Source: a virus | DNA: 64,000 bases | IMG/VR virus record: IMGVR_UViG_3300027816_000056 | Strand: one strand, 5' to 3' | Shown: in pieces, positions 1 through 64,000 of the stretch | Layout: every line of letters begins with the position of its first letter | Numbering within the stretch: the stretch's first letter is position 1 | The notes under the pieces: generated by a model | Told to the model about the DNA's origin: nothing | The model's database searches: none | What the model saw: only the letters and a program-made list of their open reading frames with translations | Position numbers and translations under genes: made by a program

Positions 1-609
1 ATCTGTTAAAATAATTTCATTAACCCATTTAGATGGTTTTAATTTAGGTACTTCGTGAACTGCTGAATCATTACCGAATTTCAAATCAATTTGATATCTG
101 TCTCCAGTTAATATCATTATACTATCTTTACCTAATCTGGATAAAACCATTTGTAATTGTTGTTTAGTTAAATTTTGAAATTCATCCACAATACAAATTG
201 CATTATCAAATGTTCGTCCTCGAAAATGTGCTAATGACACTAATTCAATATTTTCTTCTCGTTCCATTTTATCTAGAAGTTCTGGTTTATTGTACACTTT
301 ACGCATATTGCTTCGAAGCGGAACTAACCATGGATCCATTTTTTCTGCTAATGAACCAGGTAAAAATCCGTTATCTTCATTAGACACTGTAGGACGAGTT
401 ATTATAATTTTATTTATTCTGCGTTTAAAAAACATATCCAATGCAATTTGAACTGCTAACAATGTTTTACCAGAACCAGCTTTTCCTAATATAAAATTAA
501 ATGGAGTATGCAATATTAATTCTTTTGCTCGTTTTTGTTCTTCTGATAATGTTATTGAATATTTAATATCAGTTTTTGGTGGAGTTTTCTCCTTGTTCGT
601 TGTTGCCAT
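1..609 (-). CDS. phoH: PhoH-family ATPase (3' end truncated by window edge)
   Basis: Manual translation from ATG at 609: MATTNKEKTPPK...GKAGSGKTLLA...TRPTV...GFLPGSLAEKMDPW...FRGRTF...IVDEFQN...SRLG...TGDRYQID, which are the diagnostic PhoH motifs. Confidence 0.93.
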   Translation of the reverse strand, partial: MATTNKEKTPPKTDIKYSITLSEEQKRAKELILHTPFNFILGKAGSGKTLLAVQIALDMFFKRRINKIIITRPTVSNEDNGFLPGSLAEKMDPWLVPLRSNMRKVYNKPELLDKMEREENIELVSLAHFRGRTFDNAICIVDEFQNLTKQQLQMVLSRLGKDSIMILTGDRYQIDLKFGNDSAVHEVPKLKPSKWVNEIILTD

Positions 610-628
610 AATAACCTTAAAATAACAA

Positions 629-904
629 TTAAAATAATTTTGTAAGTGTTGATTCCCGAAGAGTCATGTCTTTAAGTGTTTCAATTTTACCTAAACACAT
701 TTTTCGAATTGCTTGAAATGTTTGACGTGCCGGATATGGTGTCATAACTTTAAGTGTGATTAATTCTTTATCAGGTCCTAAATCTTGTTCAATGTGAACC
801 ATTAGTACTAATCGAATTGCGCGAATTCTATCTAATACATCTACGAGGCGACCATCATAGCGAATAATTGCTTGCATGGAATATTTGTTTCTAGGTACTG
901 CCAT
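629..904 (-). CDS. Hypothetical protein (~91 aa, likely start MAVPRNK at 904)
   Basis: ORF; late-promoter motif at 920-927 lies just upstream of ATG 904; the longer start at 958 falls inside the MCP terminator. Confidence 0.7.
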   Translation of the reverse strand: MAVPRNKYSMQAIIRYDGRLVDVLDRIRAIRLVLMVHIEQDLGPDKELITLKVMTPYPARQTFQAIRKMCLGKIETLKDMTLRESTLTKLF

Positions 905-933
905 ATTAGTTCTTTTAATATAAATATCATACA

Positions 934-962
934 GTAAAAAAGGGATGACCGAAGCCACCCCT
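934..962 (-). terminator. Rho-independent terminator after major capsid gene
   Basis: Minus strand GGGGTGGC-TTCG-GTCATCCC-TTTTTT, with a cUUCGg tetraloop. Confidence 0.88.
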
Positions 963-1011
963 CTTTCTTAATCATTCTTTAATTCTTTAAGTCAATTTAT
1001 TCAATTAACTA

Positions 1012-2676
1012 TTAAAGAGTGTTTAATCCGTGTACGTATACTTTACCGTAGAATTCTGGACGAACTACTTTCTTCGCGTAACGTGTCATAACACCTTTAC
1101 GTGGAGTAAAGTTAACTGGATCATATACAAGCGGAGTCATAATCAATGGAATATATGGAGAGAATACAGCACCTGTTTCAAGGAATTGCGAACCTCTGAA
1201 GCCCATTAAGATTACATTTTCTAACATGTATGGATTTTTATAAACCGTGTAGCGATTATTAATTGAACCAATTTTTTGTACACCTGCTGCAAATTCCATC
1301 TTTGTTCCATCAGTATCAGCAGCAAATCCAGGAATTGATTCAAGGATAGTTGCAACCGCAGGAGATGTTACTAGGAAGTTAGCACCACCACGCAATGTTT
1401 TTTGGTGAATCTTATTTGATACTTTTTGCAGTTTAGTACCGAGAGTTTGGAACCAACCACCTTGTGTATTGTAATATCCATCACCAACCGCGGTTGCAGC
1501 GCCAGCACCTGATTGTGTAAATCCAGATCCGTTCCAGAAATTATTATTTAATGCTGACCAATACTCAGTTGTCGGAGCTGCGGCAATCAACATATCGAGA
1601 ATTTCGAGATCAATTTCCATTGATACATACTCAGAAAGCATTGAAGTCAATTCAGCTTCAGCATCAATTGAGTGGTACGCATTAAGATCTTGAGCAAATT
1701 CAGGAGTCCATACTGCTTTCAACTTACGAGTCTTAGCAACGATTGGCTCTGATTGCATTTCAAGATTGATTTCCGGAATATCAATATCTGTACCAACATT
1801 AATACCAGATTGACCGGATCCTTTGAAAGGATTTTTATCTTCAAAATCTCCTCTAGTAATGTCAGTAGGTTGAATACTATAATTGATCTTTGGATTTGCA
1901 GATGCACTAACTAATGTAGCTAATGAAGAAGATTGTGCAGTAGTTACGATAAACGATGCAGTATAGTTACTATCAATTTTAGAAAATGCCTGTACAGGAA
2001 TCAATTCAGTGTTTCCAGAACCTGATAATAATGTAAATGAACGAACTGCATATAAATCAGCATTAGTAGGAATAGGCATTGTAACTAAAGCGTATTGACT
2101 TGGCAAGAATGCACTATCAAAATTAAGAGATGCTGATGTAGCAGCTCCAATTGTAAATGATGCAAAACCTACAGATCCAGTTACGTTATTAATTGAATAA
2201 CCAAAACGACCTGCACCATAAAGACCGCCAGCTGCATCAGAACCGGTAGTAGTAACACCAAACATGGAATCTAATGCATTAGGATTACCAAATGGATCAC
2301 CTGTACGAAGATTATTATCATCATCAAATCCAGGCTGAGCTGTACCATACTTAAAATCTAGATAGAAGATAAGTCCTGATGGCAAGTTCATTGGCTGAAC
2401 TGAAACGAATTCTTTTGCAGCAAATTCAGCAAAAATTCTTCTTACCAAAGGAAGTGCAACACCTGCCCATTCTTCTGATCCAGCCGTTGTCCCTGTAGAA
2501 GTTGCTTCTTTTACTAATTGACGTGCTTGGTTTTCAAGCAATTGGGCCATACCTGCTCTTTCGGTTTCACCCTTAAGACCTTCCAATAGTCCGGTCTTTT
2601 CCCATTTTGCTGATAACGCTTTTGCTTGATTTCTTTGTACAAAATCGTTAGTTTGCAATAAATTTGAAATACTCAT
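1012..2676 (-). CDS. Major capsid protein (T4 gp23-like)
   Basis: Motifs VQPMNLPSGLIF, AKTRKLKAVWTPEFAQDLNAYHSIDAEAELTSMLSE, YIPL, FTPRKGVMTRYA. Confidence 0.96.
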   Translation of the reverse strand: MSISNLLQTNDFVQRNQAKALSAKWEKTGLLEGLKGETERAGMAQLLENQARQLVKEATSTGTTAGSEEWAGVALPLVRRIFAEFAAKEFVSVQPMNLPSGLIFYLDFKYGTAQPGFDDDNNLRTGDPFGNPNALDSMFGVTTTGSDAAGGLYGAGRFGYSINNVTGSVGFASFTIGAATSASLNFDSAFLPSQYALVTMPIPTNADLYAVRSFTLLSGSGNTELIPVQAFSKIDSNYTASFIVTTAQSSSLATLVSASANPKINYSIQPTDITRGDFEDKNPFKGSGQSGINVGTDIDIPEINLEMQSEPIVAKTRKLKAVWTPEFAQDLNAYHSIDAEAELTSMLSEYVSMEIDLEILDMLIAAAPTTEYWSALNNNFWNGSGFTQSGAGAATAVGDGYYNTQGGWFQTLGTKLQKVSNKIHQKTLRGGANFLVTSPAVATILESIPGFAADTDGTKMEFAAGVQKIGSINNRYTVYKNPYMLENVILMGFRGSQFLETGAVFSPYIPLIMTPLVYDPVNFTPRKGVMTRYAKKVVRPEFYGKVYVHGLNTL

Positions 2677-2703
2677 TTTGTTTTTTCCTTTTCTTTTTTA
2701 ATG

Positions 2704-3750
2704 TTATAGCAATCCTGCTAATTTTTTCCATCTGTTAGCTAACTCAAATCCTTCAGACAATACTTGAGTTGTTTCTTTTTTAGGAGCTGTGGTTGCAACT
2801 GGTTTAGATGCATACGACTCTTTAACTACTCTTTTCTTAGTTGCTGGACGTTTGAATGATTCAGCTAACGTTGTAAATACTAATTTTACTTCTCTAGTGT
2901 TTCCTGCACGATCAAAGTTTTCAATTACTTTCATTTTTTGACCTTCATTCAACTCAAAATTGCGGAACAATTTGTTTGTGTAAAGAAGTTTTGCATTAAG
3001 AAGATTAACTTCGTTGATGATGCTAGTAAGTTTTTTAACTGTTCGATAAGCTTCTTCAAGCTCTTCTTTCATTGTTTCAACTTCGCCATCAGTTCCTGCA
3101 GGTACTCCTACTTCTTCTTCAGCATCCATGTCATCTTCACGAAGAATAGCTTCAATAATTTCGTCGATTGATTCATCTAACTCTTCATCTTCGCCTTCTT
3201 CTAATTCTTTGTCATCATCATGATGCATTCCCTCTGGCATTAGATCATCTTCTTCCTCTTCCATTTCTTCAGGCATTCCTGCTTCCAATTCGCGGATGAT
3301 AGATTCTAATTCTAGATCTTCATCATCATGACCATAACCTTCATTGTACTCTGCATTCGCGTCTTCATCTGAAATTGGAGCTTCTTCGCCTGGAAGTTCT
3401 TCACCTCCTAGATCTTCTTCATCTCCACCAGCCATTCCGACTTGAAAATCATAATCTTGACCGCCTACTGTTGCTGACAATGAATCATCAGTCCAAGTAA
3501 AGTCTTCTTCTCCGCCTTCAGCTCCCATATCAGCTCCCATATCAGCATCAGCATCAACACCCATAGTGTCAGCTGCAGCATCTATTTCTTCTTCTTCGCC
3601 TTCGATTTCATTTGTTAGTTTTGTAGCTAACATTCTTTCTAGACGAGGAGCAAAAGCTTCTTGCAGAGCAATTTTTGCGTTTGCTAATGCAGTTTCTTTA
3701 ACAGCATTTGCGTCGGCGATTGCTTGTTTTAGCAAATCTGATTTTGCCAT
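2704..3750 (-). CDS. Prohead core/scaffolding protein
   Basis: Highly acidic coiled-coil protein directly upstream of the MCP, with many I/L-x-E sites. Confidence 0.8.
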   Translation of the reverse strand: MAKSDLLKQAIADANAVKETALANAKIALQEAFAPRLERMLATKLTNEIEGEEEEIDAAADTMGVDADADMGADMGAEGGEEDFTWTDDSLSATVGGQDYDFQVGMAGGDEEDLGGEELPGEEAPISDEDANAEYNEGYGHDDEDLELESIIRELEAGMPEEMEEEEDDLMPEGMHHDDDKELEEGEDEELDESIDEIIEAILREDDMDAEEEVGVPAGTDGEVETMKEELEEAYRTVKKLTSIINEVNLLNAKLLYTNKLFRNFELNEGQKMKVIENFDRAGNTREVKLVFTTLAESFKRPATKKRVVKESYASKPVATTAPKKETTQVLSEGFELANRWKKLAGLL

Positions 3751-3783
3751 AATTGTTTTCCCCTAAATTTTTTTTTTTGGAAA

Positions 3784-3851
3784 TAAGATTATTCGAAATC
3801 TTAATAGAATATTTTATTTGGTATAGACGCTATATAAAGATTGAATAGCGT
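3784..3851 (-). promoter_or_regulatory. Two stem-loops in the 5' UTR of the scaffold-MCP operon
   Basis: TAAGATT..AATCTTA (3784-3803) and ACGCTAT..ATAGCGT (3826-3851) downstream of a variant late promoter near 3860. Confidence 0.45.
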
Positions 3852-3887
3852 ATTCTTTAATATATATGACACAGTTTGAAAAAACAG

Positions 3888-3922
3888 TAAAAAAGCCCTA
3901 ACTTTTTACAGAAAGGGCTTTA
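3888..3922 (-). terminator. Terminator after bS21
   Basis: AAAGCCCT...AGGGCTTT inverted repeat followed by a T-run on the minus strand. Confidence 0.75.
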
Positions 3923-3934
3923 ATTAATTTTTTT

Positions 3935-4180
3935 TTATTTAGAATGCATATCTCGTATGTATTGTAAATAAGAAGCTTTAGAATGTTCTTGCCGTTTAAC
4001 TACGCTAGGCTTGATGTATTCTTTGTGTGCTTTAATTGTTTCTAATACACCTGATTGCTTTACTTTGCGTTTCCATGTTTTAAGTGCAGCTGCTAAATCT
4101 TCTCTACTACTTCCTGGTACATGTACTGCTAATGAATTGCCAGGAACAATCATTTGATGTTGTTTTTGTTTTTTACTCAT
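3935..4180 (-). CDS. rpsU: Phage-encoded 30S ribosomal protein bS21
   Basis: DLAAALKTWKRKVKQSGVL...EYIKPSVVKR..KASYLQ is the bS21 signature, with a Bacteroidota-type C-terminus. Confidence 0.9.
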   Translation of the reverse strand: MSKKQKQHQMIVPGNSLAVHVPGSSREDLAAALKTWKRKVKQSGVLETIKAHKEYIKPSVVKRQEHSKASYLQYIRDMHSK

Positions 4181-4189
4181 ATATTGTGT

Positions 4190-4696
4190 TTAAATATTTT
4201 CTGGAGCTTGTGGTGTTGTACGTTGTGGCATTTTTTTCTCACCACGTACATTGAATCGAAAATGTTTGATTTCTGGTTTTTGTGCAATGTATCCTTGTAT
4301 GCGTTGCGATTCTCTTGCAGGATCTTGCCCTAATCTAAAATAAAAATAACCAACTTTACCGGTAGGAGATATAGTATGTTTAACTACGGTAAATCCTTTA
4401 CGCTCAGCCCATTCACGTATTTCTTGTGCTACAGCTTTTGCCTCTGCAGGATCTCTAAGTACATATTCAACACCACCTCGATAATCGGTTATGTTATTAA
4501 CTAATTGAGCTTCATCTATTTCTTCAGAAGTCATGCCTTTCATTAAAGCTTGAGTCTTTTGTAGTTCTTTGTTATAGTTTGCTAAATTTACCGTATCTTT
4601 TGGATCTAATCCAGGAACTACCGGATGTTTAGATGTTGGAGTTGATTGTTCCGTTAAACCAAAAAAGTCTCGATATAATTTTTTAAGTTTATTCAT
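4190..4696 (-). CDS. Hypothetical head-associated protein (start MNKLKK)
   Basis: ORF in the head module; promoter-like element at 4705-4736; LTEQ leader. Confidence 0.65.
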   Translation of the reverse strand: MNKLKKLYRDFFGLTEQSTPTSKHPVVPGLDPKDTVNLANYNKELQKTQALMKGMTSEEIDEAQLVNNITDYRGGVEYVLRDPAEAKAVAQEIREWAERKGFTVVKHTISPTGKVGYFYFRLGQDPARESQRIQGYIAQKPEIKHFRFNVRGEKKMPQRTTPQAPENI

Positions 4697-4736
4697 TTTA
4701 TACCTTAATATAAGTAAATTATGTATTCTATCCAAA

Positions 4737-5114
4737 TTAATTTACATCAAAATATTTATTAAGTCCTTGACCGATACTTTCATATGCCAATGCCATTCTG
4801 TGTTGTGCTTCATTCACTTCGCGAGCTGCATTTTCAAAATCTCTATAATCTTCACTTACTCGTTTAAAATATTTTTTATGTGCTTGATTAGATGCCCAAT
4901 CATCACTTTCAGTCATTATTCTTTCTGCACGTTCTACAATACGTTTAACGCGTTCAACAATTTCTTCCAAGTCACCTTTACCATAAACTGATTCTCCCAT
5001 AGCAGAAAAATTGGCAACTTCTTGTACGAATTGTTGTTTTTCTTCTCTAGACATTGGTTGTGGTTTGTCTTCTAATATTGTTTCCAATATAAACTTTAAA
5101 TTTGGCGTTTTCAT
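4737..5114 (-). CDS. Hypothetical coiled-coil protein (start MKTPNLK)
   Basis: ORF; start at 5114 avoids overlap with the protease gene; ILE leader. Confidence 0.65.
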   Translation of the reverse strand: MKTPNLKFILETILEDKPQPMSREEKQQFVQEVANFSAMGESVYGKGDLEEIVERVKRIVERAERIMTESDDWASNQAHKKYFKRVSEDYRDFENAAREVNEAQHRMALAYESIGQGLNKYFDVN

Positions 5115-5115
5115 A

Positions 5116-5742
5116 TTATATCCTACATTTTCCATCTTCACAGAGTATAGATGTAATTGCATCATGTACTCTTGCGTATTTATTTGTCGTTGTTTTATTT
5201 ACTGATTCATTCATTCGTGTTGGTCGCATAAAAGCTCCATGTGTCGATGGATTTGATACAAAGTCCCAACAAATTAATTCAAAATCTTCTTGTACTTCTA
5301 CAGTGCCTTCATTACGTAGTTCTTTTACAGATCCCAAACCACGTGATGATATTCCCAAAGTAATTCCTGCACGAAATAATTCTTTAAGGATTTTTCCCGA
5401 AGGTGTATCTAATACTTGAACCGTTCCAAGTAAATCATCACCATTCCACCATATTTTTAAAACGTTATGTGATACATTGTTCAAGTTAACTACAGATGAT
5501 TCTGGATGATCTAACTCGCCTAATGCTCTATGCTGATCAATATATTCACGCTGATAACGTTGACATTCTCTTTGCAATATATGTTTAGGATATACTCGTC
5601 CGTTTTGGTTTTTAGCTCCTGCTCTTTGTAAAACTCCTTGCACTACAAAACCACCCGGTATTCCATATGCAGAACCATTTGATTCCGTTAAAGAACCAAC
5701 AGGTCGAAATGGCATATATTCTACTATAAGTTGTTTTGACAT
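5116..5742 (-). CDS. Prohead protease (T4 gp21-like)
   Basis: NQNGRVYP, ALGELDHP, DTPSGKI, GISSRGLGS, DFVSNPS. Confidence 0.95.
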   Translation of the reverse strand: MSKQLIVEYMPFRPVGSLTESNGSAYGIPGGFVVQGVLQRAGAKNQNGRVYPKHILQRECQRYQREYIDQHRALGELDHPESSVVNLNNVSHNVLKIWWNGDDLLGTVQVLDTPSGKILKELFRAGITLGISSRGLGSVKELRNEGTVEVQEDFELICWDFVSNPSTHGAFMRPTRMNESVNKTTTNKYARVHDAITSILCEDGKCRI

Positions 5743-5743
5743 A

Positions 5744-6454
5744 TTATTCCCCTAATGATCTTACTCGTTCTGATATTTTGATTAATTTTTCTGAAATTTT
5801 TTGTAGTGCCTTTGTGGTGCTAGGTCCATATGCTGAGCTAGTTACTCCTGCTTCAGTTTTTAATCTGGTATTGTAATTTACCATAGTTTCAATTTCATGA
5901 AGTTTTTTAGCAATTTCTTGAATAGTCTTTTTAACTTTTTGTTCTGGGGATGTATCTTTATCACCCGTTACAAAATCACGATATCCCTCAATTAATTGTT
6001 CATATTTACGTTCTAGAACTTCTTCTACTTTTAATGTATGTGGGTTTCCCACTTTCAATGTTTTATGTTTTTTAGTAGCGGTACCATGTCCTTTAGTATT
6101 ATCTACAGAAGGATATTTATATTCATCATGTTGCCAATCTGATTCATTCATTGAAAATGGAAATTTTGCCATATATTCTTCTTCTTCTGATTCTGGTCTT
6201 TGGTGATGATAATCATCCTTTAAAGAATAATTTGGAGGAGTATTAACTGATTCTTCTACACCAGATGCATATCCTACTCGTTTTACTTTTTTACGAAAAG
6301 CATTCGGTGTATTATATCCGGCAATAGCACCAGTAACATTTTGTTCATCAATTTCTTCATCACATTTGCATTGATCTTTTGGTTGACCACAATCATCGCA
6401 ATGATTTTCTAATTCAACAAATTTATCTTCTATTTCACGCAAAAATGATTTCAT
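5744..6454 (-). CDS. Hypothetical head-module protein
   Basis: ORF between portal and protease; contains GYNTPNAF. Confidence 0.7.
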   Translation of the reverse strand: MKSFLREIEDKFVELENHCDDCGQPKDQCKCDEEIDEQNVTGAIAGYNTPNAFRKKVKRVGYASGVEESVNTPPNYSLKDDYHHQRPESEEEEYMAKFPFSMNESDWQHDEYKYPSVDNTKGHGTATKKHKTLKVGNPHTLKVEEVLERKYEQLIEGYRDFVTGDKDTSPEQKVKKTIQEIAKKLHEIETMVNYNTRLKTEAGVTSSAYGPSTTKALQKISEKLIKISERVRSLGE

Positions 6455-7302
6455 TATTTAACTTCTTTCAATTCACGAATTAAATCATAATATCTTAGCA
6501 ACGATAAAACGTGTGATTCTTTTATCGTTTTTAAATTTTCAACATTGCACAACATTTCAGAAAGTTTTTGTACTTTTATCTTAATAACTTTGTCATCTAC
6601 CGGTTTTGCAAGTTCTGCAAGTTCGCGTTTAATATTTGGTATTATGGTATGTACATACTCTCGCAATGTTGCTGTGTCATTAACGTGTGTAATGTATTTA
6701 TTTAATAGTTGTTTTTGTGATTCATCTAATCCAGAATATTTTTCATTAAATTTATCAACAAGTAGTTTATACGTTAACAAACGCATTTCTTTTGGTTGTG
6801 ATTCAAATTTTTCTAGAACAGCATCTTTTGTAGGTTTAACACGTTCAACTATAAGTGAGTTTTCAATAATAGCACGTTTGCATTCTAACAATTGTTTTGG
6901 ATTATCTGTTTCTTCATGTTCAAAAATCATGTTGATAGAAGCCAATACTTTGTAATTGCTAATATGCATTTTTGACATGTTTGCAAATATAAATCGATCT
7001 GATATTTCTTTAACTAAGTTATATCTTTGTCTTTTTAAAACAGATTGATTTAGTTTTGCATGTGCTGCTTTAACCGTACGTATGTAATCTAATGCCTGAG
7101 CTTCACTTCGAAATTGTTCTTTAAGTAGTGCATTGTATAGTTGCAATTCCTTTGACAATTCAGTATTACGTCCGAAATATTTTTTAATAATATCAATTGT
7201 TACTGATTTATTAGATGATAATGTTTCCGAAGTTAATTTTCTAACCAACATTTCAAATAAAATACCAGTGTTTTTATATTTTGAATGTTTTAATTTCTTC
7301 AT
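6454..7302 (-). CDS. Hypothetical helical protein (KHSKYKNTGILFE N-terminus)
   Basis: ORF with late promoter at 7329-7336. Confidence 0.75.
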   Translation of the reverse strand: MKKLKHSKYKNTGILFEMLVRKLTSETLSSNKSVTIDIIKKYFGRNTELSKELQLYNALLKEQFRSEAQALDYIRTVKAAHAKLNQSVLKRQRYNLVKEISDRFIFANMSKMHISNYKVLASINMIFEHEETDNPKQLLECKRAIIENSLIVERVKPTKDAVLEKFESQPKEMRLLTYKLLVDKFNEKYSGLDESQKQLLNKYITHVNDTATLREYVHTIIPNIKRELAELAKPVDDKVIKIKVQKLSEMLCNVENLKTIKESHVLSLLRYYDLIRELKEVK

Positions 7303-7344
7303 TTGTTATTCGGCGCCTTAATTTTTATATAAATATGGTTGTAA

Positions 7345-9177
7345 TTATAAAATATTGTTTTCATCTAGCATTGTGCCTGCGTCTAAATCTGTTTCTGTAG
7401 ATTTCTTAAATGTTTCTGTAATAATACTTACTCCAGATTTACCTGACTTCATACCTTTTACAATGCTTTCTGTACGCGTTACTGATAATTTTGATTTGAA
7501 ATTTGGATCAGGTTGATACGTTGTTTTTCTTTGTTCTGGATTAAAAGTTTGCCTAACTTGTTTTGTCCCTGTAGGATCCCATCCAAACTCATTACGATGC
7601 TGTCCTGATTTTATTCCTTCAGGTGGACGACCTCCTTGATCTTTTTCTTCAACTTCTTTGCTTGACATATGTACCGTTGCTAAATCGTGTGGTGTTCCAA
7701 ATGATACTCCCGTTACAGCAGGGTCATTACCTTCTTGTTCAATTTGATTTTGACGGAATCTAAGTTTAAGATCTTCTAAGACATCATTGCGTTCTTGCAA
7801 CCATTGATCTTCGGACATATTGAATATAAACTCATAAATGTATCGATCTGAAACTAATTTGCTATCTTTCATTGCGTTTGCTAATGTAATTTTTTCATTC
7901 ATTAACGCAACTTTTTGTTGGTCATAAATAATAGAAGGAGCTGTTAATTCTAACTCAAATCCAACTAAATCTTCTCCTTCAAAGCCTTGTGCATATAAAT
8001 GTACAATAGCAACTTTTACTAATTCTGATACTACAATTTTTTGTATGCGTTCAATAGTTCTAGCAAATCGAATATCAATTGATGCTAAGTTAACTTTGCC
8101 TTCTTGTGACTCACCATAACCTAAAAATGGTTTAGGAATTTTAAGAGCGGCCATCATTTTATCTTTGATATATTCAATATCATCCATACCCGTAAAAGTC
8201 ATTCCGGGCAATGTATCAATTGTAGTAGATGATTGACCTCCACGAACTGGTAAGTAATAATCTTCCATCATGTTATTAAGATTAAATCTTAAATTGTAAT
8301 TTCCAGTTTGTGGATCAATATGTGGAATTTTTTTCATCTTATTGATAATTTGTTCCATGAAAGTATCAACTTCATTAGGAGGAATATTACCAATATCAAT
8401 TTTAAAAATACGTTTTTCCGGAGCTCTCATGATACGATGTATTAACATTGCATCTTCCATCATCATTAATTTTTGAAATTCTTTACGAGCTCCTTCTAAC
8501 ATGGATCTACCGTACGGTAAAAAGTTAGAATCGGATAACATACGGAAATGTGCAATCTCAAATGTATCATATGTCATTTGTTCTGCAGCAACATTTTTAA
8601 ATTTTATTTCATATTCGCCAGTAGCCTGATTATATTCTTCCCATCGCTCCATTTCATAACTAGAAAAAGGACGTGCATTGATAATTCCTATTTCTTCAGC
8701 AATATCTAATTTTAAAAAGAAATCACCATATTTGGTCATGTTTCGAATCCATGTCCACAGATTAAATTCTACATTTAAAACATCATAAAATAAATTGTAT
8801 AGAATTTTTTGTATGCGAGTGTTGTTAGTTTTAATAGTAAGTATTTCTCCAAACTGATCTGCTAATGTAGATTCATCTGAATAAATATCTAATGCCGCAG
8901 ATATAATTGGATCTTTATCCATCATTTCATAATCAGCATAAAGCTGCATACGATTTTGATGCATATAATAGTTAGAATCATATCCACCCATACCTCCTAC
9001 ACGATGTTTATTAGCACCATGCAGACGCATATATCGGTCCGCGACTTTGCTTTGAGCTAAATTTCCAACACCTTGTAAACGATTGGTATCTACTACTCGT
9101 AGTTTGTCTTTTCCATACGCACGTACAACTACGTTAGTACTAAAAAGATTTTGTAAACGTTTTCTTAATGACGCCAT
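7345..9177 (-). CDS. Portal protein (T4 gp20-like)
   Basis: MMEDAMLIHRIMRAPEKRIFKIDIGNIP, MMEDYYLPVRGG, IDTLPG, ALKIP. Confidence 0.96.
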   Translation of the reverse strand: MASLRKRLQNLFSTNVVVRAYGKDKLRVVDTNRLQGVGNLAQSKVADRYMRLHGANKHRVGGMGGYDSNYYMHQNRMQLYADYEMMDKDPIISAALDIYSDESTLADQFGEILTIKTNNTRIQKILYNLFYDVLNVEFNLWTWIRNMTKYGDFFLKLDIAEEIGIINARPFSSYEMERWEEYNQATGEYEIKFKNVAAEQMTYDTFEIAHFRMLSDSNFLPYGRSMLEGARKEFQKLMMMEDAMLIHRIMRAPEKRIFKIDIGNIPPNEVDTFMEQIINKMKKIPHIDPQTGNYNLRFNLNNMMEDYYLPVRGGQSSTTIDTLPGMTFTGMDDIEYIKDKMMAALKIPKPFLGYGESQEGKVNLASIDIRFARTIERIQKIVVSELVKVAIVHLYAQGFEGEDLVGFELELTAPSIIYDQQKVALMNEKITLANAMKDSKLVSDRYIYEFIFNMSEDQWLQERNDVLEDLKLRFRQNQIEQEGNDPAVTGVSFGTPHDLATVHMSSKEVEEKDQGGRPPEGIKSGQHRNEFGWDPTGTKQVRQTFNPEQRKTTYQPDPNFKSKLSVTRTESIVKGMKSGKSGVSIITETFKKSTETDLDAGTMLDENNIL

Positions 9178-9225
9178 ATTTCTTTTTTAATATAAATATA
9201 ACCATGTTTAGAACCATGCAAGTTT

Positions 9226-10806
9226 TTAACGTATCAACCAAGTTAAATCTTGATCTCCGTCACCTGGATTCCAATTCCATCCGTTGTTTTGTTGAGTATT
9301 TTTGCCGGTATATATAACTTCACTTGTTTTTGTAAACTGAGATAAAGCACGTTTATTTAAATCAATTCCTTGTTGACGAAGTTTTAAAGCGGTATCACGT
9401 AACCAAAGTGTAATAGCAAATGACATTACAAGGTCGTCATTATATCCTTGTTGTGCCTGTGCTTTGCCGTTCAACCAAACAAATACTAGTAATTCTTGTA
9501 TAAGACGTTTACTTCGTATTACGGGAGTTCGTTCTCGCATATACATTTCTAATGCTGATATCATTAATGGGCGTGTTCTACTAGTAGTTGATACTCCAGG
9601 AACCATTTGGCTCTTATCTTTCATATCATAGCCTTTTTTCAATTGAACCGATGCATCTGTATATCCGTCATCTTTATATGTATAATGTAGATTTTGATAA
9701 CCTCGATCTAATGCCGGTTGAATTGCAGCCCAACCAATATTAGCATTTTCAATTGCTAGTAAAGCATTATTCCATTCTGTTGCAACCGTTACAAGCATAT
9801 TACCAAAATCATTTGGTGCAATTTTACCTTTATATTCTGCAACTTGTCGTACTGATTCAACATCAAATATTTGAAATGTAGAATAATCTCCCCCATCACC
9901 TCGTGCAACGTCAGCTACTACTGTGTAATCTTTTGCGTAGTCTGGATATTCCCATATCCAATAATTTCCATCAAATCCGCGTCTTTCAATCGGATCTTCT
10001 GTTTTAATGTCATATTCAAGCAACAATGGACCATCTACTACAGTATGACCAGAACTGACGAAGTCACAATCGCATTCTTGTGCCGCACCTCGTTCCCCTA
10101 ATAATTGTGTTTGTTCATCACGCCAGGCCTGGTCTCGTTCTGGATGTACGGTCCAATGCAATTTAATTGTATGAAATCCATTTATTCCAGCTTCCGCATC
10201 TGCCCATGTTTGATGAAACCAATTACCAACACCATTTGGAGTTGATAATACAATTGCACCACCACCCGTTGATAGTGTTGCTTGTGATGCTATCCATATT
10301 TCTTCAATATTACGTATAAATGCTGCCTCATCCACAATTAGCAGTGATAATGCTTCTGAACGTGCACCGGTGGTTGCAGATGATACTGCTTTGATTTGTG
10401 AACCATTTTTAAATTTAAGTGATAATTTATTGTCAGCTTCAACTGTTCCTTTTAACCAACTTGGTAAATTATCGTGCATTACACGTACTTTAGTAACTAA
10501 GTTTTTTGCTACTTCTTGTGTTGTTGCAATAACAAGTACGTTAAAATCTTCTGCAAACAACATGCTCCATAGAGCAAATCCTGCTGAAAGAGTTGATATA
10601 CCCAACTGACGAGACTTGAGAATAACATTGTATCTATTATCTCGTAGTTCTGTTAATGAATCTTCTTGAAATGGAAATAGATTAAATTTAATTTTACCAC
10701 GTTTAGGATGTTGAATGTAACAATAGTTACGCATAAAAAATACAGGATCTTTAGCACATTGCATGTACTGTTGCTGTATTATTTGCTTTATGTTCGGCTG
10801 AGACAT
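9226..10806 (-). CDS. Terminase large subunit (T4 gp17-like)
   Basis: KSRQLGIST, LLIVDEAAFI, STPNG, VADVARG, NDDLVMS. Confidence 0.96.
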   Translation of the reverse strand: MSQPNIKQIIQQQYMQCAKDPVFFMRNYCYIQHPKRGKIKFNLFPFQEDSLTELRDNRYNVILKSRQLGISTLSAGFALWSMLFAEDFNVLVIATTQEVAKNLVTKVRVMHDNLPSWLKGTVEADNKLSLKFKNGSQIKAVSSATTGARSEALSLLIVDEAAFIRNIEEIWIASQATLSTGGGAIVLSTPNGVGNWFHQTWADAEAGINGFHTIKLHWTVHPERDQAWRDEQTQLLGERGAAQECDCDFVSSGHTVVDGPLLLEYDIKTEDPIERRGFDGNYWIWEYPDYAKDYTVVADVARGDGGDYSTFQIFDVESVRQVAEYKGKIAPNDFGNMLVTVATEWNNALLAIENANIGWAAIQPALDRGYQNLHYTYKDDGYTDASVQLKKGYDMKDKSQMVPGVSTTSRTRPLMISALEMYMRERTPVIRSKRLIQELLVFVWLNGKAQAQQGYNDDLVMSFAITLWLRDTALKLRQQGIDLNKRALSQFTKTSEVIYTGKNTQQNNGWNWNPGDGDQDLTWLIR

Positions 10807-10810
10807 AAAT

Positions 10811-11185
10811 TTATTTTGTTAATTCAATAACTAGTTTAGTAGTAAATACGGAAGTTAATATTCCAGCAGTAAACCAAATTGCTTTGTGATCGTACCAACG
10901 TGGTTTTAAATATTTTTCTCGTTCTATATATAAATCTACATTGTTTTTAAGCAAATCTACTTGTTTAGTTCGATATGCCATTTCCAATGAATCTAATCTT
11001 ACTGTAGTTTTCAATTGACCTATTAATTTGTCTTGTCGTTCTATAATTAGTTTATTCAATGAATCTAATTCATATAATGAATCTATTGTAAATGATATAT
11101 CCAAAATTTCATCTGGAGTAAAACATGTATCTGTTTGTGAGTAACTTATAACAGGAAACAACAATATCAATAATAACTTTTTCAT
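10811..11185 (-). CDS. Signal-peptide coiled-coil protein with C-terminal hydrophobic segment (spanin-like partner)
   Basis: N-terminal signal MKKLLLILLFPVISYSQ, coiled coil and C-terminal hydrophobic stretch; overlaps the upstream gene by 4 nt. Confidence 0.5.
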   Translation of the reverse strand: MKKLLLILLFPVISYSQTDTCFTPDEILDISFTIDSLYELDSLNKLIIERQDKLIGQLKTTVRLDSLEMAYRTKQVDLLKNNVDLYIEREKYLKPRWYDHKAIWFTAGILTSVFTTKLVIELTK

Positions 11186-11523
11186 GATTTTTTAGGTTTT
11201 CTACCTCGACGTGTTTTATTTAAAATGTTTTGTTTTGCATTTTCAACCGTACGTTCTTCTGGTTGAATTTCTGTAACTTGTTGTTTTAAATCTTCAATCT
11301 CCGTTTCGGTTTGTTTAATTTTTTCTGCTACTTGTTCACGTTGTTCTTGAATTTGTTCAATACGTCCTTCTGCTTCAGCAATTTGTTCGTTATTGTCTTG
11401 TATTTGATCTTGTAATTTATCTAGTTTCGTTTCTCGTCGTTTACTAGAAAACATTACGAATGCTGCAAAAATAGCACCAATAGCTGCTACTATTAGTAAC
11501 CAATATTTTTTAATAAATTTCAT
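11182..11523 (-). CDS. N-terminal TM plus coiled-coil protein (i-spanin-like)
   Basis: Single N-terminal TM helix followed by a long heptad coiled coil. Confidence 0.5.
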   Translation of the reverse strand: MKFIKKYWLLIVAAIGAIFAAFVMFSSKRRETKLDKLQDQIQDNNEQIAEAEGRIEQIQEQREQVAEKIKQTETEIEDLKQQVTEIQPEERTVENAKQNILNKTRRGRKPKKS

Positions 11524-12172
11524 TATTCATCTCCTTATCTAAATTATTTTCTAAATTATTTAAAAATTTTTCTTTGAATATATCAAATTGTTTTTGAATT
11601 GTAGCATCAAATTCTTCTGGTGTCATTCTTGCTGTCCAATGTTCTTGTTCTCCATCAGAATTAGTTACAAATTTAGAAGCTTGTGTATATGTTTCTTTCA
11701 ATAATGCAACATCACGTTCTGCTTCTGCTAACCAAGCAAGTTTATTTTGTCGAATTTTTTCTCGTTCATATTCTTCAAATTTACCAGCTTTTTTAAGTTC
11801 ATGCTCCATTTCGATTACGCAGTCAAAACACATTCCGTGTAGTTTACGCATTTTTTCATTTAATGGATGTTTTGTTATACATGTACATGTTTCTTTGCGA
11901 CAGTTTGGATATGATCTTAATTCTTCTCGAACTGATTGCAATACATTTGAAGCTTTTGTTTTTCTAATTCTATAACCATCGCGTTGTTCAATAACATACG
12001 TTAATCCAGTAATTGGATCTGTTTCTTCCCAGACGTCTCCAACATCATGTTTAGTATTTTTCTTAGCAACATCTGATGCATCAGAGAATCCTACCGTTTT
12101 TTTAGTTTGAAACTTGTGATTACCTTCCAACATCTGTTGAATGGCTTTGACATTTTGTAACTTTTTAGACAT
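11510..12172 (-). CDS. Hypothetical protein with Cys cluster
   Basis: ORF; CRKETCTC...HGMCFDC. Confidence 0.7.
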   Translation of the reverse strand: MSKKLQNVKAIQQMLEGNHKFQTKKTVGFSDASDVAKKNTKHDVGDVWEETDPITGLTYVIEQRDGYRIRKTKASNVLQSVREELRSYPNCRKETCTCITKHPLNEKMRKLHGMCFDCVIEMEHELKKAGKFEEYEREKIRQNKLAWLAEAERDVALLKETYTQASKFVTNSDGEQEHWTARMTPEEFDATIQKQFDIFKEKFLNNLENNLDKEMNNEIY

Positions 12173-12183
12173 ATGATTTTAAT

Positions 12184-13041
12184 TTAATCGTTGTTATTAG
12201 ATTGTCGTTTAGGTGTTAATAAAGATATTTTTTTATTAGAAAATTTTCTTAATAAACGATAAAAATCTCGTTCTTCACTAGGATCATCTGGATTACTTAA
12301 TACTTTTAAAAATTTACTAAGTTTAGATAATCTTTTAATATTTCCTAATTCCGAGGAACCAAATTCATCTGATTTTAATACTTCTGGTTGTTCTATATCT
12401 GCAGTTGGAGTTGCAGCTGCAGTTGGAGTTGTAGGCGTAGTTGTATCAGTTGGAGGTGTTGCTGCAGCATCAACCGGTGGTGTTGCAGATGCATCTGGAG
12501 TTGCTGTAATATCAGCTGGTGGTGTAGCTGTTGCATCAGTTGGTGGAGTTGCAGTTGCATCAGCTGCAGGAGTTTCTGTTTCTGGAGCTTCTGGTTCTTC
12601 TGTTGGTGTAGTTTCAGGTGTTGGTTGTTCTAATAAAACTTTAACTATTTTTCTACGAACATATTCTCTAACTAAACGTTCTTTTTGTTCGCGAGTTAAA
12701 TTTTCAATTTTATCTTTTATTACGTCCTTTGTTTCTTTTTCTTCTGTATCTTGACGCTTCTTAAGACGTTTTGCTGCGGTTTTAGGATCATAATCACCAG
12801 TCTCTATGTCTTTATATAGACGATCATCATCATTGTATTTAACATACATATCGCCAGTATCAACCATTTCTTTATCACGTTTTCTCAAAACATTGAGTTG
12901 TGCATCTCCAGTAGAACGAGGATTTTGACCTCCTTTTTTATCATCTTCTGTATAATCTTTGATATCTTTACGTGGTTTTGGTTTTTGAGATTTTTCAAAA
13001 TCTTTTGGTGCCTTATACTTGCTTTTATGTTTTTCAGCCAT
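12184..13041 (-). CDS. Hypothetical protein with Pro/Thr/Ala low-complexity linker
   Basis: ORF with late promoter (13063-13070) and AGGA SD. Confidence 0.7.
   Translation of the reverse strand: MAEKHKSKYKAPKDFEKSQKPKPRKDIKDYTEDDKKGGQNPRSTGDAQLNVLRKRDKEMVDTGDMYVKYNDDDRLYKDIETGDYDPKTAAKRLKKRQDTEEKETKDVIKDKIENLTREQKERLVREYVRRKIVKVLLEQPTPETTPTEEPEAPETETPAADATATPPTDATATPPADITATPDASATPPVDAAATPPTDTTTPTTPTAAATPTADIEQPEVLKSDEFGSSELGNIKRLSKLSKFLKVLSNPDDPSEERDFYRLLRKFSNKKISLLTPKRQSNNND
12405..12625 (-). repeat. Imperfect coding tandem repeat (ATATPPxD units)
   Basis: Repeated ADATATPPTDATATPPADITATPDASATPP peptide. Confidence 0.7.
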
Positions 13042-13069
13042 TACAATTTTCCTATTTTTATAATAAATA

Positions 13070-15562
13070 TCATCGAGCGTACTTTAATACTCCTAAAATC
13101 TGATTTACCGGTGCGAATGCGCCTGTCATCTTATATGTATTACCTCGATATGTAAATACTATGCCTTCTGTTGGTACAATTGCATCAAATCCTCCTAATT
13201 TTTGAATTCTTTTAAGTTCTAATTCCAATTTTGCAAGTGTTGCTGGATTTGGCGATATTTGCAATTCTTTAATAAGTTGTGCTAAATCTGTTTTAATATC
13301 TTGCACTGTTTTTGATGGATTTGCTGCTAAAAAGTTTGTAGCATTTTGTAATACTAAAACACCTAATCGTAAAAATATAGATTCAAATGGTTCTAAATTT
13401 TGTTTGCGATATTTTTTAAAATCTGATTTATCAAATTCAGTTACCCAAGCTTGGAATGCATCATTATCAATTTGTTTTTTAAGCATTGCAATGTTTACGG
13501 ATTTATCTTCAAATGCCCAACGATATATCAATGTAGTTAATACTGAATCTGGTATATCATATCCTAATTCTGTAGCTTTTGTTTGTATTACATCACGCCA
13601 CCACGCTTTATGGTAATCACTTAATAAATCTGTATCTTTTAAACTAAATTTATCTCGTAACTGATCAATTTCATTATAAAATGCAGCTTGTTGATCTTCA
13701 AAATCATAAACCTGACCTAATTTAATTTGCTGTGGAGGAATAAATGAAAACGTTTTTTGCATATGTGCATTAGCATCTTGTATAATGTTTTGCATTAATG
13801 CACCACCTGTTAAATCCGTTTCAACAGTATTTCCTCGTTCATCATATTCTACAAGATTATGAAATTGCAAATGTGCTTTATCATATGCAATAACATTTTT
13901 AGTTGCTGGATAAATTATTTCCATGTTAGCAAATACTCGACCATTTTTAAATATTTGTTGCAATTTATCTGCAGGTATTTTATTTAAAGCTTCGGTTAAG
14001 TCTTCAGCACATGCACGATATGCATCTACTATTAATTTATATCCTTCAGCAGCTTCTATACCATTTTTATCGACAGATTCTTGATACTTTCTTTCAAAAT
14101 CTGCAATTAATTGATCCGGGGTCATTGGATTAATGATAGTACCTTTATTACGAGCAAATCCGGGCTGACCATCTTTCCAAGTAACTTGTATGTTTTGTCC
14201 ATCTGTTTTCTCAGTTACAGCTTGTTCTATATCTAAACGTCCAGATAATGCTCTAGATACAATTTCACGTACATCATTAAATGTTAATCCGTGATCATCC
14301 CATGGATGTGCCATATGACCTGCAGCACCTCCTTCTGTTAATACGCCTCCCGTTTTTAAACGAGATTCGATGGTATAAATAATATCTTCTGGATTATTTG
14401 ATTGCCAACGTTTGCGTTGCTTTTTAATTGTTCTAGGAATCAATTCAATCATTTTTTTGCGAGGATTCCATTGTAACATGAACGGCATATGAATTGGAAT
14501 ATCAAATTGATAATCAGATCCAACACCGGTAGGTCGTTCTAAATTCAATTGTCTTGCAATTTTATCGCCATATTCATTAGCTAAGTCTTCAAAAAAGTCT
14601 CGTAACTCATCCGTATAGATCGGAGCTTCGTTTCTGGGATCATTCAATCTATCAATGAAATGTGTAAACTTGCCTTGAAAATCTACATCGATTCCATATT
14701 CTTTAAAAAATCCATCAACTGCAGATTCAATAGCTGATAATTCTTGACGTGTAATGTAGTTTTCTGTTATGATACTTTCTACTAGTTTTGCACCATATAC
14801 AGTTTTGTTAAATGTATCAAAATCATATACAAAATCCTCACCTCGATGGTTATCTAAGAATGCACGTAATTTTTTAATTTTATCTGCATGACGTTTCTTT
14901 TCACGCGGAAACATCATTGATTCTGCAACTTCTTCTACATCTTCCTGCAGTTGTTTTGTCCACCAATTTTTAGTAAATACAGCTTCCTGTACACCTGTTA
15001 ATATTTGCCATGCATTTTTAACTTTAGCATCATCGTATTGTGGATACGCAGTCCTAAACGCAGCATAATCTCCGGTAGCAATAGCATTACGAACATTAGT
15101 AGCTGATATAGGTTCATCATTACTTGTTAATGGATCTACATTGATGTTTAATTCTACAGCATCAACACCGCGCGGTATAGTTCGACCTTTTTTATCTCCT
15201 ATAGTAGCATATTTATCTACATTTGGAATAAAATCTTTTGCTCGAACATAATCATCCCCTTTTGCAGATGCAGCCATTGCATAACGACCGGTAGCATCTT
15301 CCGGCAATGCAAATAAATATTCATACGCAGCCATGATAGGAGAATTAAATTCGGTTGGTTGTATTTCAATTTGTGGATTGTCATTTAATAAATCAAACAT
15401 TTCCATAGTTTTTTCACGCGTAATTCCATCACGTTCTTTAGGACCAATTAGTAATATAACTCGATTAACATCTGGATGCTGTGCATATCGATTTGCTAAA
15501 TCTAAATGTGCCCCTGTTATAGGTTTAAATCCTCCTGGAAAAAGTACTGTTGTTTCGTTCAT
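13070..15562 (-). CDS. Fusion of a cytidylyltransferase-like (HIGH) domain and a C-terminal ATP-dependent ligase-like nucleotidyltransferase domain
   Basis: N-terminal FPGGFKPITGAH...ISATNVR; C-terminal TEKTDG (motif I), NMEII, EGIVF (motif IV), YKMTG (motif V). Confidence 0.7.
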   Translation of the reverse strand: MNETTVLFPGGFKPITGAHLDLANRYAQHPDVNRVILLIGPKERDGITREKTMEMFDLLNDNPQIEIQPTEFNSPIMAAYEYLFALPEDATGRYAMAASAKGDDYVRAKDFIPNVDKYATIGDKKGRTIPRGVDAVELNINVDPLTSNDEPISATNVRNAIATGDYAAFRTAYPQYDDAKVKNAWQILTGVQEAVFTKNWWTKQLQEDVEEVAESMMFPREKKRHADKIKKLRAFLDNHRGEDFVYDFDTFNKTVYGAKLVESIITENYITRQELSAIESAVDGFFKEYGIDVDFQGKFTHFIDRLNDPRNEAPIYTDELRDFFEDLANEYGDKIARQLNLERPTGVGSDYQFDIPIHMPFMLQWNPRKKMIELIPRTIKKQRKRWQSNNPEDIIYTIESRLKTGGVLTEGGAAGHMAHPWDDHGLTFNDVREIVSRALSGRLDIEQAVTEKTDGQNIQVTWKDGQPGFARNKGTIINPMTPDQLIADFERKYQESVDKNGIEAAEGYKLIVDAYRACAEDLTEALNKIPADKLQQIFKNGRVFANMEIIYPATKNVIAYDKAHLQFHNLVEYDERGNTVETDLTGGALMQNIIQDANAHMQKTFSFIPPQQIKLGQVYDFEDQQAAFYNEIDQLRDKFSLKDTDLLSDYHKAWWRDVIQTKATELGYDIPDSVLTTLIYRWAFEDKSVNIAMLKKQIDNDAFQAWVTEFDKSDFKKYRKQNLEPFESIFLRLGVLVLQNATNFLAANPSKTVQDIKTDLAQLIKELQISPNPATLAKLELELKRIQKLGGFDAIVPTEGIVFTYRGNTYKMTGAFAPVNQILGVLKYAR

Positions 15563-15585
15563 TACGTGTTTCTTTTATATAAATA

Positions 15586-18282
15586 TCATATTATTGGATT
15601 CGCAGGAACGGAAATAACAGCTCCTACAGATCTACTAGATCTAAATACGAAGTTTTTTAATTTTAATAAACCAGATGCTCCGGTACTACTTACAGAAATC
15701 ATGGTATGAATTAATACATACATTCCTTGTCGGTTTGAAATATTGTTATTTAAATCTACATATCCTAAGTTTACAGCACCAGAACGTTCACCCGTTATTG
15801 GAACCGTAACAATATTTTGCGTCCCAATTGACCCTGAATTAGTAAAAATTCCATATGAATTTAAACCTACATTAGAGCCAGTAACGGCATTCATTAAAAA
15901 TGTAGTTAAATTAAATGTTTTATTTCCGCCGGAAGAATCAAGTCTATCTGCTTGATATGTAAATGATGTCTGAATTCTTGTTTCTCCTGGTAATATAAAT
16001 GCATGAAAAGCTGGACCAGCAAATATAGATCCAGTAACACCAGATGCCGTTGTTGGCAATGTTGCCATGTCATATGTATATTCAAGTTGATCAAAATATA
16101 AAACTCGACCTACATTCAACCCATCAACAAATTCGCTATTTGAATCAAATAATACATCGCTTCCATTAACTGCAATAAATGATGATGCAGTAACGTCACC
16201 ATTTGCAGTTAAATAAAAACCACTTGATGATATTTCTAAATTACCATTACTACCAGATATATATTGAGAATTTGGATCTCCTAAAAAGAATGTTTCTGTG
16301 TGTACATCTAATTCGGATGGATTAGTTGAATACCTAAAATAGTTATTTGCATCTCCATATAATTCTAATCCAACGCCACTATACGGCACTCCTCCTTTAG
16401 TTCCTAATGATCCACTTAATGCAGATCCACTCCACAATAAAAATCCAGGAAATGCTGCAGTAAATCCTTCATATCCTAATGATCTAACAAATCCTGTATT
16501 TTTATATCCAGATATTGCTACTCCCGATTCTAATGAATCTGCTACATACAAAGAACCGGTAAGCATAGAATAATCGCCATCAATATATCGATTACCACCT
16601 TCCCAATTTTTATTATATACGTAACTTATCTGCCGGCTCTTTTCTCCGTTAACGTTGTAATATTCTGCTTTAAATGTTAATTGATTGTTAGATTTATGTG
16701 CAGTTGGTACTAAAGTTCTTAATCTAGTATAATTTGGAGAATATCCAGGATCATTATCTGTTGTAGTTCTAACATCAGAAACTTGCCAAGCACCTTCTTC
16801 TACAACAAGCAATAAAACACCATCACCTTCACGATCCGTACTAAAATTAAATACTTCATCATCATATCGTTGCGATGTTTGTGATATGTTTAATTCGCCA
16901 ATTCTTTTTCCAAATTTTACCGGAAACTGTTGATTGAAATAATCTGTTGCATCAAAATCAAATGCACTTCCGGACATGTACAATGAAAGTTTTGCCGTGC
17001 TAGACCCAGAAACAGATCCAATTGCATCTAACGTAACTTTGTATTGTGAATCGGCAATAAATATGCCTTTATATGAAGAATTAACGCGAACTACTGTTGC
17101 TGAGTTTTTTGCGGTTATATCTACTGCATTTTGTATCAACATGGAATTGTTAAGAGATTGAGTTGTCCATGTTAATGTTGGTGCTGTTGTAGTTGCACCG
17201 TTGAGATATGAAACTCCTTGCCAATATGTATCAATAGTACTTTGAGTTACAAAAGTTCCTATGCTTACATCTGGAAATAGTGATGCTGTGCTAGGAATAA
17301 ATATTTCTGTTTCTTCTAATTCTACATCATTTAGAAGTTCCCATGTTCCAACGGTACCGTTGTTATTCATAAAAACTTTAACACGAGATACATCACCAGT
17401 AGCAGGTTCTAATCCTTTTATTTGTATGAGAGCAAATGATTCGGAATTTTGTGTAGCTGTATACGTCGGTGTTGCTTCATATGTTAAACTAAATGCAGAT
17501 GCATCAAAATTAGTATATGTATGTTGTGAGATGCTTTGGTTACTATACGCCGTATACTCTGTATCTAACAATGCGATTGTATCTGTTAATATCTTTTTTA
17601 TCGTAGACACATAACTAGTTGTAGAGATAGTAAAATTAGGCGTAGGCGTAGGATTATTTGGTGCTGCGACAGTCAACGTACCCGTTTTCATATCACTTGT
17701 AAATTTTGCACCTATTAATTCAACAGCTGGCTGATTGTTATATGAAAAATATCGTACTGTTCCCGTTGTAAAAGTTGGAAACTGTTGTGAGCCAGAGTAT
17801 GTACGATTTAATTGTACTCCAACTACTTCTGAAATTACTAGTTCAGGTTCTGTCTCAAAAATTATTTCGGATATGTTTGATACATTCGGATTAACTGGTA
17901 CAGATCTCGTCCATTTTACATTAGATTTTCCTTGCCATTCTGCAGGTACATTAAGCGCTTCTGCAGTTAATGTTATCGTGCAATCTCCAGGAGATGTTTC
18001 TTCATAAATGTATATTGCAACAACGCGAGACTTGTCATCATCAATAAAATCTACTATTTCATGATAGATTGGATCACCATTATAATCTAAAACTTCAATA
18101 TTTAAATATCCGCCGGGTCTTAAATTGGTAGGATGACCTCGCAATTTAAAAAGATTTTTTCCAGCAGTTAGACGTGTTGGAAACTCAGTTATTTGAAAGT
18201 ATTCGGGGGATGTTAACGATGTATCTTCAAACCAAACTGGAATAAATTGTAAACCTTTGTATACCGCTTCTTTACGTTTCAT
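15586..18282 (-). CDS. Large beta-rich virion structural (tail/fibre-like) protein
   Basis: 898 aa, S/T/G-rich with SGS/TGS repeats like the tail cluster; late promoter at 18303-18310. Confidence 0.6.
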   Translation of the reverse strand: MKRKEAVYKGLQFIPVWFEDTSLTSPEYFQITEFPTRLTAGKNLFKLRGHPTNLRPGGYLNIEVLDYNGDPIYHEIVDFIDDDKSRVVAIYIYEETSPGDCTITLTAEALNVPAEWQGKSNVKWTRSVPVNPNVSNISEIIFETEPELVISEVVGVQLNRTYSGSQQFPTFTTGTVRYFSYNNQPAVELIGAKFTSDMKTGTLTVAAPNNPTPTPNFTISTTSYVSTIKKILTDTIALLDTEYTAYSNQSISQHTYTNFDASAFSLTYEATPTYTATQNSESFALIQIKGLEPATGDVSRVKVFMNNNGTVGTWELLNDVELEETEIFIPSTASLFPDVSIGTFVTQSTIDTYWQGVSYLNGATTTAPTLTWTTQSLNNSMLIQNAVDITAKNSATVVRVNSSYKGIFIADSQYKVTLDAIGSVSGSSTAKLSLYMSGSAFDFDATDYFNQQFPVKFGKRIGELNISQTSQRYDDEVFNFSTDREGDGVLLLVVEEGAWQVSDVRTTTDNDPGYSPNYTRLRTLVPTAHKSNNQLTFKAEYYNVNGEKSRQISYVYNKNWEGGNRYIDGDYSMLTGSLYVADSLESGVAISGYKNTGFVRSLGYEGFTAAFPGFLLWSGSALSGSLGTKGGVPYSGVGLELYGDANNYFRYSTNPSELDVHTETFFLGDPNSQYISGSNGNLEISSSGFYLTANGDVTASSFIAVNGSDVLFDSNSEFVDGLNVGRVLYFDQLEYTYDMATLPTTASGVTGSIFAGPAFHAFILPGETRIQTSFTYQADRLDSSGGNKTFNLTTFLMNAVTGSNVGLNSYGIFTNSGSIGTQNIVTVPITGERSGAVNLGYVDLNNNISNRQGMYVLIHTMISVSSTGASGLLKLKNFVFRSSRSVGAVISVPANPII

Positions 18283-18309
18283 TCACTGATATTCTTTTAA
18301 ATATAAATA

Positions 18310-21300
18310 TCAGTTATGGGAGATTTGGCTGAATCCGTTTATTTTGTTTACTTCAATTAAGTTGTCTACCATATCACGCATTGTATCTACGTGAGATATG
18401 ATAATTGAAAAATCAAATTTAGTTCTAAAATAATCAAATAGATTTACTACTGCAGAAATATGTTCTGCATCTAATGAACCCCATCCTTCATCAATTGCAA
18501 TGAAATTTGGACGTGGTAATGCTGATACATTGATAAGTGCAATCCGAATTGCTAAAGATGAAATAAATCGTTCCATACCGCTTGTTAATTCTAATGGCCA
18601 AAAATTATCTTCATCATATATAATATATCCGTTAATATTTTTACCATCACTTTGAAGAACCATGTTAAAATCAACAACTTGATTTAATACGTTATTGATT
18701 TCAGTTTCTATTTTAGGCATAGCTTTTGAAATTAATTCATACGGTACGCCATCTCGTTTAACGGATTCTAAATAATATTCATATGCTTTGTATTCTGTTT
18801 CTAATTTTCGATATGAATCTAGTTGTGATATTGCAGTAGATTTATTAGTTTTAGCAACTTCAATAGCCCCATGTTTTTTACGAATTGCTTCTGTAATTTC
18901 TTTGATTAATGTAGTGCACGATTCTATTTTTTCTTTGCATTCTAAAATTTCAGCATCAACCGTTTTGTTATGTTTAATTGCAGATTCATTTGAACGAAAT
19001 GATTCTTGTCGTTCTAAACATGTTTCTAATTCGGATTCTCGTGTTTGCAATTCACTTTCTAGTAATTCTAATTGCAATTCTTTTACTTTTAAAGTATTCA
19101 ATGAGTCCGTAATAGTTGTTTTTATTTGATTTAACTCATTGTATTGAGTTTCATATGTTTTTAATTCAGCATATTGCGTTTGATTAATTTCATATCGTTG
19201 CATCAATTCTTCTAATACTTTTCTATCTTGATCAATTGTATGTTGCGCCGACATTGCATCTTGTACAAAAACGTTAGATGTACAGTATTTACATTGTGGG
19301 TCATATTCATGTGATTCAAGATGCTTAATTTTTTCTTCTTTGGCATCAATCAATCCTGTTTGTGTTTTAATTGCATCACGTAATTCTGTAAATTCTGTTT
19401 GAAGTTTTTGTAATGTTTCTACGTGTTGCAACAACTGTGTTTCATTGTAATTGTTTCGTATGTTTTGTTTTGCTTGTGATATATTTGTTTTTATGAGTTG
19501 TATGCCAGCAGATGCTGTATCAATATCTGATAGCAACGTTTCAATTTGTTTTGTTAAATCAGTTTCTTGTGTTTCTAACGCAGCAATATCCGGACCTTCA
19601 TATGTTGTTGGAAGTTTTGTTTCAATTAAAGAAACAATTGTATTTTGTAATGCGTTTCGCTGTTCTTGAAAATCATCTTCCTGTGTTTCTAAATCTCGAA
19701 TACTGTCTTGATTGTTAGTTATAACGGCATCGGCTTGTATAATAATTTCAGCAAAATCTGTTTTCTTATATTCTTTAAGTTTACCAGCTGTTTCTTTGAT
19801 TTCTTCATTTGCTAGTTGATACAATTGTTCAAACACCGTAATATCTAAAAATTGTGAAAGCAAATCTTTACGTTCTCTCTGAGACTTTTCTATAAAATTA
19901 TTGTTATCTGCTTGAAGTGAAAATGCAGTTAAAATAAAATCATCATATGTACCTAAATAACGACGTATTGATTTATTTGTATCACTTCGTTCTTCACCAT
20001 TTAAATTTTCTGTGTCTGTATAAAAGTCTACTAATACTTTAACATGTCCGTTTTTTTGTTTGATTCCCGTACGTTCAATTGTATACGTTGTACCATTCAT
20101 TTCAAATGTAAACTTGCCTCGAAACGTAGATTTTTTGTTATTTAAAACTTCATTAGCTTTTCCAGTTTTACTACATTTATCAAAAATAGTATATGTTATT
20201 GCATCTAATAATGAAGATTTACCTGATGTATTTGCAGCAAATAGGCCGCATACATCTTTCATATTTTCAAAATTAATCACGTTGCCTTCACCATATGAAA
20301 ACATGTTATCAAATTCAAATTGAATAGGATGCCAAGTCATGTGACGTACTGATTCTACTGCCGGTAGTTTTGAATTTATTGTGCGATTAATATAACGAAT
20401 TGCATCTGTTTCTTCCGAAGTAGCTTGTGGAAAATTTACTGCAATATAATCTGTTATCAATGTATTTTGATATTCAACGTCTCGTACATTACCAATAGTA
20501 AATGATGATGTTGTTTCAGTTGCAGACATTGCAGAACTACGTTGAATTGTAATATCCTGAACATCATACTTTTTACGTATCGTTGCAATTAGCTTTTTCA
20601 TGTCAGCCGCTGAAGTACCGTTAAATTTAATTCTAACGCGAGGTTTTTCTGGCATTCGATGTGGTGCTTTAACAACGGTAGTTCCTTCTACTTCAAGTGT
20701 TACATAACCATAATCATTTTGTATTTCTACAAATTTTGCCTCTCTACATGGAAGATCCCAAACTAAAATTCCATGGTCTAATGCTTCGCCATGATTTTGT
20801 TGTATCAATGAACCAGGATATGCAATTGTGCCAGCATCATTTAAAAACTGTGCCGGTTTGTGTATGTCTCCTAGCAATGTTATGTCATGTCCTTCAAACA
20901 AATCAACGCCAACATGTTCATTAGATATCTGATATCCTATATCCGTTTTAGCAGAATTTACAGCTCCATGATGCAATGCTATTTTATATGCTGCTTGAAA
21001 CTGATCTGCTTTAATATATTCACTTGGCGGAACATCAACTGCCATGTGATTGAATACAATACCAGCACATTCAAACAATCCGTTATCTTTAATGAAATGA
21101 ATGTTTGGATTTTTAATAACATTGATAATAGGACTAATTGCATCGATTCTATGCATATTGTTTAGATTCATGTCATGATTTCCTAGTATTACTATGGTAG
21201 GAATCATAAATCCATCAAAAAACTCAACAAGCATTTCAATTAGTTCCGGAGACATATCTAGTTTGCTATGAACAATATCTCCCGTAACTACTGCAATACT

Positions 21301-21453
21301 GGATCTTGTACTGTTACATGCAATATGATCAAATAAATTTTGAAACACTTCGCGATATTCTTTATGACGTTTTAAAGTACGTATATGTACATCGGATATA
21401 TGAAATATCTTATCTATATAATCTAAACCTAGATCTAGTTGTTTTATATCCAT
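18310..21453 (-). CDS. Mre11/SbcD nuclease fused to Rad50/SbcC ATPase (gp47-gp46-like)
   Basis: SDVH, GD, GNHD, GDIH phosphoesterase motifs; Walker A NTSGKSS; coiled coil with CKYC zinc hook; TSGME signature; IAIDE Walker B; ISH. Confidence 0.92.
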   Translation of the reverse strand: MDIKQLDLGLDYIDKIFHISDVHIRTLKRHKEYREVFQNLFDHIACNSTRSSIAVVTGDIVHSKLDMSPELIEMLVEFFDGFMIPTIVILGNHDMNLNNMHRIDAISPIINVIKNPNIHFIKDNGLFECAGIVFNHMAVDVPPSEYIKADQFQAAYKIALHHGAVNSAKTDIGYQISNEHVGVDLFEGHDITLLGDIHKPAQFLNDAGTIAYPGSLIQQNHGEALDHGILVWDLPCREAKFVEIQNDYGYVTLEVEGTTVVKAPHRMPEKPRVRIKFNGTSAADMKKLIATIRKKYDVQDITIQRSSAMSATETTSSFTIGNVRDVEYQNTLITDYIAVNFPQATSEETDAIRYINRTINSKLPAVESVRHMTWHPIQFEFDNMFSYGEGNVINFENMKDVCGLFAANTSGKSSLLDAITYTIFDKCSKTGKANEVLNNKKSTFRGKFTFEMNGTTYTIERTGIKQKNGHVKVLVDFYTDTENLNGEERSDTNKSIRRYLGTYDDFILTAFSLQADNNNFIEKSQRERKDLLSQFLDITVFEQLYQLANEEIKETAGKLKEYKKTDFAEIIIQADAVITNNQDSIRDLETQEDDFQEQRNALQNTIVSLIETKLPTTYEGPDIAALETQETDLTKQIETLLSDIDTASAGIQLIKTNISQAKQNIRNNYNETQLLQHVETLQKLQTEFTELRDAIKTQTGLIDAKEEKIKHLESHEYDPQCKYCTSNVFVQDAMSAQHTIDQDRKVLEELMQRYEINQTQYAELKTYETQYNELNQIKTTITDSLNTLKVKELQLELLESELQTRESELETCLERQESFRSNESAIKHNKTVDAEILECKEKIESCTTLIKEITEAIRKKHGAIEVAKTNKSTAISQLDSYRKLETEYKAYEYYLESVKRDGVPYELISKAMPKIETEINNVLNQVVDFNMVLQSDGKNINGYIIYDEDNFWPLELTSGMERFISSLAIRIALINVSALPRPNFIAIDEGWGSLDAEHISAVVNLFDYFRTKFDFSIIISHVDTMRDMVDNLIEVNKINGFSQISHN

Positions 21454-22388
21454 AACATTCCCATTTTGAGTTGCATTAACCGTTCAAACGTTAATACATC
21501 AGTATCTTGTATAATATTGTTAATTTGTTGAAATCCTAATTCTGATGCATCAGCATCTTGCAATTCTATAAAATATACATTAAGACCTTCAGCCATAAAT
21601 CGTTCAGCAATTTGAATGGCATTCTTAAGTGCATCAGCATCTAGACAAATATAAATGTCTCGTACGCGTTGTTCAATAATTTTTTTCTGAAGTGTGGATT
21701 GAATTATTTTACCAAACAAAGGAATTGCATTACGTTTAATTGCAATTGCATCAAAAGCTCCTTCGCAAAGAATGATTGGCTGTGACCAATTAACGAAAAG
21801 ATCAAAACCAATTATGTCTTTTGAAATTTTTGGATTTTTATGTTTTTGTGTATCTGATTTATAAAATGCTCTACTTACAAAATAATTTAATTGACCGTTA
21901 CAATCATAACTAGGAATAATTATTTTTCCAGAATATTCTCCGGTTTCACAATATCCAATTCTATATTTAATGATATCAAATATAGTTACTCCTCTATTTT
22001 TAAGATAATGTATTGCATTTCTATAGTCCGGAGTAGTTTTAGGTAACCATAATGGTTTATAATCTTTTGGAAGTTGTATTGTTTCTGTTTTAACATCAGC
22101 ATCTTTAGTAACACGATATCGAGTTGATTCAATGATACGTCCTAGTTGTTCAAACTTTTCTTTAGGAAGATTTAGTTGTTTAAATAAACTAGAAATAGTA
22201 CGACCTTTACGATCACTAATCCAACAATGCCATACATTTTCTCCTTGAGAATTTGTATTGATGTTTATTTCTAATTTAGGTTTGTAATGTGAAACAAATG
22301 GTGAGAAAAATGCTACGTTATCTCCAGAAGTAGTTTTACCTTTACCAAGTACTGATTCTAATAACTGAAGTAACTTAATATGTTTCAT
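21444..22388 (-). CDS. DNA primase (DnaG/TOPRIM type)
   Basis: YLKNRG, IIIP, CEGAFDA, CLDADA; degenerate N-terminal zinc-binding region. Confidence 0.88.
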   Translation of the reverse strand: MKHIKLLQLLESVLGKGKTTSGDNVAFFSPFVSHYKPKLEININTNSQGENVWHCWISDRKGRTISSLFKQLNLPKEKFEQLGRIIESTRYRVTKDADVKTETIQLPKDYKPLWLPKTTPDYRNAIHYLKNRGVTIFDIIKYRIGYCETGEYSGKIIIPSYDCNGQLNYFVSRAFYKSDTQKHKNPKISKDIIGFDLFVNWSQPIILCEGAFDAIAIKRNAIPLFGKIIQSTLQKKIIEQRVRDIYICLDADALKNAIQIAERFMAEGLNVYFIELQDADASELGFQQINNIIQDTDVLTFERLMQLKMGMLWI

Positions 22389-22580
22389 TACTATTAATAT
22401 AATGAAATACTAGTATATATCCTAATTAATTATATTAATATATTAATAATATTAGTTAGACACATACATTACATTTCTGGTCTAACGATCGATTCAATTT
22501 CATACTGAATCAATCTATTAATTAAATAAATTTCATTAATCATCAATGAATATATTATTTTTTTATCAAAAATCAAATCT

Positions 22581-23063
22581 TTAAGCAAAAAAAGTTTTAA
22601 TTGTTTTCGGTTCTTCACCTTTTTTCAAACATTCCGCCATCCATTCCGACGGAATTTCTTTTTTTGCAACATGTTTTATTCCTAGTTTCAGCGCATAAGA
22701 TTCATAAGTAGTTTTACTGCCTTTTGATATTTTTTGCGTTGGAGATTGAAATACCATACGGATATCTATTCCAGGATTAGATGCTAATACATGTTTCATT
22801 TTTAAACGATCTGCACTAGTCCATCGTCCTTTTGTTTCAACATACATGAATTCACCATTACGTTTTACAAATACAAAATCTGGAGTATATTTTGCTTTAC
22901 GCTCTGGTACTATGTAATTTAATGTTTCAGTTTCATATTTCAAAGGATAGTCAGTAGTTTTAATTTGTTCTGCTACTGTATGTTCTAGTCCTGATTTATA
23001 TCCGTATTTAAGTGCAGCTGCACGTTTTGAATTTCCAGATGAATGATAATGATTTTTTGCCAT
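22581..23063 (-). CDS. T7 endonuclease I-like Holliday junction resolvase
   Basis: YKSGLE, YTPDF, YVETKGRW, DRLK, DIRMVF. Confidence 0.9.
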   Translation of the reverse strand: MAKNHYHSSGNSKRAAALKYGYKSGLEHTVAEQIKTTDYPLKYETETLNYIVPERKAKYTPDFVFVKRNGEFMYVETKGRWTSADRLKMKHVLASNPGIDIRMVFQSPTQKISKGSKTTYESYALKLGIKHVAKKEIPSEWMAECLKKGEEPKTIKTFFA

Positions 23064-23081
23064 AACTTATTTTGTTTTATT

Positions 23082-24050
23082 TTACATATAATTCCATATG
23101 TATTTTTTAGTTACTATTTCTAATTTTTTAGTTTTTCGATTATACTTCCAAAATTTTGCAGTAAATGTTGACGGCCGATTCCCTTTACGTATGGTATCAA
23201 TCATAAATTCAACTAGATCTCTAATCATTTTTATATTAGCTTTATCATATCGTTTAGCTTGTTTTTCTAACGAAGTTAAAAGTTCCATTTCGTCTTTACG
23301 AAATTCCGACTTTAACCAATTGGCAGCACCTTCTTCATCATCATTAAATACTCCGCTAAAATTATCGAAATATTCTGCAGGATTTTTTGTAAATACATCA
23401 TATAAATGTTTTGTATACCATTGTATCTTATCATGTACATTATTTAAATAAAGTGCAAATGCAATATCCATTTTAGTTACATTTTTACTAGGTAATGTAG
23501 AAACATGTATATGATCATAATGATCGGCTGCTTGCCATATATAAGATTTTTTATTTCCACTTTCCCATAAAACATAACCCAATTTTTTAAGTTCTGCTAC
23601 TAGTAAATTTCCTAATACTGTAAATGTTTTTCTATCATCCTGATATGTTATGCCGTTTAATCTACTAATATCAACAGCATTTCCGGTATAATGTCTACTT
23701 ATATTTCCAGATTCAGTATATTTATCATGCCCCGTTCTAGCAAATGTAATTTCAACATTTCCAATATTTGCTGCCTTTACGGCTTTTTTTAAATCTTGAA
23801 ACAAATTTAAATCAATTTGATCAGCCTTTGCTTTATTACTTAAAGTCAATCGGCCGGGTTTATTTATTGGATTTTTTATAGGTATATCATCTGTTTTCTT
23901 GATATTTGTATCAGTATCTGTCTTTTTTACATCAGTATCAGTTTTTGGTTTTATAACTGGTTCAGTTTTTACTATAACATCAGTTTTTTTCTTTTTTGCA
24001 AAAATAGAATCTAAATTTGGATCTTGTTCGTATAATATTGAAGTATTCAT
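23082..24050 (-). CDS. Protein with peptidase M15-like (LAS) zinc domain
   Basis: SRHYTGNAVDI ... HYDHIHV motifs. Confidence 0.7.
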   Translation of the reverse strand: MNTSILYEQDPNLDSIFAKKKKTDVIVKTEPVIKPKTDTDVKKTDTDTNIKKTDDIPIKNPINKPGRLTLSNKAKADQIDLNLFQDLKKAVKAANIGNVEITFARTGHDKYTESGNISRHYTGNAVDISRLNGITYQDDRKTFTVLGNLLVAELKKLGYVLWESGNKKSYIWQAADHYDHIHVSTLPSKNVTKMDIAFALYLNNVHDKIQWYTKHLYDVFTKNPAEYFDNFSGVFNDDEEGAANWLKSEFRKDEMELLTSLEKQAKRYDKANIKMIRDLVEFMIDTIRKGNRPSTFTAKFWKYNRKTKKLEIVTKKYIWNYM

Positions 24051-24060
24051 GATAATATAT

Positions 24061-25620
24061 CTATTGAATTTTTTGATTTTTATGTTTTATAATCCACTGA
24101 TGTGTATCTTGTGTAATCTGATCACGATCTACTTTATTTATATCTATATCACGATTTCCAGATTTATATGCAACAATTACATTAATTAATTCTATTAATT
24201 CTTGCATATCGTTATCCCATTTGCCGGATGGTGTTTGATTGATAAATTTATCTATAGGATAGTCTTGTTTTCTAGATTCAAAAAATTCTAAATTTGTTGT
24301 GAACATTTCGATCATATCTACTTGTAAACTTCGTATAACATTAGTATCACTATCTTCATAAACCGGACCATCATATGATTTATAATCAACTTGTATTCCG
24401 TTTACATATTTATTTTTTGGTTTATTATTTTCATCCCATAAAATTCCGTTAAATGGTTTATTATTTTTAAAATAACCTTCAAAATATTCGTCAGCTAATA
24501 CTCGATTTAATTTTCCTTGTGATAATTGTCCATTTCGAATAATACCTGTAAATTGATGTGTTGGTAATCCATCTGGTGTTTCTTGTCGATTACCAGTTTT
24601 TATATCTAATTGTAATGGTAAATTATTTGCATTTCCATTATTTAAATCTATAATATTTATAGCATAATATCCAATCTGATCAGATCCATATTTAAATTTT
24701 GAACGTTCATTTGTAGACTTAAATGACCCATCATATATAATAATCGTCGTCGGATCTGTAAGTATTAATTTACCATCTAACGGTATATTATTTTTAGTAT
24801 CAAAATTTCCATAAAATTGAATTTTAGATATAGTTCGACTCCATATATTTTTTGATAATTGGACTGTTAATGGATCTGATTCTGATACCAATATTGTATC
24901 TGGAATTTTTAATAATTCCTCTGGAGTTTGTAAATCAGCTGTTGATATTTTTTTATTAATTGTTTTTAATTGTACTAACCACTCATATGCTTTTTTATAT
25001 CTCGTTGCATCTATAAAAGTTTTATCGATAATTGATGTAACTGGTTTTAAATTAATCAAATCTATAATTCTATTGGCTGATAGATGTGGAGTATTATTAG
25101 CTAATGGTAAAGCACCGCTAGATACAGTAACTTCTGGATATATCGATTGAATTCCACCACTAGGTAATCCTAATGCAACATTGTATTGTCCAGATTTACT
25201 TTTAGTTACACTAGATTTATATATCCACATTAATTCTTCAATATAATTTTTAGGTAATATCCAATAATTATATAAATAATTTTTTTTTGAATCACGTTGA
25301 TCTGCAGAACGAATGAATAAATAATTACCGTTTAAAAAACGTTGCAATGTTTGATTTTGATTGATTCGTTGAGCAATTGCCTTTTCTACACTTTGTTTAC
25401 TAGCTAGTTCTCCATTTCTTCTTTTAGCAATTGCTTTTAATTGAAATCCAGCTACAGCGCCTGCATCTTGAGCTTCTGCTATATCAGCTGATCGCAATCC
25501 GGTTTTAATAATTACCGTAATAACTTGCGTACTTGTTTTTGGTACAGCAGCTGTTGGTTGCAGATTTGATTGCTCTAATAATAATTTTCGTATAATTTGT
25601 TCTATCATGATGCGTTTCAT
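24061..25620 (-). CDS. Hypothetical protein with MORN-like repeats
   Basis: YDGSFK, FTGIIRNG, FEGYFKNNKPFNG; LLEQ leader. Confidence 0.6.
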   Translation of the reverse strand: MKRIMIEQIIRKLLLEQSNLQPTAAVPKTSTQVITVIIKTGLRSADIAEAQDAGAVAGFQLKAIAKRRNGELASKQSVEKAIAQRINQNQTLQRFLNGNYLFIRSADQRDSKKNYLYNYWILPKNYIEELMWIYKSSVTKSKSGQYNVALGLPSGGIQSIYPEVTVSSGALPLANNTPHLSANRIIDLINLKPVTSIIDKTFIDATRYKKAYEWLVQLKTINKKISTADLQTPEELLKIPDTILVSESDPLTVQLSKNIWSRTISKIQFYGNFDTKNNIPLDGKLILTDPTTIIIYDGSFKSTNERSKFKYGSDQIGYYAINIIDLNNGNANNLPLQLDIKTGNRQETPDGLPTHQFTGIIRNGQLSQGKLNRVLADEYFEGYFKNNKPFNGILWDENNKPKNKYVNGIQVDYKSYDGPVYEDSDTNVIRSLQVDMIEMFTTNLEFFESRKQDYPIDKFINQTPSGKWDNDMQELIELINVIVAYKSGNRDIDINKVDRDQITQDTHQWIIKHKNQKIQ

Positions 25621-25637
25621 ATATTAATAAATATCCG

Positions 25638-26174
25638 TTACCAATCAACCATTACCAAATTTCCGTTCCAACTCATTACATTATCAGATCGAAAATCTAA
25701 ATCTAAATCAAATTCTGGTATATCTAATTTTTCAATGTCTGTTTTTAGAGCATTTAAAAAATTATCAACCACCAGATCAATTGTATCTGTTTCAGCAACA
25801 AAATCAAATATTGAAACTTCACCACCATTTTCTCTAGCAAATACAGCATAATCTTGCATAAAATTATCAATGCTTGTTTTGATACGTGTGGATAATTCTG
25901 AAGCATTTGCCATAATATACATGTTTTTACCGTCAACATAATATACCGGAATAAACGTTGTGAACATGTCACTGCGATTAACTATGCGTTTAGCAACTTC
26001 ATATTCATCACGTTCTTTAGTAATTTTAAAAACTTTATCTTCACCGTCGATTTCATATACACGACCATTATCACCCGCACCGATTAATCGAAATGCATTG
26101 TTTTGTATTTTTTTCAAACAACGTTGAATATCAGAATCTGATATCTCTCGTAGTATTTGTTTTAATCGTATCAT
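25638..26174 (-). CDS. Protein-kinase-fold protein
   Basis: IGAGDNGRVY G-loop, KVFKIT lysine, DFRSDNVM catalytic loop, MVDW. Confidence 0.75.
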   Translation of the reverse strand: MIRLKQILREISDSDIQRCLKKIQNNAFRLIGAGDNGRVYEIDGEDKVFKITKERDEYEVAKRIVNRSDMFTTFIPVYYVDGKNMYIMANASELSTRIKTSIDNFMQDYAVFARENGGEVSIFDFVAETDTIDLVVDNFLNALKTDIEKLDIPEFDLDLDFRSDNVMSWNGNLVMVDW

Positions 26175-27850
26175 GTTTGAGATCCATTAATATTTGTTGA
26201 TAAAACGGTTGCTGGTGTAATATTTTTATCTAAATCAATTCTAATTAAAAAATTCGTATCAACATCATTTCGTTTTCTAATAGGCTGTGCTAGTTTTCCT
26301 ACTGCTAGTAATTGACCTGCATCATTATATAATCCTATAGTTGTAATATATGGTGCAAATGAACTACCCGTAACAAATGAATGATATGTTACATCATTAT
26401 CTTTAGTAAGAGTTGGATTCAATGATAAATTAAAATCACCGGCATCTAATTTTGTTACAACCCCTAATTCATAGCTTGTTAGTGTGCTTTTATAACTAGC
26501 AGTGTATGTTTGTTGCAATATGTCGTGAAATCTAGGATCTAGAGTTGATACTACTACTAGGCCTTGTTTTGAAAATACATTTCCAACATGATTTGTTTGT
26601 AAAAGTCTGTATTCTCCAGATGCTCCAAATTCTGACGGGTTATATAAATTTGAAATTTCTTGGGTTGATAAAGCTCGATTAAAAATTCTAATTTCATCTA
26701 TAGATCCAGAGAACGTTTCCCCCGATATTCCAGTACCGCCTATCATTAATGGATGATCATTATCAATTCTAGCTGACACAGCTAACGGATTATATGTATT
26801 AGTTAGCCAAGTAGCAGATGCTGAAGTTACAAATGTACTATTAATATATAATTCTACGTTACTGCCTGTCTTCTGAAATAAAATATGTTGATATGAATCT
26901 ATACTTACAAAAATACCTAAATTAGTAGTTGCTTGTACAGTTTGAGTGCCGCCTTTTATAGAACAAATTATATCATTATTACCATTTACTTCAATTTTAA
27001 ATGGATATTGTGTAATATTGCTACCGCTAGCTTTTGCAATTATTAATCTATTAGGTCCTGTAAATGGTATTGATAAATCGGTATCGGAAGATGCAAATAA
27101 TGAGATTGCATAATCAGAATCTCTGGAATAATCTCCATCTATTGTAGTTTTAATATATCCAGGATTTGAAAAATTTGCTGCAGTACCGAGCGGAACAAAA
27201 GTATTGCCACTTGGAGTATTATATGAAACTCGTATTCCTGGAATAAAAGTTACATTACGTGAGTCAAAATTACAACGAGATGCATCAAAACATTCATTAA
27301 ATCCTTCATAAAATTTAACACCTGTTACTATAGATTCGGTTGGAAATGTACTACTATACAAATTACCATAACGATCTGAATGTATTCTTAATTTAGTTAA
27401 ACCAAATCCATCAAGAAATGCAGATCCAGTAAACGTAAATGATCCTGGTTTTATTCCTTCACCAATTTTTTTGTAAGGAAATGATAATACGGATGCTGAT
27501 TGATATAAATACTTTTTAGTTCGATTTAAATCCGTAGGACCTAATGTATTATATGGTTGCGTTCTATATTTGTAAAATAAATGATTAATAGAATCATATA
27601 TTACGGTTTGCAAACTGTCATCAACATTTTTTGCATCATTGTATGTTAATTCAGTTTCTAATGCTGGTAATATATCCGAATATATTGCATTTAACGGTAA
27701 ACAACTAGATGTAGCACTACCAGATAATACAGTCCAAGATTTATATGTTTGAAACGGATTGATAGTTACATCTGAATTATCAATTTTTTTAAACACACTA
27801 GGATATATTCCTTGATACGTTTCTTCTGAAGATATTTTTGTGTCTGCCAT
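26171..27850 (-). CDS. Tail/baseplate structural protein with LamG (concanavalin) domain
   Basis: FSGSIDEIRIFNRALS; C-terminal YITTIGLYND..LLAVGKL. Confidence 0.75.
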   Translation of the reverse strand: MADTKISSEETYQGIYPSVFKKIDNSDVTINPFQTYKSWTVLSGSATSSCLPLNAIYSDILPALETELTYNDAKNVDDSLQTVIYDSINHLFYKYRTQPYNTLGPTDLNRTKKYLYQSASVLSFPYKKIGEGIKPGSFTFTGSAFLDGFGLTKLRIHSDRYGNLYSSTFPTESIVTGVKFYEGFNECFDASRCNFDSRNVTFIPGIRVSYNTPSGNTFVPLGTAANFSNPGYIKTTIDGDYSRDSDYAISLFASSDTDLSIPFTGPNRLIIAKASGSNITQYPFKIEVNGNNDIICSIKGGTQTVQATTNLGIFVSIDSYQHILFQKTGSNVELYINSTFVTSASATWLTNTYNPLAVSARIDNDHPLMIGGTGISGETFSGSIDEIRIFNRALSTQEISNLYNPSEFGASGEYRLLQTNHVGNVFSKQGLVVVSTLDPRFHDILQQTYTASYKSTLTSYELGVVTKLDAGDFNLSLNPTLTKDNDVTYHSFVTGSSFAPYITTIGLYNDAGQLLAVGKLAQPIRKRNDVDTNFLIRIDLDKNITPATVLSTNINGSQT

Positions 27851-27855
27851 ACAGT

Positions 27856-27894
27856 AAAAACCCTGCTACATTTATAATAAATATAACAGGGGTT
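27856..27894 (-). terminator. Terminator hairpin containing a late promoter box
   Basis: Minus strand CCCTGTTATATTTA-TTA-TAAATGTAGCAGGG-TTTTT, a 14 bp stem including G-U pairs. Confidence 0.7.
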
Positions 27895-27909
27895 AAATCA
27901 TTGTATATT

Positions 27910-29205
27910 TTAGAAATCAAGCTTTACTCGTATAAGAGCTTCTCTTTGGAATGATTTCAATAATGGTTTACTCAATTTTGCTACTGCTAACAATTCTTGA
28001 CTGTCATTATACAATCCAACCGTAGTAATATAAGTTTTAGGATTTCCAATAAATGTAGATTCAGCAATTTGACCTACCGATCCAGTTACATATGAAGGAT
28101 TATTAGAAAAATTATATTCAGCATTTTTAACTCGAACAAAGTAATGTGTACTAGTAATTTTTTCTGAATTTCTTGCTAAAAATCCATATGGATCAGAAGT
28201 TTCTGGATCTGTAAAAAAAGATGAACCAGATATTGAATGAAATAATACAAAATGATTATTACCTTCAACACTAGAAGAAACATTAGTAGCAAATCCCAAC
28301 TGTTGATCTAGCATTTTTCCATCTAAAACTAATACACCATGATCTGGATATGCTAATCCATAATATGTTGGTGCAGCTGAATTATATACACCGGAGTTAA
28401 TTGATCCGGATACAATATTATAAATTTTTCCAGAATCTCCAATAGTTGCAGAAGCTAAAGATGAATCATCAATTAATTTTATAATACCACTACCAGTAAC
28501 AACAGAACCTGTAGCATTCGTTGCACGAGATGAAATTTTAACTAATGGTAGTTCAAAATTACCAGCATCCAAACGTTCCTTAAGACGATTACGTTTAAAA
28601 TTAACAATGTATATAGAATCTGTACTACCCGATCCTGCAGTAGTAAATCTTGTATCTGTAGGTTTTAATAAAAGTTGTTTGTATTGTGAATAAACTGCTT
28701 TAGATGGCGAATCATTTAAAGTGCCTTGAGAATCAGAACCACTACCCAATGCATGACCATATGCTAAAGAAAATTGAACCGCAGATCCTTCATTTGCAGG
28801 ATTTTCTTGATATACATCTACATAATAACGACGTTGTGATACGGTTTGATTAGAAGATGTTGCATATGTAGTTAAACTAGCAATACCATCACTCCATAAC
28901 CCAGCAGTTACAACTTCAGTTTGATTTGATACAACATCATTTACTATATCAAATTTTGTAAATATACGTCCGTTTCTAGCTAAAATTGAAGTTTGTTGTT
29001 GATCGGCAATAATTTGATTAGCTAATTGTTGAGCCAATTGTTGTACTTGCTGAGTAATCAAATTTTGCGTAGGTATACTATTTGTTAACTGTTGATTCGT
29101 TACTTGTTGTCCTACAAGATTAGCACCAACTCGTCCTCCACCTGATTGAGGTGGAACACCGCCATGTCTAGGTTGTTGTTTTAATTTTTCAATAATTTTA
29201 TTCAT
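27910..29205 (-). CDS. Tail/baseplate structural protein
   Basis: C-terminal YITTVGLYND..LLAVAKLSKP, paralogous to the C-terminus of 26171..27850. Confidence 0.7.
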   Translation of the reverse strand: MNKIIEKLKQQPRHGGVPPQSGGGRVGANLVGQQVTNQQLTNSIPTQNLITQQVQQLAQQLANQIIADQQQTSILARNGRIFTKFDIVNDVVSNQTEVVTAGLWSDGIASLTTYATSSNQTVSQRRYYVDVYQENPANEGSAVQFSLAYGHALGSGSDSQGTLNDSPSKAVYSQYKQLLLKPTDTRFTTAGSGSTDSIYIVNFKRNRLKERLDAGNFELPLVKISSRATNATGSVVTGSGIIKLIDDSSLASATIGDSGKIYNIVSGSINSGVYNSAAPTYYGLAYPDHGVLVLDGKMLDQQLGFATNVSSSVEGNNHFVLFHSISGSSFFTDPETSDPYGFLARNSEKITSTHYFVRVKNAEYNFSNNPSYVTGSVGQIAESTFIGNPKTYITTVGLYNDSQELLAVAKLSKPLLKSFQREALIRVKLDF

Positions 29206-29223
29206 AATTTTTTCTTTATAAAA

Positions 29224-29874
29224 TTATACAGTTACCGCAGTTACTTTTTTAACAGTTACGGTAATTGTTACATTTCCACCAGTTTCATTACCAACAATTG
29301 TAATTGTTGCAGTCTTATCTTCAATATATTGAGGTTTAGCAACAACTCGGAATTCAAATCCAGCAACTGCAACACTTTGTGCATCTTCATTATCTCCGAT
29401 AAATCTAGCAGTTGTTGGAAGTACTGAATTTTGTAATGCTCTAGTAACTTGAATATCTGCAACAGTTGAATCAGATAAAATAGCAGTATAACCTAAATTA
29501 GCATTACCACCTTGTAAATTGCTAGTATTTGGAGTAATTGCAGCACCATCTCCTGGAGCTAACAATGTAATTGAAGTATTACCAACCGTTACTACTGGTA
29601 TATTAGTAGTTTGTTTTGGCAATGTAATTAATTTAGATCGCAATGCTTGAGTTTCATCTGGAATTGCTTCTGTTATTGGCATATTTTCTATAATAACACC
29701 ATAATAATTTGTCCCTAACGGATGATTTGGATTCCATAATGAATAATCAATTTCATCATCACCTAAAGCAAATTGAGTAATTTTAAAGGCATCTCCACCT
29801 TTTGCTAATAATTCTCGTCCTTTAAGAGTTAAAATTGCATCAACTGTTACAGAACTATTATCTAAATATCCCAT
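29224..29874 (-). CDS. Tail/baseplate structural protein
   Basis: LTLKGRELLAKG..FKITQFALGDD resembles tail-collar fibre N-termini; C-terminal beta sandwich. Confidence 0.65.
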   Translation of the reverse strand: MGYLDNSSVTVDAILTLKGRELLAKGGDAFKITQFALGDDEIDYSLWNPNHPLGTNYYGVIIENMPITEAIPDETQALRSKLITLPKQTTNIPVVTVGNTSITLLAPGDGAAITPNTSNLQGGNANLGYTAILSDSTVADIQVTRALQNSVLPTTARFIGDNEDAQSVAVAGFEFRVVAKPQYIEDKTATITIVGNETGGNVTITVTVKKVTAVTV

Positions 29875-29914
29875 ATATTATTCCTATTTTATATAAATAT
29901 GTTATGTTAAAAAA

Positions 29915-32900
29915 TTAAGTTAAAACAAAACTACCTTGATCTCCAGCAGTTTGATATATTAATTGATTTGGATTTGTTTCTCTCCATTCTACTACAGGTT
30001 TACCATCTACAGTCTGTGTAGAGTTCACATTAAAGGCTGGCGATGTCATTTTAGATCCTGCATATTTTTGATTTTCTCTACCACGTGGTAAATGATCTTG
30101 TACTTCAGCAAAACTACCAGTCCATGAATTTGAACTAGACACGTAATAAGAACCAGATGCTAAATAAAATTCTGAAAATACTGAATTTAATACAGCTGGT
30201 AATACTGCTTCACTCGACCAATATGGCGATGATCCTGTTATATATGTACTACCACTTCGAAATAAATACTCATAAGAATATGTAGTACCATCATAGCGTT
30301 TTGCATTAGATGCAGTTAAATATGCTTGCCATTGGTCATCATCTTCCGCTGATAGCGTTAATATTTTACCGTCGATTTCTCCGGAATAATTTAAGTAATC
30401 TCCAGAAGCTGTTGGAGATACACCAGATAACGTAGTATTATATGTATTATCAAATGGTTGAATTTTTGGTAATACTGAAGTTTTATTACGTTCTAATATA
30501 TTTGGTTGTATTAAAATACCAGTTAATTTATCAGTTCGTGCTGGCAATAATTGTTCTAACTGTCGGAAAAATGATAAATCAAACAATGTAAATATCTTTA
30601 TATAAGAATTTATATCATTTCGATCTGCATATTTTTTCCAATAATCTTGAGATTTTTGTATCAATCTAGGATATGATTCTGATTGAGCATCTCCCGGGTC
30701 TCCTATATAATCATCTAACGATAAAAATCCAAAATGAGCAATGATATCTTCATCAATCATTGTTTGCGGTGAAAAATATACTCCTAATTTTTTACTGTCT
30801 AATGGAGCTTTATCAAATTGACTTCGTTCGGCTCTAGTTTTGAAATCTAACGTACCAACTAATTCATTATCTTCTAATCGTATTTTATTGTCATCATACG
30901 TTCCAGCAGCTAAAGATATACCATCAAAGTAATATGTTTCTTCTATAGAATCGTATGGTGTTGCTAAAGTCCAAGATGCAAAAGAAGATGTTATTGTAGA
31001 TGAAACTGGTTGTACTCCAGATAAACTTGCAGTTAATGTATGATTGATTTTTTGAGTTAACGGTAAACGATATACTAATTCTGAATATGTATCTAAATTA
31101 CCGTTATATGCACTAGGAGCTTTAACATGATTATTAAATGCACTATCTGATAAACTGCTAGACCATAATCTTAATTCTTGCAATTGACCTACTAATCTAG
31201 AGGCGCCTGTACTAGTTCCACCTAATGTAACAGATCCAGAATAAGGAAATGAACCTGTTGCTGAAGCAGAAACTGCTGCTACAATTTTACCATATTTAGA
31301 ACGTTTTGCTACAACTTGCAAATTACTTGCTGATGTACGTAGCATTGCAGTTGTCCATTCTCCATCAAATAATTGTATTGCAGCAGATCCTGTACCATTA
31401 ATACTAATCGTACCTTTATTTCCACTAACGAAATCTATTGTAACTGCATGAGAACCTATATTAAATAAATTCATCGTATTTGGAATTCCAGGAAAATCTT
31501 CTACATCTGCAGTTCGAAATCTAAGTTCTACGGTATTGATTGACTGTGAATAAAATGTAGTGACTGTTCCTGCGGCAGATCCGCTTAAATCTAATGCATA
31601 ATCAAAATTTAATTTTTCATATACCGGCGCACGTTCTAATCTAGGTCCTCCATATTCTTTAATTGTCATTATAGATTGTGGAATTCCATAACATGATAAC
31701 AATGCTTGTACACTTCGTTTAGTACCTTTAGATTTTAATAGTAATGGGAGATTATTAACAATTCGTCTCCAAACAGCGTATGTCATATCACGACCAGGCA
31801 CTGATGGATCTCCAACTGTATTGGATCCTGTTAATGGAACTCCTGTTTCAGAAGTACCTAATACATATTGCCATAAATCCTGATATTGATTTCCTTCAGT
31901 TAAATTCCAACCAAATTGTTTTGCTACGGAATATAACAATTCATTTGGCATACCTAATTTAGGATTTTCTTCACGTTTATGTATTTTGGTCATGTGATTG
32001 ATATACATATAAAGTATATCGTAGTGATGACCTAACATGTTAACAAATGTAGCTAAATTTTCATTGGTAGAATCAAATTTAATAAATTCCGGTATTGCTT
32101 TATTTAATGAATTGTAATTTCTATCATCATATAAACTAGCGCTATCATATACTCCAGAAAACCATGTTTTAAATTGTGTACTATTAACTGGATATAATGT
32201 ATATGGTATAGTTGAATTAGATTTAGGAACAGGTGTGATATAACTACCGGTAATTTGTGGAACATTAGGATTTTCTAATGGTATATTGTGTGTAGTTAAT
32301 CTAGATGATGATTCATAGTATAAAAACTTTTCAAATGCATCAAATCCGCTAATTAAATTAGTTTGTTGTTTGCTATAATCTGCAGCATTTGTTGTAGCAA
32401 CACTTCCAGATAATTGCGATATTACAATACTTTGTGAATTATAATATTCTAGTAATTCTAGTTTATATTTAAAATTTTGCAAACGTTCTGTTGCAGAACT
32501 ATAAAAAATAAAATTATTAAAATCAGAATAATCTATATTTAATTTAACACCACTTAACGAACCAGAAAAATACGCATCTACAATTTGTTGTGATGTTTGT
32601 ACAGATGATCCTAATAAATCCGTCCATGTTTTTAAATCCGTTTCTGCAGAAATATTATAAGATGCATTTGCATACCAATTTGGATTGGCTAATTTATTGT
32701 ATTGTTTTTTAGTAACAAAAGGTAATATAGAAATTTTATCTACATATGGAGATTTTTGTTCTTCAACTACCCAACATTTAAAATCTGTTTCTATATCAGC
32801 TGGCAACGGCTCATATAGTTTTACATACAAATATTCACCAACTACGACACTATTAACAAATAATGCACAGCGATTTCTGCTAAAATTTAATAGATATGGT

Positions 32901-33430
32901 TTATACCAACGACTTGAAGTTTGTTTTACCGTTTGTATGTAATTTGTAATTTGAGATAAAAACTCAGGATCTTCAGCATCTATTGCACGTAATCTAAGTT
33001 CCGTACGATCTGGAGATATTTCATCAATTCGTAAATGTTGACGTTCGTAATTACCTATTAAATTTTTAAAAAAGTTTACAGAAATTCTAAAATTTCCAGC
33101 AGTTAAACTTAATTTAGATAATTCATCATATAAATCGATTGCAACTGGTTGTACTGAAAAATTAATTTGTTGATTGGTAATTTTATCTACATATGTTGGT
33201 ATAGAATTTCGTATAGCAACTTTATGCGTACCGGTTATCCAAGAATCTCCCGAATAAACATGTATTTCAATTCTAGATGCATCGGTTTGCGTAGTTATAT
33301 CGGTATTAAAATATATCGATTTGTTTATATCATAACTAACAAATTGAAGTTTTTTATTGTCAATACGTTCTGCCGACACCGAAGCTGGTGCTGTTTGTAT
33401 TTGATCGATATTTTTATATTGAGTTAACAT
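29915..33430 (-). CDS. Large baseplate wedge-like protein (gp7/P2 gpI-like motif plus LamG-like domain)
   Basis: LLKSKGTKRSVQALL motif; GQLQELRLWS LamG-like; position in baseplate cluster. Confidence 0.65.
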   Translation of the reverse strand: MLTQYKNIDQIQTAPASVSAERIDNKKLQFVSYDINKSIYFNTDITTQTDASRIEIHVYSGDSWITGTHKVAIRNSIPTYVDKITNQQINFSVQPVAIDLYDELSKLSLTAGNFRISVNFFKNLIGNYERQHLRIDEISPDRTELRLRAIDAEDPEFLSQITNYIQTVKQTSSRWYKPYLLNFSRNRCALFVNSVVVGEYLYVKLYEPLPADIETDFKCWVVEEQKSPYVDKISILPFVTKKQYNKLANPNWYANASYNISAETDLKTWTDLLGSSVQTSQQIVDAYFSGSLSGVKLNIDYSDFNNFIFYSSATERLQNFKYKLELLEYYNSQSIVISQLSGSVATTNAADYSKQQTNLISGFDAFEKFLYYESSSRLTTHNIPLENPNVPQITGSYITPVPKSNSTIPYTLYPVNSTQFKTWFSGVYDSASLYDDRNYNSLNKAIPEFIKFDSTNENLATFVNMLGHHYDILYMYINHMTKIHKREENPKLGMPNELLYSVAKQFGWNLTEGNQYQDLWQYVLGTSETGVPLTGSNTVGDPSVPGRDMTYAVWRRIVNNLPLLLKSKGTKRSVQALLSCYGIPQSIMTIKEYGGPRLERAPVYEKLNFDYALDLSGSAAGTVTTFYSQSINTVELRFRTADVEDFPGIPNTMNLFNIGSHAVTIDFVSGNKGTISINGTGSAAIQLFDGEWTTAMLRTSASNLQVVAKRSKYGKIVAAVSASATGSFPYSGSVTLGGTSTGASRLVGQLQELRLWSSSLSDSAFNNHVKAPSAYNGNLDTYSELVYRLPLTQKINHTLTASLSGVQPVSSTITSSFASWTLATPYDSIEETYYFDGISLAAGTYDDNKIRLEDNELVGTLDFKTRAERSQFDKAPLDSKKLGVYFSPQTMIDEDIIAHFGFLSLDDYIGDPGDAQSESYPRLIQKSQDYWKKYADRNDINSYIKIFTLFDLSFFRQLEQLLPARTDKLTGILIQPNILERNKTSVLPKIQPFDNTYNTTLSGVSPTASGDYLNYSGEIDGKILTLSAEDDDQWQAYLTASNAKRYDGTTYSYEYLFRSGSTYITGSSPYWSSEAVLPAVLNSVFSEFYLASGSYYVSSSNSWTGSFAEVQDHLPRGRENQKYAGSKMTSPAFNVNSTQTVDGKPVVEWRETNPNQLIYQTAGDQGSFVLT

Positions 33431-33432
33431 AT

Positions 33433-34482
33433 TTATACTGGTCTATTAAAATCATCAACATTTTTACTTGCATCGGTTATTGATAAAAATGTTTCATCGA
33501 CTTTAATAAAATGACCGTCAATTTGTCCTGTTTTAGCGTTAATACCAAAAGTTGTTCCAACTTGAAAATCTTTATTTTCAATTATAAAATCTATATCAAC
33601 AAAACGAGTTTGCCCCGGCTGTAACAATCCGGATTGTCCACTACCAAATGGACCTGCAAATTCTCTACTTAATCCAGAAGTTCCTCCGCGACCTATATAA
33701 AAATCCATATATCCAGGAAATCCTTCAACTAGTTGTTGTGTAGCTTGTGCAAGAGCGGCCGCTTCAGCTTCTGCAACATCAGCAGGATTATTTGGATCTC
33801 CAAAATTGTTAGCATCTATTAAATCCTCAAAATTAATTGTTCGTTCTCCAGATTCGCCTATAAACGAATGTTGTATTCTAGCTCGAACTCGTAAATTTTT
33901 ACCACTATCTTTAACAATTTGATTTACGGTATAAGCATTAGCAGTAGCTTGAGGCAATCCATCTACAACGTTACTTAATTCTATACCTGAAGCTATTAGT
34001 GATGGGCCGCCGAATATTTGTTGATCAGCTGATGGTTTATATCTAGCATAAAACGGATCCGGTGGATCTGAAACTAAATCAGATAAATCAATTTCCGGTA
34101 ATGCTGCAATATCAACACGCGTAACTGGAAATTTATAATATTCAAATCTAGTATCTAAAACTCGTAACATTGATGTTGTTGAAATTTTAGTAGTAGTTGG
34201 TTCAATAATTAATAAAGGATTTTCTGCAGAATTTTCTTGCATTATAATATTTCCAGCAGTATCTCTAGGATGTATATTAACATTATTACTAGTTACAGTT
34301 AATCCGTTTTGTACGTATTTTGTAACTAAAGCATAATCCAATGTATTAAATCGATCTAAAGAATCATCGGAAGGTTTAGATTTAATACTAGCTAAATTAT
34401 TTACATCAAATACATTACTTAAAGTTTGAGTTAACAATCCTTGTATTGGTGTACCTTGTGTTGTTATATTTTTCTTTGCCAT
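33433..34482 (-). CDS. Hypothetical structural protein
   Basis: ORF within the baseplate operon. Confidence 0.6.
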   Translation of the reverse strand: MAKKNITTQGTPIQGLLTQTLSNVFDVNNLASIKSKPSDDSLDRFNTLDYALVTKYVQNGLTVTSNNVNIHPRDTAGNIIMQENSAENPLLIIEPTTTKISTTSMLRVLDTRFEYYKFPVTRVDIAALPEIDLSDLVSDPPDPFYARYKPSADQQIFGGPSLIASGIELSNVVDGLPQATANAYTVNQIVKDSGKNLRVRARIQHSFIGESGERTINFEDLIDANNFGDPNNPADVAEAEAAALAQATQQLVEGFPGYMDFYIGRGGTSGLSREFAGPFGSGQSGLLQPGQTRFVDIDFIIENKDFQVGTTFGINAKTGQIDGHFIKVDETFLSITDASKNVDDFNRPV

Positions 34483-35600
34483 TATCGAATCACTTTAAAG
34501 TAAATTTGATCTGTGATATAATCTTCTACAATTCCATCTTTAATTTTTAATTCTAAACGATAATAACGTTCTGGCATCAATCCGTTTAGATCTAAATAAA
34601 TAAAGTTACTAGTAGAATCACAACTCACTTTACTATAAATATCATCGTATGGAATTATGGTTTCATCTGTAAGAGCATCGATAACTGTGTAATATGTTGT
34701 TGTAGGTAAATACTTAACTGTTTCAATCGGGAATATATTAGTAGGTGATTTTCTAGGATATTTATCACGTCCAAATATTCTAATTTTAGCAACCTCAGTA
34801 TCTTTATACGTAGGTTTTACGCGCGTATATGTAATATATGACTCAGTGTCTATCGAAGTTAGAGATCCTGTTGTAAAAGTGCTATTATCCCAATACATAG
34901 TTAATCTAGGAACATAAATTGTATGAGTTTCTCTAGAAAAGAATCTAACATAACCTTTTATAGAACTATCTGATTCATTTGCATCTGAATACTGTAATAA
35001 AAATCCATAATTGGGTATAGTTGCACCACTACTACCACTCAACCAAATCTTAACAGCATCGGTTACATCCATATTAAGATCTGTAGTACGATAAGAAAAT
35101 GATTCAGACGTTACTAAACCCGCGGATGAGCTTAACGGTTGTGATTGATACATATAACTACCACCAGTACCTAATCCGCCAACATACAATGTACTAGAAC
35201 CAATTTGAACGTTTTGACTGCTAGAATACCATGAACTAGCAGATATAGGATAATTCCAACATACACCATCAGTAGTAGTTCCTGCTAAAAATCCAGTACC
35301 ATTAATCCAATCTTGTCCTACTAATTTTGCAACAATTGTATAATCTGACGGTAAATTTTTTGCATGAGATGTAAATAGCTGCAATACAAATTTACAATCA
35401 TTAACTGTTTTTCCATATTTAGATAATGATGCTGATACTTCTGCCATATCAAATTTAACTACTGATCTAGATTTTAATAAAGTCTCACCATCAGTATCTA
35501 AACGTTTTCCAATTTCTAGTATTTCATCTATACCAGTATTATAATTCGGAACTGATTCGTACAACGTTGCATCTTTTTGTGCATAAAATATTCTAAACAT
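34482..35600 (-). CDS. Baseplate-associated protein (DNRLRE-like domain)
   Basis: KDATLYE..NTGIDEILEI..RSVVKFD..NYGFLL..FFSRET..PRL. Confidence 0.6.
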   Translation of the reverse strand: MFRIFYAQKDATLYESVPNYNTGIDEILEIGKRLDTDGETLLKSRSVVKFDMAEVSASLSKYGKTVNDCKFVLQLFTSHAKNLPSDYTIVAKLVGQDWINGTGFLAGTTTDGVCWNYPISASSWYSSSQNVQIGSSTLYVGGLGTGGSYMYQSQPLSSSAGLVTSESFSYRTTDLNMDVTDAVKIWLSGSSGATIPNYGFLLQYSDANESDSSIKGYVRFFSRETHTIYVPRLTMYWDNSTFTTGSLTSIDTESYITYTRVKPTYKDTEVAKIRIFGRDKYPRKSPTNIFPIETVKYLPTTTYYTVIDALTDETIIPYDDIYSKVSCDSTSNFIYLDLNGLMPERYYRLELKIKDGIVEDYITDQIYFKVIR

Positions 35601-35609
35601 GAATCATCC

Positions 35610-37490
35610 TTAATAATTTACTACCCGTCCTCTAATATCTTGATCCGGAAATTTAACTTCAAAAATACTAGGATCTAGAGAAGGATAAATAACACCGGTT
35701 TTTGTAGCACTTGTTAAATCATAAATATTACCAGAATATCCTGCATCAGAATCATATAAGTTTTTCAAAGTAAATCCAATTACAGATTGAACTCCAGAAA
35801 CTTGTGCTAATATATTAGTAATGTCTGATTTAACTATTGGTTGATTAATTTGCCATTTATCAACATTAAAAAAACTTTTTAATTCATTAATACATTTCAA
35901 TAAAACTTCATTACTATTGTAATTAGGACGAACTGAGATTTCAAAATCAATTCCTATATTGATAATAAATCCATCTTTAATGTTTATTGCATCTGTTAAT
36001 ATTCTATAGTAATTTAAATATGTTTTTAAATTTTCTTTTACTGCATCATTCAATGCAACTAATTGTTTTGATGAATTAAAACCTAAAACATACATATTCA
36101 TTGCTAATGGATTTGCAATTCTAGTTTCAACCAATTGTTTTTGTGATAATTGGTCATCGGGAACAATATATGCCTTTGCAACACTTCCATACTTTGCTGG
36201 CATTGAATATGCACGAATGATATAATCTTCTCTAGTTACTAGACGATTTTGCGATGCAAAACTACCCAATGCATTATTTTTTATATCAATTAATGTATCT
36301 GCAGTTTTTGCACCAGTTGCAGGAACTGTATTTGTAACAGCAACTGTACTTTTGACAAAATTAACTAATGCAGCACTATTAGTTGAATTAATATTTTCAT
36401 TGTATTCTATAAAATCAATATTCGTTAATGTATTTGCTTCAACATTATCCGATATACCATTTCCGACAGTATAAGTTACTGTTAATGTAGTATTAGATGG
36501 AGCCTGCCCGTATGCTCTAGTATATAAAAAGTTTGATGGATCTATATCAATATCTACCGTACGTCTAAATCCTGCTAAACCATTTCCAACATTATCTGGA
36601 TTAGGAATTATTTCTTCATCATTATTATCAGAAACACCTGCTCCGAATTGTAATTCTAATTTATTATCACTTCGTAATCTAGATACAAAACGTTTTGATG
36701 TTTTTCTAAGCTTTAATAAACTAGGAGATGATGATCTATACAAATATAAATCAGGATCATTTTCTAACAAATTAGGTACATCTTCAAAAATAGTATCTTG
36801 TGCTAAATAAGGTACTTGATACCAATTATCACCATCAGACTCTGTAACTGATACAATTTCTATAACGTTAGTATCAGGCAATACTACTTTATCATATGCA
36901 ATCGGAGATCCAAATGTAAATGTAGCTGTTTTAACTTGACCAGAAACAGCTCTTACAGATTTTTTTAAAAGATAATATGTAGGTAAGTTTGTAGTATCAT
37001 CACTTTCGTATACTGTTATTTCAGTTGGATCTATAGATGATGAAAAATTAAAATCAATTGAATCTAAAGTTCTAAACGTAGCTGGCCCATCTTTTTGTCT
37101 TATTCGCATTCCGGGTTTAATTGAAAGTGCAAAGTTAAAATCTGGTGCTACAGCATTTCCAGTACCAATTGATGGAACTAATTGATATACATCTAAATTT
37201 ACGTATGCCGGTATTGCATTATTCGGCGTATAACCTAAAGCACGAGCTAAATCAAATACATTAGCACGTTCAGTTGCTTGTTCTAATAATGATTCTTTTA
37301 AATTAGTGTCTGCGTAAAATGATAAAACATCGCCTACATATGCTGCTAACTCAATAAACAACATACCAGGTGATGATTCATTAAAATCGGTATAAGAATT
37401 CGGAAAATACTGTTTAGTAAATTCAATCAAATTTCTACGTATTTGACCAAAATCTTTTCCTAAATATGATACATCTTTTTTTACTTCCAT
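35610..37490 (-). CDS. Baseplate wedge subunit (T4 gp6-like)
   Basis: DFGQIRRNL..DFNESSPG..LAAYVGDVLSFY; LQFGAG; QNRLVTREDY. Confidence 0.9.
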   Translation of the reverse strand: MEVKKDVSYLGKDFGQIRRNLIEFTKQYFPNSYTDFNESSPGMLFIELAAYVGDVLSFYADTNLKESLLEQATERANVFDLARALGYTPNNAIPAYVNLDVYQLVPSIGTGNAVAPDFNFALSIKPGMRIRQKDGPATFRTLDSIDFNFSSSIDPTEITVYESDDTTNLPTYYLLKKSVRAVSGQVKTATFTFGSPIAYDKVVLPDTNVIEIVSVTESDGDNWYQVPYLAQDTIFEDVPNLLENDPDLYLYRSSSPSLLKLRKTSKRFVSRLRSDNKLELQFGAGVSDNNDEEIIPNPDNVGNGLAGFRRTVDIDIDPSNFLYTRAYGQAPSNTTLTVTYTVGNGISDNVEANTLTNIDFIEYNENINSTNSAALVNFVKSTVAVTNTVPATGAKTADTLIDIKNNALGSFASQNRLVTREDYIIRAYSMPAKYGSVAKAYIVPDDQLSQKQLVETRIANPLAMNMYVLGFNSSKQLVALNDAVKENLKTYLNYYRILTDAINIKDGFIINIGIDFEISVRPNYNSNEVLLKCINELKSFFNVDKWQINQPIVKSDITNILAQVSGVQSVIGFTLKNLYDSDAGYSGNIYDLTSATKTGVIYPSLDPSIFEVKFPDQDIRGRVVNY

Positions 37491-37497
37491 TATGAAC

Positions 37498-37935
37498 TCA
37501 TACTACTGATAATGTATTATCATTGTTTGCAAATATTGTTATTGTTTCAGTATCAAAATTTTGTATGCTGTATTGTATACTGATTTTAATTTGATGTGGT
37601 AACGTAGGATCATCTTCCGCTGTTACGATATCGATATTTTCAATAGTTATGTAAGGTAACCAATATGTTACTGGATCTTGTATTATATCTTGTATTTCTG
37701 GTTTTAATTCATTTGTATTAGGTTGAAATACAATACTTAATAAATTAGTACCATAATTAGGTTGCATATATCTTTCACCGACACGTGTTAATAGCAATGT
37801 TTTTAAATTTTCACGTGTTTGTTTTTGTATTGAATATACGGTTTGAAATATTGATTGTTTATTTGTAAATTTAGCTCCAAAAGCAGTTTCTTGCGTAGTA
37901 GTAGCATTGTTAATATTTTCAAAAACAAATGCCAT
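37498..37935 (-). CDS. Baseplate gp25-like protein
   Basis: NLKTLLLTRVGERYMQPNYGTNL; WLPYI. Confidence 0.9.
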   Translation of the reverse strand: MAFVFENINNATTTQETAFGAKFTNKQSIFQTVYSIQKQTRENLKTLLLTRVGERYMQPNYGTNLLSIVFQPNTNELKPEIQDIIQDPVTYWLPYITIENIDIVTAEDDPTLPHQIKISIQYSIQNFDTETITIFANNDNTLSVV

Positions 37936-38453
37936 TACATACCTTTCTTTTTATTAATAGCTTTCATCAATCCAGAATAATCTCGAGTCATAGCTTGTTG
38001 TACAATTGGATCAACTTCATAAACTTTTCCAGTCTCAGGATCTTCCATTACTTTAGGAGCTTGTGGAGCTAATCCCATTGATTCTTTCATATTTTGTCGC
38101 ATAGCACCAAAATTAACAGCATCTCTAGATGTCATTCGAATTTCTTCCATACCTTCATTCATTATATCTTTAAAACTATTCATTGCCATTGGTCCTTGTT
38201 CAACTAATGCATCAGTTTCATTTAATATAGATGCCCATTTATTTTCGTTGAATTGTACTTTTGGTTTACGAGATGTTGGAGACGGCGTATTTCTATGTCC
38301 TGGCATATTAGATGTTTTTTTAGGTTGTGCCATTTCATTAACAGTAGATTGTAACCCCTCTCGAAGAATTTCCGTCAATTCTTCTTTAATAACCGAACGT
38401 ACTTCTTCACGTACTACCCGTTTTAGTGCTTGTATTAATGTTTTACTATCCAT
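37935..38453 (-). CDS. Hypothetical protein
   Basis: ORF with late promoter (38468-38475); VREE/IKEE/LRE leader. Confidence 0.7.
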   Translation of the reverse strand: MDSKTLIQALKRVVREEVRSVIKEELTEILREGLQSTVNEMAQPKKTSNMPGHRNTPSPTSRKPKVQFNENKWASILNETDALVEQGPMAMNSFKDIMNEGMEEIRMTSRDAVNFGAMRQNMKESMGLAPQAPKVMEDPETGKVYEVDPIVQQAMTRDYSGLMKAINKKKGM

Positions 38454-38494
38454 ATGAATATTTTATAATAAATATGGAGTTATTAAAAATATGA

Positions 38495-39310
38495 TTAATT
38501 CCAACTATCGATGTTTACTTTAGGACCGTATATAGTTTGTGTACGTTCATCAATATAATAATCTCCAGGCTGTCCTAAAGTTTCTCTTGGTACCCCTATT
38601 CCAGTTAAAACTCTACTAGGAGCTTCATTTAAATTTGTTTGTATATTTAATTGTTCATCAATTAATTTTTGTATCGTATCTAATCTTTGTTGCAAATCTT
38701 CATCTGAAACGTTAATATTTCTGTAAAATTCACTAAAATATCTATCTTCCAAATCATCTAAATTAATTGGATCAAGTGCACCATCATCATCTCCTGCTGC
38801 ATCGGTATTTTTACAAATATCATTTATAGCACTATTTGCATTAGATACAGCCTCTGATGCATCTTGCAATGAATCATTGATACTTTCAATTACATTTTGT
38901 AGTACAACTATACAAGCTTTTATGGCTGCAACAGTATCTGCAGAAGATGCAATTGTTTGACCTATAGGACCTTGCGGTACGCCTGGAGCACTAGGTATTG
39001 CTAATTGAGCAGCTCCGACAAATAACGCAGTAGTATTCAATGTACGAAGCCCTGTAGAAATTTGTGGAAAAAATTGAGCCAATTGTTGCATATTTTCTAT
39101 AGATTCTAATAGTATTTGCAATTTATTTTTTAAAATTACAATTTCAATATCATCACAAGAAGCATTTTTTGATAGAGATGAAACAGAATTATTTAAATCA
39201 TTTGCTAATTCATCTAATTTATTCAATTGTTTATTAACAGGTTTTAAAAATTGATTTAAAATTTTAATAGGAACACCTGATATAAGATTAAACGGAAATA
39301 ATGTAGCCAT
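38495..39310 (-). CDS. Hypothetical structural protein
   Basis: Coiled coil; C-terminal GQPGDYYID..IYGPK motif seen in fibre proteins. Confidence 0.6.
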   Translation of the reverse strand: MATLFPFNLISGVPIKILNQFLKPVNKQLNKLDELANDLNNSVSSLSKNASCDDIEIVILKNKLQILLESIENMQQLAQFFPQISTGLRTLNTTALFVGAAQLAIPSAPGVPQGPIGQTIASSADTVAAIKACIVVLQNVIESINDSLQDASEAVSNANSAINDICKNTDAAGDDDGALDPINLDDLEDRYFSEFYRNINVSDEDLQQRLDTIQKLIDEQLNIQTNLNEAPSRVLTGIGVPRETLGQPGDYYIDERTQTIYGPKVNIDSWN

Positions 39311-39318
39311 TGCGATCC

Positions 39319-40341
39319 TTAAAATGTATCTTGATTTATATTTTTATTTTTTGCCCGTTTTAATTCAGATCTAATTTGAGATAAAATTGTAGGGTCGGCT
39401 GTAACCGGAACTCCACTGCTATCAAGTAATCCTCCATTCATTAATTGAATGAAAAGTTTAAATAATTTTATAACTGCAGTACTATGTAATCCAGGTTCTT
39501 TTTCTTTTTTTAGTCCAATAGATAATGTTGGAGCATTTAATTCAATTGCAAACTCTGAATCTAAAACAATCACATCTTGTTTAGATTTTAAAGTTATACG
39601 ATCTGCAACACCGATAAGTTGAGAATTAGAAAAATCCGATTCAGATTTTTTTCCTTGTCGAATAGTATTATTTAATTTAAAATTTGTAAGTTTCTGTGTA
39701 CTTGTTAAATACAAAGAAGATGCATCGGTTTGAATATCTTCTGTAACAAATTTTCGATCGGTTAAATTTTTTCGACCGTTTGATAATATTATAATCGGAT
39801 CTGTTGCAGTAGATTCTGTAGAAACAGTTCCGTTCCATAAAGCAGATTTATAATATGATCCGCCTGTAGATATTGTATTACTAAAACGAATACTATTTCC
39901 ATTACGACCTTCAATAATTACATCACCTTCATATGGCTGTAATGGAGATACTGTTTTTAACTGAAAAGTTTTTCCTGGTTTAGTATTATCAATTTCAGTT
40001 TGTGTTTTACCACCCGATAAACCTGGCAATAAATTAGCATTAGTTGATGAATTAATATTTAGTGTTTGAAGATAATACCATGACTCTCTTTTTTGTGTTG
40101 AATCAGAAGCTTGATTAAATGTACGATAAATTAAAACTATTTCTCCAACTAATGGAATTTGTTTAATATTAGCAGTACCCGGTCGAACTATAAAAGGTTT
40201 TTTATTGAAATAATGTAAACACGATCTAACTTTGATTGAAAATAAATTACCAACGTTGGTATTTGCTTGAGCAGGATCTATGTATTGATATGTGTCATTG
40301 TATTCTAATACTTCTGCAATATCAAATTCAATTTGATTCAT
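39319..40341 (-). CDS. Baseplate hub/central spike (gp5-like)
   Basis: OB-like PLVGEIVLI; EGDVIIEGRNGNSIRF; beta-helix-like C-terminus. Confidence 0.6.
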   Translation of the reverse strand: MNQIEFDIAEVLEYNDTYQYIDPAQANTNVGNLFSIKVRSCLHYFNKKPFIVRPGTANIKQIPLVGEIVLIYRTFNQASDSTQKRESWYYLQTLNINSSTNANLLPGLSGGKTQTEIDNTKPGKTFQLKTVSPLQPYEGDVIIEGRNGNSIRFSNTISTGGSYYKSALWNGTVSTESTATDPIIILSNGRKNLTDRKFVTEDIQTDASSLYLTSTQKLTNFKLNNTIRQGKKSESDFSNSQLIGVADRITLKSKQDVIVLDSEFAIELNAPTLSIGLKKEKEPGLHSTAVIKLFKLFIQLMNGGLLDSSGVPVTADPTILSQIRSELKRAKNKNINQDTF

Positions 40342-40768
40342 TTACATCTTTTCCTAATTTAGATTTTGCTTGATCTATTTTTTGTTGCAGTGCAACATCA
40401 TCTTCTGTGATTTTATCTAGTTCATCTTCTAGTTCCGAAGATAATGTTTGCTCAGCCACTTTAAGTAGTTGTTGTTTTTCTTCATCACTTAAAAGACCAT
40501 CAGCACCAGAAATAGTTTGTTTAGTTGAAATATAACGCTGTACGATTGCAGTTAATTTTACTAGATGATCATCATTTTTAACTGATACATCTAAATATTC
40601 TTTGATAAGTGGAACTATAATAGTTGCATCAGATGCATTTTTTATTAATGGTTGCAACTGAGCAATCAATTGATTGATCTGACGATCTTTCTTTTTAGAA
40701 TTATGATACACATCGGACATCAAGTCTGCAAAACTAGTTCCTTTGAATAATTCATCATTCTTATCCAT
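40328..40768 (-). CDS. Helical hypothetical protein (possible small terminase)
   Basis: 146 aa, predicted all-helical, late promoter; function is only a guess. Confidence 0.45.
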   Translation of the reverse strand: MDKNDELFKGTSFADLMSDVYHNSKKKDRQINQLIAQLQPLIKNASDATIIVPLIKEYLDVSVKNDDHLVKLTAIVQRYISTKQTISGADGLLSDEEKQQLLKVAEQTLSSELEDELDKITEDDVALQQKIDQAKSKLGKDVNESN

Positions 40769-40793
40769 AACGCAATATCCTTTAAAATAAATA

Positions 40794-41501
40794 TTAAAAA
40801 GGCAGATTTATGAAGTTTGCACGTTCATATTCTAGAAATGCATCATCGTATATTTGTTTCAATGTTTTTACTACTCGTGTTACGGCATTTGTTTGTGAAG
40901 GGTCTAATCCGGTGCGTTCACGAATTAATATATAAAGACGTTTTTTATTAAAGTCTTCAATCAATTCTCGGTGTTCAAAAATATGAAGAATTGAATCAGC
41001 AACATGAATATCTGTAGAATTTGTAAAAATATAGTTTAAATTGTTGTAACAATACTCAACGTAAGCATCCATAAAATATTCCAACGTTTCGCGCATTTCA
41101 TCATTATGCATTTCAGTTACTACGTTGCGTTGTTCATCTATATTTAATTCTAAAGTATCAGCTTTTAATTTTTTATAAGCACGATCATTTTCACCAATCA
41201 AATAGTTATATGATGTTCTAGTATAGTAAGAATATGCTTTGCCGGCATTTGGATTAAATTTTGATAATCGTTCGGTTAAAAATGTAACTAAATCGGTTTG
41301 CAAATCAGTAAACGTTGAATCAATGTATGTAGGCTTAATTGTATTAATTAAATTTTCAGCCATCTTCATAAATGCAGGATAAATAAATCGTCTATAGATT
41401 TTTTCTCTTAATATCGAGTTATCGGTTTTATTGTAACCCAGTATTGCTAATTCTGTTATCCTAGTAAAGTAAACATTACTTTTTTTCTTCTTCTTCGCCA
41501 T
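40794..41501 (-). CDS. Late-transcription sigma factor (T4 gp55-like)
   Basis: VYFT N-terminus, KMAENLI, KFNPNAGKAYSYYT matching the gp55 region-2 pattern. Confidence 0.75.
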   Translation of the reverse strand: MAKKKKKSNVYFTRITELAILGYNKTDNSILREKIYRRFIYPAFMKMAENLINTIKPTYIDSTFTDLQTDLVTFLTERLSKFNPNAGKAYSYYTRTSYNYLIGENDRAYKKLKADTLELNIDEQRNVVTEMHNDEMRETLEYFMDAYVEYCYNNLNYIFTNSTDIHVADSILHIFEHRELIEDFNKKRLYILIRERTGLDPSQTNAVTRVVKTLKQIYDDAFLEYERANFINLPF

Positions 41502-41793
41502 TGAATTGTTCTTTAAGTTCTGTAATTACTTCTGCCAATAATTGAAACGTTGTACCAGCTTCGTCATCTTTTTCAAATGCACCTAATCGGTCTATCTGTT
41601 GCATTACTTGATATGCTTCATCAATTTTAGAAAACATGTAGCGATTAGTTACTTCTAAGTCTTCTTCATATTTTTGAAGATCTTCAATATAATCTTGAGC
41701 CTCAGCTAATACTCCTGCTAAATACCATACACGATAACTTGCATATGAAACACCTAACATTAGTAGTATGTTGGTAATAATTAAAAATATCAT
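41476..41793 (-). CDS. Membrane-anchored hypothetical protein
   Basis: N-terminal TM followed by coiled coil; likely start MIFLII. Confidence 0.65.
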   Translation of the reverse strand: MIFLIITNILLMLGVSYASYRVWYLAGVLAEAQDYIEDLQKYEEDLEVTNRYMFSKIDEAYQVMQQIDRLGAFEKDDEAGTTFQLLAEVITELKEQFNGEEEEKK

Positions 41794-41794
41794 A

Positions 41795-42571
41795 TTAATC
41801 TTGATTAAATGCACTAAAAATATCCGTCAATGTTTTTTCAACATCCGGATTATTTTCTGCTAAGTTTTTAAGTCCATTACTTTTTGTTACTTTGCTTTTT
41901 TCTACAACTGGCTTCGGAGTAGCATTATCTTTATTTCTCCATCGCTCATACTCAATTTGAGCTGCCATGTGATCTGCATGATGAAGCAAGATAGGTAAAT
42001 TAGTCTTTAATTTAGCTTGAGCGGATCTAGCAACAAAATACGGTTTATTTGCATCATCATACATTCCATCATGAATCTTAATTGCCTGATATTCATTCCA
42101 AGACATTTTAATACCATATTCTTGCAACAACCAAATTGAAAGATCTGGTACCATTGTGAATGGAATGTTTTCATTATGTTTGTACATTTTATTTTGATTC
42201 TTGCGATGCCAATCCGAAGTTTCAACTTGATATACTTCATTACCATCACCTGGAAAACCTACTTTACCTAAATCATGATGCATTGCTGCAAATATCATTT
42301 CTTCTTCGGTATATCCTGACATATCAGCACCCATAGATTTCCATGTAACGTACAATGCTTTAGTACAATCAATAACACGAAGTATATGATCAACATAACC
42401 TCCGGCGAATGCATTATGAAAGTGCGCAATAGATGATGCTGGCATCATAACCATTCGGTCTTCTAAATCATCATATAAACGATTTAATTGATCAGCTCTA
42501 CTAGGAAATGTTGCATTAACAATTGCTCGATACTGTTCCCAATTAGATTTTATTTTTTCTGCTTCTAACAT
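41795..42571 (-). CDS. HD-domain phosphohydrolase
   Basis: FHNAFAGGYVDH, HHDLGK, IHDG, HHAD. Confidence 0.88.
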   Translation of the reverse strand: MLEAEKIKSNWEQYRAIVNATFPSRADQLNRLYDDLEDRMVMMPASSIAHFHNAFAGGYVDHILRVIDCTKALYVTWKSMGADMSGYTEEEMIFAAMHHDLGKVGFPGDGNEVYQVETSDWHRKNQNKMYKHNENIPFTMVPDLSIWLLQEYGIKMSWNEYQAIKIHDGMYDDANKPYFVARSAQAKLKTNLPILLHHADHMAAQIEYERWRNKDNATPKPVVEKSKVTKSNGLKNLAENNPDVEKTLTDIFSAFNQD

Positions 42572-42593
42572 AGTTTATATAAATAATAGAAGA

Positions 42594-42761
42594 TTACTTG
42601 CGTAATTCCAAGATTTCGCCATTAACTAATTTCATTGTGCATTTCCAACAGGTAATAGAATCAGCTTTTTCATCTACTCGTTCTGATACATTATCACAAT
42701 ATTTACATTGTAACCGTTTAAACCCTTTTGCAGGTTTATTTTTTCCTTTTCGATCTTTCAT
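42594..42761 (-). CDS. Small zinc-ribbon protein (55 aa, not in ORF track)
   Basis: MKDRKGKNKPAKGFKRLQCKYCDNVSERVDEKADSITCWKCTMKLVNGEILELRK, with CxxC..CxxC. Confidence 0.65.
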   Translation of the reverse strand: MKDRKGKNKPAKGFKRLQCKYCDNVSERVDEKADSITCWKCTMKLVNGEILELRK

Positions 42762-43710
42762 TTCTTATTTTATTCCAATATGACAATATCTCCGGTGCTT
42801 TTGGAGTTTCTTTTATAACCGTTTGTGGTTGTGATTCTATTTTAATTTCTTCTGGTATAGATTCTACAATAATTGTTGGTTCCTCAACTACAGGTTCTGT
42901 GTTTACAACAACTGTTGATTCAATTTTACGTGCTAATGCTTTATTTGCAGAAATTAGCAATACAATGGCTAATGGATCAAAAACAACTATTAAAAGTATA
43001 ATCAACCAATTTACTACAGTATCCATACTAGATCCGGTAATTTTAGCAATATATTTCAATGGACCTATTTCTGCAGCTACATCTGAATTTGTTTGCAATT
43101 CAATTATTTGAAAATCTACAGCCGTAACGGAATCACTTAAAGCAGATTGTTTTGCAGTCAATTGATCTAATCGCAAATTAGCAGATTGTAATTGTGATTC
43201 ATATGCACGACGATTTTCTGAACTGGTACGTATTACTTGATTGCCATTTCGATCCGTATATTGAATTACATTGTTAGATAAAGCGCCTGTCAATGATGCA
43301 ATGTTTTGATTAACCGTTTTCTTTTCTGCATCAATTTGAGATAGTTGCATTTCAAATCTAGATTTTTTAGTTTGTAAGTTTTTAACTACAGTTTCTAAAT
43401 TTTCAAATTTATATGCAGTATCCTGATATGCTGATACTAGAAAACCATATATTCCTAATGATGTGATGCACATTAAAATAAACACTGCAATCATCAGATA
43501 GCTTCGTATTGCTATACTAACTTCATTCCAATATCTATGAAGATATGATGCTGAAATTAATTTAGATGCTTCTAATGATCCGGCTAATATGACAATTGCT
43601 AGTGCTTGAGATGAAAATAATTTGCTCAATCCAAATACGCTATAATATGCTGCTGAACCAGCTAATGCGAATGCAGCTAACAATACAACATAAGGAAATA
43701 CATGTTTCAT
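42736..43710 (-). CDS. Multi-pass membrane protein with coiled coil
   Basis: SAAYYSVFGL, LEASKL, TSLGIYGFL, IGPLKYIA, VFDPLAI, a pattern typical of a T4-like phage membrane protein family. Confidence 0.8.
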   Translation of the reverse strand: MKHVFPYVVLLAAFALAGSAAYYSVFGLSKLFSSQALAIVILAGSLEASKLISASYLHRYWNEVSIAIRSYLMIAVFILMCITSLGIYGFLVSAYQDTAYKFENLETVVKNLQTKKSRFEMQLSQIDAEKKTVNQNIASLTGALSNNVIQYTDRNGNQVIRTSSENRRAYESQLQSANLRLDQLTAKQSALSDSVTAVDFQIIELQTNSDVAAEIGPLKYIAKITGSSMDTVVNWLIILLIVVFDPLAIVLLISANKALARKIESTVVVNTEPVVEEPTIIVESIPEEIKIESQPQTVIKETPKAPEILSYWNKIRNERSKRKK

Positions 43711-43713
43711 TGT

Positions 43714-43893
43714 TTATTCTCGGTCTATATAATATCGAGCTGATTCCAATTTTTTTAATGCTGCAGCTAAATTAGATAATGCAGATGCTTTATCTGTCTT
43801 GCCTTCATTTAGTGCTTTTCCAACCATTTGTACAATGTTAATTGCATCATCGATGTCATCAGTAATTTTTGCTTTGAATTTGTAATATGCCAT
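43714..43893 (-). CDS. Small helical protein (59 aa, not in ORF track)
   Basis: MAYYKFKAKITDDIDD...YYIDRE; AAGGA SD and late promoter at 43920-43927. Confidence 0.65.
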   Translation of the reverse strand: MAYYKFKAKITDDIDDAINIVQMVGKALNEGKTDKASALSNLAAALKKLESARYYIDRE

Positions 43894-43928
43894 AACTTCC
43901 TTGTTTTAAATTATCATATATAAATATA

Positions 43929-44951
43929 TTATCCTAAAATTAATGATGATTTATGACAGTCAATTCCTACATTCATCAAAGCCTGCTCTTTAGCCTTAGC
44001 CTCAATCTCAACATCAAGATCTACAACACCATAAGTGTCAGGAAGCTGTAAAATAAAGTCGGCATGAGCTTGCTCCTTGATCTTGCTAAACTCCTTGTAC
44101 ATCTTGGCAAATGTCGGCCACTTCGGCAAATCATCCCAAGCAATGCCGTGCTTATCACAGATACCTTCAATGAGTCGTTGTGCCTCGCGTCGTCGAGACT
44201 CGGAGTAATGTGTGCATTGAGTAACACCATGTCGCTCCCAAGTGCTACGAGCCATAAAAAATGCTTCTTGTTCGGATAAGTCACCAGTATTGAATGTATG
44301 GTGCCAATAGTCAAACGTAATAGGAATTGCAATTTCGGAATGCACACGCTCATACAAATCACGAACTGAATACATGGACGCCTTATCGTCATTTTCTAGA
44401 ACGAGACGCTGTTTAAGAGAATCGGATAAACGATACCAATTCTGAATCCATCGTGCAATAGTCGTTGTCTTATCACCATAAGTCGCACCTACATGTATGT
44501 TAATAAGATTGTCAAAGCTAGGAGCATAACCCATGAGGTCAAACATCTCAGAATGTCGTTCAAGACCAACGATAGAATTCTCAACAACAACTGGATCAGG
44601 ACTACCTAAGATATGAAACGGACCAGGATGTGTAGTAAGACGATGACCATAAGCACGTGCATAATCACCTGCGGCACGTAAATGCTGAGTAATCTCATCA
44701 ATGCCCGGCAAATCTTGTAATTCATAATGATTCCAACGAGGAAATATCTCACTACCAATACGGAATAGACGAATGCCGTGTTGTTCGTTCCATTGCAGGA
44801 TAGGTAACAAGTCTCGTGCATTGGCGAGTGCAATATCCGAAGCAAGTTGCATACCACCAAGTTTAAACTTTCTGTCAATCATTGTGCGCCCGGTACGGAT
44901 GCCTTGTGATGATAATTGCATGTTGATGCAACAATAGCCGTGTCTAATCAT
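43929..44951 (-). CDS. uvsE: UV DNA damage endonuclease
   Basis: GYCCIN, WNEQHGIRLFRIGS, RLTTHPG, NIHVG, LENDD, FDYWHH, HYSES, AHAD, EAKAKE. Confidence 0.93.
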   Translation of the reverse strand: MIRHGYCCINMQLSSQGIRTGRTMIDRKFKLGGMQLASDIALANARDLLPILQWNEQHGIRLFRIGSEIFPRWNHYELQDLPGIDEITQHLRAAGDYARAYGHRLTTHPGPFHILGSPDPVVVENSIVGLERHSEMFDLMGYAPSFDNLINIHVGATYGDKTTTIARWIQNWYRLSDSLKQRLVLENDDKASMYSVRDLYERVHSEIAIPITFDYWHHTFNTGDLSEQEAFFMARSTWERHGVTQCTHYSESRRREAQRLIEGICDKHGIAWDDLPKWPTFAKMYKEFSKIKEQAHADFILQLPDTYGVVDLDVEIEAKAKEQALMNVGIDCHKSSLILG

Positions 44952-45056
44952 AGTATTTTTTTATTAATATAAGAAAATTATATGAAAAATCAAAATTTAA
45001 TGATTTTTTTACTATCATATATTTATTAAAAGAACCCTTAAAGGAATAATAACAAT

Positions 45057-46640
45057 ATGAATTTAGAAAAACTATTAGCAGAAAATATGCTAAGATTTGG
45101 AGCTAAAAATTTAGATTCTAAATCAATTCGAACTTTAAAACAATTAATTGAACAAGCAGCTGCGACTACCGATCCAAATGCTATTCCAAAATCTATTGAA
45201 GAATTAGCAGATTCTGCAGATGTAAAACAATCTCCGGTATATAATGACGTAATTGGACGATTAATTGAATTAGCTAAAAAAGATAAACCATTAGCACGAA
45301 GATCTTTACAATATTGGCGTGGTGTAACTGATGCCAGTAATCAAAATTTTATTAAAAATACAGATGTTATTATTAATACATTTGATATTGTTAAACGTAA
45401 ATTTGATGAATCTGGATTTCGCGGAAAAAATATTTCAGTAAGCGTAAATTACGCTAAATTGGAACCTGTATTTCAACAACTAGTCGATCTATTAAAAACG
45501 AATAAATCAAAAAATGTATACGTAGATGTTGAAAAACAACTTCCTTCGTTACTTAATCTATGTAGGCAAATTAGTAGAAATGATAGATATAAATTTGTCG
45601 GCGGAAACGATCCACAAAATCCATTTACTTTAATAATTCTTCCAGGTAATATTCAAGAAATGCAAAAATTTATTTCTAATTTTTCTGCACAAGTAAAAGA
45701 TAAAACCGGAAAAACAACAGAAAAAATTGCAAAAGTTGCAATTGCATCAATCACCGATGCAGATAAAATTGATTTATTAAAAGCAGCTCAAATACAATTA
45801 GAAAAAAGAAAAGAAGATAAAAAACTTAGTCTAGGAATAAAAGGAGTAGATAAAATTATAATTGCACCTGCAACAGAATTTAGTACCGTAATTCGTACAG
45901 AAAAGGAAGCTGATGCTAAGAATCCTATTATTCAAGCAGTAACATATCCAGATATATCAAAAGGTAATACTACCGAATCTCAAAATTTCTTTGGTGATAA
46001 TCAATCTCAACTCACCGCAGAACAAAAATCAAAAATTGCCGAAACGTTACAAATAGCCGTTAATGCATTAAAATCTGAAGGAGTAACTTTGACAGAAATA
46101 CAATATAATGCCGGTGCTAGTACTAGTAAAGTATATACAAGATATACTGGGCCGGGGACATTAGCTAAAGTATCTTCTGCTGCAAATAATGAAATACTAG
46201 TTAAAGATCGTATAGCTTCAATTGAAACGGCATTACGAGAAGCTATAGATACAAATCCAGATACTAAAGCTTTACAAATAGTAAAACAACAATCAGATGC
46301 AAAACCAAATCAAGGTGCCGAATATGGTAAGGATGCTAATGGAGCTTTTGGACCAAATGGAATACGATGGAAATTTGATGCCGAGGGAAAATTAGATCCA
46401 TCACAAAAAGCCGAATACGAAAAAATATATGCTCCATATAGATCTAATTTTGGAGCATTTGTATTAGTAGGAATGCCAAAACCACCAGAAGAACCGGAAG
46501 CAGAATATTCTGGTCAAGGCAAATGGAGAATTAGTTTAATTTGGAATCGTATAGAAATACCACCACCACCACAGGGAGGAGGCAGAGTTGTATTATATCC
46601 AATGAGTACTAAAAAACCAGTACCATGTCCAATATTTTAA
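45057..46640 (+). CDS. Hypothetical protein with LLAENM leader and possible OmpA-C-like domain
   Basis: ORF with late promoter and AGGA SD; FFGDNQSQL...NEILVKDR loosely OmpA-like. Confidence 0.7.
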   Translation: MNLEKLLAENMLRFGAKNLDSKSIRTLKQLIEQAAATTDPNAIPKSIEELADSADVKQSPVYNDVIGRLIELAKKDKPLARRSLQYWRGVTDASNQNFIKNTDVIINTFDIVKRKFDESGFRGKNISVSVNYAKLEPVFQQLVDLLKTNKSKNVYVDVEKQLPSLLNLCRQISRNDRYKFVGGNDPQNPFTLIILPGNIQEMQKFISNFSAQVKDKTGKTTEKIAKVAIASITDADKIDLLKAAQIQLEKRKEDKKLSLGIKGVDKIIIAPATEFSTVIRTEKEADAKNPIIQAVTYPDISKGNTTESQNFFGDNQSQLTAEQKSKIAETLQIAVNALKSEGVTLTEIQYNAGASTSKVYTRYTGPGTLAKVSSAANNEILVKDRIASIETALREAIDTNPDTKALQIVKQQSDAKPNQGAEYGKDANGAFGPNGIRWKFDAEGKLDPSQKAEYEKIYAPYRSNFGAFVLVGMPKPPEEPEAEYSGQGKWRISLIWNRIEIPPPPQGGGRVVLYPMSTKKPVPCPIF

Positions 46641-46647
46641 ATAGTAT

Positions 46648-46680
46648 AAATGGGATAGATTGATTCTATCCCATTTTTTT
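46648..46680. terminator. Bidirectional terminator between convergent genes
   Basis: AAATGGGATAGA..TCTATCCCATTTTTT. Confidence 0.85.
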
Positions 46681-46681
46681 A

Positions 46682-47218
46682 TTAAAAAAATCTTACAACA
46701 CTTCTAAAAGTACGACCCCACTCTTTTCCCGATATCGGACCATAAGCATTACCTACTGCGGCAACGCTATTTACAGGATTTAATATACAAGATCTATGTC
46801 CTGGAGAATTCATCCATATGCTTACTAAATCTTTTGCTAAATAAACATAAATACCTTCTGTTTTTTTGTAATCACCTGTAGAAATAGTAGTTGCAATGCA
46901 AATTTCACTGTAATACGGATCTTTACTATGTCCTAGAATACCTTCTCGAATAAGTGAATCTCCAAATTTTGAAGCTTTGTTACATTCTTGCAAAGATGCA
47001 ATAGTTAATTTAGATAAATGATGTTGTTGTCGTTGTGAGTTAATCTCAGTTAAAATTGCCAATCTTAATTTTTGCTCATCTATTTTGTTTTGTGAAAGAA
47101 ATACACTGTCATTCCTCAATCCTTCATACCAAAGATCAATTTGTCGTTGTTTATGATCGGTTTGTGCAATAATAATGTTAGACACTGTGATTGCTACAAT
47201 AAAAAATAACTTTTTCAT
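46682..47218 (-). CDS. Secreted CAP/SCP-domain protein
   Basis: Signal peptide; EINSQRQQH; WMNSPGHRSCIL. Confidence 0.85.
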   Translation of the reverse strand: MKKLFFIVAITVSNIIIAQTDHKQRQIDLWYEGLRNDSVFLSQNKIDEQKLRLAILTEINSQRQQHHLSKLTIASLQECNKASKFGDSLIREGILGHSKDPYYSEICIATTISTGDYKKTEGIYVYLAKDLVSIWMNSPGHRSCILNPVNSVAAVGNAYGPISGKEWGRTFRSVVRFF

Positions 47219-47323
47219 AACGGTAAAATTTAAATGAATACTCTCTTATTATACTATAAATATAAGAAAAAAAATCCGTACGTCCTAATATCATATAAAC
47301 TTTTTTTACGGATATTTATTAAT

Positions 47324-48496
47324 ATGAAACATGTAAAAAAAATAAATTTATCGGATATAATTTTAGAAGAGTCTATCCGTGTTTCATTATCAGAACAACC
47401 CAAATCAACAATAAAATCAAAGCCGTTATCTGCACAAGAAAAATCAGCAACAGTAACACCTTGGAATGCTGCAAAAATTGCACAATTAATTTATGATTCT
47501 AAAGGATATGTTTTGGATGATGAAGAATTTGCTAAAAAAGTAATTGAACGTAACATACACGATTTGCAACAATACCAAAAAGTACGTGCTGAATTACAAA
47601 AATTAACCGGTGGTGCGGGAATTGCTGCGTATCTTAGATCTTTTATGCCGTTAAACGATCGATTAGATGTAGCAGATCATTTAATGACCGGCGTTATCCC
47701 ACAATCTCAATGGGATACTATCATAACACAATTGGTACCATGGGAAGATTTAAGATATGTTCAAACAGATCCATATAAAACATCTGCAGCAGATAAACGT
47801 TTTGGTGATTATGCCGGTACTGGTAGAATGACACAAACTGCTTTAGATATTGCATATAAATTATATCCGGAACAATGGAAAACTAGAGATGAAGAAAATT
47901 GGAAAGAGTTCCGGCATGAAATGTTATTTACAAGTTCAGTAGTAACTTCAATTATTCCCATAATTGGTCCGTTTTTATCTGGTGGTTTAGGTTTATTGGA
48001 TGCTAAATATCTTTGGGAGGAAGGACAATATTATGAAGCTGGTTTAATAGCTACATTAACATTACTACCTGGCATAGGTCGTTTAGCTGCTAAAGCCGGT
48101 GTTGCAATAAAACCGTTTATAAAAAATATTGTAACGAAACTTGCAAATAAACAAGCTGTACATACACTTACGAAAGTAGAAAGAGAGGCATTGATACAAG
48201 TAGCAATGCGAAAAGATGCTATTAAATCAAAACTTATGGATATGACTGCTAAAGGTATTGAATCTGGAAAACTTAATCCATATTCCTTAAAGGGAGTCGA
48301 TTGGATAACAAAAGGCACAAAAAAAGGTACTTGGTTTGTTGGTTCTCAAGTAGTTGTTCCGACAATAGCGTATGATTATGCATTTACATCTGATTATGTT
48401 CAGAATAAATTCAAACAACGTCAAGCTGAATTAGCATCTCAACAAATCGATCAATATATTCAACAAGCAAGAAAAAATCTTGCACGAGGAAAATAA
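47324..48496 (+). CDS. Hypothetical protein with hydrophobic hairpin (pre-toxin TG-like segment)
   Basis: Start at ATG 47324 just after a late box; IIPIIGPFLSGGLGLLDAKYLWEEG..AGL..LLPGIG. Confidence 0.65.
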   Translation: MKHVKKINLSDIILEESIRVSLSEQPKSTIKSKPLSAQEKSATVTPWNAAKIAQLIYDSKGYVLDDEEFAKKVIERNIHDLQQYQKVRAELQKLTGGAGIAAYLRSFMPLNDRLDVADHLMTGVIPQSQWDTIITQLVPWEDLRYVQTDPYKTSAADKRFGDYAGTGRMTQTALDIAYKLYPEQWKTRDEENWKEFRHEMLFTSSVVTSIIPIIGPFLSGGLGLLDAKYLWEEGQYYEAGLIATLTLLPGIGRLAAKAGVAIKPFIKNIVTKLANKQAVHTLTKVEREALIQVAMRKDAIKSKLMDMTAKGIESGKLNPYSLKGVDWITKGTKKGTWFVGSQVVVPTIAYDYAFTSDYVQNKFKQRQAELASQQIDQYIQQARKNLARGK

Positions 48497-48497
48497 T

Positions 48498-49529
48498 ATG
48501 AATTCAAAAAAATATCACAAATCTGCAATCAATGAAATACAACCGCCAGCTGATTCGGGATCTGGAATTGGACTCGATACTATAACATGGACAGCAATTA
48601 TTGGTTCAGTATTAGTAGCAATTGCTGCAAAATTAAAAATTCCATTTTTAGCATATATGGGTGGTAAACGTATTAGCAAACTTATAAGCAAGTGGACATT
48701 AAAATCTAAAAAAGGTCATATCCGTGCGATAAAAGAATTATTAGATAATCCATCAAAATTAAAACAAGCTGGACTAACTGATGATGAAATTGCTAAATAT
48801 GAAGCAATGTTAGTTAGAAATCCCGGTGTCAAAGAATTGATGACTGCTGAATTAATTAAATCTACATTTGAACAATTACGTTCAGGAAAACTTACATTAG
48901 ATGATGCATATGATATTTTAAAAAAATATGATAAAGATTCTGATTTATGGAATGATTTAAAAGCTGCATATCCAAATGCTAAACGTAGAACAAAAACTAG
49001 TACTGGTGTTAAAATTACACAACAACGAATTAATTATAATGCGTTGCCGAGTATAACATTAAGAAATTCAATATTATCTGATCGTGATTTTATAACATTA
49101 GCAACAAAAAAATTAATAAGTCCTAGATGGTCATCATCTTATGGATTAAGCAGAGATTGGACTAGACAATTTTCTTTATTAGTTAAAAAAATTGACAACT
49201 TAACAAAAAAAGATAAAGATAAAGGTTTTGATTATTTATATAAATTACGTAGTGGTAAAAAATGGGGCGGACGTTCTATAGGATTTATATCACCTGAGGT
49301 TAGAAATGCAATTGATGATTTTTATGCATTACGTAATTTAGGAAATATTGAATTTCGAAATACTACTAAACTTTATAATAGAAAAGATCAACCATTATCA
49401 TTGAAATACTGGAGAGATGATTTATATGCACAACTTAAAGAAGCAGGACGTAGTAGTTGGTGGTTAAATAAATCTGAACCGCAAAGGCAACGATTATCCA
49501 AATTGATCTTCAGCATGTTAGAAAAATAA
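48498..49529 (+). CDS. Hypothetical membrane-anchored basic protein
   Basis: GAGGA SD before ATG 48498; TM near N-terminus. Confidence 0.65.
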   Translation: MNSKKYHKSAINEIQPPADSGSGIGLDTITWTAIIGSVLVAIAAKLKIPFLAYMGGKRISKLISKWTLKSKKGHIRAIKELLDNPSKLKQAGLTDDEIAKYEAMLVRNPGVKELMTAELIKSTFEQLRSGKLTLDDAYDILKKYDKDSDLWNDLKAAYPNAKRRTKTSTGVKITQQRINYNALPSITLRNSILSDRDFITLATKKLISPRWSSSYGLSRDWTRQFSLLVKKIDNLTKKDKDKGFDYLYKLRSGKKWGGRSIGFISPEVRNAIDDFYALRNLGNIEFRNTTKLYNRKDQPLSLKYWRDDLYAQLKEAGRSSWWLNKSEPQRQRLSKLIFSMLEK

Positions 49530-49531
49530 AT

Positions 49532-50107
49532 TTAACGTTTAACAAATCCATTTAAAAAGTTACGTTGTTTTTCAATAGCCGAGTCTAACTCTGAGTTTCT
49601 AACAACTTTTCGTTTCGTTGTATTATTTCTGCCAGTTCCAGAAGTGCTAGGTGAAACAACATCTGATTTGGTAGATCGCTTTTTTCTAGTTTTTCTAGTT
49701 TTAGAATCGTCGTTTGCATCATCTCCTCCGCCATTCGAATTGCATATTGAGCTTTCATCTTTTGACCCTGCGGAGTTGATAGAAACTGTTGTAGCTCTTC
49801 GGTGTTTTGGGGTATTTTGAATGCGTTTGATGAGCTCGGCATCTCCCAATGACTTCGTTTCTTCGAAGAAGATATATCCTGTGTTATAGTTCGTCTTTTG
49901 CCCCTGAATTTGGATGCCGCACGGATACTTAATTCCACTGCATGATTCCACATTGTATTGAACGCCCCAAGTATTTTTTTTAATACGTATAACATAACCA
50001 TATTGTTTTTGTCCTAGCCAAGAAAAGAAAACCGCATCTCCTATTCGGAATTGCGGCTTATCAAATTTAGCTTGTAATTTGTCTGAAATTTTTTGTTTTT
50101 TTGCCAT
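49532..50107 (-). CDS. Hypothetical protein (SH3-like N-terminus, basic tail)
   Basis: FRIGDAVFF..YGYV pattern. Confidence 0.6.
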   Translation of the reverse strand: MAKKQKISDKLQAKFDKPQFRIGDAVFFSWLGQKQYGYVIRIKKNTWGVQYNVESCSGIKYPCGIQIQGQKTNYNTGYIFFEETKSLGDAELIKRIQNTPKHRRATTVSINSAGSKDESSICNSNGGGDDANDDSKTRKTRKKRSTKSDVVSPSTSGTGRNNTTKRKVVRNSELDSAIEKQRNFLNGFVKR

Positions 50108-50113
50108 TACACG

Positions 50114-50575
50114 TTAATTAGTGCATATACTGGATATTTGATCTACTATCTTAAATATTCGTAAGTATCTAGTAACTTTGTCTTTACGAAACATTTTTTC
50201 CATGTTACGATCTCTGCAGAGAATATATCCAGATTCTATAAATTTATTAGATACAAACCGTAAAGCACGAAGACTATTGGATTCCAACATAATAGATTCA
50301 TCATCAATCATTACATCAACACGTTCTTGATCTGGTTGTGTATTTTGATTAAGGCTTTCTACATGAAGTTGCATCTCTTCATTTCTTTTTGCTTCGTTAA
50401 GCAAAGTATCCTTAACGGATTGAAAGAACTTAGATAAATCTATATTTCCAATACCTTTTTGATGTTCAACTTCATAAATATCAAATAAATAATGCAATCT
50501 ATCCGCATCTTCTAACATCTTGAAATACTGCCATTCTGCATAGTTTATATTGATGTGTGAGAATATTGTTTTCAT
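50114..50575 (-). CDS. Hypothetical protein
   Basis: ORF in operon. Confidence 0.65.
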   Translation of the reverse strand: MKTIFSHININYAEWQYFKMLEDADRLHYLFDIYEVEHQKGIGNIDLSKFFQSVKDTLLNEAKRNEEMQLHVESLNQNTQPDQERVDVMIDDESIMLESNSLRALRFVSNKFIESGYILCRDRNMEKMFRKDKVTRYLRIFKIVDQISSICTN

Positions 50576-50736
50576 GATTCTACCCTTTCAATATTAAACA
50601 ATTCAACAACTTGATGTTTAAGTAATCGTTTAAGTTGTGCTATAATTTCTATAGCTTCATCTAAACATGTAGCATATATCGTACCAACAATTTCCGCAGA
50701 AGAATCAGCTCGATATGAAAACTTATACTTATACAC
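50572..50736 (-). CDS. Small hypothetical protein (54 aa, GTG start)
   Basis: Fills the gap; ATGA overlap with the next gene; late box at 50750-50757. Confidence 0.5.
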   Translation of the reverse strand: MYKYKFSYRADSSAEIVGTIYATCLDEAIEIIAQLKRLLKHQVVELFNIERVES

Positions 50737-50747
50737 CGCTTTGTTTA

Positions 50748-51137
50748 TTATAAATATAAACCAAGCTCATAAGCACGAACCGAAGATATCAATGCTTCAT
50801 TTAAAGTTTCTGCTAATTTTCTTAATTCATGACGTTGCAAAGTAAATGTTTGCGATTTGATTCGAACATCATATGTATCAGATTTAGTACCAGATACATA
50901 AGCTTCATCCATTGCAGTCTGCACAAATTTTGAATAATTGATAAGATCTTTATATGTTAATTGAAGTTTTTGATTGTAAATGCAAAGTTCACCAATATTG
51001 GTATTCATTGGATCTGTTTTAAATATTTCTTCTGAAATTTTTTCAGCAAATACGAAATCTAAATTTGTCCATACATTGCCATAACGTTTTTGATATTTTT
51101 CCGAAATAGCCCATGGGGTGTTAATACTACGTGTCAT
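50748..51137 (-). CDS. Hypothetical protein
   Basis: ORF in operon. Confidence 0.65.
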   Translation of the reverse strand: MTRSINTPWAISEKYQKRYGNVWTNLDFVFAEKISEEIFKTDPMNTNIGELCIYNQKLQLTYKDLINYSKFVQTAMDEAYVSGTKSDTYDVRIKSQTFTLQRHELRKLAETLNEALISSVRAYELGLYL

Positions 51138-51139
51138 TT

Positions 51140-51802
51140 TTATTGAATTTTATAAATTGTTACTGTGTATACGTCGTTTGAATAATTATGTCGAACATTG
51201 ACATAACGATATTTTTCTATTAGCATGTCCATAACTAAACCTGGATGAACATAAAAGAATCCATCATGAATCTTATTATTGATTGGAGATAATAAATTGA
51301 ATGAAACTGCTTGATTTGCTAAATTATACATTTTATCAATATCTTCAAACATTTTCATGAGATCAGCATCTTCAGAATCACATTTTCTTTGTGTAAAATA
51401 TCCAGATGCTACAACCCAATCATGATTATTTAGTTTTGCATTCTCAAACGAGTTAGGCTGTATGTCTAAATTGTACTTTTGCTTAGCTAAATCAGTCATA
51501 ATTGGATTATGATCAATTCCGTTATATCCAAATAAGGCATTAGGATACATTTCTCGTATAAAACCATATAAATCGCATCGTCCGCAACCAATATCCAAAA
51601 TATTGCTATTATTCGGATCAAATCCGATAATTAAATTTTGAAATAAATACTGTTGTTCTGCAGTTGTATTATATCCTACAACTTGAGGACTATTTAACAT
51701 GTAATCTGGATCAGTATCTGCTTTTAGATTATCTCTACGAACATGTTCTGGATCGTTTCCGTAAAGTAAACGTTGAATTTTTTCTTGTAACTGATTTAAC
51801 AT
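51140..51802 (-). CDS. Class I SAM-dependent methyltransferase
   Basis: ILDIGCG, YNGID, DWVVASG. Confidence 0.85.
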   Translation of the reverse strand: MLNQLQEKIQRLLYGNDPEHVRRDNLKADTDPDYMLNSPQVVGYNTTAEQQYLFQNLIIGFDPNNSNILDIGCGRCDLYGFIREMYPNALFGYNGIDHNPIMTDLAKQKYNLDIQPNSFENAKLNNHDWVVASGYFTQRKCDSEDADLMKMFEDIDKMYNLANQAVSFNLLSPINNKIHDGFFYVHPGLVMDMLIEKYRYVNVRHNYSNDVYTVTIYKIQ

Positions 51803-51812
51803 GATAAAATTT

Positions 51813-52088
51813 TTATGCTCTTACAATTGGTAATTGATCTGCATCTGCTAATTCATTGTAATTCATTGTAGGAACTACAATTTTTGTATCACAAAGACGT
51901 TCGGTTAATTCTTTGTTGATATATGTTTTTTTAGATTTAGCTGTGTTGACCATTGTCATAGCCGTACGATTCTCAAACAAGATATCATACATAGTTGCTT
52001 TATTAACAATGAATTTATCTAGAATAATTGCTACACGATTTGCATCTTCTTGAGTAACAATGACAGGTTGTCCTATTTTATATGACAT
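51813..52088 (-). CDS. Hypothetical protein (SH3/KOW-like)
   Basis: YKIGQPVIV start. Confidence 0.6.
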   Translation of the reverse strand: MSYKIGQPVIVTQEDANRVAIILDKFIVNKATMYDILFENRTAMTMVNTAKSKKTYINKELTERLCDTKIVVPTMNYNELADADQLPIVRA

Positions 52089-52297
52089 TATTCTAAAATT
52101 TTAATGATTTTACTTGCGTTAACTGCCTTAACTTCAAAATCAAAATTGTAACCTTGAAAATCTTTAACAACTTTAGCTTCAGCTTCTGTAACAGATAAAG
52201 CTTCTACCAAATAAGTTTCAGTAATTCGTTTTTCTTTTGGTCCTTTTGGCGTATCAACTACATCGATAAGTTGTACTTTTGCTGTGTAATAACTCAT
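52088..52297 (-). CDS. DUF4494-like protein
   Basis: KRITETYLVEALSVTEAEAKV matches the Bacteroidota DUF4494 pattern. Confidence 0.8.
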   Translation of the reverse strand: MSYYTAKVQLIDVVDTPKGPKEKRITETYLVEALSVTEAEAKVVKDFQGYNFDFEVKAVNASKIIKILE

Positions 52298-52359
52298 TTT
52301 TGTTTAAATTTAAATTAATATAACTTTATTCAAATAATATAGAAAAAAAATGATAAAAC

Positions 52360-53223
52360 CTAAAGTTTTTCCATGTATTTTTGCAATCTTTTCTGTGATT
52401 TATAAAATTCATATGATTGCTGTATTTGTCTAGGTGTCAATTTTAATTTGTTTTGCAACATATTTAATATATCACCTATTATACGTTCCTTATCATCATT
52501 TGTTAATATATCAGTTTGTATCATTTTTATGATACGATCTAGGTAGTTAACAAATTGTTTAGGTAGTTTATCAATCATTTTGTATTTTATATCTGACACT
52601 CCGATATTTTTTGATTTTTTCTCGGTATCTTTATCAGCTTTTTTGTTTTTTTCAGCTGATGATTTGATATTTTTTGTTTTTTGAACAGGGTCTTTCAGAA
52701 TTGCTTTAGTAATTTTTGCTGCTTCAACTAAAATATCACCATATCGAACTACCCAAGCAACTTCTGGTGCACCTGCAGGTGGCTCTGTTGGTGCAACACC
52801 AGCGCCTCCTCCTGCGCTAGCTTCACCTTTTTCAACTTTTTCTTTATCTTCAGCACCTAATCCTTTTACATCATCTAAAGATAATTGTAATTCTATAGTA
52901 TAATCGTTATTACGACCCCAACCTGTATAAGGAACAATGCGTATTGCATTTTTTCTAAGTAAACTTAATAGGATATTTGGTGTGATATTTAAATCTTTAC
53001 CGCTTCTACCTATAAATTCTCGTACACCGATATCAGATAAAGAATAAATGATACCAATTTGTTGTGTTCCATATGCATCAAACTTACCAAGAAATTTTTC
53101 TTCTGCTGGAGTAAATAGCGAATTTGCGGATGTTGATGGTGCGTTATCCGTTTCTTGAGGAGGAGCTTCCGTTAATATTGCTTTTAACGTAGATTCGACA
53201 ATCTGATGCACTGAACGTATCAT
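52360..53223 (-). CDS. Hypothetical protein with ILTE leader
   Basis: ORF. Confidence 0.7.
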   Translation of the reverse strand: MIRSVHQIVESTLKAILTEAPPQETDNAPSTSANSLFTPAEEKFLGKFDAYGTQQIGIIYSLSDIGVREFIGRSGKDLNITPNILLSLLRKNAIRIVPYTGWGRNNDYTIELQLSLDDVKGLGAEDKEKVEKGEASAGGGAGVAPTEPPAGAPEVAWVVRYGDILVEAAKITKAILKDPVQKTKNIKSSAEKNKKADKDTEKKSKNIGVSDIKYKMIDKLPKQFVNYLDRIIKMIQTDILTNDDKERIIGDILNMLQNKLKLTPRQIQQSYEFYKSQKRLQKYMEKL

Positions 53224-53411
53224 TATTTTTCTGCTTTAGTTTCTGCTAATTGCGTTGAACGATATTTTGTTGCTAACTTTTTTAATTCGTTAATTGATTT
53301 TCTTGCAACCGTAGCTGCTTTTTTTACGCCTTTTGCTTGAAAACGATCATGATTTTCTTTAAACGTTAACCAATGCGATTCCATTACTTCATAGATTTCT
53401 TGTGATGTCAT
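53223..53411 (-). CDS. Histone H1-like (Hc1) small basic protein
   Basis: FQAKGVKKAATVARKSINELKKL..YR matches the Hc1 pattern. Confidence 0.75.
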   Translation of the reverse strand: MTSQEIYEVMESHWLTFKENHDRFQAKGVKKAATVARKSINELKKLATKYRSTQLAETKAEK

Positions 53412-53448
53412 ATTAACCTTTTTTTTTTATTTATTATAAATATATAAC

Positions 53449-53643
53449 TTACTTGAAACGATCCATTAATACGTCGAGATTGGTATCCATTAATATTAAT
53501 TCTTCGTAATCACTTAGTTCCAAAATAATTTGTTTATTTTTATTTTCATATATTCTGACAATACGATTCATATTGATAAATTGACGAGAAATATCACCGT
53601 TACTTAATTTAACATTTATCATTATGAATGTTGGTTGATTCAT
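53449..53643 (-). CDS. Hypothetical protein
   Basis: ORF. Confidence 0.6.
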   Translation of the reverse strand: MNQPTFIMINVKLSNGDISRQFINMNRIVRIYENKNKQIILELSDYEELILMDTNLDVLMDRFK

Positions 53644-54221
53644 TAATCTCCACCGTAATATTTTCTGCCAGCTTCTTTATCCATCTGTATCATAGCGCCA
53701 ATTCCGGAACCACCAACATCTTTAGATCTATACGGTGGATCTGGTTTGAAATCATCCATATTAGGTTGAATTCCTTGTTCAACCACTTTAGTTAGAACTT
53801 TATATGTATACCATCTAGATGGATTGCCTGTTCTTAATATATCAATAACATGATCTGGAGCATGATTAACATCACCAGTATATAATGGCTGATATCGATC
53901 TAGTTTATTCATATCTATATTTTGTTCGATAAACTTTGCTACTTTCCATTTAGCATAATTTGTGGGTAATGTATATTTTGAAATATCAATGCGATTAGTA
54001 ATAGAATCTGGAATTTTCATCCAATCTGTTTCTACATACTCATCCGCAAAATCTGACCCCATATTGGCATCCGCTGATAATAAAAGTACACGACGCCATT
54101 CTTCTGGCATCTGAGACCATTCATTAGATTCATTATATTCTCGCAAAATACGTTTAGTTCGTTGAATTTCTTCTCGAAGAATTTGTACGTGACTCGGATT
54201 TTTAAAATCAAAAATTTTCAT
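53643..54221 (-). CDS. Hypothetical protein with ILRE leader
   Basis: ORF. Confidence 0.65.
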   Translation of the reverse strand: MKIFDFKNPSHVQILREEIQRTKRILREYNESNEWSQMPEEWRRVLLLSADANMGSDFADEYVETDWMKIPDSITNRIDISKYTLPTNYAKWKVAKFIEQNIDMNKLDRYQPLYTGDVNHAPDHVIDILRTGNPSRWYTYKVLTKVVEQGIQPNMDDFKPDPPYRSKDVGGSGIGAMIQMDKEAGRKYYGGD

Positions 54222-54223
54222 GA

Positions 54224-54598
54224 TTACTTTAAATTTTCTAGTTTATATACGGTAGTGTAAATTAAATCTTTAACAGCATCTAATTGATTTAAAATAAATG
54301 TGTCTTTTGGATCTAGTTTATCATATGTTCTTTCTACATACAATGCTAAGGCCTTAAAATATTTAAGAGTTGTTGCGGCATCATATGAATCAAATCGTTC
54401 TGCCGGAACATATCCTGTTAATATTCCATGTTTTCCTTGATATGATTCTACTAATGCATCTACTAATCCAGGAATAGCATCATAATATGCATTTAATGCC
54501 ATATGTGCAGCAAACGAACCTTCTCCAGTTGTCTGCCAATGAAAGATATGCGCCTGATCTCGAGATGCTAATAGAGTAGAAATTAATTTTTCAAACAT
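54224..54598 (-). CDS. Ferritin/Dps-like four-helix protein (DUF5856-like)
   Basis: QAHIFHWQT..SFAAHMALNAYYD..LVESYQG..YKL. Confidence 0.78.
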   Translation of the reverse strand: MFEKLISTLLASRDQAHIFHWQTTGEGSFAAHMALNAYYDAIPGLVDALVESYQGKHGILTGYVPAERFDSYDAATTLKYFKALALYVERTYDKLDPKDTFILNQLDAVKDLIYTTVYKLENLK

Positions 54599-54754
54599 TT
54601 ATTTTCCTTGTGCTACATAAGGTTTAACGTAATTAGTCGCATTTTTGCTATGACTTGTTTTTGTCTTTGCATGAATGCCCGGACGTTTTACCTTTGGTTT
54701 TTTAATATGTACTTTTACACTATTTCCTTTTACTTTCTTTACTGCTGCTGACAT
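54599..54754 (-). CDS. Small very basic protein (51 aa, ends KPYVAQGK)
   Basis: Manual translation MSAAVKKVKGNSVKVHIKKPKVKRPGIHAKTKTSHSKNATNYVKPYVAQGK; AAGGGG SD. Confidence 0.65.
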   Translation of the reverse strand: MSAAVKKVKGNSVKVHIKKPKVKRPGIHAKTKTSHSKNATNYVKPYVAQGK

Positions 54755-54868
54755 ATTGCCCCTTGTATGTTAATATTTCATATAAACCGCAAAACCCAGC
54801 AATAACCATAAAGGTACAACCGATAATAAAAGCAAATAACTTATTCATATTAATAAATATTAAACAAT

Positions 54869-54898
54869 AAAAAAACCTGATGTTTTCACACCAGGTCT
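54869..54898 (-). terminator. Terminator
   Basis: Minus strand ACCTGGTGTGAAAACATCAGGT-TTTTT. Confidence 0.7.
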
Positions 54899-54930
54899 TA
54901 ACTATATTCGCCTAAGGTAGCAGACGCTCT

Positions 54931-55323
54931 TTATTTCTTGAATGTTTCTTTTAAGATATAATCATTACCTTTAAGATTGCGAAGAATTCTTTGTTCTAAC
55001 GGAATTTCACGCATTTCTTGCAATCCGCCTTTTTTAATTAAAGTAGATTCATTTTTTTCTTCTTTATCAGACTCTTTAGCTTCTTTATCTTTAAAAGCTT
55101 GTTTCATTGATTCCGTTTCATCACGATCTCCATCAGCATCAATATAATCCGGTTTCGCAGCTTCATCAACTTCTTCTTCGTCCATATCCGGCATATTTAA
55201 TTCTGCTTCCTCACGTAGTTTGGCTTCATATGCTGCAGTAGTATCAGCAATAGTAGGTAAAGACCCATCTGCCTTACGTTCCCAAGCAAAGCCCTCTTTA
55301 AGTATGTTTTTTAATTTTATCAC
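54931..55323 (-). CDS. Acidic protein with MIKLKNILKE leader and DxDGD motif
   Basis: GTG start, AGGA SD, late box; PDYIDADGDRDETESMK. Confidence 0.75.
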   Translation of the reverse strand: MIKLKNILKEGFAWERKADGSLPTIADTTAAYEAKLREEAELNMPDMDEEEVDEAAKPDYIDADGDRDETESMKQAFKDKEAKESDKEEKNESTLIKKGGLQEMREIPLEQRILRNLKGNDYILKETFKK

Positions 55324-55450
55324 GATGATTCCTTTTAATATAAATATAAGAAGTTATGAAAAGGTATTAGTACGTTGTAAACGATGATTTTAATGCATTA
55401 GTGCGTCCTCCCGGTTTCACCGAGGACCGCACATGCATGTAATTATCAGA

Positions 55451-55870
55451 TTAATACTTGTCAAATCTTTTCCAATTGGGATCTTTTTCACCCCATTCAG
55501 CCGCATCGGAATAATGGTCTAATCTACTAAGAAATTTTCCGGATACATCTCGGATCCATTGTGCGGCTTGATTGGGAGTTATGTGTAGATGTGGTTTTTT
55601 TATATAATTTACAGCGTCTATTATTTTATCTAAGAATTTTTCCCTAATCTTGGCGTTAGCGTCTGCGCGCGCTTGATCTTCCGGAGAAAGTTTTATAGTT
55701 GGATACACAGGTGGTCCGCTCGTACGTGTTGTCGCTGCAGCCGGTGTGGCCGAGTTAGATGGTGCCGTTGTTGTAGTCGAAGCAGGTGTTGCCGTCGCAG
55801 GTTGTTCTGTTAAATTCTTGGTGTTGTAGCGACGCATATTTTCCGCAAGAATGTCTTTTAGTTTGTCCAT
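55451..55870 (-). CDS. Hypothetical protein with ILAENM leader
   Basis: Leader homologous to 45057..46640; Thr/Ala/Pro linker. Confidence 0.7.
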   Translation of the reverse strand: MDKLKDILAENMRRYNTKNLTEQPATATPASTTTTAPSNSATPAAATTRTSGPPVYPTIKLSPEDQARADANAKIREKFLDKIIDAVNYIKKPHLHITPNQAAQWIRDVSGKFLSRLDHYSDAAEWGEKDPNWKRFDKY

Positions 55871-55894
55871 TACATGTTCCTTTATTAATATATA

Positions 55895-56401
55895 TTACTC
55901 ATCTTCAATACCAGTAGAATCCGCCGTGCTTTTACGCACTATAAACAGTTTTCCGTTGGTATCTAATACAGTGTATCCAGCTGTCTCTAAACGTGTTTTA
56001 TTCGCAGCCAATAAGCTTCGATAGATGCGAGTCTTTTGCAAGTCTTTTTCCGTGGATGTGGTGTCCGATCCCGTAACGTCTATTGCCTCAGGTCGCCATT
56101 GGGCCACAAAGTCCAACAAGGCTTCCGCCACAGTACTCATTAGACGCAGGTAATTCACGCGTCCCACAGCCGCACTACGTGAATGTGCTACCGTAAAACC
56201 GCGTCCATCCGTGCTCGGGGTAACCATGGCAAATCCCCATTCATCATAGCCTTGTGGCGTCATGTTCAACTCAATCTCAACGCCGTCAGCATCAAACGTT
56301 GATTGCAATGAATCGCCCCATTCTTCCCATGGGAATTGTGTGGCATATGGAGTAGCGCCGCCTAGAGAGATTTCCGTGAGTAGTGATTTTAATCGTATCA
56401 T
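55895..56401 (-). CDS. Hypothetical protein with MIRLKSLLTE leader
   Basis: Late box at 56408-56415. Confidence 0.7.
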   Translation of the reverse strand: MIRLKSLLTEISLGGATPYATQFPWEEWGDSLQSTFDADGVEIELNMTPQGYDEWGFAMVTPSTDGRGFTVAHSRSAAVGRVNYLRLMSTVAEALLDFVAQWRPEAIDVTGSDTTSTEKDLQKTRIYRSLLAANKTRLETAGYTVLDTNGKLFIVRKSTADSTGIEDE

Positions 56402-56454
56402 ATACAAATAAATATTGTTTCCGCATAAATGCTGGAAACGAGACGGCCGGTACT

Positions 56455-56472
56455 TTACTCGAGCTCGAGTAA
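56455..56472. repeat. Perfect 18 bp palindrome TTACTCGAGCTCGAGTAA
   Basis: Read directly from the sequence. Confidence 0.85.
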
Positions 56473-56604
56473 TTGATAGGGTGATAGATGCGATTATATT
56501 ATATAGGGAGGATCTTGGGATCTTGGTTGGCTATATGCACCGCATATCCTAATAAAGAGCACCTATATAGCAAAAATCTTACCCGTGCTAGAAAAACATA
56601 TATA

Positions 56605-56750
56605 ACCTCCCTCATCAATCAGGGGGTCGTTACCCCCTTAACGAAACCCTCCCCCACCCCCCCTAAACAAGGGGGTCTATAGGGGTCAAATAAGGGGGGC
56701 TATAGGGGTAGTTGTATAGGGGGGCTACCCACCCCCCATCGAACCCCATC
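56605..56750. other. G-tract/C-tract non-coding element
   Basis: Five G4-G6 runs (56671-56724) flanked by multiple C runs; TATAGGGG occurs three times. Confidence 0.8.
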
Positions 56751-56776
56751 GGTCTATAATCTATATTGCATTCTGC

Positions 56777-57001
56777 TTATGCCAACTCACATAGTATTGC
56801 AAATGCTTCTCGGCTGTCTGGCAATGTGAAGTCTGCTTCTATACCTAACTGCCTCAGGAGGCCGTCAATGGCACACCAGCGGCTTCTTGCTGACTGATGC
56901 AGTGGAGACTCTTTGCCATAATCTCTTTGCGACTTCTTGCACTCTAGGAATGCTGCTGCTTCTACGGCTTGGATGGTTGCGATCATTTCTTTCTTTGTCA
57001 T
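56777..57001 (-). CDS. Early hypothetical protein
   Basis: AGAGAGAGTATG leader. Confidence 0.7.
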   Translation of the reverse strand: MTKKEMIATIQAVEAAAFLECKKSQRDYGKESPLHQSARSRWCAIDGLLRQLGIEADFTLPDSREAFAILCELA

Positions 57002-57051
57002 ACTCTCTCTTTTTATATTGGTTACTTGATTACTTTGGTTTGCTGGGTTAA

Positions 57052-57255
57052 TTAGTCTAACTTGCTATCTGCATAAGCCGCAATCATAATTGCTGAGATA
57101 AGTGTCGTTATAGCTCCTACCGGTACTACTAGGAATGCTACTAGGATGCTTATTGACTTAAGTGCTAAGAATGCTACTGCCGTTGCTGTGGTTAATGTTA
57201 ACACTGTAACTGCGATTGCTAATAATGCTGCGATAACTTTAATTGAATTTTTCAT
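57052..57255 (-). CDS. Early small membrane protein (2 TM)
   Basis: Hydrophobic; follows a promoter repeat. Confidence 0.7.
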   Translation of the reverse strand: MKNSIKVIAALLAIAVTVLTLTTATAVAFLALKSISILVAFLVVPVGAITTLISAIMIAAYADSKLD

Positions 57256-57357
57256 ATCTCTATCTTTTTAATTATAAAATAAAGATACCGATAATATCAA
57301 TGCGAGTCAACCTTTTTGCAAACTTTTTTCGAACTTTTTTTGACGTGCTTTTATATA

Positions 57358-57416
57358 GTCCACCAGGGCCGACATTTTAGCGTCAACCCCAGTTTCCTAT
57401 TTGAGAGATATGATTT
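57358..57416 (-). promoter_or_regulatory. 3'-UTR module A: CATATCTCTCAA plus hairpin
   Basis: Directly after the AAA ATPase stop; stem GGGGTTGACG/TGTCGGCCCT. Confidence 0.7.
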
Positions 57417-58358
57417 CTATTCTACCGAGATGATTTGTTCTGCTACCATCTCCTCAGGATTGTCAAAGCCCATTGCACATATCCTTGCTGCTTTGATGAA
57501 GCTTCTGAGATTAACTTCAATGCCGGCATACTTTGCATCCAGGCTCTTCATAATCTCCAATGCCTGCTGCTTCGCTGCCAAAGGAATGCTACGCTCCATG
57601 CTCTCCATCAATTGCTCCATGCGCTGGAACATTTGGGTGGTGTTCATTGAGATGTCTGCTACAAAGCTACGGCTTCGGATTGCTTCATCTAATCGGCTTT
57701 GACTGATGTTGCTAATGAATATGATGCGACCTGTAAACTCAAAGTGAGCTGGTACCGGGTTGCCCCACTCGTCTTTAAGAGGCTTGCTTGAGATATAAGA
57801 TATCTTGCGTGTGTCATAGCTATCCAGAGCCGCTTTGAGGATGTTCACTGCATCATCGTCTTTGAATACAGAGTCACAGTCATCCAACACAACTATCTTG
57901 TCGGAGTTCTGATATAGCGTGATAAACAATCCGGCTGCGGTAGCACGACCTTTAAAGTGAACAAAGTCTGAGGACTCCTTCAAGCCCATTTGTCTGAGCG
58001 TGTCTTTTACTAGGTGAGTCTTGCCGACACCTGCCATACCGGTAAGCACTAAGCTAGGTTGAATGCCTCGCCCTACCATTTTAGTCAGACGCTCCAAGTT
58101 AGAAAACATCACAGCTGGGTCACGCTTCTCAATCACATTGAGGAAAGACATCTTAGCGGGTGCTGTAGCCTTTGTGGACTTAGGTGCATCAATTCTTGTA
58201 ACACGACCGTTGGGTGCTACTAACAATTGCTGCTGATTCTTCTCAGCATTCAATAGCTGGATGTGTCGGATTGAATCCTTAGGAGCAAACTCTCCTGTTG
58301 CTACACACTTTGCCATTAACTTGCCTTTTACTCTTACTGCTTCAAATACTCTCATCAT
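57417..58358 (-). CDS. AAA+ ATPase
   Basis: Walker A GMAGVGKT, Walker B VVLDD, IIFISN, AIRSR arginine finger. Confidence 0.88.
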   Translation of the reverse strand: MMRVFEAVRVKGKLMAKCVATGEFAPKDSIRHIQLLNAEKNQQQLLVAPNGRVTRIDAPKSTKATAPAKMSFLNVIEKRDPAVMFSNLERLTKMVGRGIQPSLVLTGMAGVGKTHLVKDTLRQMGLKESSDFVHFKGRATAAGLFITLYQNSDKIVVLDDCDSVFKDDDAVNILKAALDSYDTRKISYISSKPLKDEWGNPVPAHFEFTGRIIFISNISQSRLDEAIRSRSFVADISMNTTQMFQRMEQLMESMERSIPLAAKQQALEIMKSLDAKYAGIEVNLRSFIKAARICAMGFDNPEEMVAEQIISVE

Positions 58359-58440
58359 ATCTCTTATTTTTTTAATTTATATAAATTTAATGAATTTATC
58401 AATGCGATCCTAATCTTTTGCAAACTTTTTTTAAACTTTT

Positions 58441-58647
58441 TTATAGGCCGGAAAACTCCCCGTCGACGAACAATAAAGCTTCTCCCGGCTCTAATCCAGC
58501 AACTGCGAGGTTGAGGTATCCGTCATTAGGATCCGAGATGTTGTCCATATCGAGGATAGCAAAGTCGACTCCTTGCTGTTCCAATATTGTTATAAACCCT
58601 TTTGCCCGGAAGGCTTCTGCTGTTGCGATGATGTCTTGTCTTGTCAT
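58441..58647 (-). CDS. Early hypothetical protein
   Basis: AGAGATATG leader. Confidence 0.7.
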   Translation of the reverse strand: MTRQDIIATAEAFRAKGFITILEQQGVDFAILDMDNISDPNDGYLNLAVAGLEPGEALLFVDGEFSGL

Positions 58648-58666
58648 ATCTCTGATTGTTTCTCAC

Positions 58667-58718
58667 GTCCTTAAGGGCCGACATTTCTGCCGACCCTGGA
58701 CTATGTTGAGAGATATGT
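58667..58718 (-). promoter_or_regulatory. 3'-UTR module B: CATATCTCTCAA plus GAAA-tetraloop hairpin
   Basis: AGGGTCGGCA-GAAA-TGTCGGCCCT; homologous to module A. Confidence 0.72.
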
Positions 58719-59171
58719 TTACTCTGCTAGTGTCGCCTCATAGGCTGTGTCATGCGGATTGTCTCCTCGCTCCAACTCTACTACATCTGTCAAGATGCCT
58801 TCTTCCGCTGCTTCTTGTTGAGCCTGAATGAATCCATCTTCTTCCTCAACAACAAACTCATCAAGTGCACTCGTCACATGCTCCATAATAGCTCTAGTGT
58901 CAACATCAACTCTGTCTAGGCGGATTGTGTTATTGTAATCCAATTCAAATTCGGCGCTGGCGGTGTCAACAAAATCATCAGAGTTGTAATCTAAGCATCG
59001 CTCAATTTTATCTGCAATTTCCTCTGCCAACTCTTGCGTTATGCCCAACTTCGTTTCGACAACAATTTCAGGCTCCAATTGCTGGATAAGTGCAATTACA
59101 TTGTCGATTGATACTACTGAGGTTAGCGCCTTTACTCCCTCTAACTGTGCAATTAAATTTTCTTTTTTCAT
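58719..59171 (-). CDS. Early acidic hypothetical protein
   Basis: Very D/E-rich; follows a promoter repeat. Confidence 0.75.
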   Translation of the reverse strand: MKKENLIAQLEGVKALTSVVSIDNVIALIQQLEPEIVVETKLGITQELAEEIADKIERCLDYNSDDFVDTASAEFELDYNNTIRLDRVDVDTRAIMEHVTSALDEFVVEEEDGFIQAQQEAAEEGILTDVVELERGDNPHDTAYEATLAE

Positions 59172-59255
59172 CTCTCTTATTTTTTAATTATACTATAAAT
59201 TTAATAAATTAATCAATGCGTGTCAAGCATTTTGCAAACTTTTTTTAAACTTTTT

Positions 59256-59420
59256 TTATCCGAAGAATCCTCCGGCGGATAGGATCCAAATGAAGATTGC
59301 TGCATCTATCAACTTATAGAAGATGTTGTGTTCTCCGCTTTTAGGGCGTCCATGGAAGTGTGCTGTGATCAACAATTGAAGTCCTATTAGAACTAGTAAA
59401 ATGATTTGTGGTGCTCCCAT
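59256..59420 (-). CDS. Small 2-TM membrane protein (54 aa)
   Basis: MGAPQIILLVLIGLQLLITAHFHGRPKSGEHNIFYKLIDAAIFIWILSAGGFFG. Confidence 0.65.
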   Translation of the reverse strand: MGAPQIILLVLIGLQLLITAHFHGRPKSGEHNIFYKLIDAAIFIWILSAGGFFG

Positions 59421-59428
59421 CGTGTTAA

Positions 59429-59695
59429 TTAATTAAGGTTAATACTGTTATTGATTGCTTCGCGGCTCAAATCCATCGCCGTAGTCTTGCTTGTCTTTGC
59501 CTCAGCAAACTTTGCCAATACCGCAGCCATCTCCATTACTTCTCCGCGGGATACGGCTTTCATCAACATCGGTATGATTAGGCTCAATGCTGCGAAATCT
59601 TCGTCTCCGGTTATGATTGCTAGGTTCAATGCACTCTCTGCGGATTCATTCATTTGAGCTCCTAGCTCCTGGATCATTCTTCTTAGTTCTTCCAT
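59429..59695 (-). CDS. Early hypothetical protein
   Basis: AAGAGAGAGATG leader. Confidence 0.7.
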   Translation of the reverse strand: MEELRRMIQELGAQMNESAESALNLAIITGDEDFAALSLIIPMLMKAVSRGEVMEMAAVLAKFAEAKTSKTTAMDLSREAINNSINLN

Positions 59696-59713
59696 CTCTC
59701 TCTTTTTTAGTTA

Positions 59714-59830
59714 TTAATTTAATGATACTGTGTTAACAAACAATACACCGGCTAAATGCTGCTGTAAACGCTTTCTTTCGATTTGCTCTACCTGGAGCTT
59801 TGCTGTGAGTCTTTTAAATGGCTTTTTCAT
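59714..59830 (-). CDS. Small early protein (38 aa)
   Basis: MKKPFKRLTAKLQVEQIERKRLQQHLAGVLFVNTVSLN, immediately after a promoter repeat. Confidence 0.55.
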   Translation of the reverse strand: MKKPFKRLTAKLQVEQIERKRLQQHLAGVLFVNTVSLN

Positions 59831-59908
59831 ATCTCTTAATTTTATAATATAAAGATAAGGATAATATCAATGCGTGTCAAGCATTTTCCGGAAAAAGTTT
59901 CAGAAAAG

Positions 59909-60649
59909 TTACAGGTATTGTTCTAGCAATTGGATTCCTGGTAGTTTAGCCAATGCCAACTCGGCACCACGTACCAGCTGTCTTGCGCGCTCATTGGTTA
60001 CTCCCATCTCCTCAGCAATCTGATCCATGCACTGTGGATACTCCCTGCCAATGCCATAAAAGCGTGTAATAGCTTCGGCCTGCTTCGGCTTGAGTTGGTT
60101 CAATGCTCTTTGTAGGTCATACTGGAGATCTGCTGTGTCACGTGCTGATTTGGTGCTGTCTGCTGCCAAATAACGATCCGCATAGGTTTCTTTGTTCTCG
60201 TCATCACCTACCGGAGCATGGATGCTTTTAACGTATTGCTCTTCGGTTGCTGTCTTGTGGCTAGGGATCCTAACAACTCTGGAAAGGTCATTCAATGCCT
60301 TTTGCAACTCAGCACGGATATACCATACCGCAAAGGTAATGAACTTGACACCTTTATCCGGATTGAAACGCTCTGCGGCTTCGAACAATCCAATATTACC
60401 AAAGGCAATAAGATCCTCCAAAGGCAATCCCATTCCCTGATACTGCTTGGCTACTTGCACCACAAAGCGAAGGTTGGCTTCTACCAAAGCATTAACAGCC
60501 TTTCGGTCTCCTGCTGCCGCTGCCGCAGCTACTGCCTTCTCTTGTTCTCGGGTGAATGCGGCAGGCTTCTTAATCTCCTGCATATAGCGTAATGTGCTTG
60601 CTACATCTGTTACTATTGCTCCTGTGCTTACGTGAATCTTCTTTCTCAT
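59909..60649 (-). CDS. Sigma-70 family RNA polymerase sigma factor (RpoD/RpoS-like, regions 1.2-2-4)
   Basis: LVEANLRFVVQVAKQYQ, DLIAFGNIGL, KFITFAVWYIR, VRIP, IAEEMGVTNERARQL; likely start MRKKIH. Confidence 0.93.
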   Translation of the reverse strand: MRKKIHVSTGAIVTDVASTLRYMQEIKKPAAFTREQEKAVAAAAAAGDRKAVNALVEANLRFVVQVAKQYQGMGLPLEDLIAFGNIGLFEAAERFNPDKGVKFITFAVWYIRAELQKALNDLSRVVRIPSHKTATEEQYVKSIHAPVGDDENKETYADRYLAADSTKSARDTADLQYDLQRALNQLKPKQAEAITRFYGIGREYPQCMDQIAEEMGVTNERARQLVRGAELALAKLPGIQLLEQYL

Positions 60650-60650
60650 C

Positions 60651-60752
60651 TTATTTTTGTAACTCGTTAACTGATTGGACAATTATTTTAACGCAACTGG
60701 CGATCATCAATACTAGGACCGCCATTGCCAATGTGCATGCTACTACTTTCAT
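60651..60752 (-). CDS. Small hydrophobic protein (33 aa)
   Basis: MKVVACTLAMAVLVLMIASCVKIIVQSVNELQK; ATGA overlap with upstream gene. Confidence 0.45.
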   Translation of the reverse strand: MKVVACTLAMAVLVLMIASCVKIIVQSVNELQK

Positions 60753-60946
60753 CTTCCTGTGGTTAAGAATAAAAATGATACTCTTACCGGCTCTGCCTGC
60801 TTAGCTCGGTACTCTGCATTCTTGCGTCCCTGCGCTAATGCCTGGTCTACCGTTTTGGTATTCCCTCCTGTCTTTGCATCTCGGGTGAACTGACCCAATA
60901 CTGCTGCTTGTCTTTCGAATCCTGAATTTTTTGCTTTCTTTGCCAT
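60749..60946 (-). CDS. Early hypothetical protein
   Basis: Follows a promoter repeat. Confidence 0.7.
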   Translation of the reverse strand: MAKKAKNSGFERQAAVLGQFTRDAKTGGNTKTVDQALAQGRKNAEYRAKQAEPVRVSFLFLTTGR

Positions 60947-61028
60947 ATCTCTTATTTTTTTATATACTTAAATTTAATGAATTAATCAATGCGTGTCAAC
61001 CTTTTTCCAAGAAAAGTTTAAACTTTTT

Positions 61029-61217
61029 TTATGGAACGTCCTCCGTGTCATATAAATCTAGTTCCGGTGGAACACCTTCATCTTCCCGGGTAATGCAATC
61101 TACATATCCTTTGCCTTCAGCTACCATTAACCATGCCTCTTCTTCAGTCTCAGCTTCGACTTCATAACTCTGAATCAACGTTGCCGGGATCCTTTCTTCA
61201 AACTTAAACTTCTTCAT
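61029..61217 (-). CDS. Early acidic hypothetical protein
   Basis: YEVEAETEEEA motif common in small phage proteins. Confidence 0.7.
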   Translation of the reverse strand: MKKFKFEERIPATLIQSYEVEAETEEEAWLMVAEGKGYVDCITREDEGVPPELDLYDTEDVP

Positions 61218-61220
61218 ATC

Positions 61221-61439
61221 CTACTTATTAAATGGTTGTACAACTCCGCACTTTAAAAGTGCCTCAATCAAATCCGGGCGAGGCACAAAGCCATTAGGCA
61301 TAAATTGATCCAGGTAAGTGTCTGTGCATGGCTCTGTTGCATCAAATTCCTCATTGAACTCAGCTTCCAAAAGTCCTTCCAAAAACATGGCAATGTCTGC
61401 TGCCATTAAGATGTCAACTTTAAATTCTCTTTCTCTCAT
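61221..61439 (-). CDS. Early hypothetical protein
   Basis: Follows a promoter repeat. Confidence 0.7.
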   Translation of the reverse strand: MREREFKVDILMAADIAMFLEGLLEAEFNEEFDATEPCTDTYLDQFMPNGFVPRPDLIEALLKCGVVQPFNK

Positions 61440-61500
61440 TTTTCTCTCTTTTTAAATTAATACTTAAATATAAGGAATAAATCAATGCGATCCTAATCTT

Positions 61501-61746
61501 TTAGCAACTTTTTTCAGACTTTTTATCTAAAGCGTCTAACTCATCAACTTTGCGATCCAATGCTGCTGCATACTTACGATCCGCTTCCTCATTCGGAATG
61601 AATCCAATATTGTAATCTGAGTTTGGATTGATAATGTAACGGCCACCCCGGTCTGCTTGTACAACAACATGCTGAGGATCAAATATCTCAATCATTGATC
61701 CAAATTCTACCTTCTTTGTAATTGTGTTTGTGAATTTTACTCTCAT
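61501..61746 (-). CDS. Early hypothetical protein
   Basis: Follows a promoter repeat; C-terminus runs into the next repeat. Confidence 0.7.
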   Translation of the reverse strand: MRVKFTNTITKKVEFGSMIEIFDPQHVVVQADRGGRYIINPNSDYNIGFIPNEEADRKYAAALDRKVDELDALDKKSEKSC

Positions 61747-61804
61747 ATCTCTCTTTTTAAATTAATACTTAAATATAATGATTATTTCAATGCGATCCTA
61801 GCAT

Positions 61805-61975
61805 TTAGGCAACTTTTTTTACAACAAAAGAATATTTGTAATAGTTACGTTCCCCCGGCGTTAAATGTGCCCGGCGACTTTTAGCATAAGCTTTTGCTTC
61901 TTCGTGATTTGCAAATTCTTTAACTACCCGGCCGGATTCTCCTATTCGGCCTCCTTTTTGAATTACTTGTGTCAT
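61805..61975 (-). CDS. Small early protein (56 aa)
   Basis: MTQVIQKGGRIGESGRVVKEFANHEEAKAYAKSRRAHLTPGERNYYKYSFVVKKVA after a promoter repeat. Confidence 0.65.
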   Translation of the reverse strand: MTQVIQKGGRIGESGRVVKEFANHEEAKAYAKSRRAHLTPGERNYYKYSFVVKKVA

Positions 61976-62028
61976 TTTTCTCTCTTTTTAAATTAATACT
62001 TAAATATACCGATTATTTCAATGCGATC

Positions 62029-62223
62029 CTAATTTTTAGGCAACTTTTTTTCTAAATTTTTTCTCTTTGCTTTTAGTCGCTTTATTTCTAACCGGCGGAG
62101 ATATGGTCCGTGATTATACGTGCTACCCGCCCAAGCCATTGTCCAAACTGTCTTGTCAGTTTTCAAAAACTCAATGCGGTTGTCAATTTTTACAATCAGA
62201 TTCTGGATTTCTTGCTGTGTCAT
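62029..62223 (-). CDS. Early hypothetical protein (start MTQQEIQ)
   Basis: GAGATATATG leader at 62223. Confidence 0.65.
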   Translation of the reverse strand: MTQQEIQNLIVKIDNRIEFLKTDKTVWTMAWAGSTYNHGPYLRRLEIKRLKAKRKNLEKKLPKN

Positions 62224-62233
62224 ATATCTCAAT

Positions 62234-62386
62234 TTACCAATTATACCATCTAAAACTTTCACTGCCACATTTGCATTTAAATGCTCTTGCCCATTTGCCT
62301 AAACTAAAATTATAAACTCGCTGGGTTACTTTGCCGCAATTATAACATTGGCACTTTTTGATTTCGGTTTGATGATTTCTACTCAT
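62234..62386 (-). CDS. Small zinc-ribbon early protein (50 aa)
   Basis: MSRNHQTEIKKCQCYNCGKV...FKCKCGSESFRWYNW after a promoter repeat. Confidence 0.65.
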   Translation of the reverse strand: MSRNHQTEIKKCQCYNCGKVTQRVYNFSLGKWARAFKCKCGSESFRWYNW

Positions 62387-62478
62387 ATCTCTCTTTTAAT
62401 TTTATAATATAAAGATAAGCATTTTTAGAATGCGTGTCAAGCATTTTCTAAAAAAAGTTGTAAAAAAGTTTGCTGGCC

Positions 62479-62835
62479 CTAAAAGCCAACAAACCCTTGT
62501 TTCAAATCTAATGCTAAATCCTCAGCTATATCCTTAAGCCGGTAATAAGGAGCATCTTCTATTTCTTCCTCAACTCGTCTAGCAACTTCTGCTACGTCAA
62601 ACCCCGATCCAAAACCATGGCATAATACAGCCTTCTGGATTTTTATCATTGCCGGAGTAGCTGCATATTCCCAATCTGCATCGCCATCAACATCACTCGC
62701 ATCGATCCCATTGGTCCACATTTCAAATACTTTAACTCTAACGGCTTCTGCAACTCGATCATTGTGGTCATACATTGCCTTGCTCCAAGGCTTAACAATT
62801 TCAATTCCGTACTCAATTTTTGCTGCTTTTTTCAT
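62479..62835 (-). CDS. Early hypothetical protein
   Basis: Follows a promoter repeat. Confidence 0.72.
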   Translation of the reverse strand: MKKAAKIEYGIEIVKPWSKAMYDHNDRVAEAVRVKVFEMWTNGIDASDVDGDADWEYAATPAMIKIQKAVLCHGFGSGFDVAEVARRVEEEIEDAPYYRLKDIAEDLALDLKQGFVGF

Positions 62836-62918
62836 ATATCTCTCTTTTTAATTTATATAAAGATAAGGAAAAGATCGATGCGAGTCAACCTTTTCCTAAA
62901 CTTTTTTTAAACTTTTTT

Positions 62919-63149
62919 TTATATTCGATTAATATCAATAATATCAATATCTTTTATTACTGCTAATAACGCGCCGCTTGAACTACGTAATCCGCTATCA
63001 AATTTCGTCCAGCCCTTATCGCCTCTCGTTACACTGTACTCTTTTAATTTAAGTACTTTTGTTACAAGACCGTGATAAGGACATGTATACGTAACATTGT
63101 ACAATTTTCCGCATGCTAACCTAGCTCCTAATAATTCTTTTTTCTTCAT
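62919..63149 (-). CDS. Early hypothetical protein
   Basis: Follows a promoter repeat. Confidence 0.68.
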   Translation of the reverse strand: MKKKELLGARLACGKLYNVTYTCPYHGLVTKVLKLKEYSVTRGDKGWTKFDSGLRSSSGALLAVIKDIDIIDINRI

Positions 63150-63239
63150 ATCTCTTATTTTTTAATTTATATAAAGATAAGCAAAATAATAATGCGATCC
63201 TAATTTTTTAGCAACTTTTTTTAAACTTTTTTTTTACAG

Positions 63240-63580
63240 TAAAAAAGGACCCGGGAATAAGAGAGAGAAACCCGAGTCCTAATATTACACAGCCGCAACC
63301 AAACCAACGCTTTACAGAAAGATGGTTTAGCCTGAAACGCGTTGCGGCTGCCTTACCTAACCTGAGAGATATGTTGTAAGCCTTGCACTTACTCGGGAGC
63401 ATCTAACCCTCCACTTGATTTTTAAAAGCAAGAGCCGGAGGTGTTAGCAAGTCGCGCTCCGAAGTGCCCTAAATGCTTGTGGTTACCGGCTCTAAGATCT
63501 AAATATTATCGTATCGATCCTTTTGGTCGCCTCTCTTACGGCATTTGGTTGGATCAACCTTCCTTCTTATTTACACTTAT
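63240..63580 (-). ncRNA. Candidate structured ncRNA (~340 nt) with loops antisense to early-gene leaders
   Basis: Own promoter (TTTGGTTGGAT..CATATTATA, 63578-63615); stems GATCC/GGATC, AGAGCCGG/CCGGCTCT, CTTAC/GTAAG, CAGCCGCAAC/GTTGCGGCTG; terminator GGACTCGGG..CCCGGGTCC-T6; no convincing ORF. Confidence 0.7.
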
Positions 63581-63614
63581 ATAATATGAAAACTATTTCT
63601 AGAATCCAACCAAA

Positions 63615-63985
63615 TCTAAAAATCAATCTAAAAATAACGCATATTGGACTAAAAATAGCCGGGGAGATACCGGTATCCATCTAGAAATAGCGTCTCTGTA
63701 TAGCTAGGTCAGCAAATGTAACGTGTGTATAGTGCAGGTTCTTCTAAAAATAGACTGGCTTTGGACTAAAAATAAAACCCGGGATTCATCTAAAAATAAG
63801 GTGATTTCGTCTAAAAATAGCCAGGGAGGGGAATATTCATCTAAAAATAGAACCACTTCGTCTAAAAATAAGTACTCTGTATAGCTAGTGATCTGAACCA
63901 AAACCGCACTACGCACGCATACGCACTACATGATGCGTACGCTCAATAGCTAGTGATCTGAACAAAGCATCTAAAAATAACCCGG
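63615..63985. repeat. Iteron-like array of CTAAAAATA(G/A)
   Basis: Copies at 63616, 63628, 63649, 63681 (variant), 63744, 63766, 63790, 63811, 63841, 63862, 63971; plus ATAGCTAG(TGATCTGAAC) three times. Confidence 0.85.
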
Positions 63986-64000
63986 GGAGGTGAGGCCATG

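Follow-up and report, generated by a model that had tools for sequence, protein, structure and literature searches.

A 12-nucleotide motif, CATATCTCTCAA, directly follows the stop codons of two early phage genes and most likely masks start codons, controlling early protein synthesis. We found this anti-leader in two modules on the minus strand of a 64,000-nucleotide stretch of viral DNA (the window), and in each module it is followed by a hairpin. Our preferred reading is that the modules are cis-acting anti-start-codon elements on early mRNAs, which we regard as an even bet. The core function of the motif appears to be pairing with an early start region at the RNA level. We favor pairing because the complementarity is exact over 10 nt, the copies are biased in strand and position, some variants shift register, and some lineages lack leader and anti-leader alike. 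Our evidence comes from the layout of the sequence and its conservation, from strand specificity, from predicted helices, and from the partners that the motif prefers.

The window comes from a phage-like contig, and its early region lies on the minus strand from about 63200 to 56770. Near-identical promoter cassettes precede most genes in this region. The cassettes run from A-rich AAAAAGTTT repeats through TTGACAcgcattga or TAGGATCgcattga to a TTATCTTTATAT-type box, and every cassette terminates in a common leader, AAGAGA(GA)UAUG. The consensus early leader is GAGAGAUAUG. The sequence AGAGATATG has eight minus-strand copies in the window, all eight of them at gene starts between 57261 and 63155. 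The early leaders lack a Shine-Dalgarno (SD) sequence, and the cassette box is similar to the Bacteroidota -7 element. These promoters and SD-less leaders suggest that the host belongs to the Bacteroidota, and the likely host probably does not use SD sequences. In Bacteroidota, mRNA structure is a main determinant of translation initiation (PMC6847099).

The two modules lie immediately behind their genes (Table 1). In module A, the TAA stop codon of a gene for an acidic protein (58721-58719) is followed by 1 nt and then by CATATCTCTCAA (58717-58706). In module B, the TAG stop codon of an AAA ATPase gene (57419-57417) is followed by 4 nt and then by CATATCTCTCAA (57412-57401). The original prediction, made from the letters of the window, had placed the motif and a hairpin directly after both stops and had called for a comparison with shuffled sequence, and both points were borne out. 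The 10-mer CATATCTCTC is present in five copies in the window, where 0.13 are expected, and 0 of 100 shuffled sequences reached five. Three of the copies are on the transcribed minus strand, in modules A and B and at 63364-63373 within a putative ncRNA. The two plus-strand copies complement the regions where genes 61501-61746 and 62234-62386 start.

Table 1. Modules, adjoining genes, and predicted pairing partners in the window.
Feature	Position	Strand	Remarks
Acidic 150-aa protein gene	58719..59171	-	Stop abuts module A; no Pfam family
Module A anti-start 12-mer	58706..58717	-	1 nt past the acidic-protein stop; exact in 33/39 distinct A-type modules
Module A hairpin	58667..58701	-	GUCC/GGAC outer stem, 9-bp inner stem, GAAA loop
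Leader + AUG of next ORF, AGAGAUAUG	58645..58653	-	Predicted partner of the module A motif
68-aa ORF	58441..58647	-	Without its own promoter; immediately downstream of module A
AAA leader + start codon, AGAGAUAUGAU	58354..58364	-	Predicted module B partner; duplex -14.8 kcal/mol
AAA/nSTAND6-type ATPase gene, 313 aa	57417..58358	-	Pfam PF25201 + PF00004; own promoter cassette upstream
Module B anti-start 12-mer, CAUAUCUCUCAA	57401..57412	-	4 nt past the AAA stop; kept in most of ~110 loci
Module B hairpin	57362..57393	-	~13 bp, without a U-tract in this phage
Third sense-strand anti-leader	63364..63373	-	Within the putative early ncRNA; kept in contig G002 (L044)

We compared the motif with the early leaders. 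CATATCTCTCAA is complementary over 11 bp to the ATPase leader; its fit to the leader of the acidic gene itself (AAGAGAGAUG) is imperfect, at -10.7 kcal/mol. The proposal that it complements the start regions of its own mRNAs held for the ATPase and was not supported for the acidic protein. At least eight leaders in the window are complementary to the motif. The best partners belong to genes 62386 and 61746, and the consensus leader fits better than the cis partners do. The trailing AA of the motif and the AUAG that follows it are conserved, and pairing does not explain them. Read on the plus strand, the motif becomes TTGAGAGATATG, which looks like a leader with an ATG, so that the sites might be starts of plus-strand peptides; the original prediction had itself raised this objection. 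The antisense ORFs at these sites are not conserved and have lengths of 3-129 aa; the two in the window have 38 aa (module A) and 7 aa (module B). No promoter cassette points in that direction. We consider plus-strand peptides hardly credible.

We recovered relatives through the ATPase (29 viral-contig loci and 80 metagenome loci), and both modules recur in more than 100 related phage contigs. In 539 kb of these relatives, the 12-mer (≤1 mismatch) occurs in 88 distinct sense-strand contexts, 73 of which are exact. Of the 88 contexts, 82 lie 0-8 nt past a stop triplet, chiefly 1-2 or 4-5 nt, and the flanks of the 12-mer carry little information across the set. On five whole contigs the exact 10-mer clusters in early regions, the exception being one coding-region match in contig G005, and a reversed-motif control gave 0 matches on the same contigs. 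Each genome carries only two modules, plus the ncRNA. Related contigs in IMG/VR reach 158-160 kb and have direct terminal repeats, and the sequence is found mostly in freshwater metagenomes. Two metatranscriptome runs and two doubtful "RNA" runs contributed sparse short contigs, mostly from relatives, and these showed no RNA ends, no bridging pieces, and no small RNA. A blastn search against cultured phages gave no DNA match to the window, and tblastn with the ATPase and the sigma factor as queries found distant relatives only (<36% identity), so no cultured model is at hand.

Leader and anti-leader are absent together from two lineages. The early leaders of loci L121 and L028 do not contain GAGAGAU, and the anti-leader is likewise absent from both. 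Across the whole L121 locus we found no copy of the old anti-leader and no obvious replacement for it. L121 has kept its promoter cassettes, and the common leader is replaced in all of its genes by UUAAAACC(C)UAAA..AUG. In L028, a repeated CATTTCTCTAGG was considered as an alternative anti-leader and rejected, being part of that lineage's promoter cassette.

Module A is an intercistronic element, not a 3'-UTR. We folded the 96 nt from the acidic-protein stop to the next ORF and found that CAUAUCUCU (58717-58709) pairs with AGAGAUAUG (58653-58645) in a 9-bp helix. This helix covers the AUG of the 68-aa ORF, encloses the hairpin, and is present in both the minimum free energy (MFE) and centroid structures (z-score -5.5). 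All 11 other distinct modules with an adjacent ORF have this helix in their MFE structure, and the protein start of the 68-aa ORF is the same in L009 and L090. A bicistronic model of 761 nt gave pair probabilities of 0.84-0.997 for the helix with the downstream start (about 0.98-1.0 for the start codon), versus 0.0 for the acidic gene's own start. In relatives, too, that own leader is a poor match, and in the L021 group it does not contain the motif at all. We therefore rejected the original view that module A is a 3'-UTR folding back on its own 5' end; the models point to the start of the next ORF as its partner. The interval 58706-58645 contains no promoter cassette. In these models, then, a downstream start is sequestered by sequence that adjoins the upstream stop with no promoter between them, and module A looks like a case of structure-mediated translational coupling. 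Variants of the pairing are found at three loci. In L009, the motif variant CAUGUCUC faces the sole GAGACAUG leader of that locus; L118 has the CAUGUCUC variant without a matching leader, and L085 has the GAGACAUG leader opposite UAUAUCUC.

What follows an A-type module varies widely. At least 15 different genes or ORFs lie downstream of the same module, and in other lineages tRNA-like RNAs or promoter cassettes take their place. The 12-mer is almost invariant whichever of these comes next. The leaders adjoining A-type hairpins are less complementary to the motif than cassette leaders are (-9.9 vs -12.0 kcal/mol, p 1e-4). This invariance, together with the weaker adjacent leaders, suggests a constraint other than the adjacent partner. 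The tRNA-like elements have an AGTCAGG...CCTGACTA acceptor stem and lie directly after A-type modules in several relatives (L002, 3450-3575; L014, about 5010-5130; L121, about 1770-1850; and also L072, L076, L082, and L084). ARAGORN reported no tRNA in the window.

We considered whether the modules are conserved recombination boundaries of the kind represented by promoter-early stem-loop (PeSL) cassettes in T4-type phages, kept for the swapping of early genes, with the inverted repeat formed with the leader as a DNA-level feature. PeSLs are composite terminator/promoter motifs at indel sites (PMC4122927, PMC2839356), repeated stem-loop and early-promoter composites between variable early genes. 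Here too, a hairpin is followed directly by a repeated promoter cassette at B-type modules, and the genes after A-type modules are unrelated to one another. An anti-start-codon motif has not been described for PeSLs (PMC2839356, PMC4122927), and homologous exchange needs no 12-mer that exactly complements a start region. The strict post-stop position and the hairpin pairs that only G:U can make (see below) indicate function at the RNA level. As a full account of the motif, a recombination boundary is quite improbable. It is compatible with a pairing function rather than an alternative to one, and a PeSL-like boundary role may coexist with a role in cis or in trans.

Module B shows a different preference. 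In a 1032-nt model of the ATPase mRNA, partition function calculations pair 58364-58354 with 57414-57404 at P 0.89-0.999, and whole-mRNA folds give the same end-to-end helix as dominant in 18 of 19 diverse relatives. The original proposal of 5'-3' pairing in cis that hides the start codon is thus supported by the models for module B and not for module A. The module B motif also fits its own leader better than the leader of the next gene (-13.9 vs -10.4 kcal/mol), with own better in 13 of 16 lineages. Matched motif/own-leader pairs exceed permuted pairs (p ~0.001), and when the canonical cassette leaders within a locus are ranked, the own leader stands at percentile 0.25 (n=33, naive p 6e-5); other than the flank contrasts that follow, the statistics given here carry no phylogenetic correction. 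The bases that precede CAU, at the 5' flank of the motif, track codon 2 of the gene in the combinations AA/UUA, AU/AUG, UG/CAA, and GC/GUA, and helices extended by the flank reach 12 bp. Of the four phylogenetically independent contrasts, none goes against this rule; the sign test is not significant because four pairs leave it underpowered. Read-through transcripts would offer module B the leader of the following gene as a partner. We rejected this pairing, which is possible in the window: it is weak in many relatives and not significant by permutation (p 0.064).

Variation in module B follows the leader. In a clade with the leader GAGAGAUAUAUG, drift has moved the motif to different registers (CGUAUAUCUCUC, GAUAUAUCUCUC, and UAUAUAUCUCG), and most of the drifted motifs retain 9-12 bp to the leader (8-12 bp over all B variants). 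Drift in register with retained pairing is the behavior of a pairing constraint, not of a protein site. Module B is dispensable, since several relatives (L008, L011, and L012) keep the canonical leader and have no module B.

The hairpins of the two modules share an identical 3' arm, ATGTCGGCCCT (58684-58674 and 57375-57365). Their 5' arms, AGGGTCGGCA and GGGGTTGACG, differ at four positions, all of them transitions opposite U or G. As predicted, the differences leave pairing intact through G:U or A:U pairs, and they do so on the minus strand only. Hairpin pairs that work only on the sense RNA point to a function at the RNA level. The further claim that the hairpin co-varies does not hold within the window, where the changes are one-sided and not double compensatory; it does hold for the A-type hairpin across relatives, where three pairs have changes on both sides and 98.7% of cells are paired. 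A-type hairpins in relatives have the layout GUCC, 9-bp stem, GNRA loop, GGACGU, and their loop-proximal GCA-GNRA-UGU is invariant in most. In most relatives, the B-type element is a GNRA-loop hairpin with a short U-run and the next promoter cassette directly after it, and it therefore looks like a terminator. In the window and in L088, the ATPase gene is followed by an A-like hairpin without a U-run, and a simple terminator scan flagged neither hairpin of the window. The 3' end of the ATPase mRNA is uncertain because the window's B hairpin has no U-tract.

A conserved single-stranded block, a spacer of 4-10 nt, and a GNRA-loop hairpin are also the parts of a nut-like antitermination site (boxA + boxB). 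The modules might accordingly be recognition signals for a protein or an RNase, in antitermination or as processing or stability elements, with the complementarity to leaders secondary. CUCUCAA resembles boxA GCUCUUAA, and nutR is similarly located after the cro gene. The invariant loop-proximal bases of the A-type hairpin, and the conserved trailing AA and AUAG for which pairing gives no account, would fit such a signal. Set against the boxA consensus CGCUCUUA, the motif has only CUCU..AA in common, along with the GNRA loops. A perfect 10-nt complement of the regulon leader is very unlikely to arise by chance, and the B variants drift in sequence and register while holding 8-12 bp to the leader. 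The compensatory change in L009, the absence of the anti-leader from lineages that lack the leader motif, and the terminator-like character of the B hairpin itself also argue against it. We judge a protein or RNase signal improbable.

The following scheme is the cis-acting one that we prefer. A single-stranded 12-mer, 1-5 nt past the stop and followed by a stable GNRA-type hairpin, would pair with the conserved early leader and its AUG (..GAGAUAUG) and so hide the start codon. In what follows, we infer where the transcripts end, how translation is affected, and what the ribosome does. The module A motif would pair with the start of the next, promoter-less cistron. A terminating ribosome would unwind this helix because it begins 1-2 nt past the stop, which would couple translation of the small ORF to that of the acidic protein. 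The unwinding step rests on established ribosome footprint sizes. The module B motif would pair with the start of its own ATPase mRNA, closing it end to end and limiting or tuning its translation, and a ribosome that terminates 4 nt before the motif would open the helix again. Readings in cis agree best with the partner-specific signals, namely the next cistron's start for A and the mRNA's own start for B.

Action in trans is a possible but less probable reading. The 3' ends of these mRNAs, or small RNAs cut from them, would serve as seeds and pair with the leader that many early mRNAs have in common. Released after termination or processing at the hairpin, they would act alongside the ncRNA in class-wide feedback on, or shut-off of, early translation. 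We give weight to a multi-target role of this kind because the 12-mer is nearly invariant, the consensus leader fits it better than the cis partners do, and the conserved ncRNA carries an identical copy. The flanks, the hairpin type, and the downstream content all vary around the 12-mer, and the cis-adjacent leaders are weakened. The motif is unpaired in 12 of 16 B-type folds, and in most relatives a terminator-like hairpin comes immediately 3' of it, as in an sRNA; the window has the single-stranded seed and at least eight candidate target leaders, and its B hairpin lacks the U-tract. Against seeds acting in trans, the motif after the ATPase gene favors its own leader and its flank follows codon 2, a site 1-5 nt from a stop would be covered while the mRNA is translated, and each genome has only the two modules and the ncRNA. 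The ncRNA (window 63240-63615) is conserved in contig G002 (L044, 1300-1760, minus strand), where the middle has diverged and CAACAUAUCUCUCA and the terminator loop UUUCUCUCUCUUAUU are kept.

A combined scheme, which we regard as unlikely, is an RNA-only switch for the whole regulon, with GAGAGAUAUG as a common start tag on every early mRNA and the same invariant anti-tag seed on three early RNAs, the ncRNA and the two mRNAs with their 3' modules. Terminating ribosomes would cover the seeds on the mRNAs during translation and free them as translation declines, and the freed seeds would titrate all early leaders in trans, giving shut-off without a protein repressor.

We compared the modules with known systems. 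In the icaR mRNA of Staphylococcus aureus, a 3'-UTR motif is complementary to the mRNA's own initiation region and pairing blocks initiation (PMC3868564). Our models suggest the same relationship for module B, a short 3' motif complementary to the initiation region of the same mRNA; module A bears no such relationship to its own leader. The icaR target is an SD sequence, whereas the phage target is an AUG with a non-SD leader. The icaR 3'-UTR is long, whereas the phage motif lies 4-5 nt past the stop with a terminal hairpin directly after it and recurs at a second site as well as within an early-regulon ncRNA. Module A resembles structure-mediated translational coupling (reviewed in PMC12548453) and ribosome termination structures (PMC7518266), in that a downstream start is predicted to be locked in a helix with stop-adjacent sequence. 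The terminating ribosome should open this helix because one of its strands adjoins the upstream stop. The module A helix differs in having strands about 55 nt apart that enclose a conserved, covarying hairpin, and in being a portable phage cassette found before at least 15 genes in a host that probably does not use SD sequences. The hbs mRNA represents a further related mechanism (PMC5737220).

Two other comparisons concern RNA 3' ends. 3'-UTR-derived sRNAs share the terminator of their parent mRNA. In hly-prsA2, pairing occurs between the 3'-UTR of one mRNA and the 5'-UTR of another (PMC8722363). The modules resemble both in having a single-stranded seed upstream of a terminator-like hairpin and complementary to the initiation regions of other mRNAs. 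They differ in that the seed starts ≤5 nt from the stop. In hok mRNA, fold-back inhibition (fbi/tac) by pairing of the 3' end with the 5' end silences the full-length transcript. The original analogy to hok did not stand up: the phage gene encodes an AAA ATPase, there is neither a toxin nor a Sok-like antisense RNA, and activation by 3' trimming is unlikely because the anti-leader lies 5' of a stable hairpin.

To our knowledge, few bacterial mRNAs are documented to have a start codon masked by a 3' element, and the literature we searched gave no phage example. The mechanisms themselves resemble known ones (icaR, hbs, coupling helices, and ribosome termination structures). In the same literature we found no description of one anti-start motif that is reused across a phage early regulon, always abutting stops and likely in an SD-less setting. 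A widespread family of uncultured freshwater phages of about 160 kb uses one 12-nt anti-start motif repeatedly, at defined sites of the early regulon. If its function is confirmed, these phages time or couple early protein synthesis purely through RNA, and a portable "stop - anti-start - hairpin - start" cassette plugs new genes into an operon with translational control. Where SD sequences are not used, such a cassette would also be a simple means, transferable between organisms, of coupling or capping translation.

The early region has further features of its own. Rfam at gathering thresholds gave 0 matches in the window. Two classes of cassette lie upstream of a common cgcattga core (window 57270-63230, minus strand), one with TTGACA/TTGACT and the other with TAGGATC; examples are 59226-59187, 58420-58365, and 62080-62020. 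The early region encodes a sigma-70-family protein (59909-60682; Pfam Sigma70_r2 + r4), and different sigma factors may read the two classes. In some cassettes of relatives, a small conserved hairpin, AGGGAAAGGCCCU, separates the -7-like box from the leader; these cassettes lie downstream of module B in L003, L004, L013, L021, and L025 and upstream of the ATPase gene in L009. Just upstream of the ncRNA is a dense array of about 10 (C)TATTTTTAGA repeats with variable spacers (63640-64000), which might serve as an origin, mark a terminal region, or bind protein. At its other end, the early region is closed by a non-coding block rich in G/C runs, with GGGGG and CCCCCCTATA motifs (56450-56770), and a comparable closing block is present in a distant relative (L121, 5470-5620).

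Follow-up and report, generated by a model that had tools for sequence, protein, structure and literature searches.

A modular structured RNA family of bS21-encoding phages carries elements complementary to the shared leader of early genes

RNAIII and RsaE of Staphylococcus aureus are structured RNAs in which pyrimidine-rich unpaired loops, some of them in a terminator hairpin, pair with the purine-rich start regions of mRNAs. Phages use related devices: the c4 antisense RNA of P1 and P7 and the CI RNA of P4 are processed, structured RNAs whose loops pair at or before the ribosome-binding site and shut phage genes down. In T4, post-transcriptional shut-off of many early mRNAs is carried out by proteins, the repressor RegA and the endonuclease RegB, which act through translation initiation regions. 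Enterobacterial 3′ETS-leuZ and CpxQ are Hfq-dependent small RNAs derived from a tRNA spacer and a 3′ UTR, respectively, and hok-type type I toxin mRNAs carry a 3′ element complementary to their own 5′ translation region. Here we compare these systems with an RNA encoded by a large phage whose early genes share one leader.

The RNA is encoded in a 64,000-nucleotide (nt) stretch of viral DNA, hereafter the window, from an uncultivated freshwater phage of the large, bS21-encoding kind, described freshwater clades of which are predicted to infect Bacteroidota. The phage encodes its own bS21, and the bS21 homologues found are all phage-type proteins of 81 amino acids; a UvdE scan of genome contigs, run as a host search, gave no relative. 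Comparison with 50,697 phage records, by blastn for the unit encoding the RNA and by megablast for 24 kb, returned no match, and the sigma-factor and ATPase proteins share at most about 35% identity with those records. The bS21-encoding phages that this one resembles have been described as myoviruses (PMC9723584); no regulatory RNA came up for the group, and the words ‘non-coding’, ‘noncoding’ and ‘intergenic’ are all absent from that article.

The unit lies on the minus strand, where a transcript of approximately 334 nt (63241–63574) is predicted to start 7 nt after a −10-like box and to end at a U tract, in agreement with the original prediction of an ORF-poor unit of about 340 nt running from a promoter-like signal to a terminator. 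All sequences quoted in that prediction were confirmed at their positions by re-reading the window. No ORF in the unit is conserved across relatives, and two frames were rejected as coding: a 22-codon TTG frame that is not kept, with indels of 1, 4 and 5 nt inside it in relatives, and a 64-codon ATG frame (63402–63208) that is not kept and reads through the terminator. Whether the unit belongs to a known family, a point raised with the original prediction, was addressed with the Rfam 15 covariance models, which gave 0 matches in the window at the gathering threshold and, at E values up to 10, chance-level matches alone (17.5 bits or less); ARAGORN found 0 tRNA or tmRNA genes in the window. The fold z-score of the unit is −2.0.

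More than 40 distinct copies of the unit were found in IMG/VR and freshwater metagenome contigs, the metagenome contigs adding 35 copies beyond the IMG/VR relatives. Wherever flanks were read, the copies lie upstream of the same phage sigma-factor gene (59909–60682 in the window). A generic scan of IMG/VR for the terminator-loop pattern described below was swamped by chance matches, with hairpins only in members of this sigma-linked clade.

At the head of the unit, on the minus strand, a −35-like hexamer TTGGAT (63604–63609), which is part of a conserved box GGTTGGAT and is kept in relatives, is followed after 17 nt by a −10-like hexamer TATTAT (63581–63586; extended, TATTATATAAG). More than 25 relatives keep the combined pattern GGTTGGA-N17-19-TAT(T/A)ATATA at the unit head; the window has a single occurrence of it, and its −10-like box is unlike the TAnnTTTA type found in the eleven early cassettes described below. 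At the other end, a hairpin with a 10-bp G+C-rich stem (63247–63279, minus strand) precedes a U6 tract read from the sequence (63241–63246, minus strand), as in an intrinsic terminator, with an atypical, conserved 15-nt loop; this loop, UUUCUCUCUCUUAUU, is found at 63256–63270, exactly where it had been predicted. A simple consensus scan called neither signal, the −35 box matching at 3 of 6 positions and the loop exceeding the 3–8-nt limit of the scan, and both are assigned because they are conserved in relatives. Since this type of promoter is unique in the 64 kb, the unit could be timed differently from the eleven early cassettes.

Five helices of the RNA show compensatory changes among relatives, in line with the minimum of five stems in the original prediction. 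In an alignment (A4) of two of them, the hairpin hp4 and the terminator stem, 92.6% of cells pair compared with 78.7% in shuffles, and 12 of 17 pairs have changed on both sides, a result reached by 0 of 500 shuffles (slid controls, 31–58%). The terminator stem is 96% paired with 6 of its 10 pairs changed on both sides, as are, across 20 copies, 6 of the 7 scored pairs of hp4.

From 5′ to 3′, with all coordinates on the minus strand, the RNA begins with a leader-like end AAAUAAGAAGGAAGG (63558–63572) that is kept in window-type relatives; in other relatives, the leader at this end continues into the ATG of a small ORF. The 5′ hairpin H1 (63513–63558) has an outer helix UUGAUCC/GGAUCGA, for which relatives show the compensatory variant UUGGUUC/GAACCAA, internal loops with ACCA motifs, and an inner hairpin (63529–63542) whose loop varies among relatives (GUAAGAGA, UUAAG, GCAA and others). 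Module b (63431–63493) consists of helix P1 (AGAGCCGG/CCGGCUCU), with three fully complementary haplotypes among 24 distinct copies, an internal loop UAACCACA/UAACACC that is invariant in relatives, and a variable helix P2 that covaries. Module c (63376–63414), common to L036, L204, L208, L210, L218 and L227, combines a hairpin GGAG-loop-CUCC with a second hairpin GUAAG-UGCAAGG-CUUAC, the stem of which covaries (GUAAG/CUUAC, GUGAG/CUCAC, GUAGG/CCUAC and GAUGG/CCAUC). A purine box UUAGGUAAGG (63351–63360), invariant in 20 of 20 aligned copies, precedes the covarying hp4 (CAGCCGCAAC...GUUGCGGCUG, 63290–63350), after which comes a conserved UGU.

Some structural candidates were set aside. A long-range helix from the apex of module b to module c was dropped in favour of the local hairpin with its four covarying stem variants. 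A mimic of the 16S rRNA 3′ end, comprising GUAAC..ACAAG of module b and AACACCUCC, was rejected in that the CCUCC belongs to helix P1; it is replaced in L009, L019, L021 and L028–L030, and AACAC alone is conserved. The original prediction had cautioned that the H1 loop might kiss the terminator loop. The complementary motif UAAGAGAG is indeed present in the H1 loop at 63531–63538, but it is found in only about half of the relatives. Kissing therefore cannot be the core function, and the unit does not conform to a phi29-type pRNA, in which loop–loop complementarity is conserved in all members; the Rfam search of the window gave no pRNA match.

The content of the unit varies. Some relatives have true tRNAs in or beside it (Rfam searches of seven related loci returned tRNA only), module b occurs by itself between tRNA genes, and in L206, L207 and L227 the anti-leader box described below follows a tRNA-like element. 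In seven relatives, the unit encodes a single-helix hydrophobic membrane peptide of 27–29 amino acids just after the leader, followed by hairpins with the CU-rich loop of the terminator; a small hydrophobic ORF is present in the L019–L030 group and absent from the window and window-type relatives, and Pfam searches with the ORF inserted in L013 and the first-unit ORFs of relatives gave no match. Some relatives carry two CU-loop hairpins in tandem. First units with the same kind of leader can also lack this hairpin (L031, none; L032, L034 and L036, box only or nothing), and the loop is therefore not indispensable. Judged by comparison among copies, the unit is a real, conserved, structured, non-coding RNA, and it is modular and precursor-like, a modularity newly recognized here. 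We rate it as a new RNA family.

The early genes of the window form a minus-strand array (56777–63165) with leaders of the form (A)AUAAGAGAU-AUG or AAGAGAGA(U/A)-AUG. Leader-bearing starts are at 63149, 62835, 62386, 61975, 61746, 61439, 60946, 59695, 59171, 58647, 58358, 57255 and 57001, and also at 59830. The original prediction counted about 15 such genes; AAUAAGAGAU or AAGAGAGAU precedes 14 of the 17 ORF starts in 57001–63149, and a leader of the early kind precedes none of the 59 later starts listed. The minus strand of the whole 64 kb contains AAGAGAG 11 times, with 9 copies in 57011–63537. Early-type leaders are present in all relatives checked; a clade with a different leader is represented by L074, AAAAAGAAAUA-AUG. 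The early region is arranged as an array of about eleven near-identical promoter–leader cassettes, and a dense TCTAAAAATA repeat array lies just upstream. The leader accompanies start codons that lack a promoter as well (58647, 62223), indicating an RNA-level signal and not an operator.

To our knowledge, Bacteroidota do not use Shine–Dalgarno (SD) pairing. The ribosomal anti-SD of Bacteroidia is sequestered in a pocket of bS21, bS18 and bS6 (PMC7797042, PMC9976891), and the 16S tail of Flavobacterium johnsoniae, ACCUCCUUUCU (PMC7797042), is not complementary to the leader. The ribosome’s own anti-SD therefore does not explain the leader, and the idea that the leader serves as SD to the host anti-SD is not supported.

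Two elements of the RNA are antisense to this leader. The terminator loop is antisense to AAUAAGAGAGAGAAA, covering approximately −14 to −3 of the early leader and leaving the AUG free. It is predicted to be unpaired (P = 0.96) and follows the nearly invariant pattern U(2-3)(CU)(3-4)UAUU, 13–17 nt long: 24 hairpins retain it with hardly a letter changed while their stems covary, and it is invariant in 20 aligned copies. A plain terminator would not predict a near-invariant loop on varying stems, which suggests that the loop is functional. The second element is the box CAUAUCUCUC (63364–63373 on the minus strand; GAGAGATATG on the plus strand), antisense to GAGAGAUAUG, that is, to positions −7 to +3 of the leader, including the start codon. 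Its sequence and position were predicted correctly. The hairpin loop in which it had been placed is not supported by the comparative data, which make it a single-stranded linker between two hairpins; in relatives it reads CAU(A/G)UCUCUC(AA) in an A-rich single-stranded context.

The complementarity is specific to early starts, as the original prediction expected. Mean duplex energies with early start regions are −10.6 kcal/mol for the loop and −10.7 kcal/mol for the box, compared with −3.8 kcal/mol with the 59 later genes. For neither element did any of 300 composition-preserving shuffles match the early-start energies. Individual early duplexes comprise 8–12 bp (−9 to −16 kcal/mol). Cofolding gives a stronger net gain for early start regions (−8.8 versus −4.0 kcal/mol) and engages the box CAUAUCUCUC. 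In the main clade, loop and leader are both nearly invariant, leaving no covariation to score. The few cases from outlying clades, box CAUGUCUCUUA with leader UUAAGAGAUAUG in L031 and CAUAUCUCUAAA with UUAGAGAUAUG in L032/L034, are suggestive of a box that tracks the leader.

A putative seed that is predicted to be single-stranded, is conserved and is specifically complementary to the initiation regions of its putative targets is a feature that the RNA shares with trans-acting loop-seed regulators. Like RNAIII and RsaE, it is structured, keeps its loop sequence while the stems vary, and is complementary to the start regions of several putative targets. Unlike them, it has a predicted host phylum without SD pairing, carries extra conserved modules, and would address the phage’s whole own early set via one shared leader instead of SD sequences; it has no sequence or Rfam relationship to either RNA.

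Two early genes on the minus strand also have such a box after their stop codons. One, CAUAUCUCUCAA at 58717–58706, comes right after the stop of a 150-amino-acid acidic protein and is followed by a G+C hairpin (58673–58717 for box and hairpin); the promoter-less leader of gene 58647 lies downstream. This box is kept in relatives, and in L002 it is CAUGUCUC together with a GAGACAUG leader, an A-to-G change in the box accompanied by a U-to-C change in the next leader. The other, again CAUAUCUCUCAA (57412–57401) followed by a G+C hairpin (57363–57412), lies after the stop of an AAA ATPase gene and is kept behind the homologous stop codon across the clade. The stop-codon boxes probably act in a similar way to the elements of the unit, either in cis on the next leader, which is at least as likely, or as a processed, 3′-end-derived RNA with a 5′ seed. 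The arrangement resembles that of 3′ETS-leuZ and CpxQ, with a seed placed immediately after the 3′ end of a tRNA or after a stop codon, and next to it a terminator hairpin; there is no homology, and Hfq dependence belongs to the enterobacterial RNAs.

The best reading of these features, to which we assign a probability of about 0.45 on sequence grounds, is that the RNA base-pairs with the early leaders and thereby controls early-gene translation. The transcription unit, first in the early region, would make a multi-helix non-coding RNA of approximately 334 nt with two pyrimidine-rich elements exposed as single strands, the terminator loop and the linker box. Both would pair with the uniform purine leader of about 15 early mRNAs, covering the ribosome-loading region or the AUG, and early-gene translation would fall as the stable RNA accumulates. 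The outcome would be an RNA counterpart of early shut-off by T4 RegA and RegB, an analogy of function alone, those being proteins. The c4 and CI RNAs are likewise phage-encoded and structured, with loops complementary to boxes at start regions; they act on one operon in lysogenic immunity, whereas the phage here is of a large lytic type with about 15 separate transcripts as putative targets, and there is no homology. Of the multi-target antisense RNA originally predicted, the conserved, structured, non-coding unit, its near-invariant unpaired loop and the early-start-specific complementarity are retained, and the simple unit is replaced by a modular, precursor-like RNA. Against repression through the leaders, it would seem wasteful for the strongest promoter to yield the RNA along with its targets unless timing or stability differ, the duplexes are short, half of the unit, with its conserved internal loops, is left unexplained, the stop-codon boxes are explicable in cis with no trans-acting RNA, and the CU loop is missing from several relatives that have the same leader.

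Action purely in cis is unlikely in our view. The elements would pair with the leader of their own transcript, by folding the 3′ end back on the 5′ end, or with the next leader on a read-through RNA, coupling or insulating translation as in hok-type fold-back or classical translational coupling, and the ORF-less unit of the window would be a derivative of a small-peptide mRNA that retained its 3′ regulatory end. This would account for the seven relatives in which a peptide ORF follows the leader and the same CU hairpins come after it, for the acidic-protein box, which lies approximately 60 nt before the promoter-less leader that it can pair with and has the compensatory pair in L002, and for the unit’s own 5′ end, where AAUAAGA can pair with UCUUAUU of the loop. 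The L019–L030 relatives resemble hok-type mRNAs in having a small hydrophobic-peptide ORF and then a complementary 3′ element. The window unit has no such ORF, as a type I toxin mRNA would, no antitoxin RNA was seen, and its 3′ element fits all of the early leaders. Window-type units have no ORF to regulate, yet they retain both loop and box; moreover, the loop has a longer match to true early leaders (9–12 nt) than to the unit’s own 5′ end (7 nt), a strong terminator stands between the elements and the next leader, and the downstream leaders of L015, L016, L029 and L030 match the box poorly.

The conserved parts to which antisense pairing gives no role, namely three invariant internal-loop motifs (UAACCACA/UAACACC in module b and two ACCA copies in H1) as well as the invariant box UUAGGUAAGG, would find one if the RNA were a scaffold or decoy for a host or phage protein, leader complementarity being secondary. 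We regard this as quite unlikely. Candidates for binding to the pyrimidine loops and ACCA internal loops would be ribosomal protein S1, a different pyrimidine-binding protein or a factor acting on tRNA 3′ ends; solitary copies of module b inside tRNA arrays, the tRNAs or tRNA-like elements embedded in several units, and the presence of one to two CU loops, resembling the repeated protein sites of sponge RNAs, point in this direction. However, the leader match is exact in order, beyond composition (0 of 300 shuffles), the box has CAU opposite the start codon, and the data name no partner protein.

It is very unlikely that the RNA activates or protects early mRNAs, with the loop pairing upstream of the AUG and either tethering them to an RNA-bound factor or shielding their 5′ ends from nucleases, such that early messages would be favoured in a host with ribosomes that disregard SD sequences. 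The loop does pair at −14 to −3 only, the position of an SD, with the AUG free, the Bacteroidia anti-SD is sequestered by bS21, bS18 and bS6 (PMC7797042, PMC9976891), the phage has its own bS21, and the promoter closest to consensus, which heads the early region, would drive the RNA. The box, however, covers the start codon and could only inhibit, and the 16S-like AACACCUCC is part of helix P1, with no conservation in L009 or L019-type copies. A more elaborate scheme is a long shot: the core modules might dock on the 30S subunit or a 30S-bound factor, making the RNA a surrogate anti-SD adaptor whose loop would pair, at the SD position, with the leader of each early mRNA. The first messages would then have a private initiation route while the host anti-SD is sequestered, and the start-codon box would switch that route off later.

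Finally, a DNA-level origin, with leader and inverted copies as sites of one DNA-binding regulator or by-products of cassette recombination and the fold incidental, is highly improbable: about eleven near-identical cassettes do invite inverted duplications and the dense TCTAAAAATA array suggests DNA-binding sites nearby, but the leader tracks start codons even without a promoter, and in divergent phages the inverted copies lie precisely in loops of covarying hairpins or behind conserved stops, which indicates selection on RNA.

Even if the antisense reading fails, the unit is a new, widespread and modular family of structured RNAs with invariant internal loops, sometimes linked to tRNAs. The finding bears on how Bacteroidota phages separate early from late translation, as the whole early gene set of this phage has a single leader in common, of which conserved antisense copies occur in the same phage at exposed positions of RNA. 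Functional pairing would mean that a single small RNA, together with the 3′-end boxes, controls about 15 separately transcribed genes at once, and would constitute an RNA-only device for early shut-off or timing.

A putative RNA unit of about 334 nt (approximately 63574-63241) lies ahead of the first gene in the 6.4-kb early region (56777-63165), on the minus strand, where nearly all window genes are located. As read in the sequence, it opens with a conserved box GGTTGGAT containing a -35-like TTGGAT (63609-63604), followed 17 nt later by TATTATATAAG with a -10-like TATTAT (63586-63581). About 334 nt past this promoter-like box, there is a terminator hairpin: a 10-bp G+C-rich stem (63279-63247) encloses the 15-nt loop UUUCUCUCUCUUAUU (63270-63256), and U6 follows. 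The promoter is of its own kind, found once only in the 64 kb, and differs in type from those of the early cassettes. The unit has a G+C content of 0.43-0.47, versus 0.25-0.36 in its surroundings, and its predicted fold is slightly more stable than that of shuffled copies (z = -2.0). Its head and terminator are conserved and its two short frames are not conserved in relatives, in line with the original prediction of an ORF-poor unit running from promoter to terminator. A 64-codon ATG frame (63402-63208, minus strand) is preceded at 5 nt by a GGAGG-like sequence and continues through the terminator; relatives lack this frame or retain just 8 codons of it (L036), so it is very likely no gene. 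An Rfam search, suggested as a check for an unrelated known RNA, brought no family to its gathering threshold and, at E up to 10, nothing beyond chance-level matches, and ARAGORN found neither tRNA nor tmRNA in the window. Directly upstream of the unit's promoter, at the window's end, lies a dense short-repeat array (63613-63990) with at least 12 copies of (C/G)(A/T)TCTAAAAATA, organised in larger units of 14-41 nt. Related loci, too, have TATTTTTAGA arrays of this sort ahead of their first early promoter (L013 2560-2630, L028 ~4700-4990, L031 3850-3950). Candidate roles are those of an origin, a packaging site or a set of regulator-binding sites.

Using the phage sigma factor (59909-60682; Pfam Sigma70_r2, r4) and an AAA ATPase (57417-58358) as anchors, we found 75 IMG/VR loci, and more than 20 distinct contigs carry a homologous unit upstream of the sigma gene. 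Its conserved parts are the head, with promoter box and leader-like start, and the terminator tail; between them the build is modular. Searching with the pattern of a single module added 7 viral and 35 metagenome loci (28 of the latter distinct). Among these is L216, which 14 substitutions separate from the window over the 421 nt compared (63200-63620). The window encodes an 81-aa bS21 (3935-4180, with PF01165), and the phage group matches the bS21-encoding phages classed as myoviruses, with predicted Bacteroidetes hosts and a Flavobacterium CRISPR spacer targeting one phage (PMC9723584). The words non-coding, noncoding and intergenic are absent from the text of that paper. The window also carries a UvdE (UV-damage endonuclease) homologue (43929-44951, minus strand; PF03851, E = 2e-58), for which no close relative turned up when bacterial genome contigs were scanned for exact words.

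Comparison of these relatives defines a series of parts along the minus strand. H1 (63558-63513) has outer-helix variants UUGAUCC/GGAUCGA and UUGGUUC/GAACCAA. Module b (63493-63431) comprises helix P1, whose three haplotypes, seen across 24 copies, are all fully complementary, an invariant internal loop UAACCACA / UAACACC, and helix P2, which covaries. Module c (63414-63376) has two hairpins, the second with four compensating stem variants and a conserved UGCRAGG loop. The pyrimidine-rich box CAUAUCUCUC (63373-63364) had been proposed to be presented by a stem-loop; the comparative data instead place it in a single strand, followed by an invariant UUAGGUAAGG (63360-63351) and hairpin hp4 (63350-63290). 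In hp4 and the terminator stem, positions are 92.6% paired across 20 aligned copies, versus 78.7% in shuffles, and 12 of 17 pairs changed on both sides, which 0 of 500 shuffles reach, although related sequences may exceed such shuffles without any structure. Pairing falls to 31-58% when the partner is slid; that drop, like the variety of pair types, argues that the helices are real. In 24 such hairpins from relatives, stem pairs at positions 3-11 show up to five pair types and the loop stays constant as U(2-3)(CU)(3-4)UAU(U/C)U; several relatives (L019, L025, L027, L028-L030) have two CU-loop hairpins in tandem. The window's loop is predicted to be unpaired (P = 0.96). Terminators need no particular loop, so among internal evidence the constancy of the loop speaks most strongly for an RNA-level role.

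Both elements are antisense to the purine-rich early leader, (A)AUAAGAGAU or AAGAGAGA(U/A), which stands before 14 of the 17 ORF starts in the range 57001-63149 and before none of the 59 later starts listed. Of the 11 copies of AAGAGAG on the minus strand of the window, 9 fall within 57011-63537. Most early genes have their own promoter-like cassette, yet the internal genes 58647 and 62223 have the leader without a promoter, which ties it to the start codon and not to the promoter. The loop is complementary to leader positions -14 to -3, an SD-like position, and the box to -7 to +3, AUG included. Duplexes of either element with early start regions range from -9 to -16 kcal/mol, with means of -10.6 and -10.7, whereas later genes average -3.8; in 300 shuffles of either element, the observed mean was never matched. 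In the early cassettes themselves (57250-63235), TTGACA or TTAGGAT is followed ~20 nt later by a TATCTTTA box. The corresponding box of L043, a distant relative, reads TATCTTTG, the Bacteroidota -7 consensus TAnnTTTG, which fits a Bacteroidota host for the phage.

The simplest reading is RNA-RNA pairing of loop and box with the early leaders. The box could only inhibit initiation, because it covers the AUG; the loop could inhibit or tether. We rank repression of the early gene set in trans first, at a probability of roughly 0.45, because the best matches are the true leaders and the unit's promoter type is unique in the 64 kb. Speculatively, the phage sigma factor might serve this promoter and so impose a delay. 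In a few cases from outlying clades, the letters after CAUAUCUCU track the local leader (...UUA with UUAAGAGAU in L031; ...AAA with UUAGAGAU in L032/L034). Two observations count against trans repression: loop, box and leader are too invariant in the main clade to covary, and CU loops are absent from the first units of L031, L032, L034 and L036 though the leader is the same.

The elements may instead act in cis, which we consider improbable. This would fit boxes CAUAUCUCUCAA, each with a G+C hairpin, directly behind the minus-strand stop codons of an acidic protein (58717-58706) and the AAA ATPase (57412-57401), copies of which are kept behind homologous stop codons throughout the clade (>20 relatives). 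The former can pair with a promoter-less leader ~60 nt downstream, and in L002 (10333-10406) the box variant CAUGUCUC accompanies the downstream leader GAGACAUG, a compensatory pair. Peptide-encoding relatives fit as well: in L019-L023, L028-L030 and L039, promoter and leader are those of the window but stand before a single-helix hydrophobic peptide of 27-29 aa (64 aa in L039), with the conserved RNA modules behind it. The 27-29-aa hydrophobic ORF directly after the leader, with the shared 3' modules following, is counted in seven relatives. In L013 a 60-aa ORF terminates inside the start of H1. The window's unit has no hydrophobic-peptide ORF, and that ORF-less units keep both loop and box is a further reason for placing trans repression first.

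A protein scaffold or decoy RNA is somewhat less probable still; it would account for the invariant internal loops, which the antisense model leaves idle. An activating or adaptor role has a low probability, and an explanation at the DNA level is the least likely of all.

Relatives vary mainly in the middle of the unit. Some have an extra module, GACGGGGUCCGGG...CCCGGCGGAUCG, with no counterpart in the window. L010 has a true tRNA-Met (CAU; 3715-3788) within its first early unit, placed between module b and the box, and in L206, L207 and L227 ARAGORN-negative tRNA-like elements occupy that place. Module b is also found by itself, flanked by tRNA genes (L203 9907-10039, L211 128-351, L212 6815-7176, also L233), with surrounding tRNA-like elements that have AGTCAGG...CCTGACTA ends. 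This arrangement suggests that module b may be an independent RNA released by tRNA processing and the unit a precursor cuttable by the same enzymes; cleavage would leave the box near a new 5' end. Separately, L013 (3046-3550) has a 138-aa ORF (3107-3523), without a Pfam match, inserted into the 3' side of its CU-loop hairpin and flanked by a 21-nt direct repeat (TCTCTCTTATTTCCAGCACCC); it looks like a mobile-gene insertion with the hairpin as target.

By comparison with Rfam, the unit belongs to no described family, and our literature searches turned up no precedent for a single RNA directed against the shared leader of a whole early set in a phylum without SD-based initiation. Its working principle resembles that of loop-seed RNAs pairing with ribosome-binding sites, of c4 RNA from P1 and CI RNA from P4, and of small RNAs derived from 3' ends or tRNA spacers. 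In function, it would do with RNA the same job as RegA/RegB of T4.
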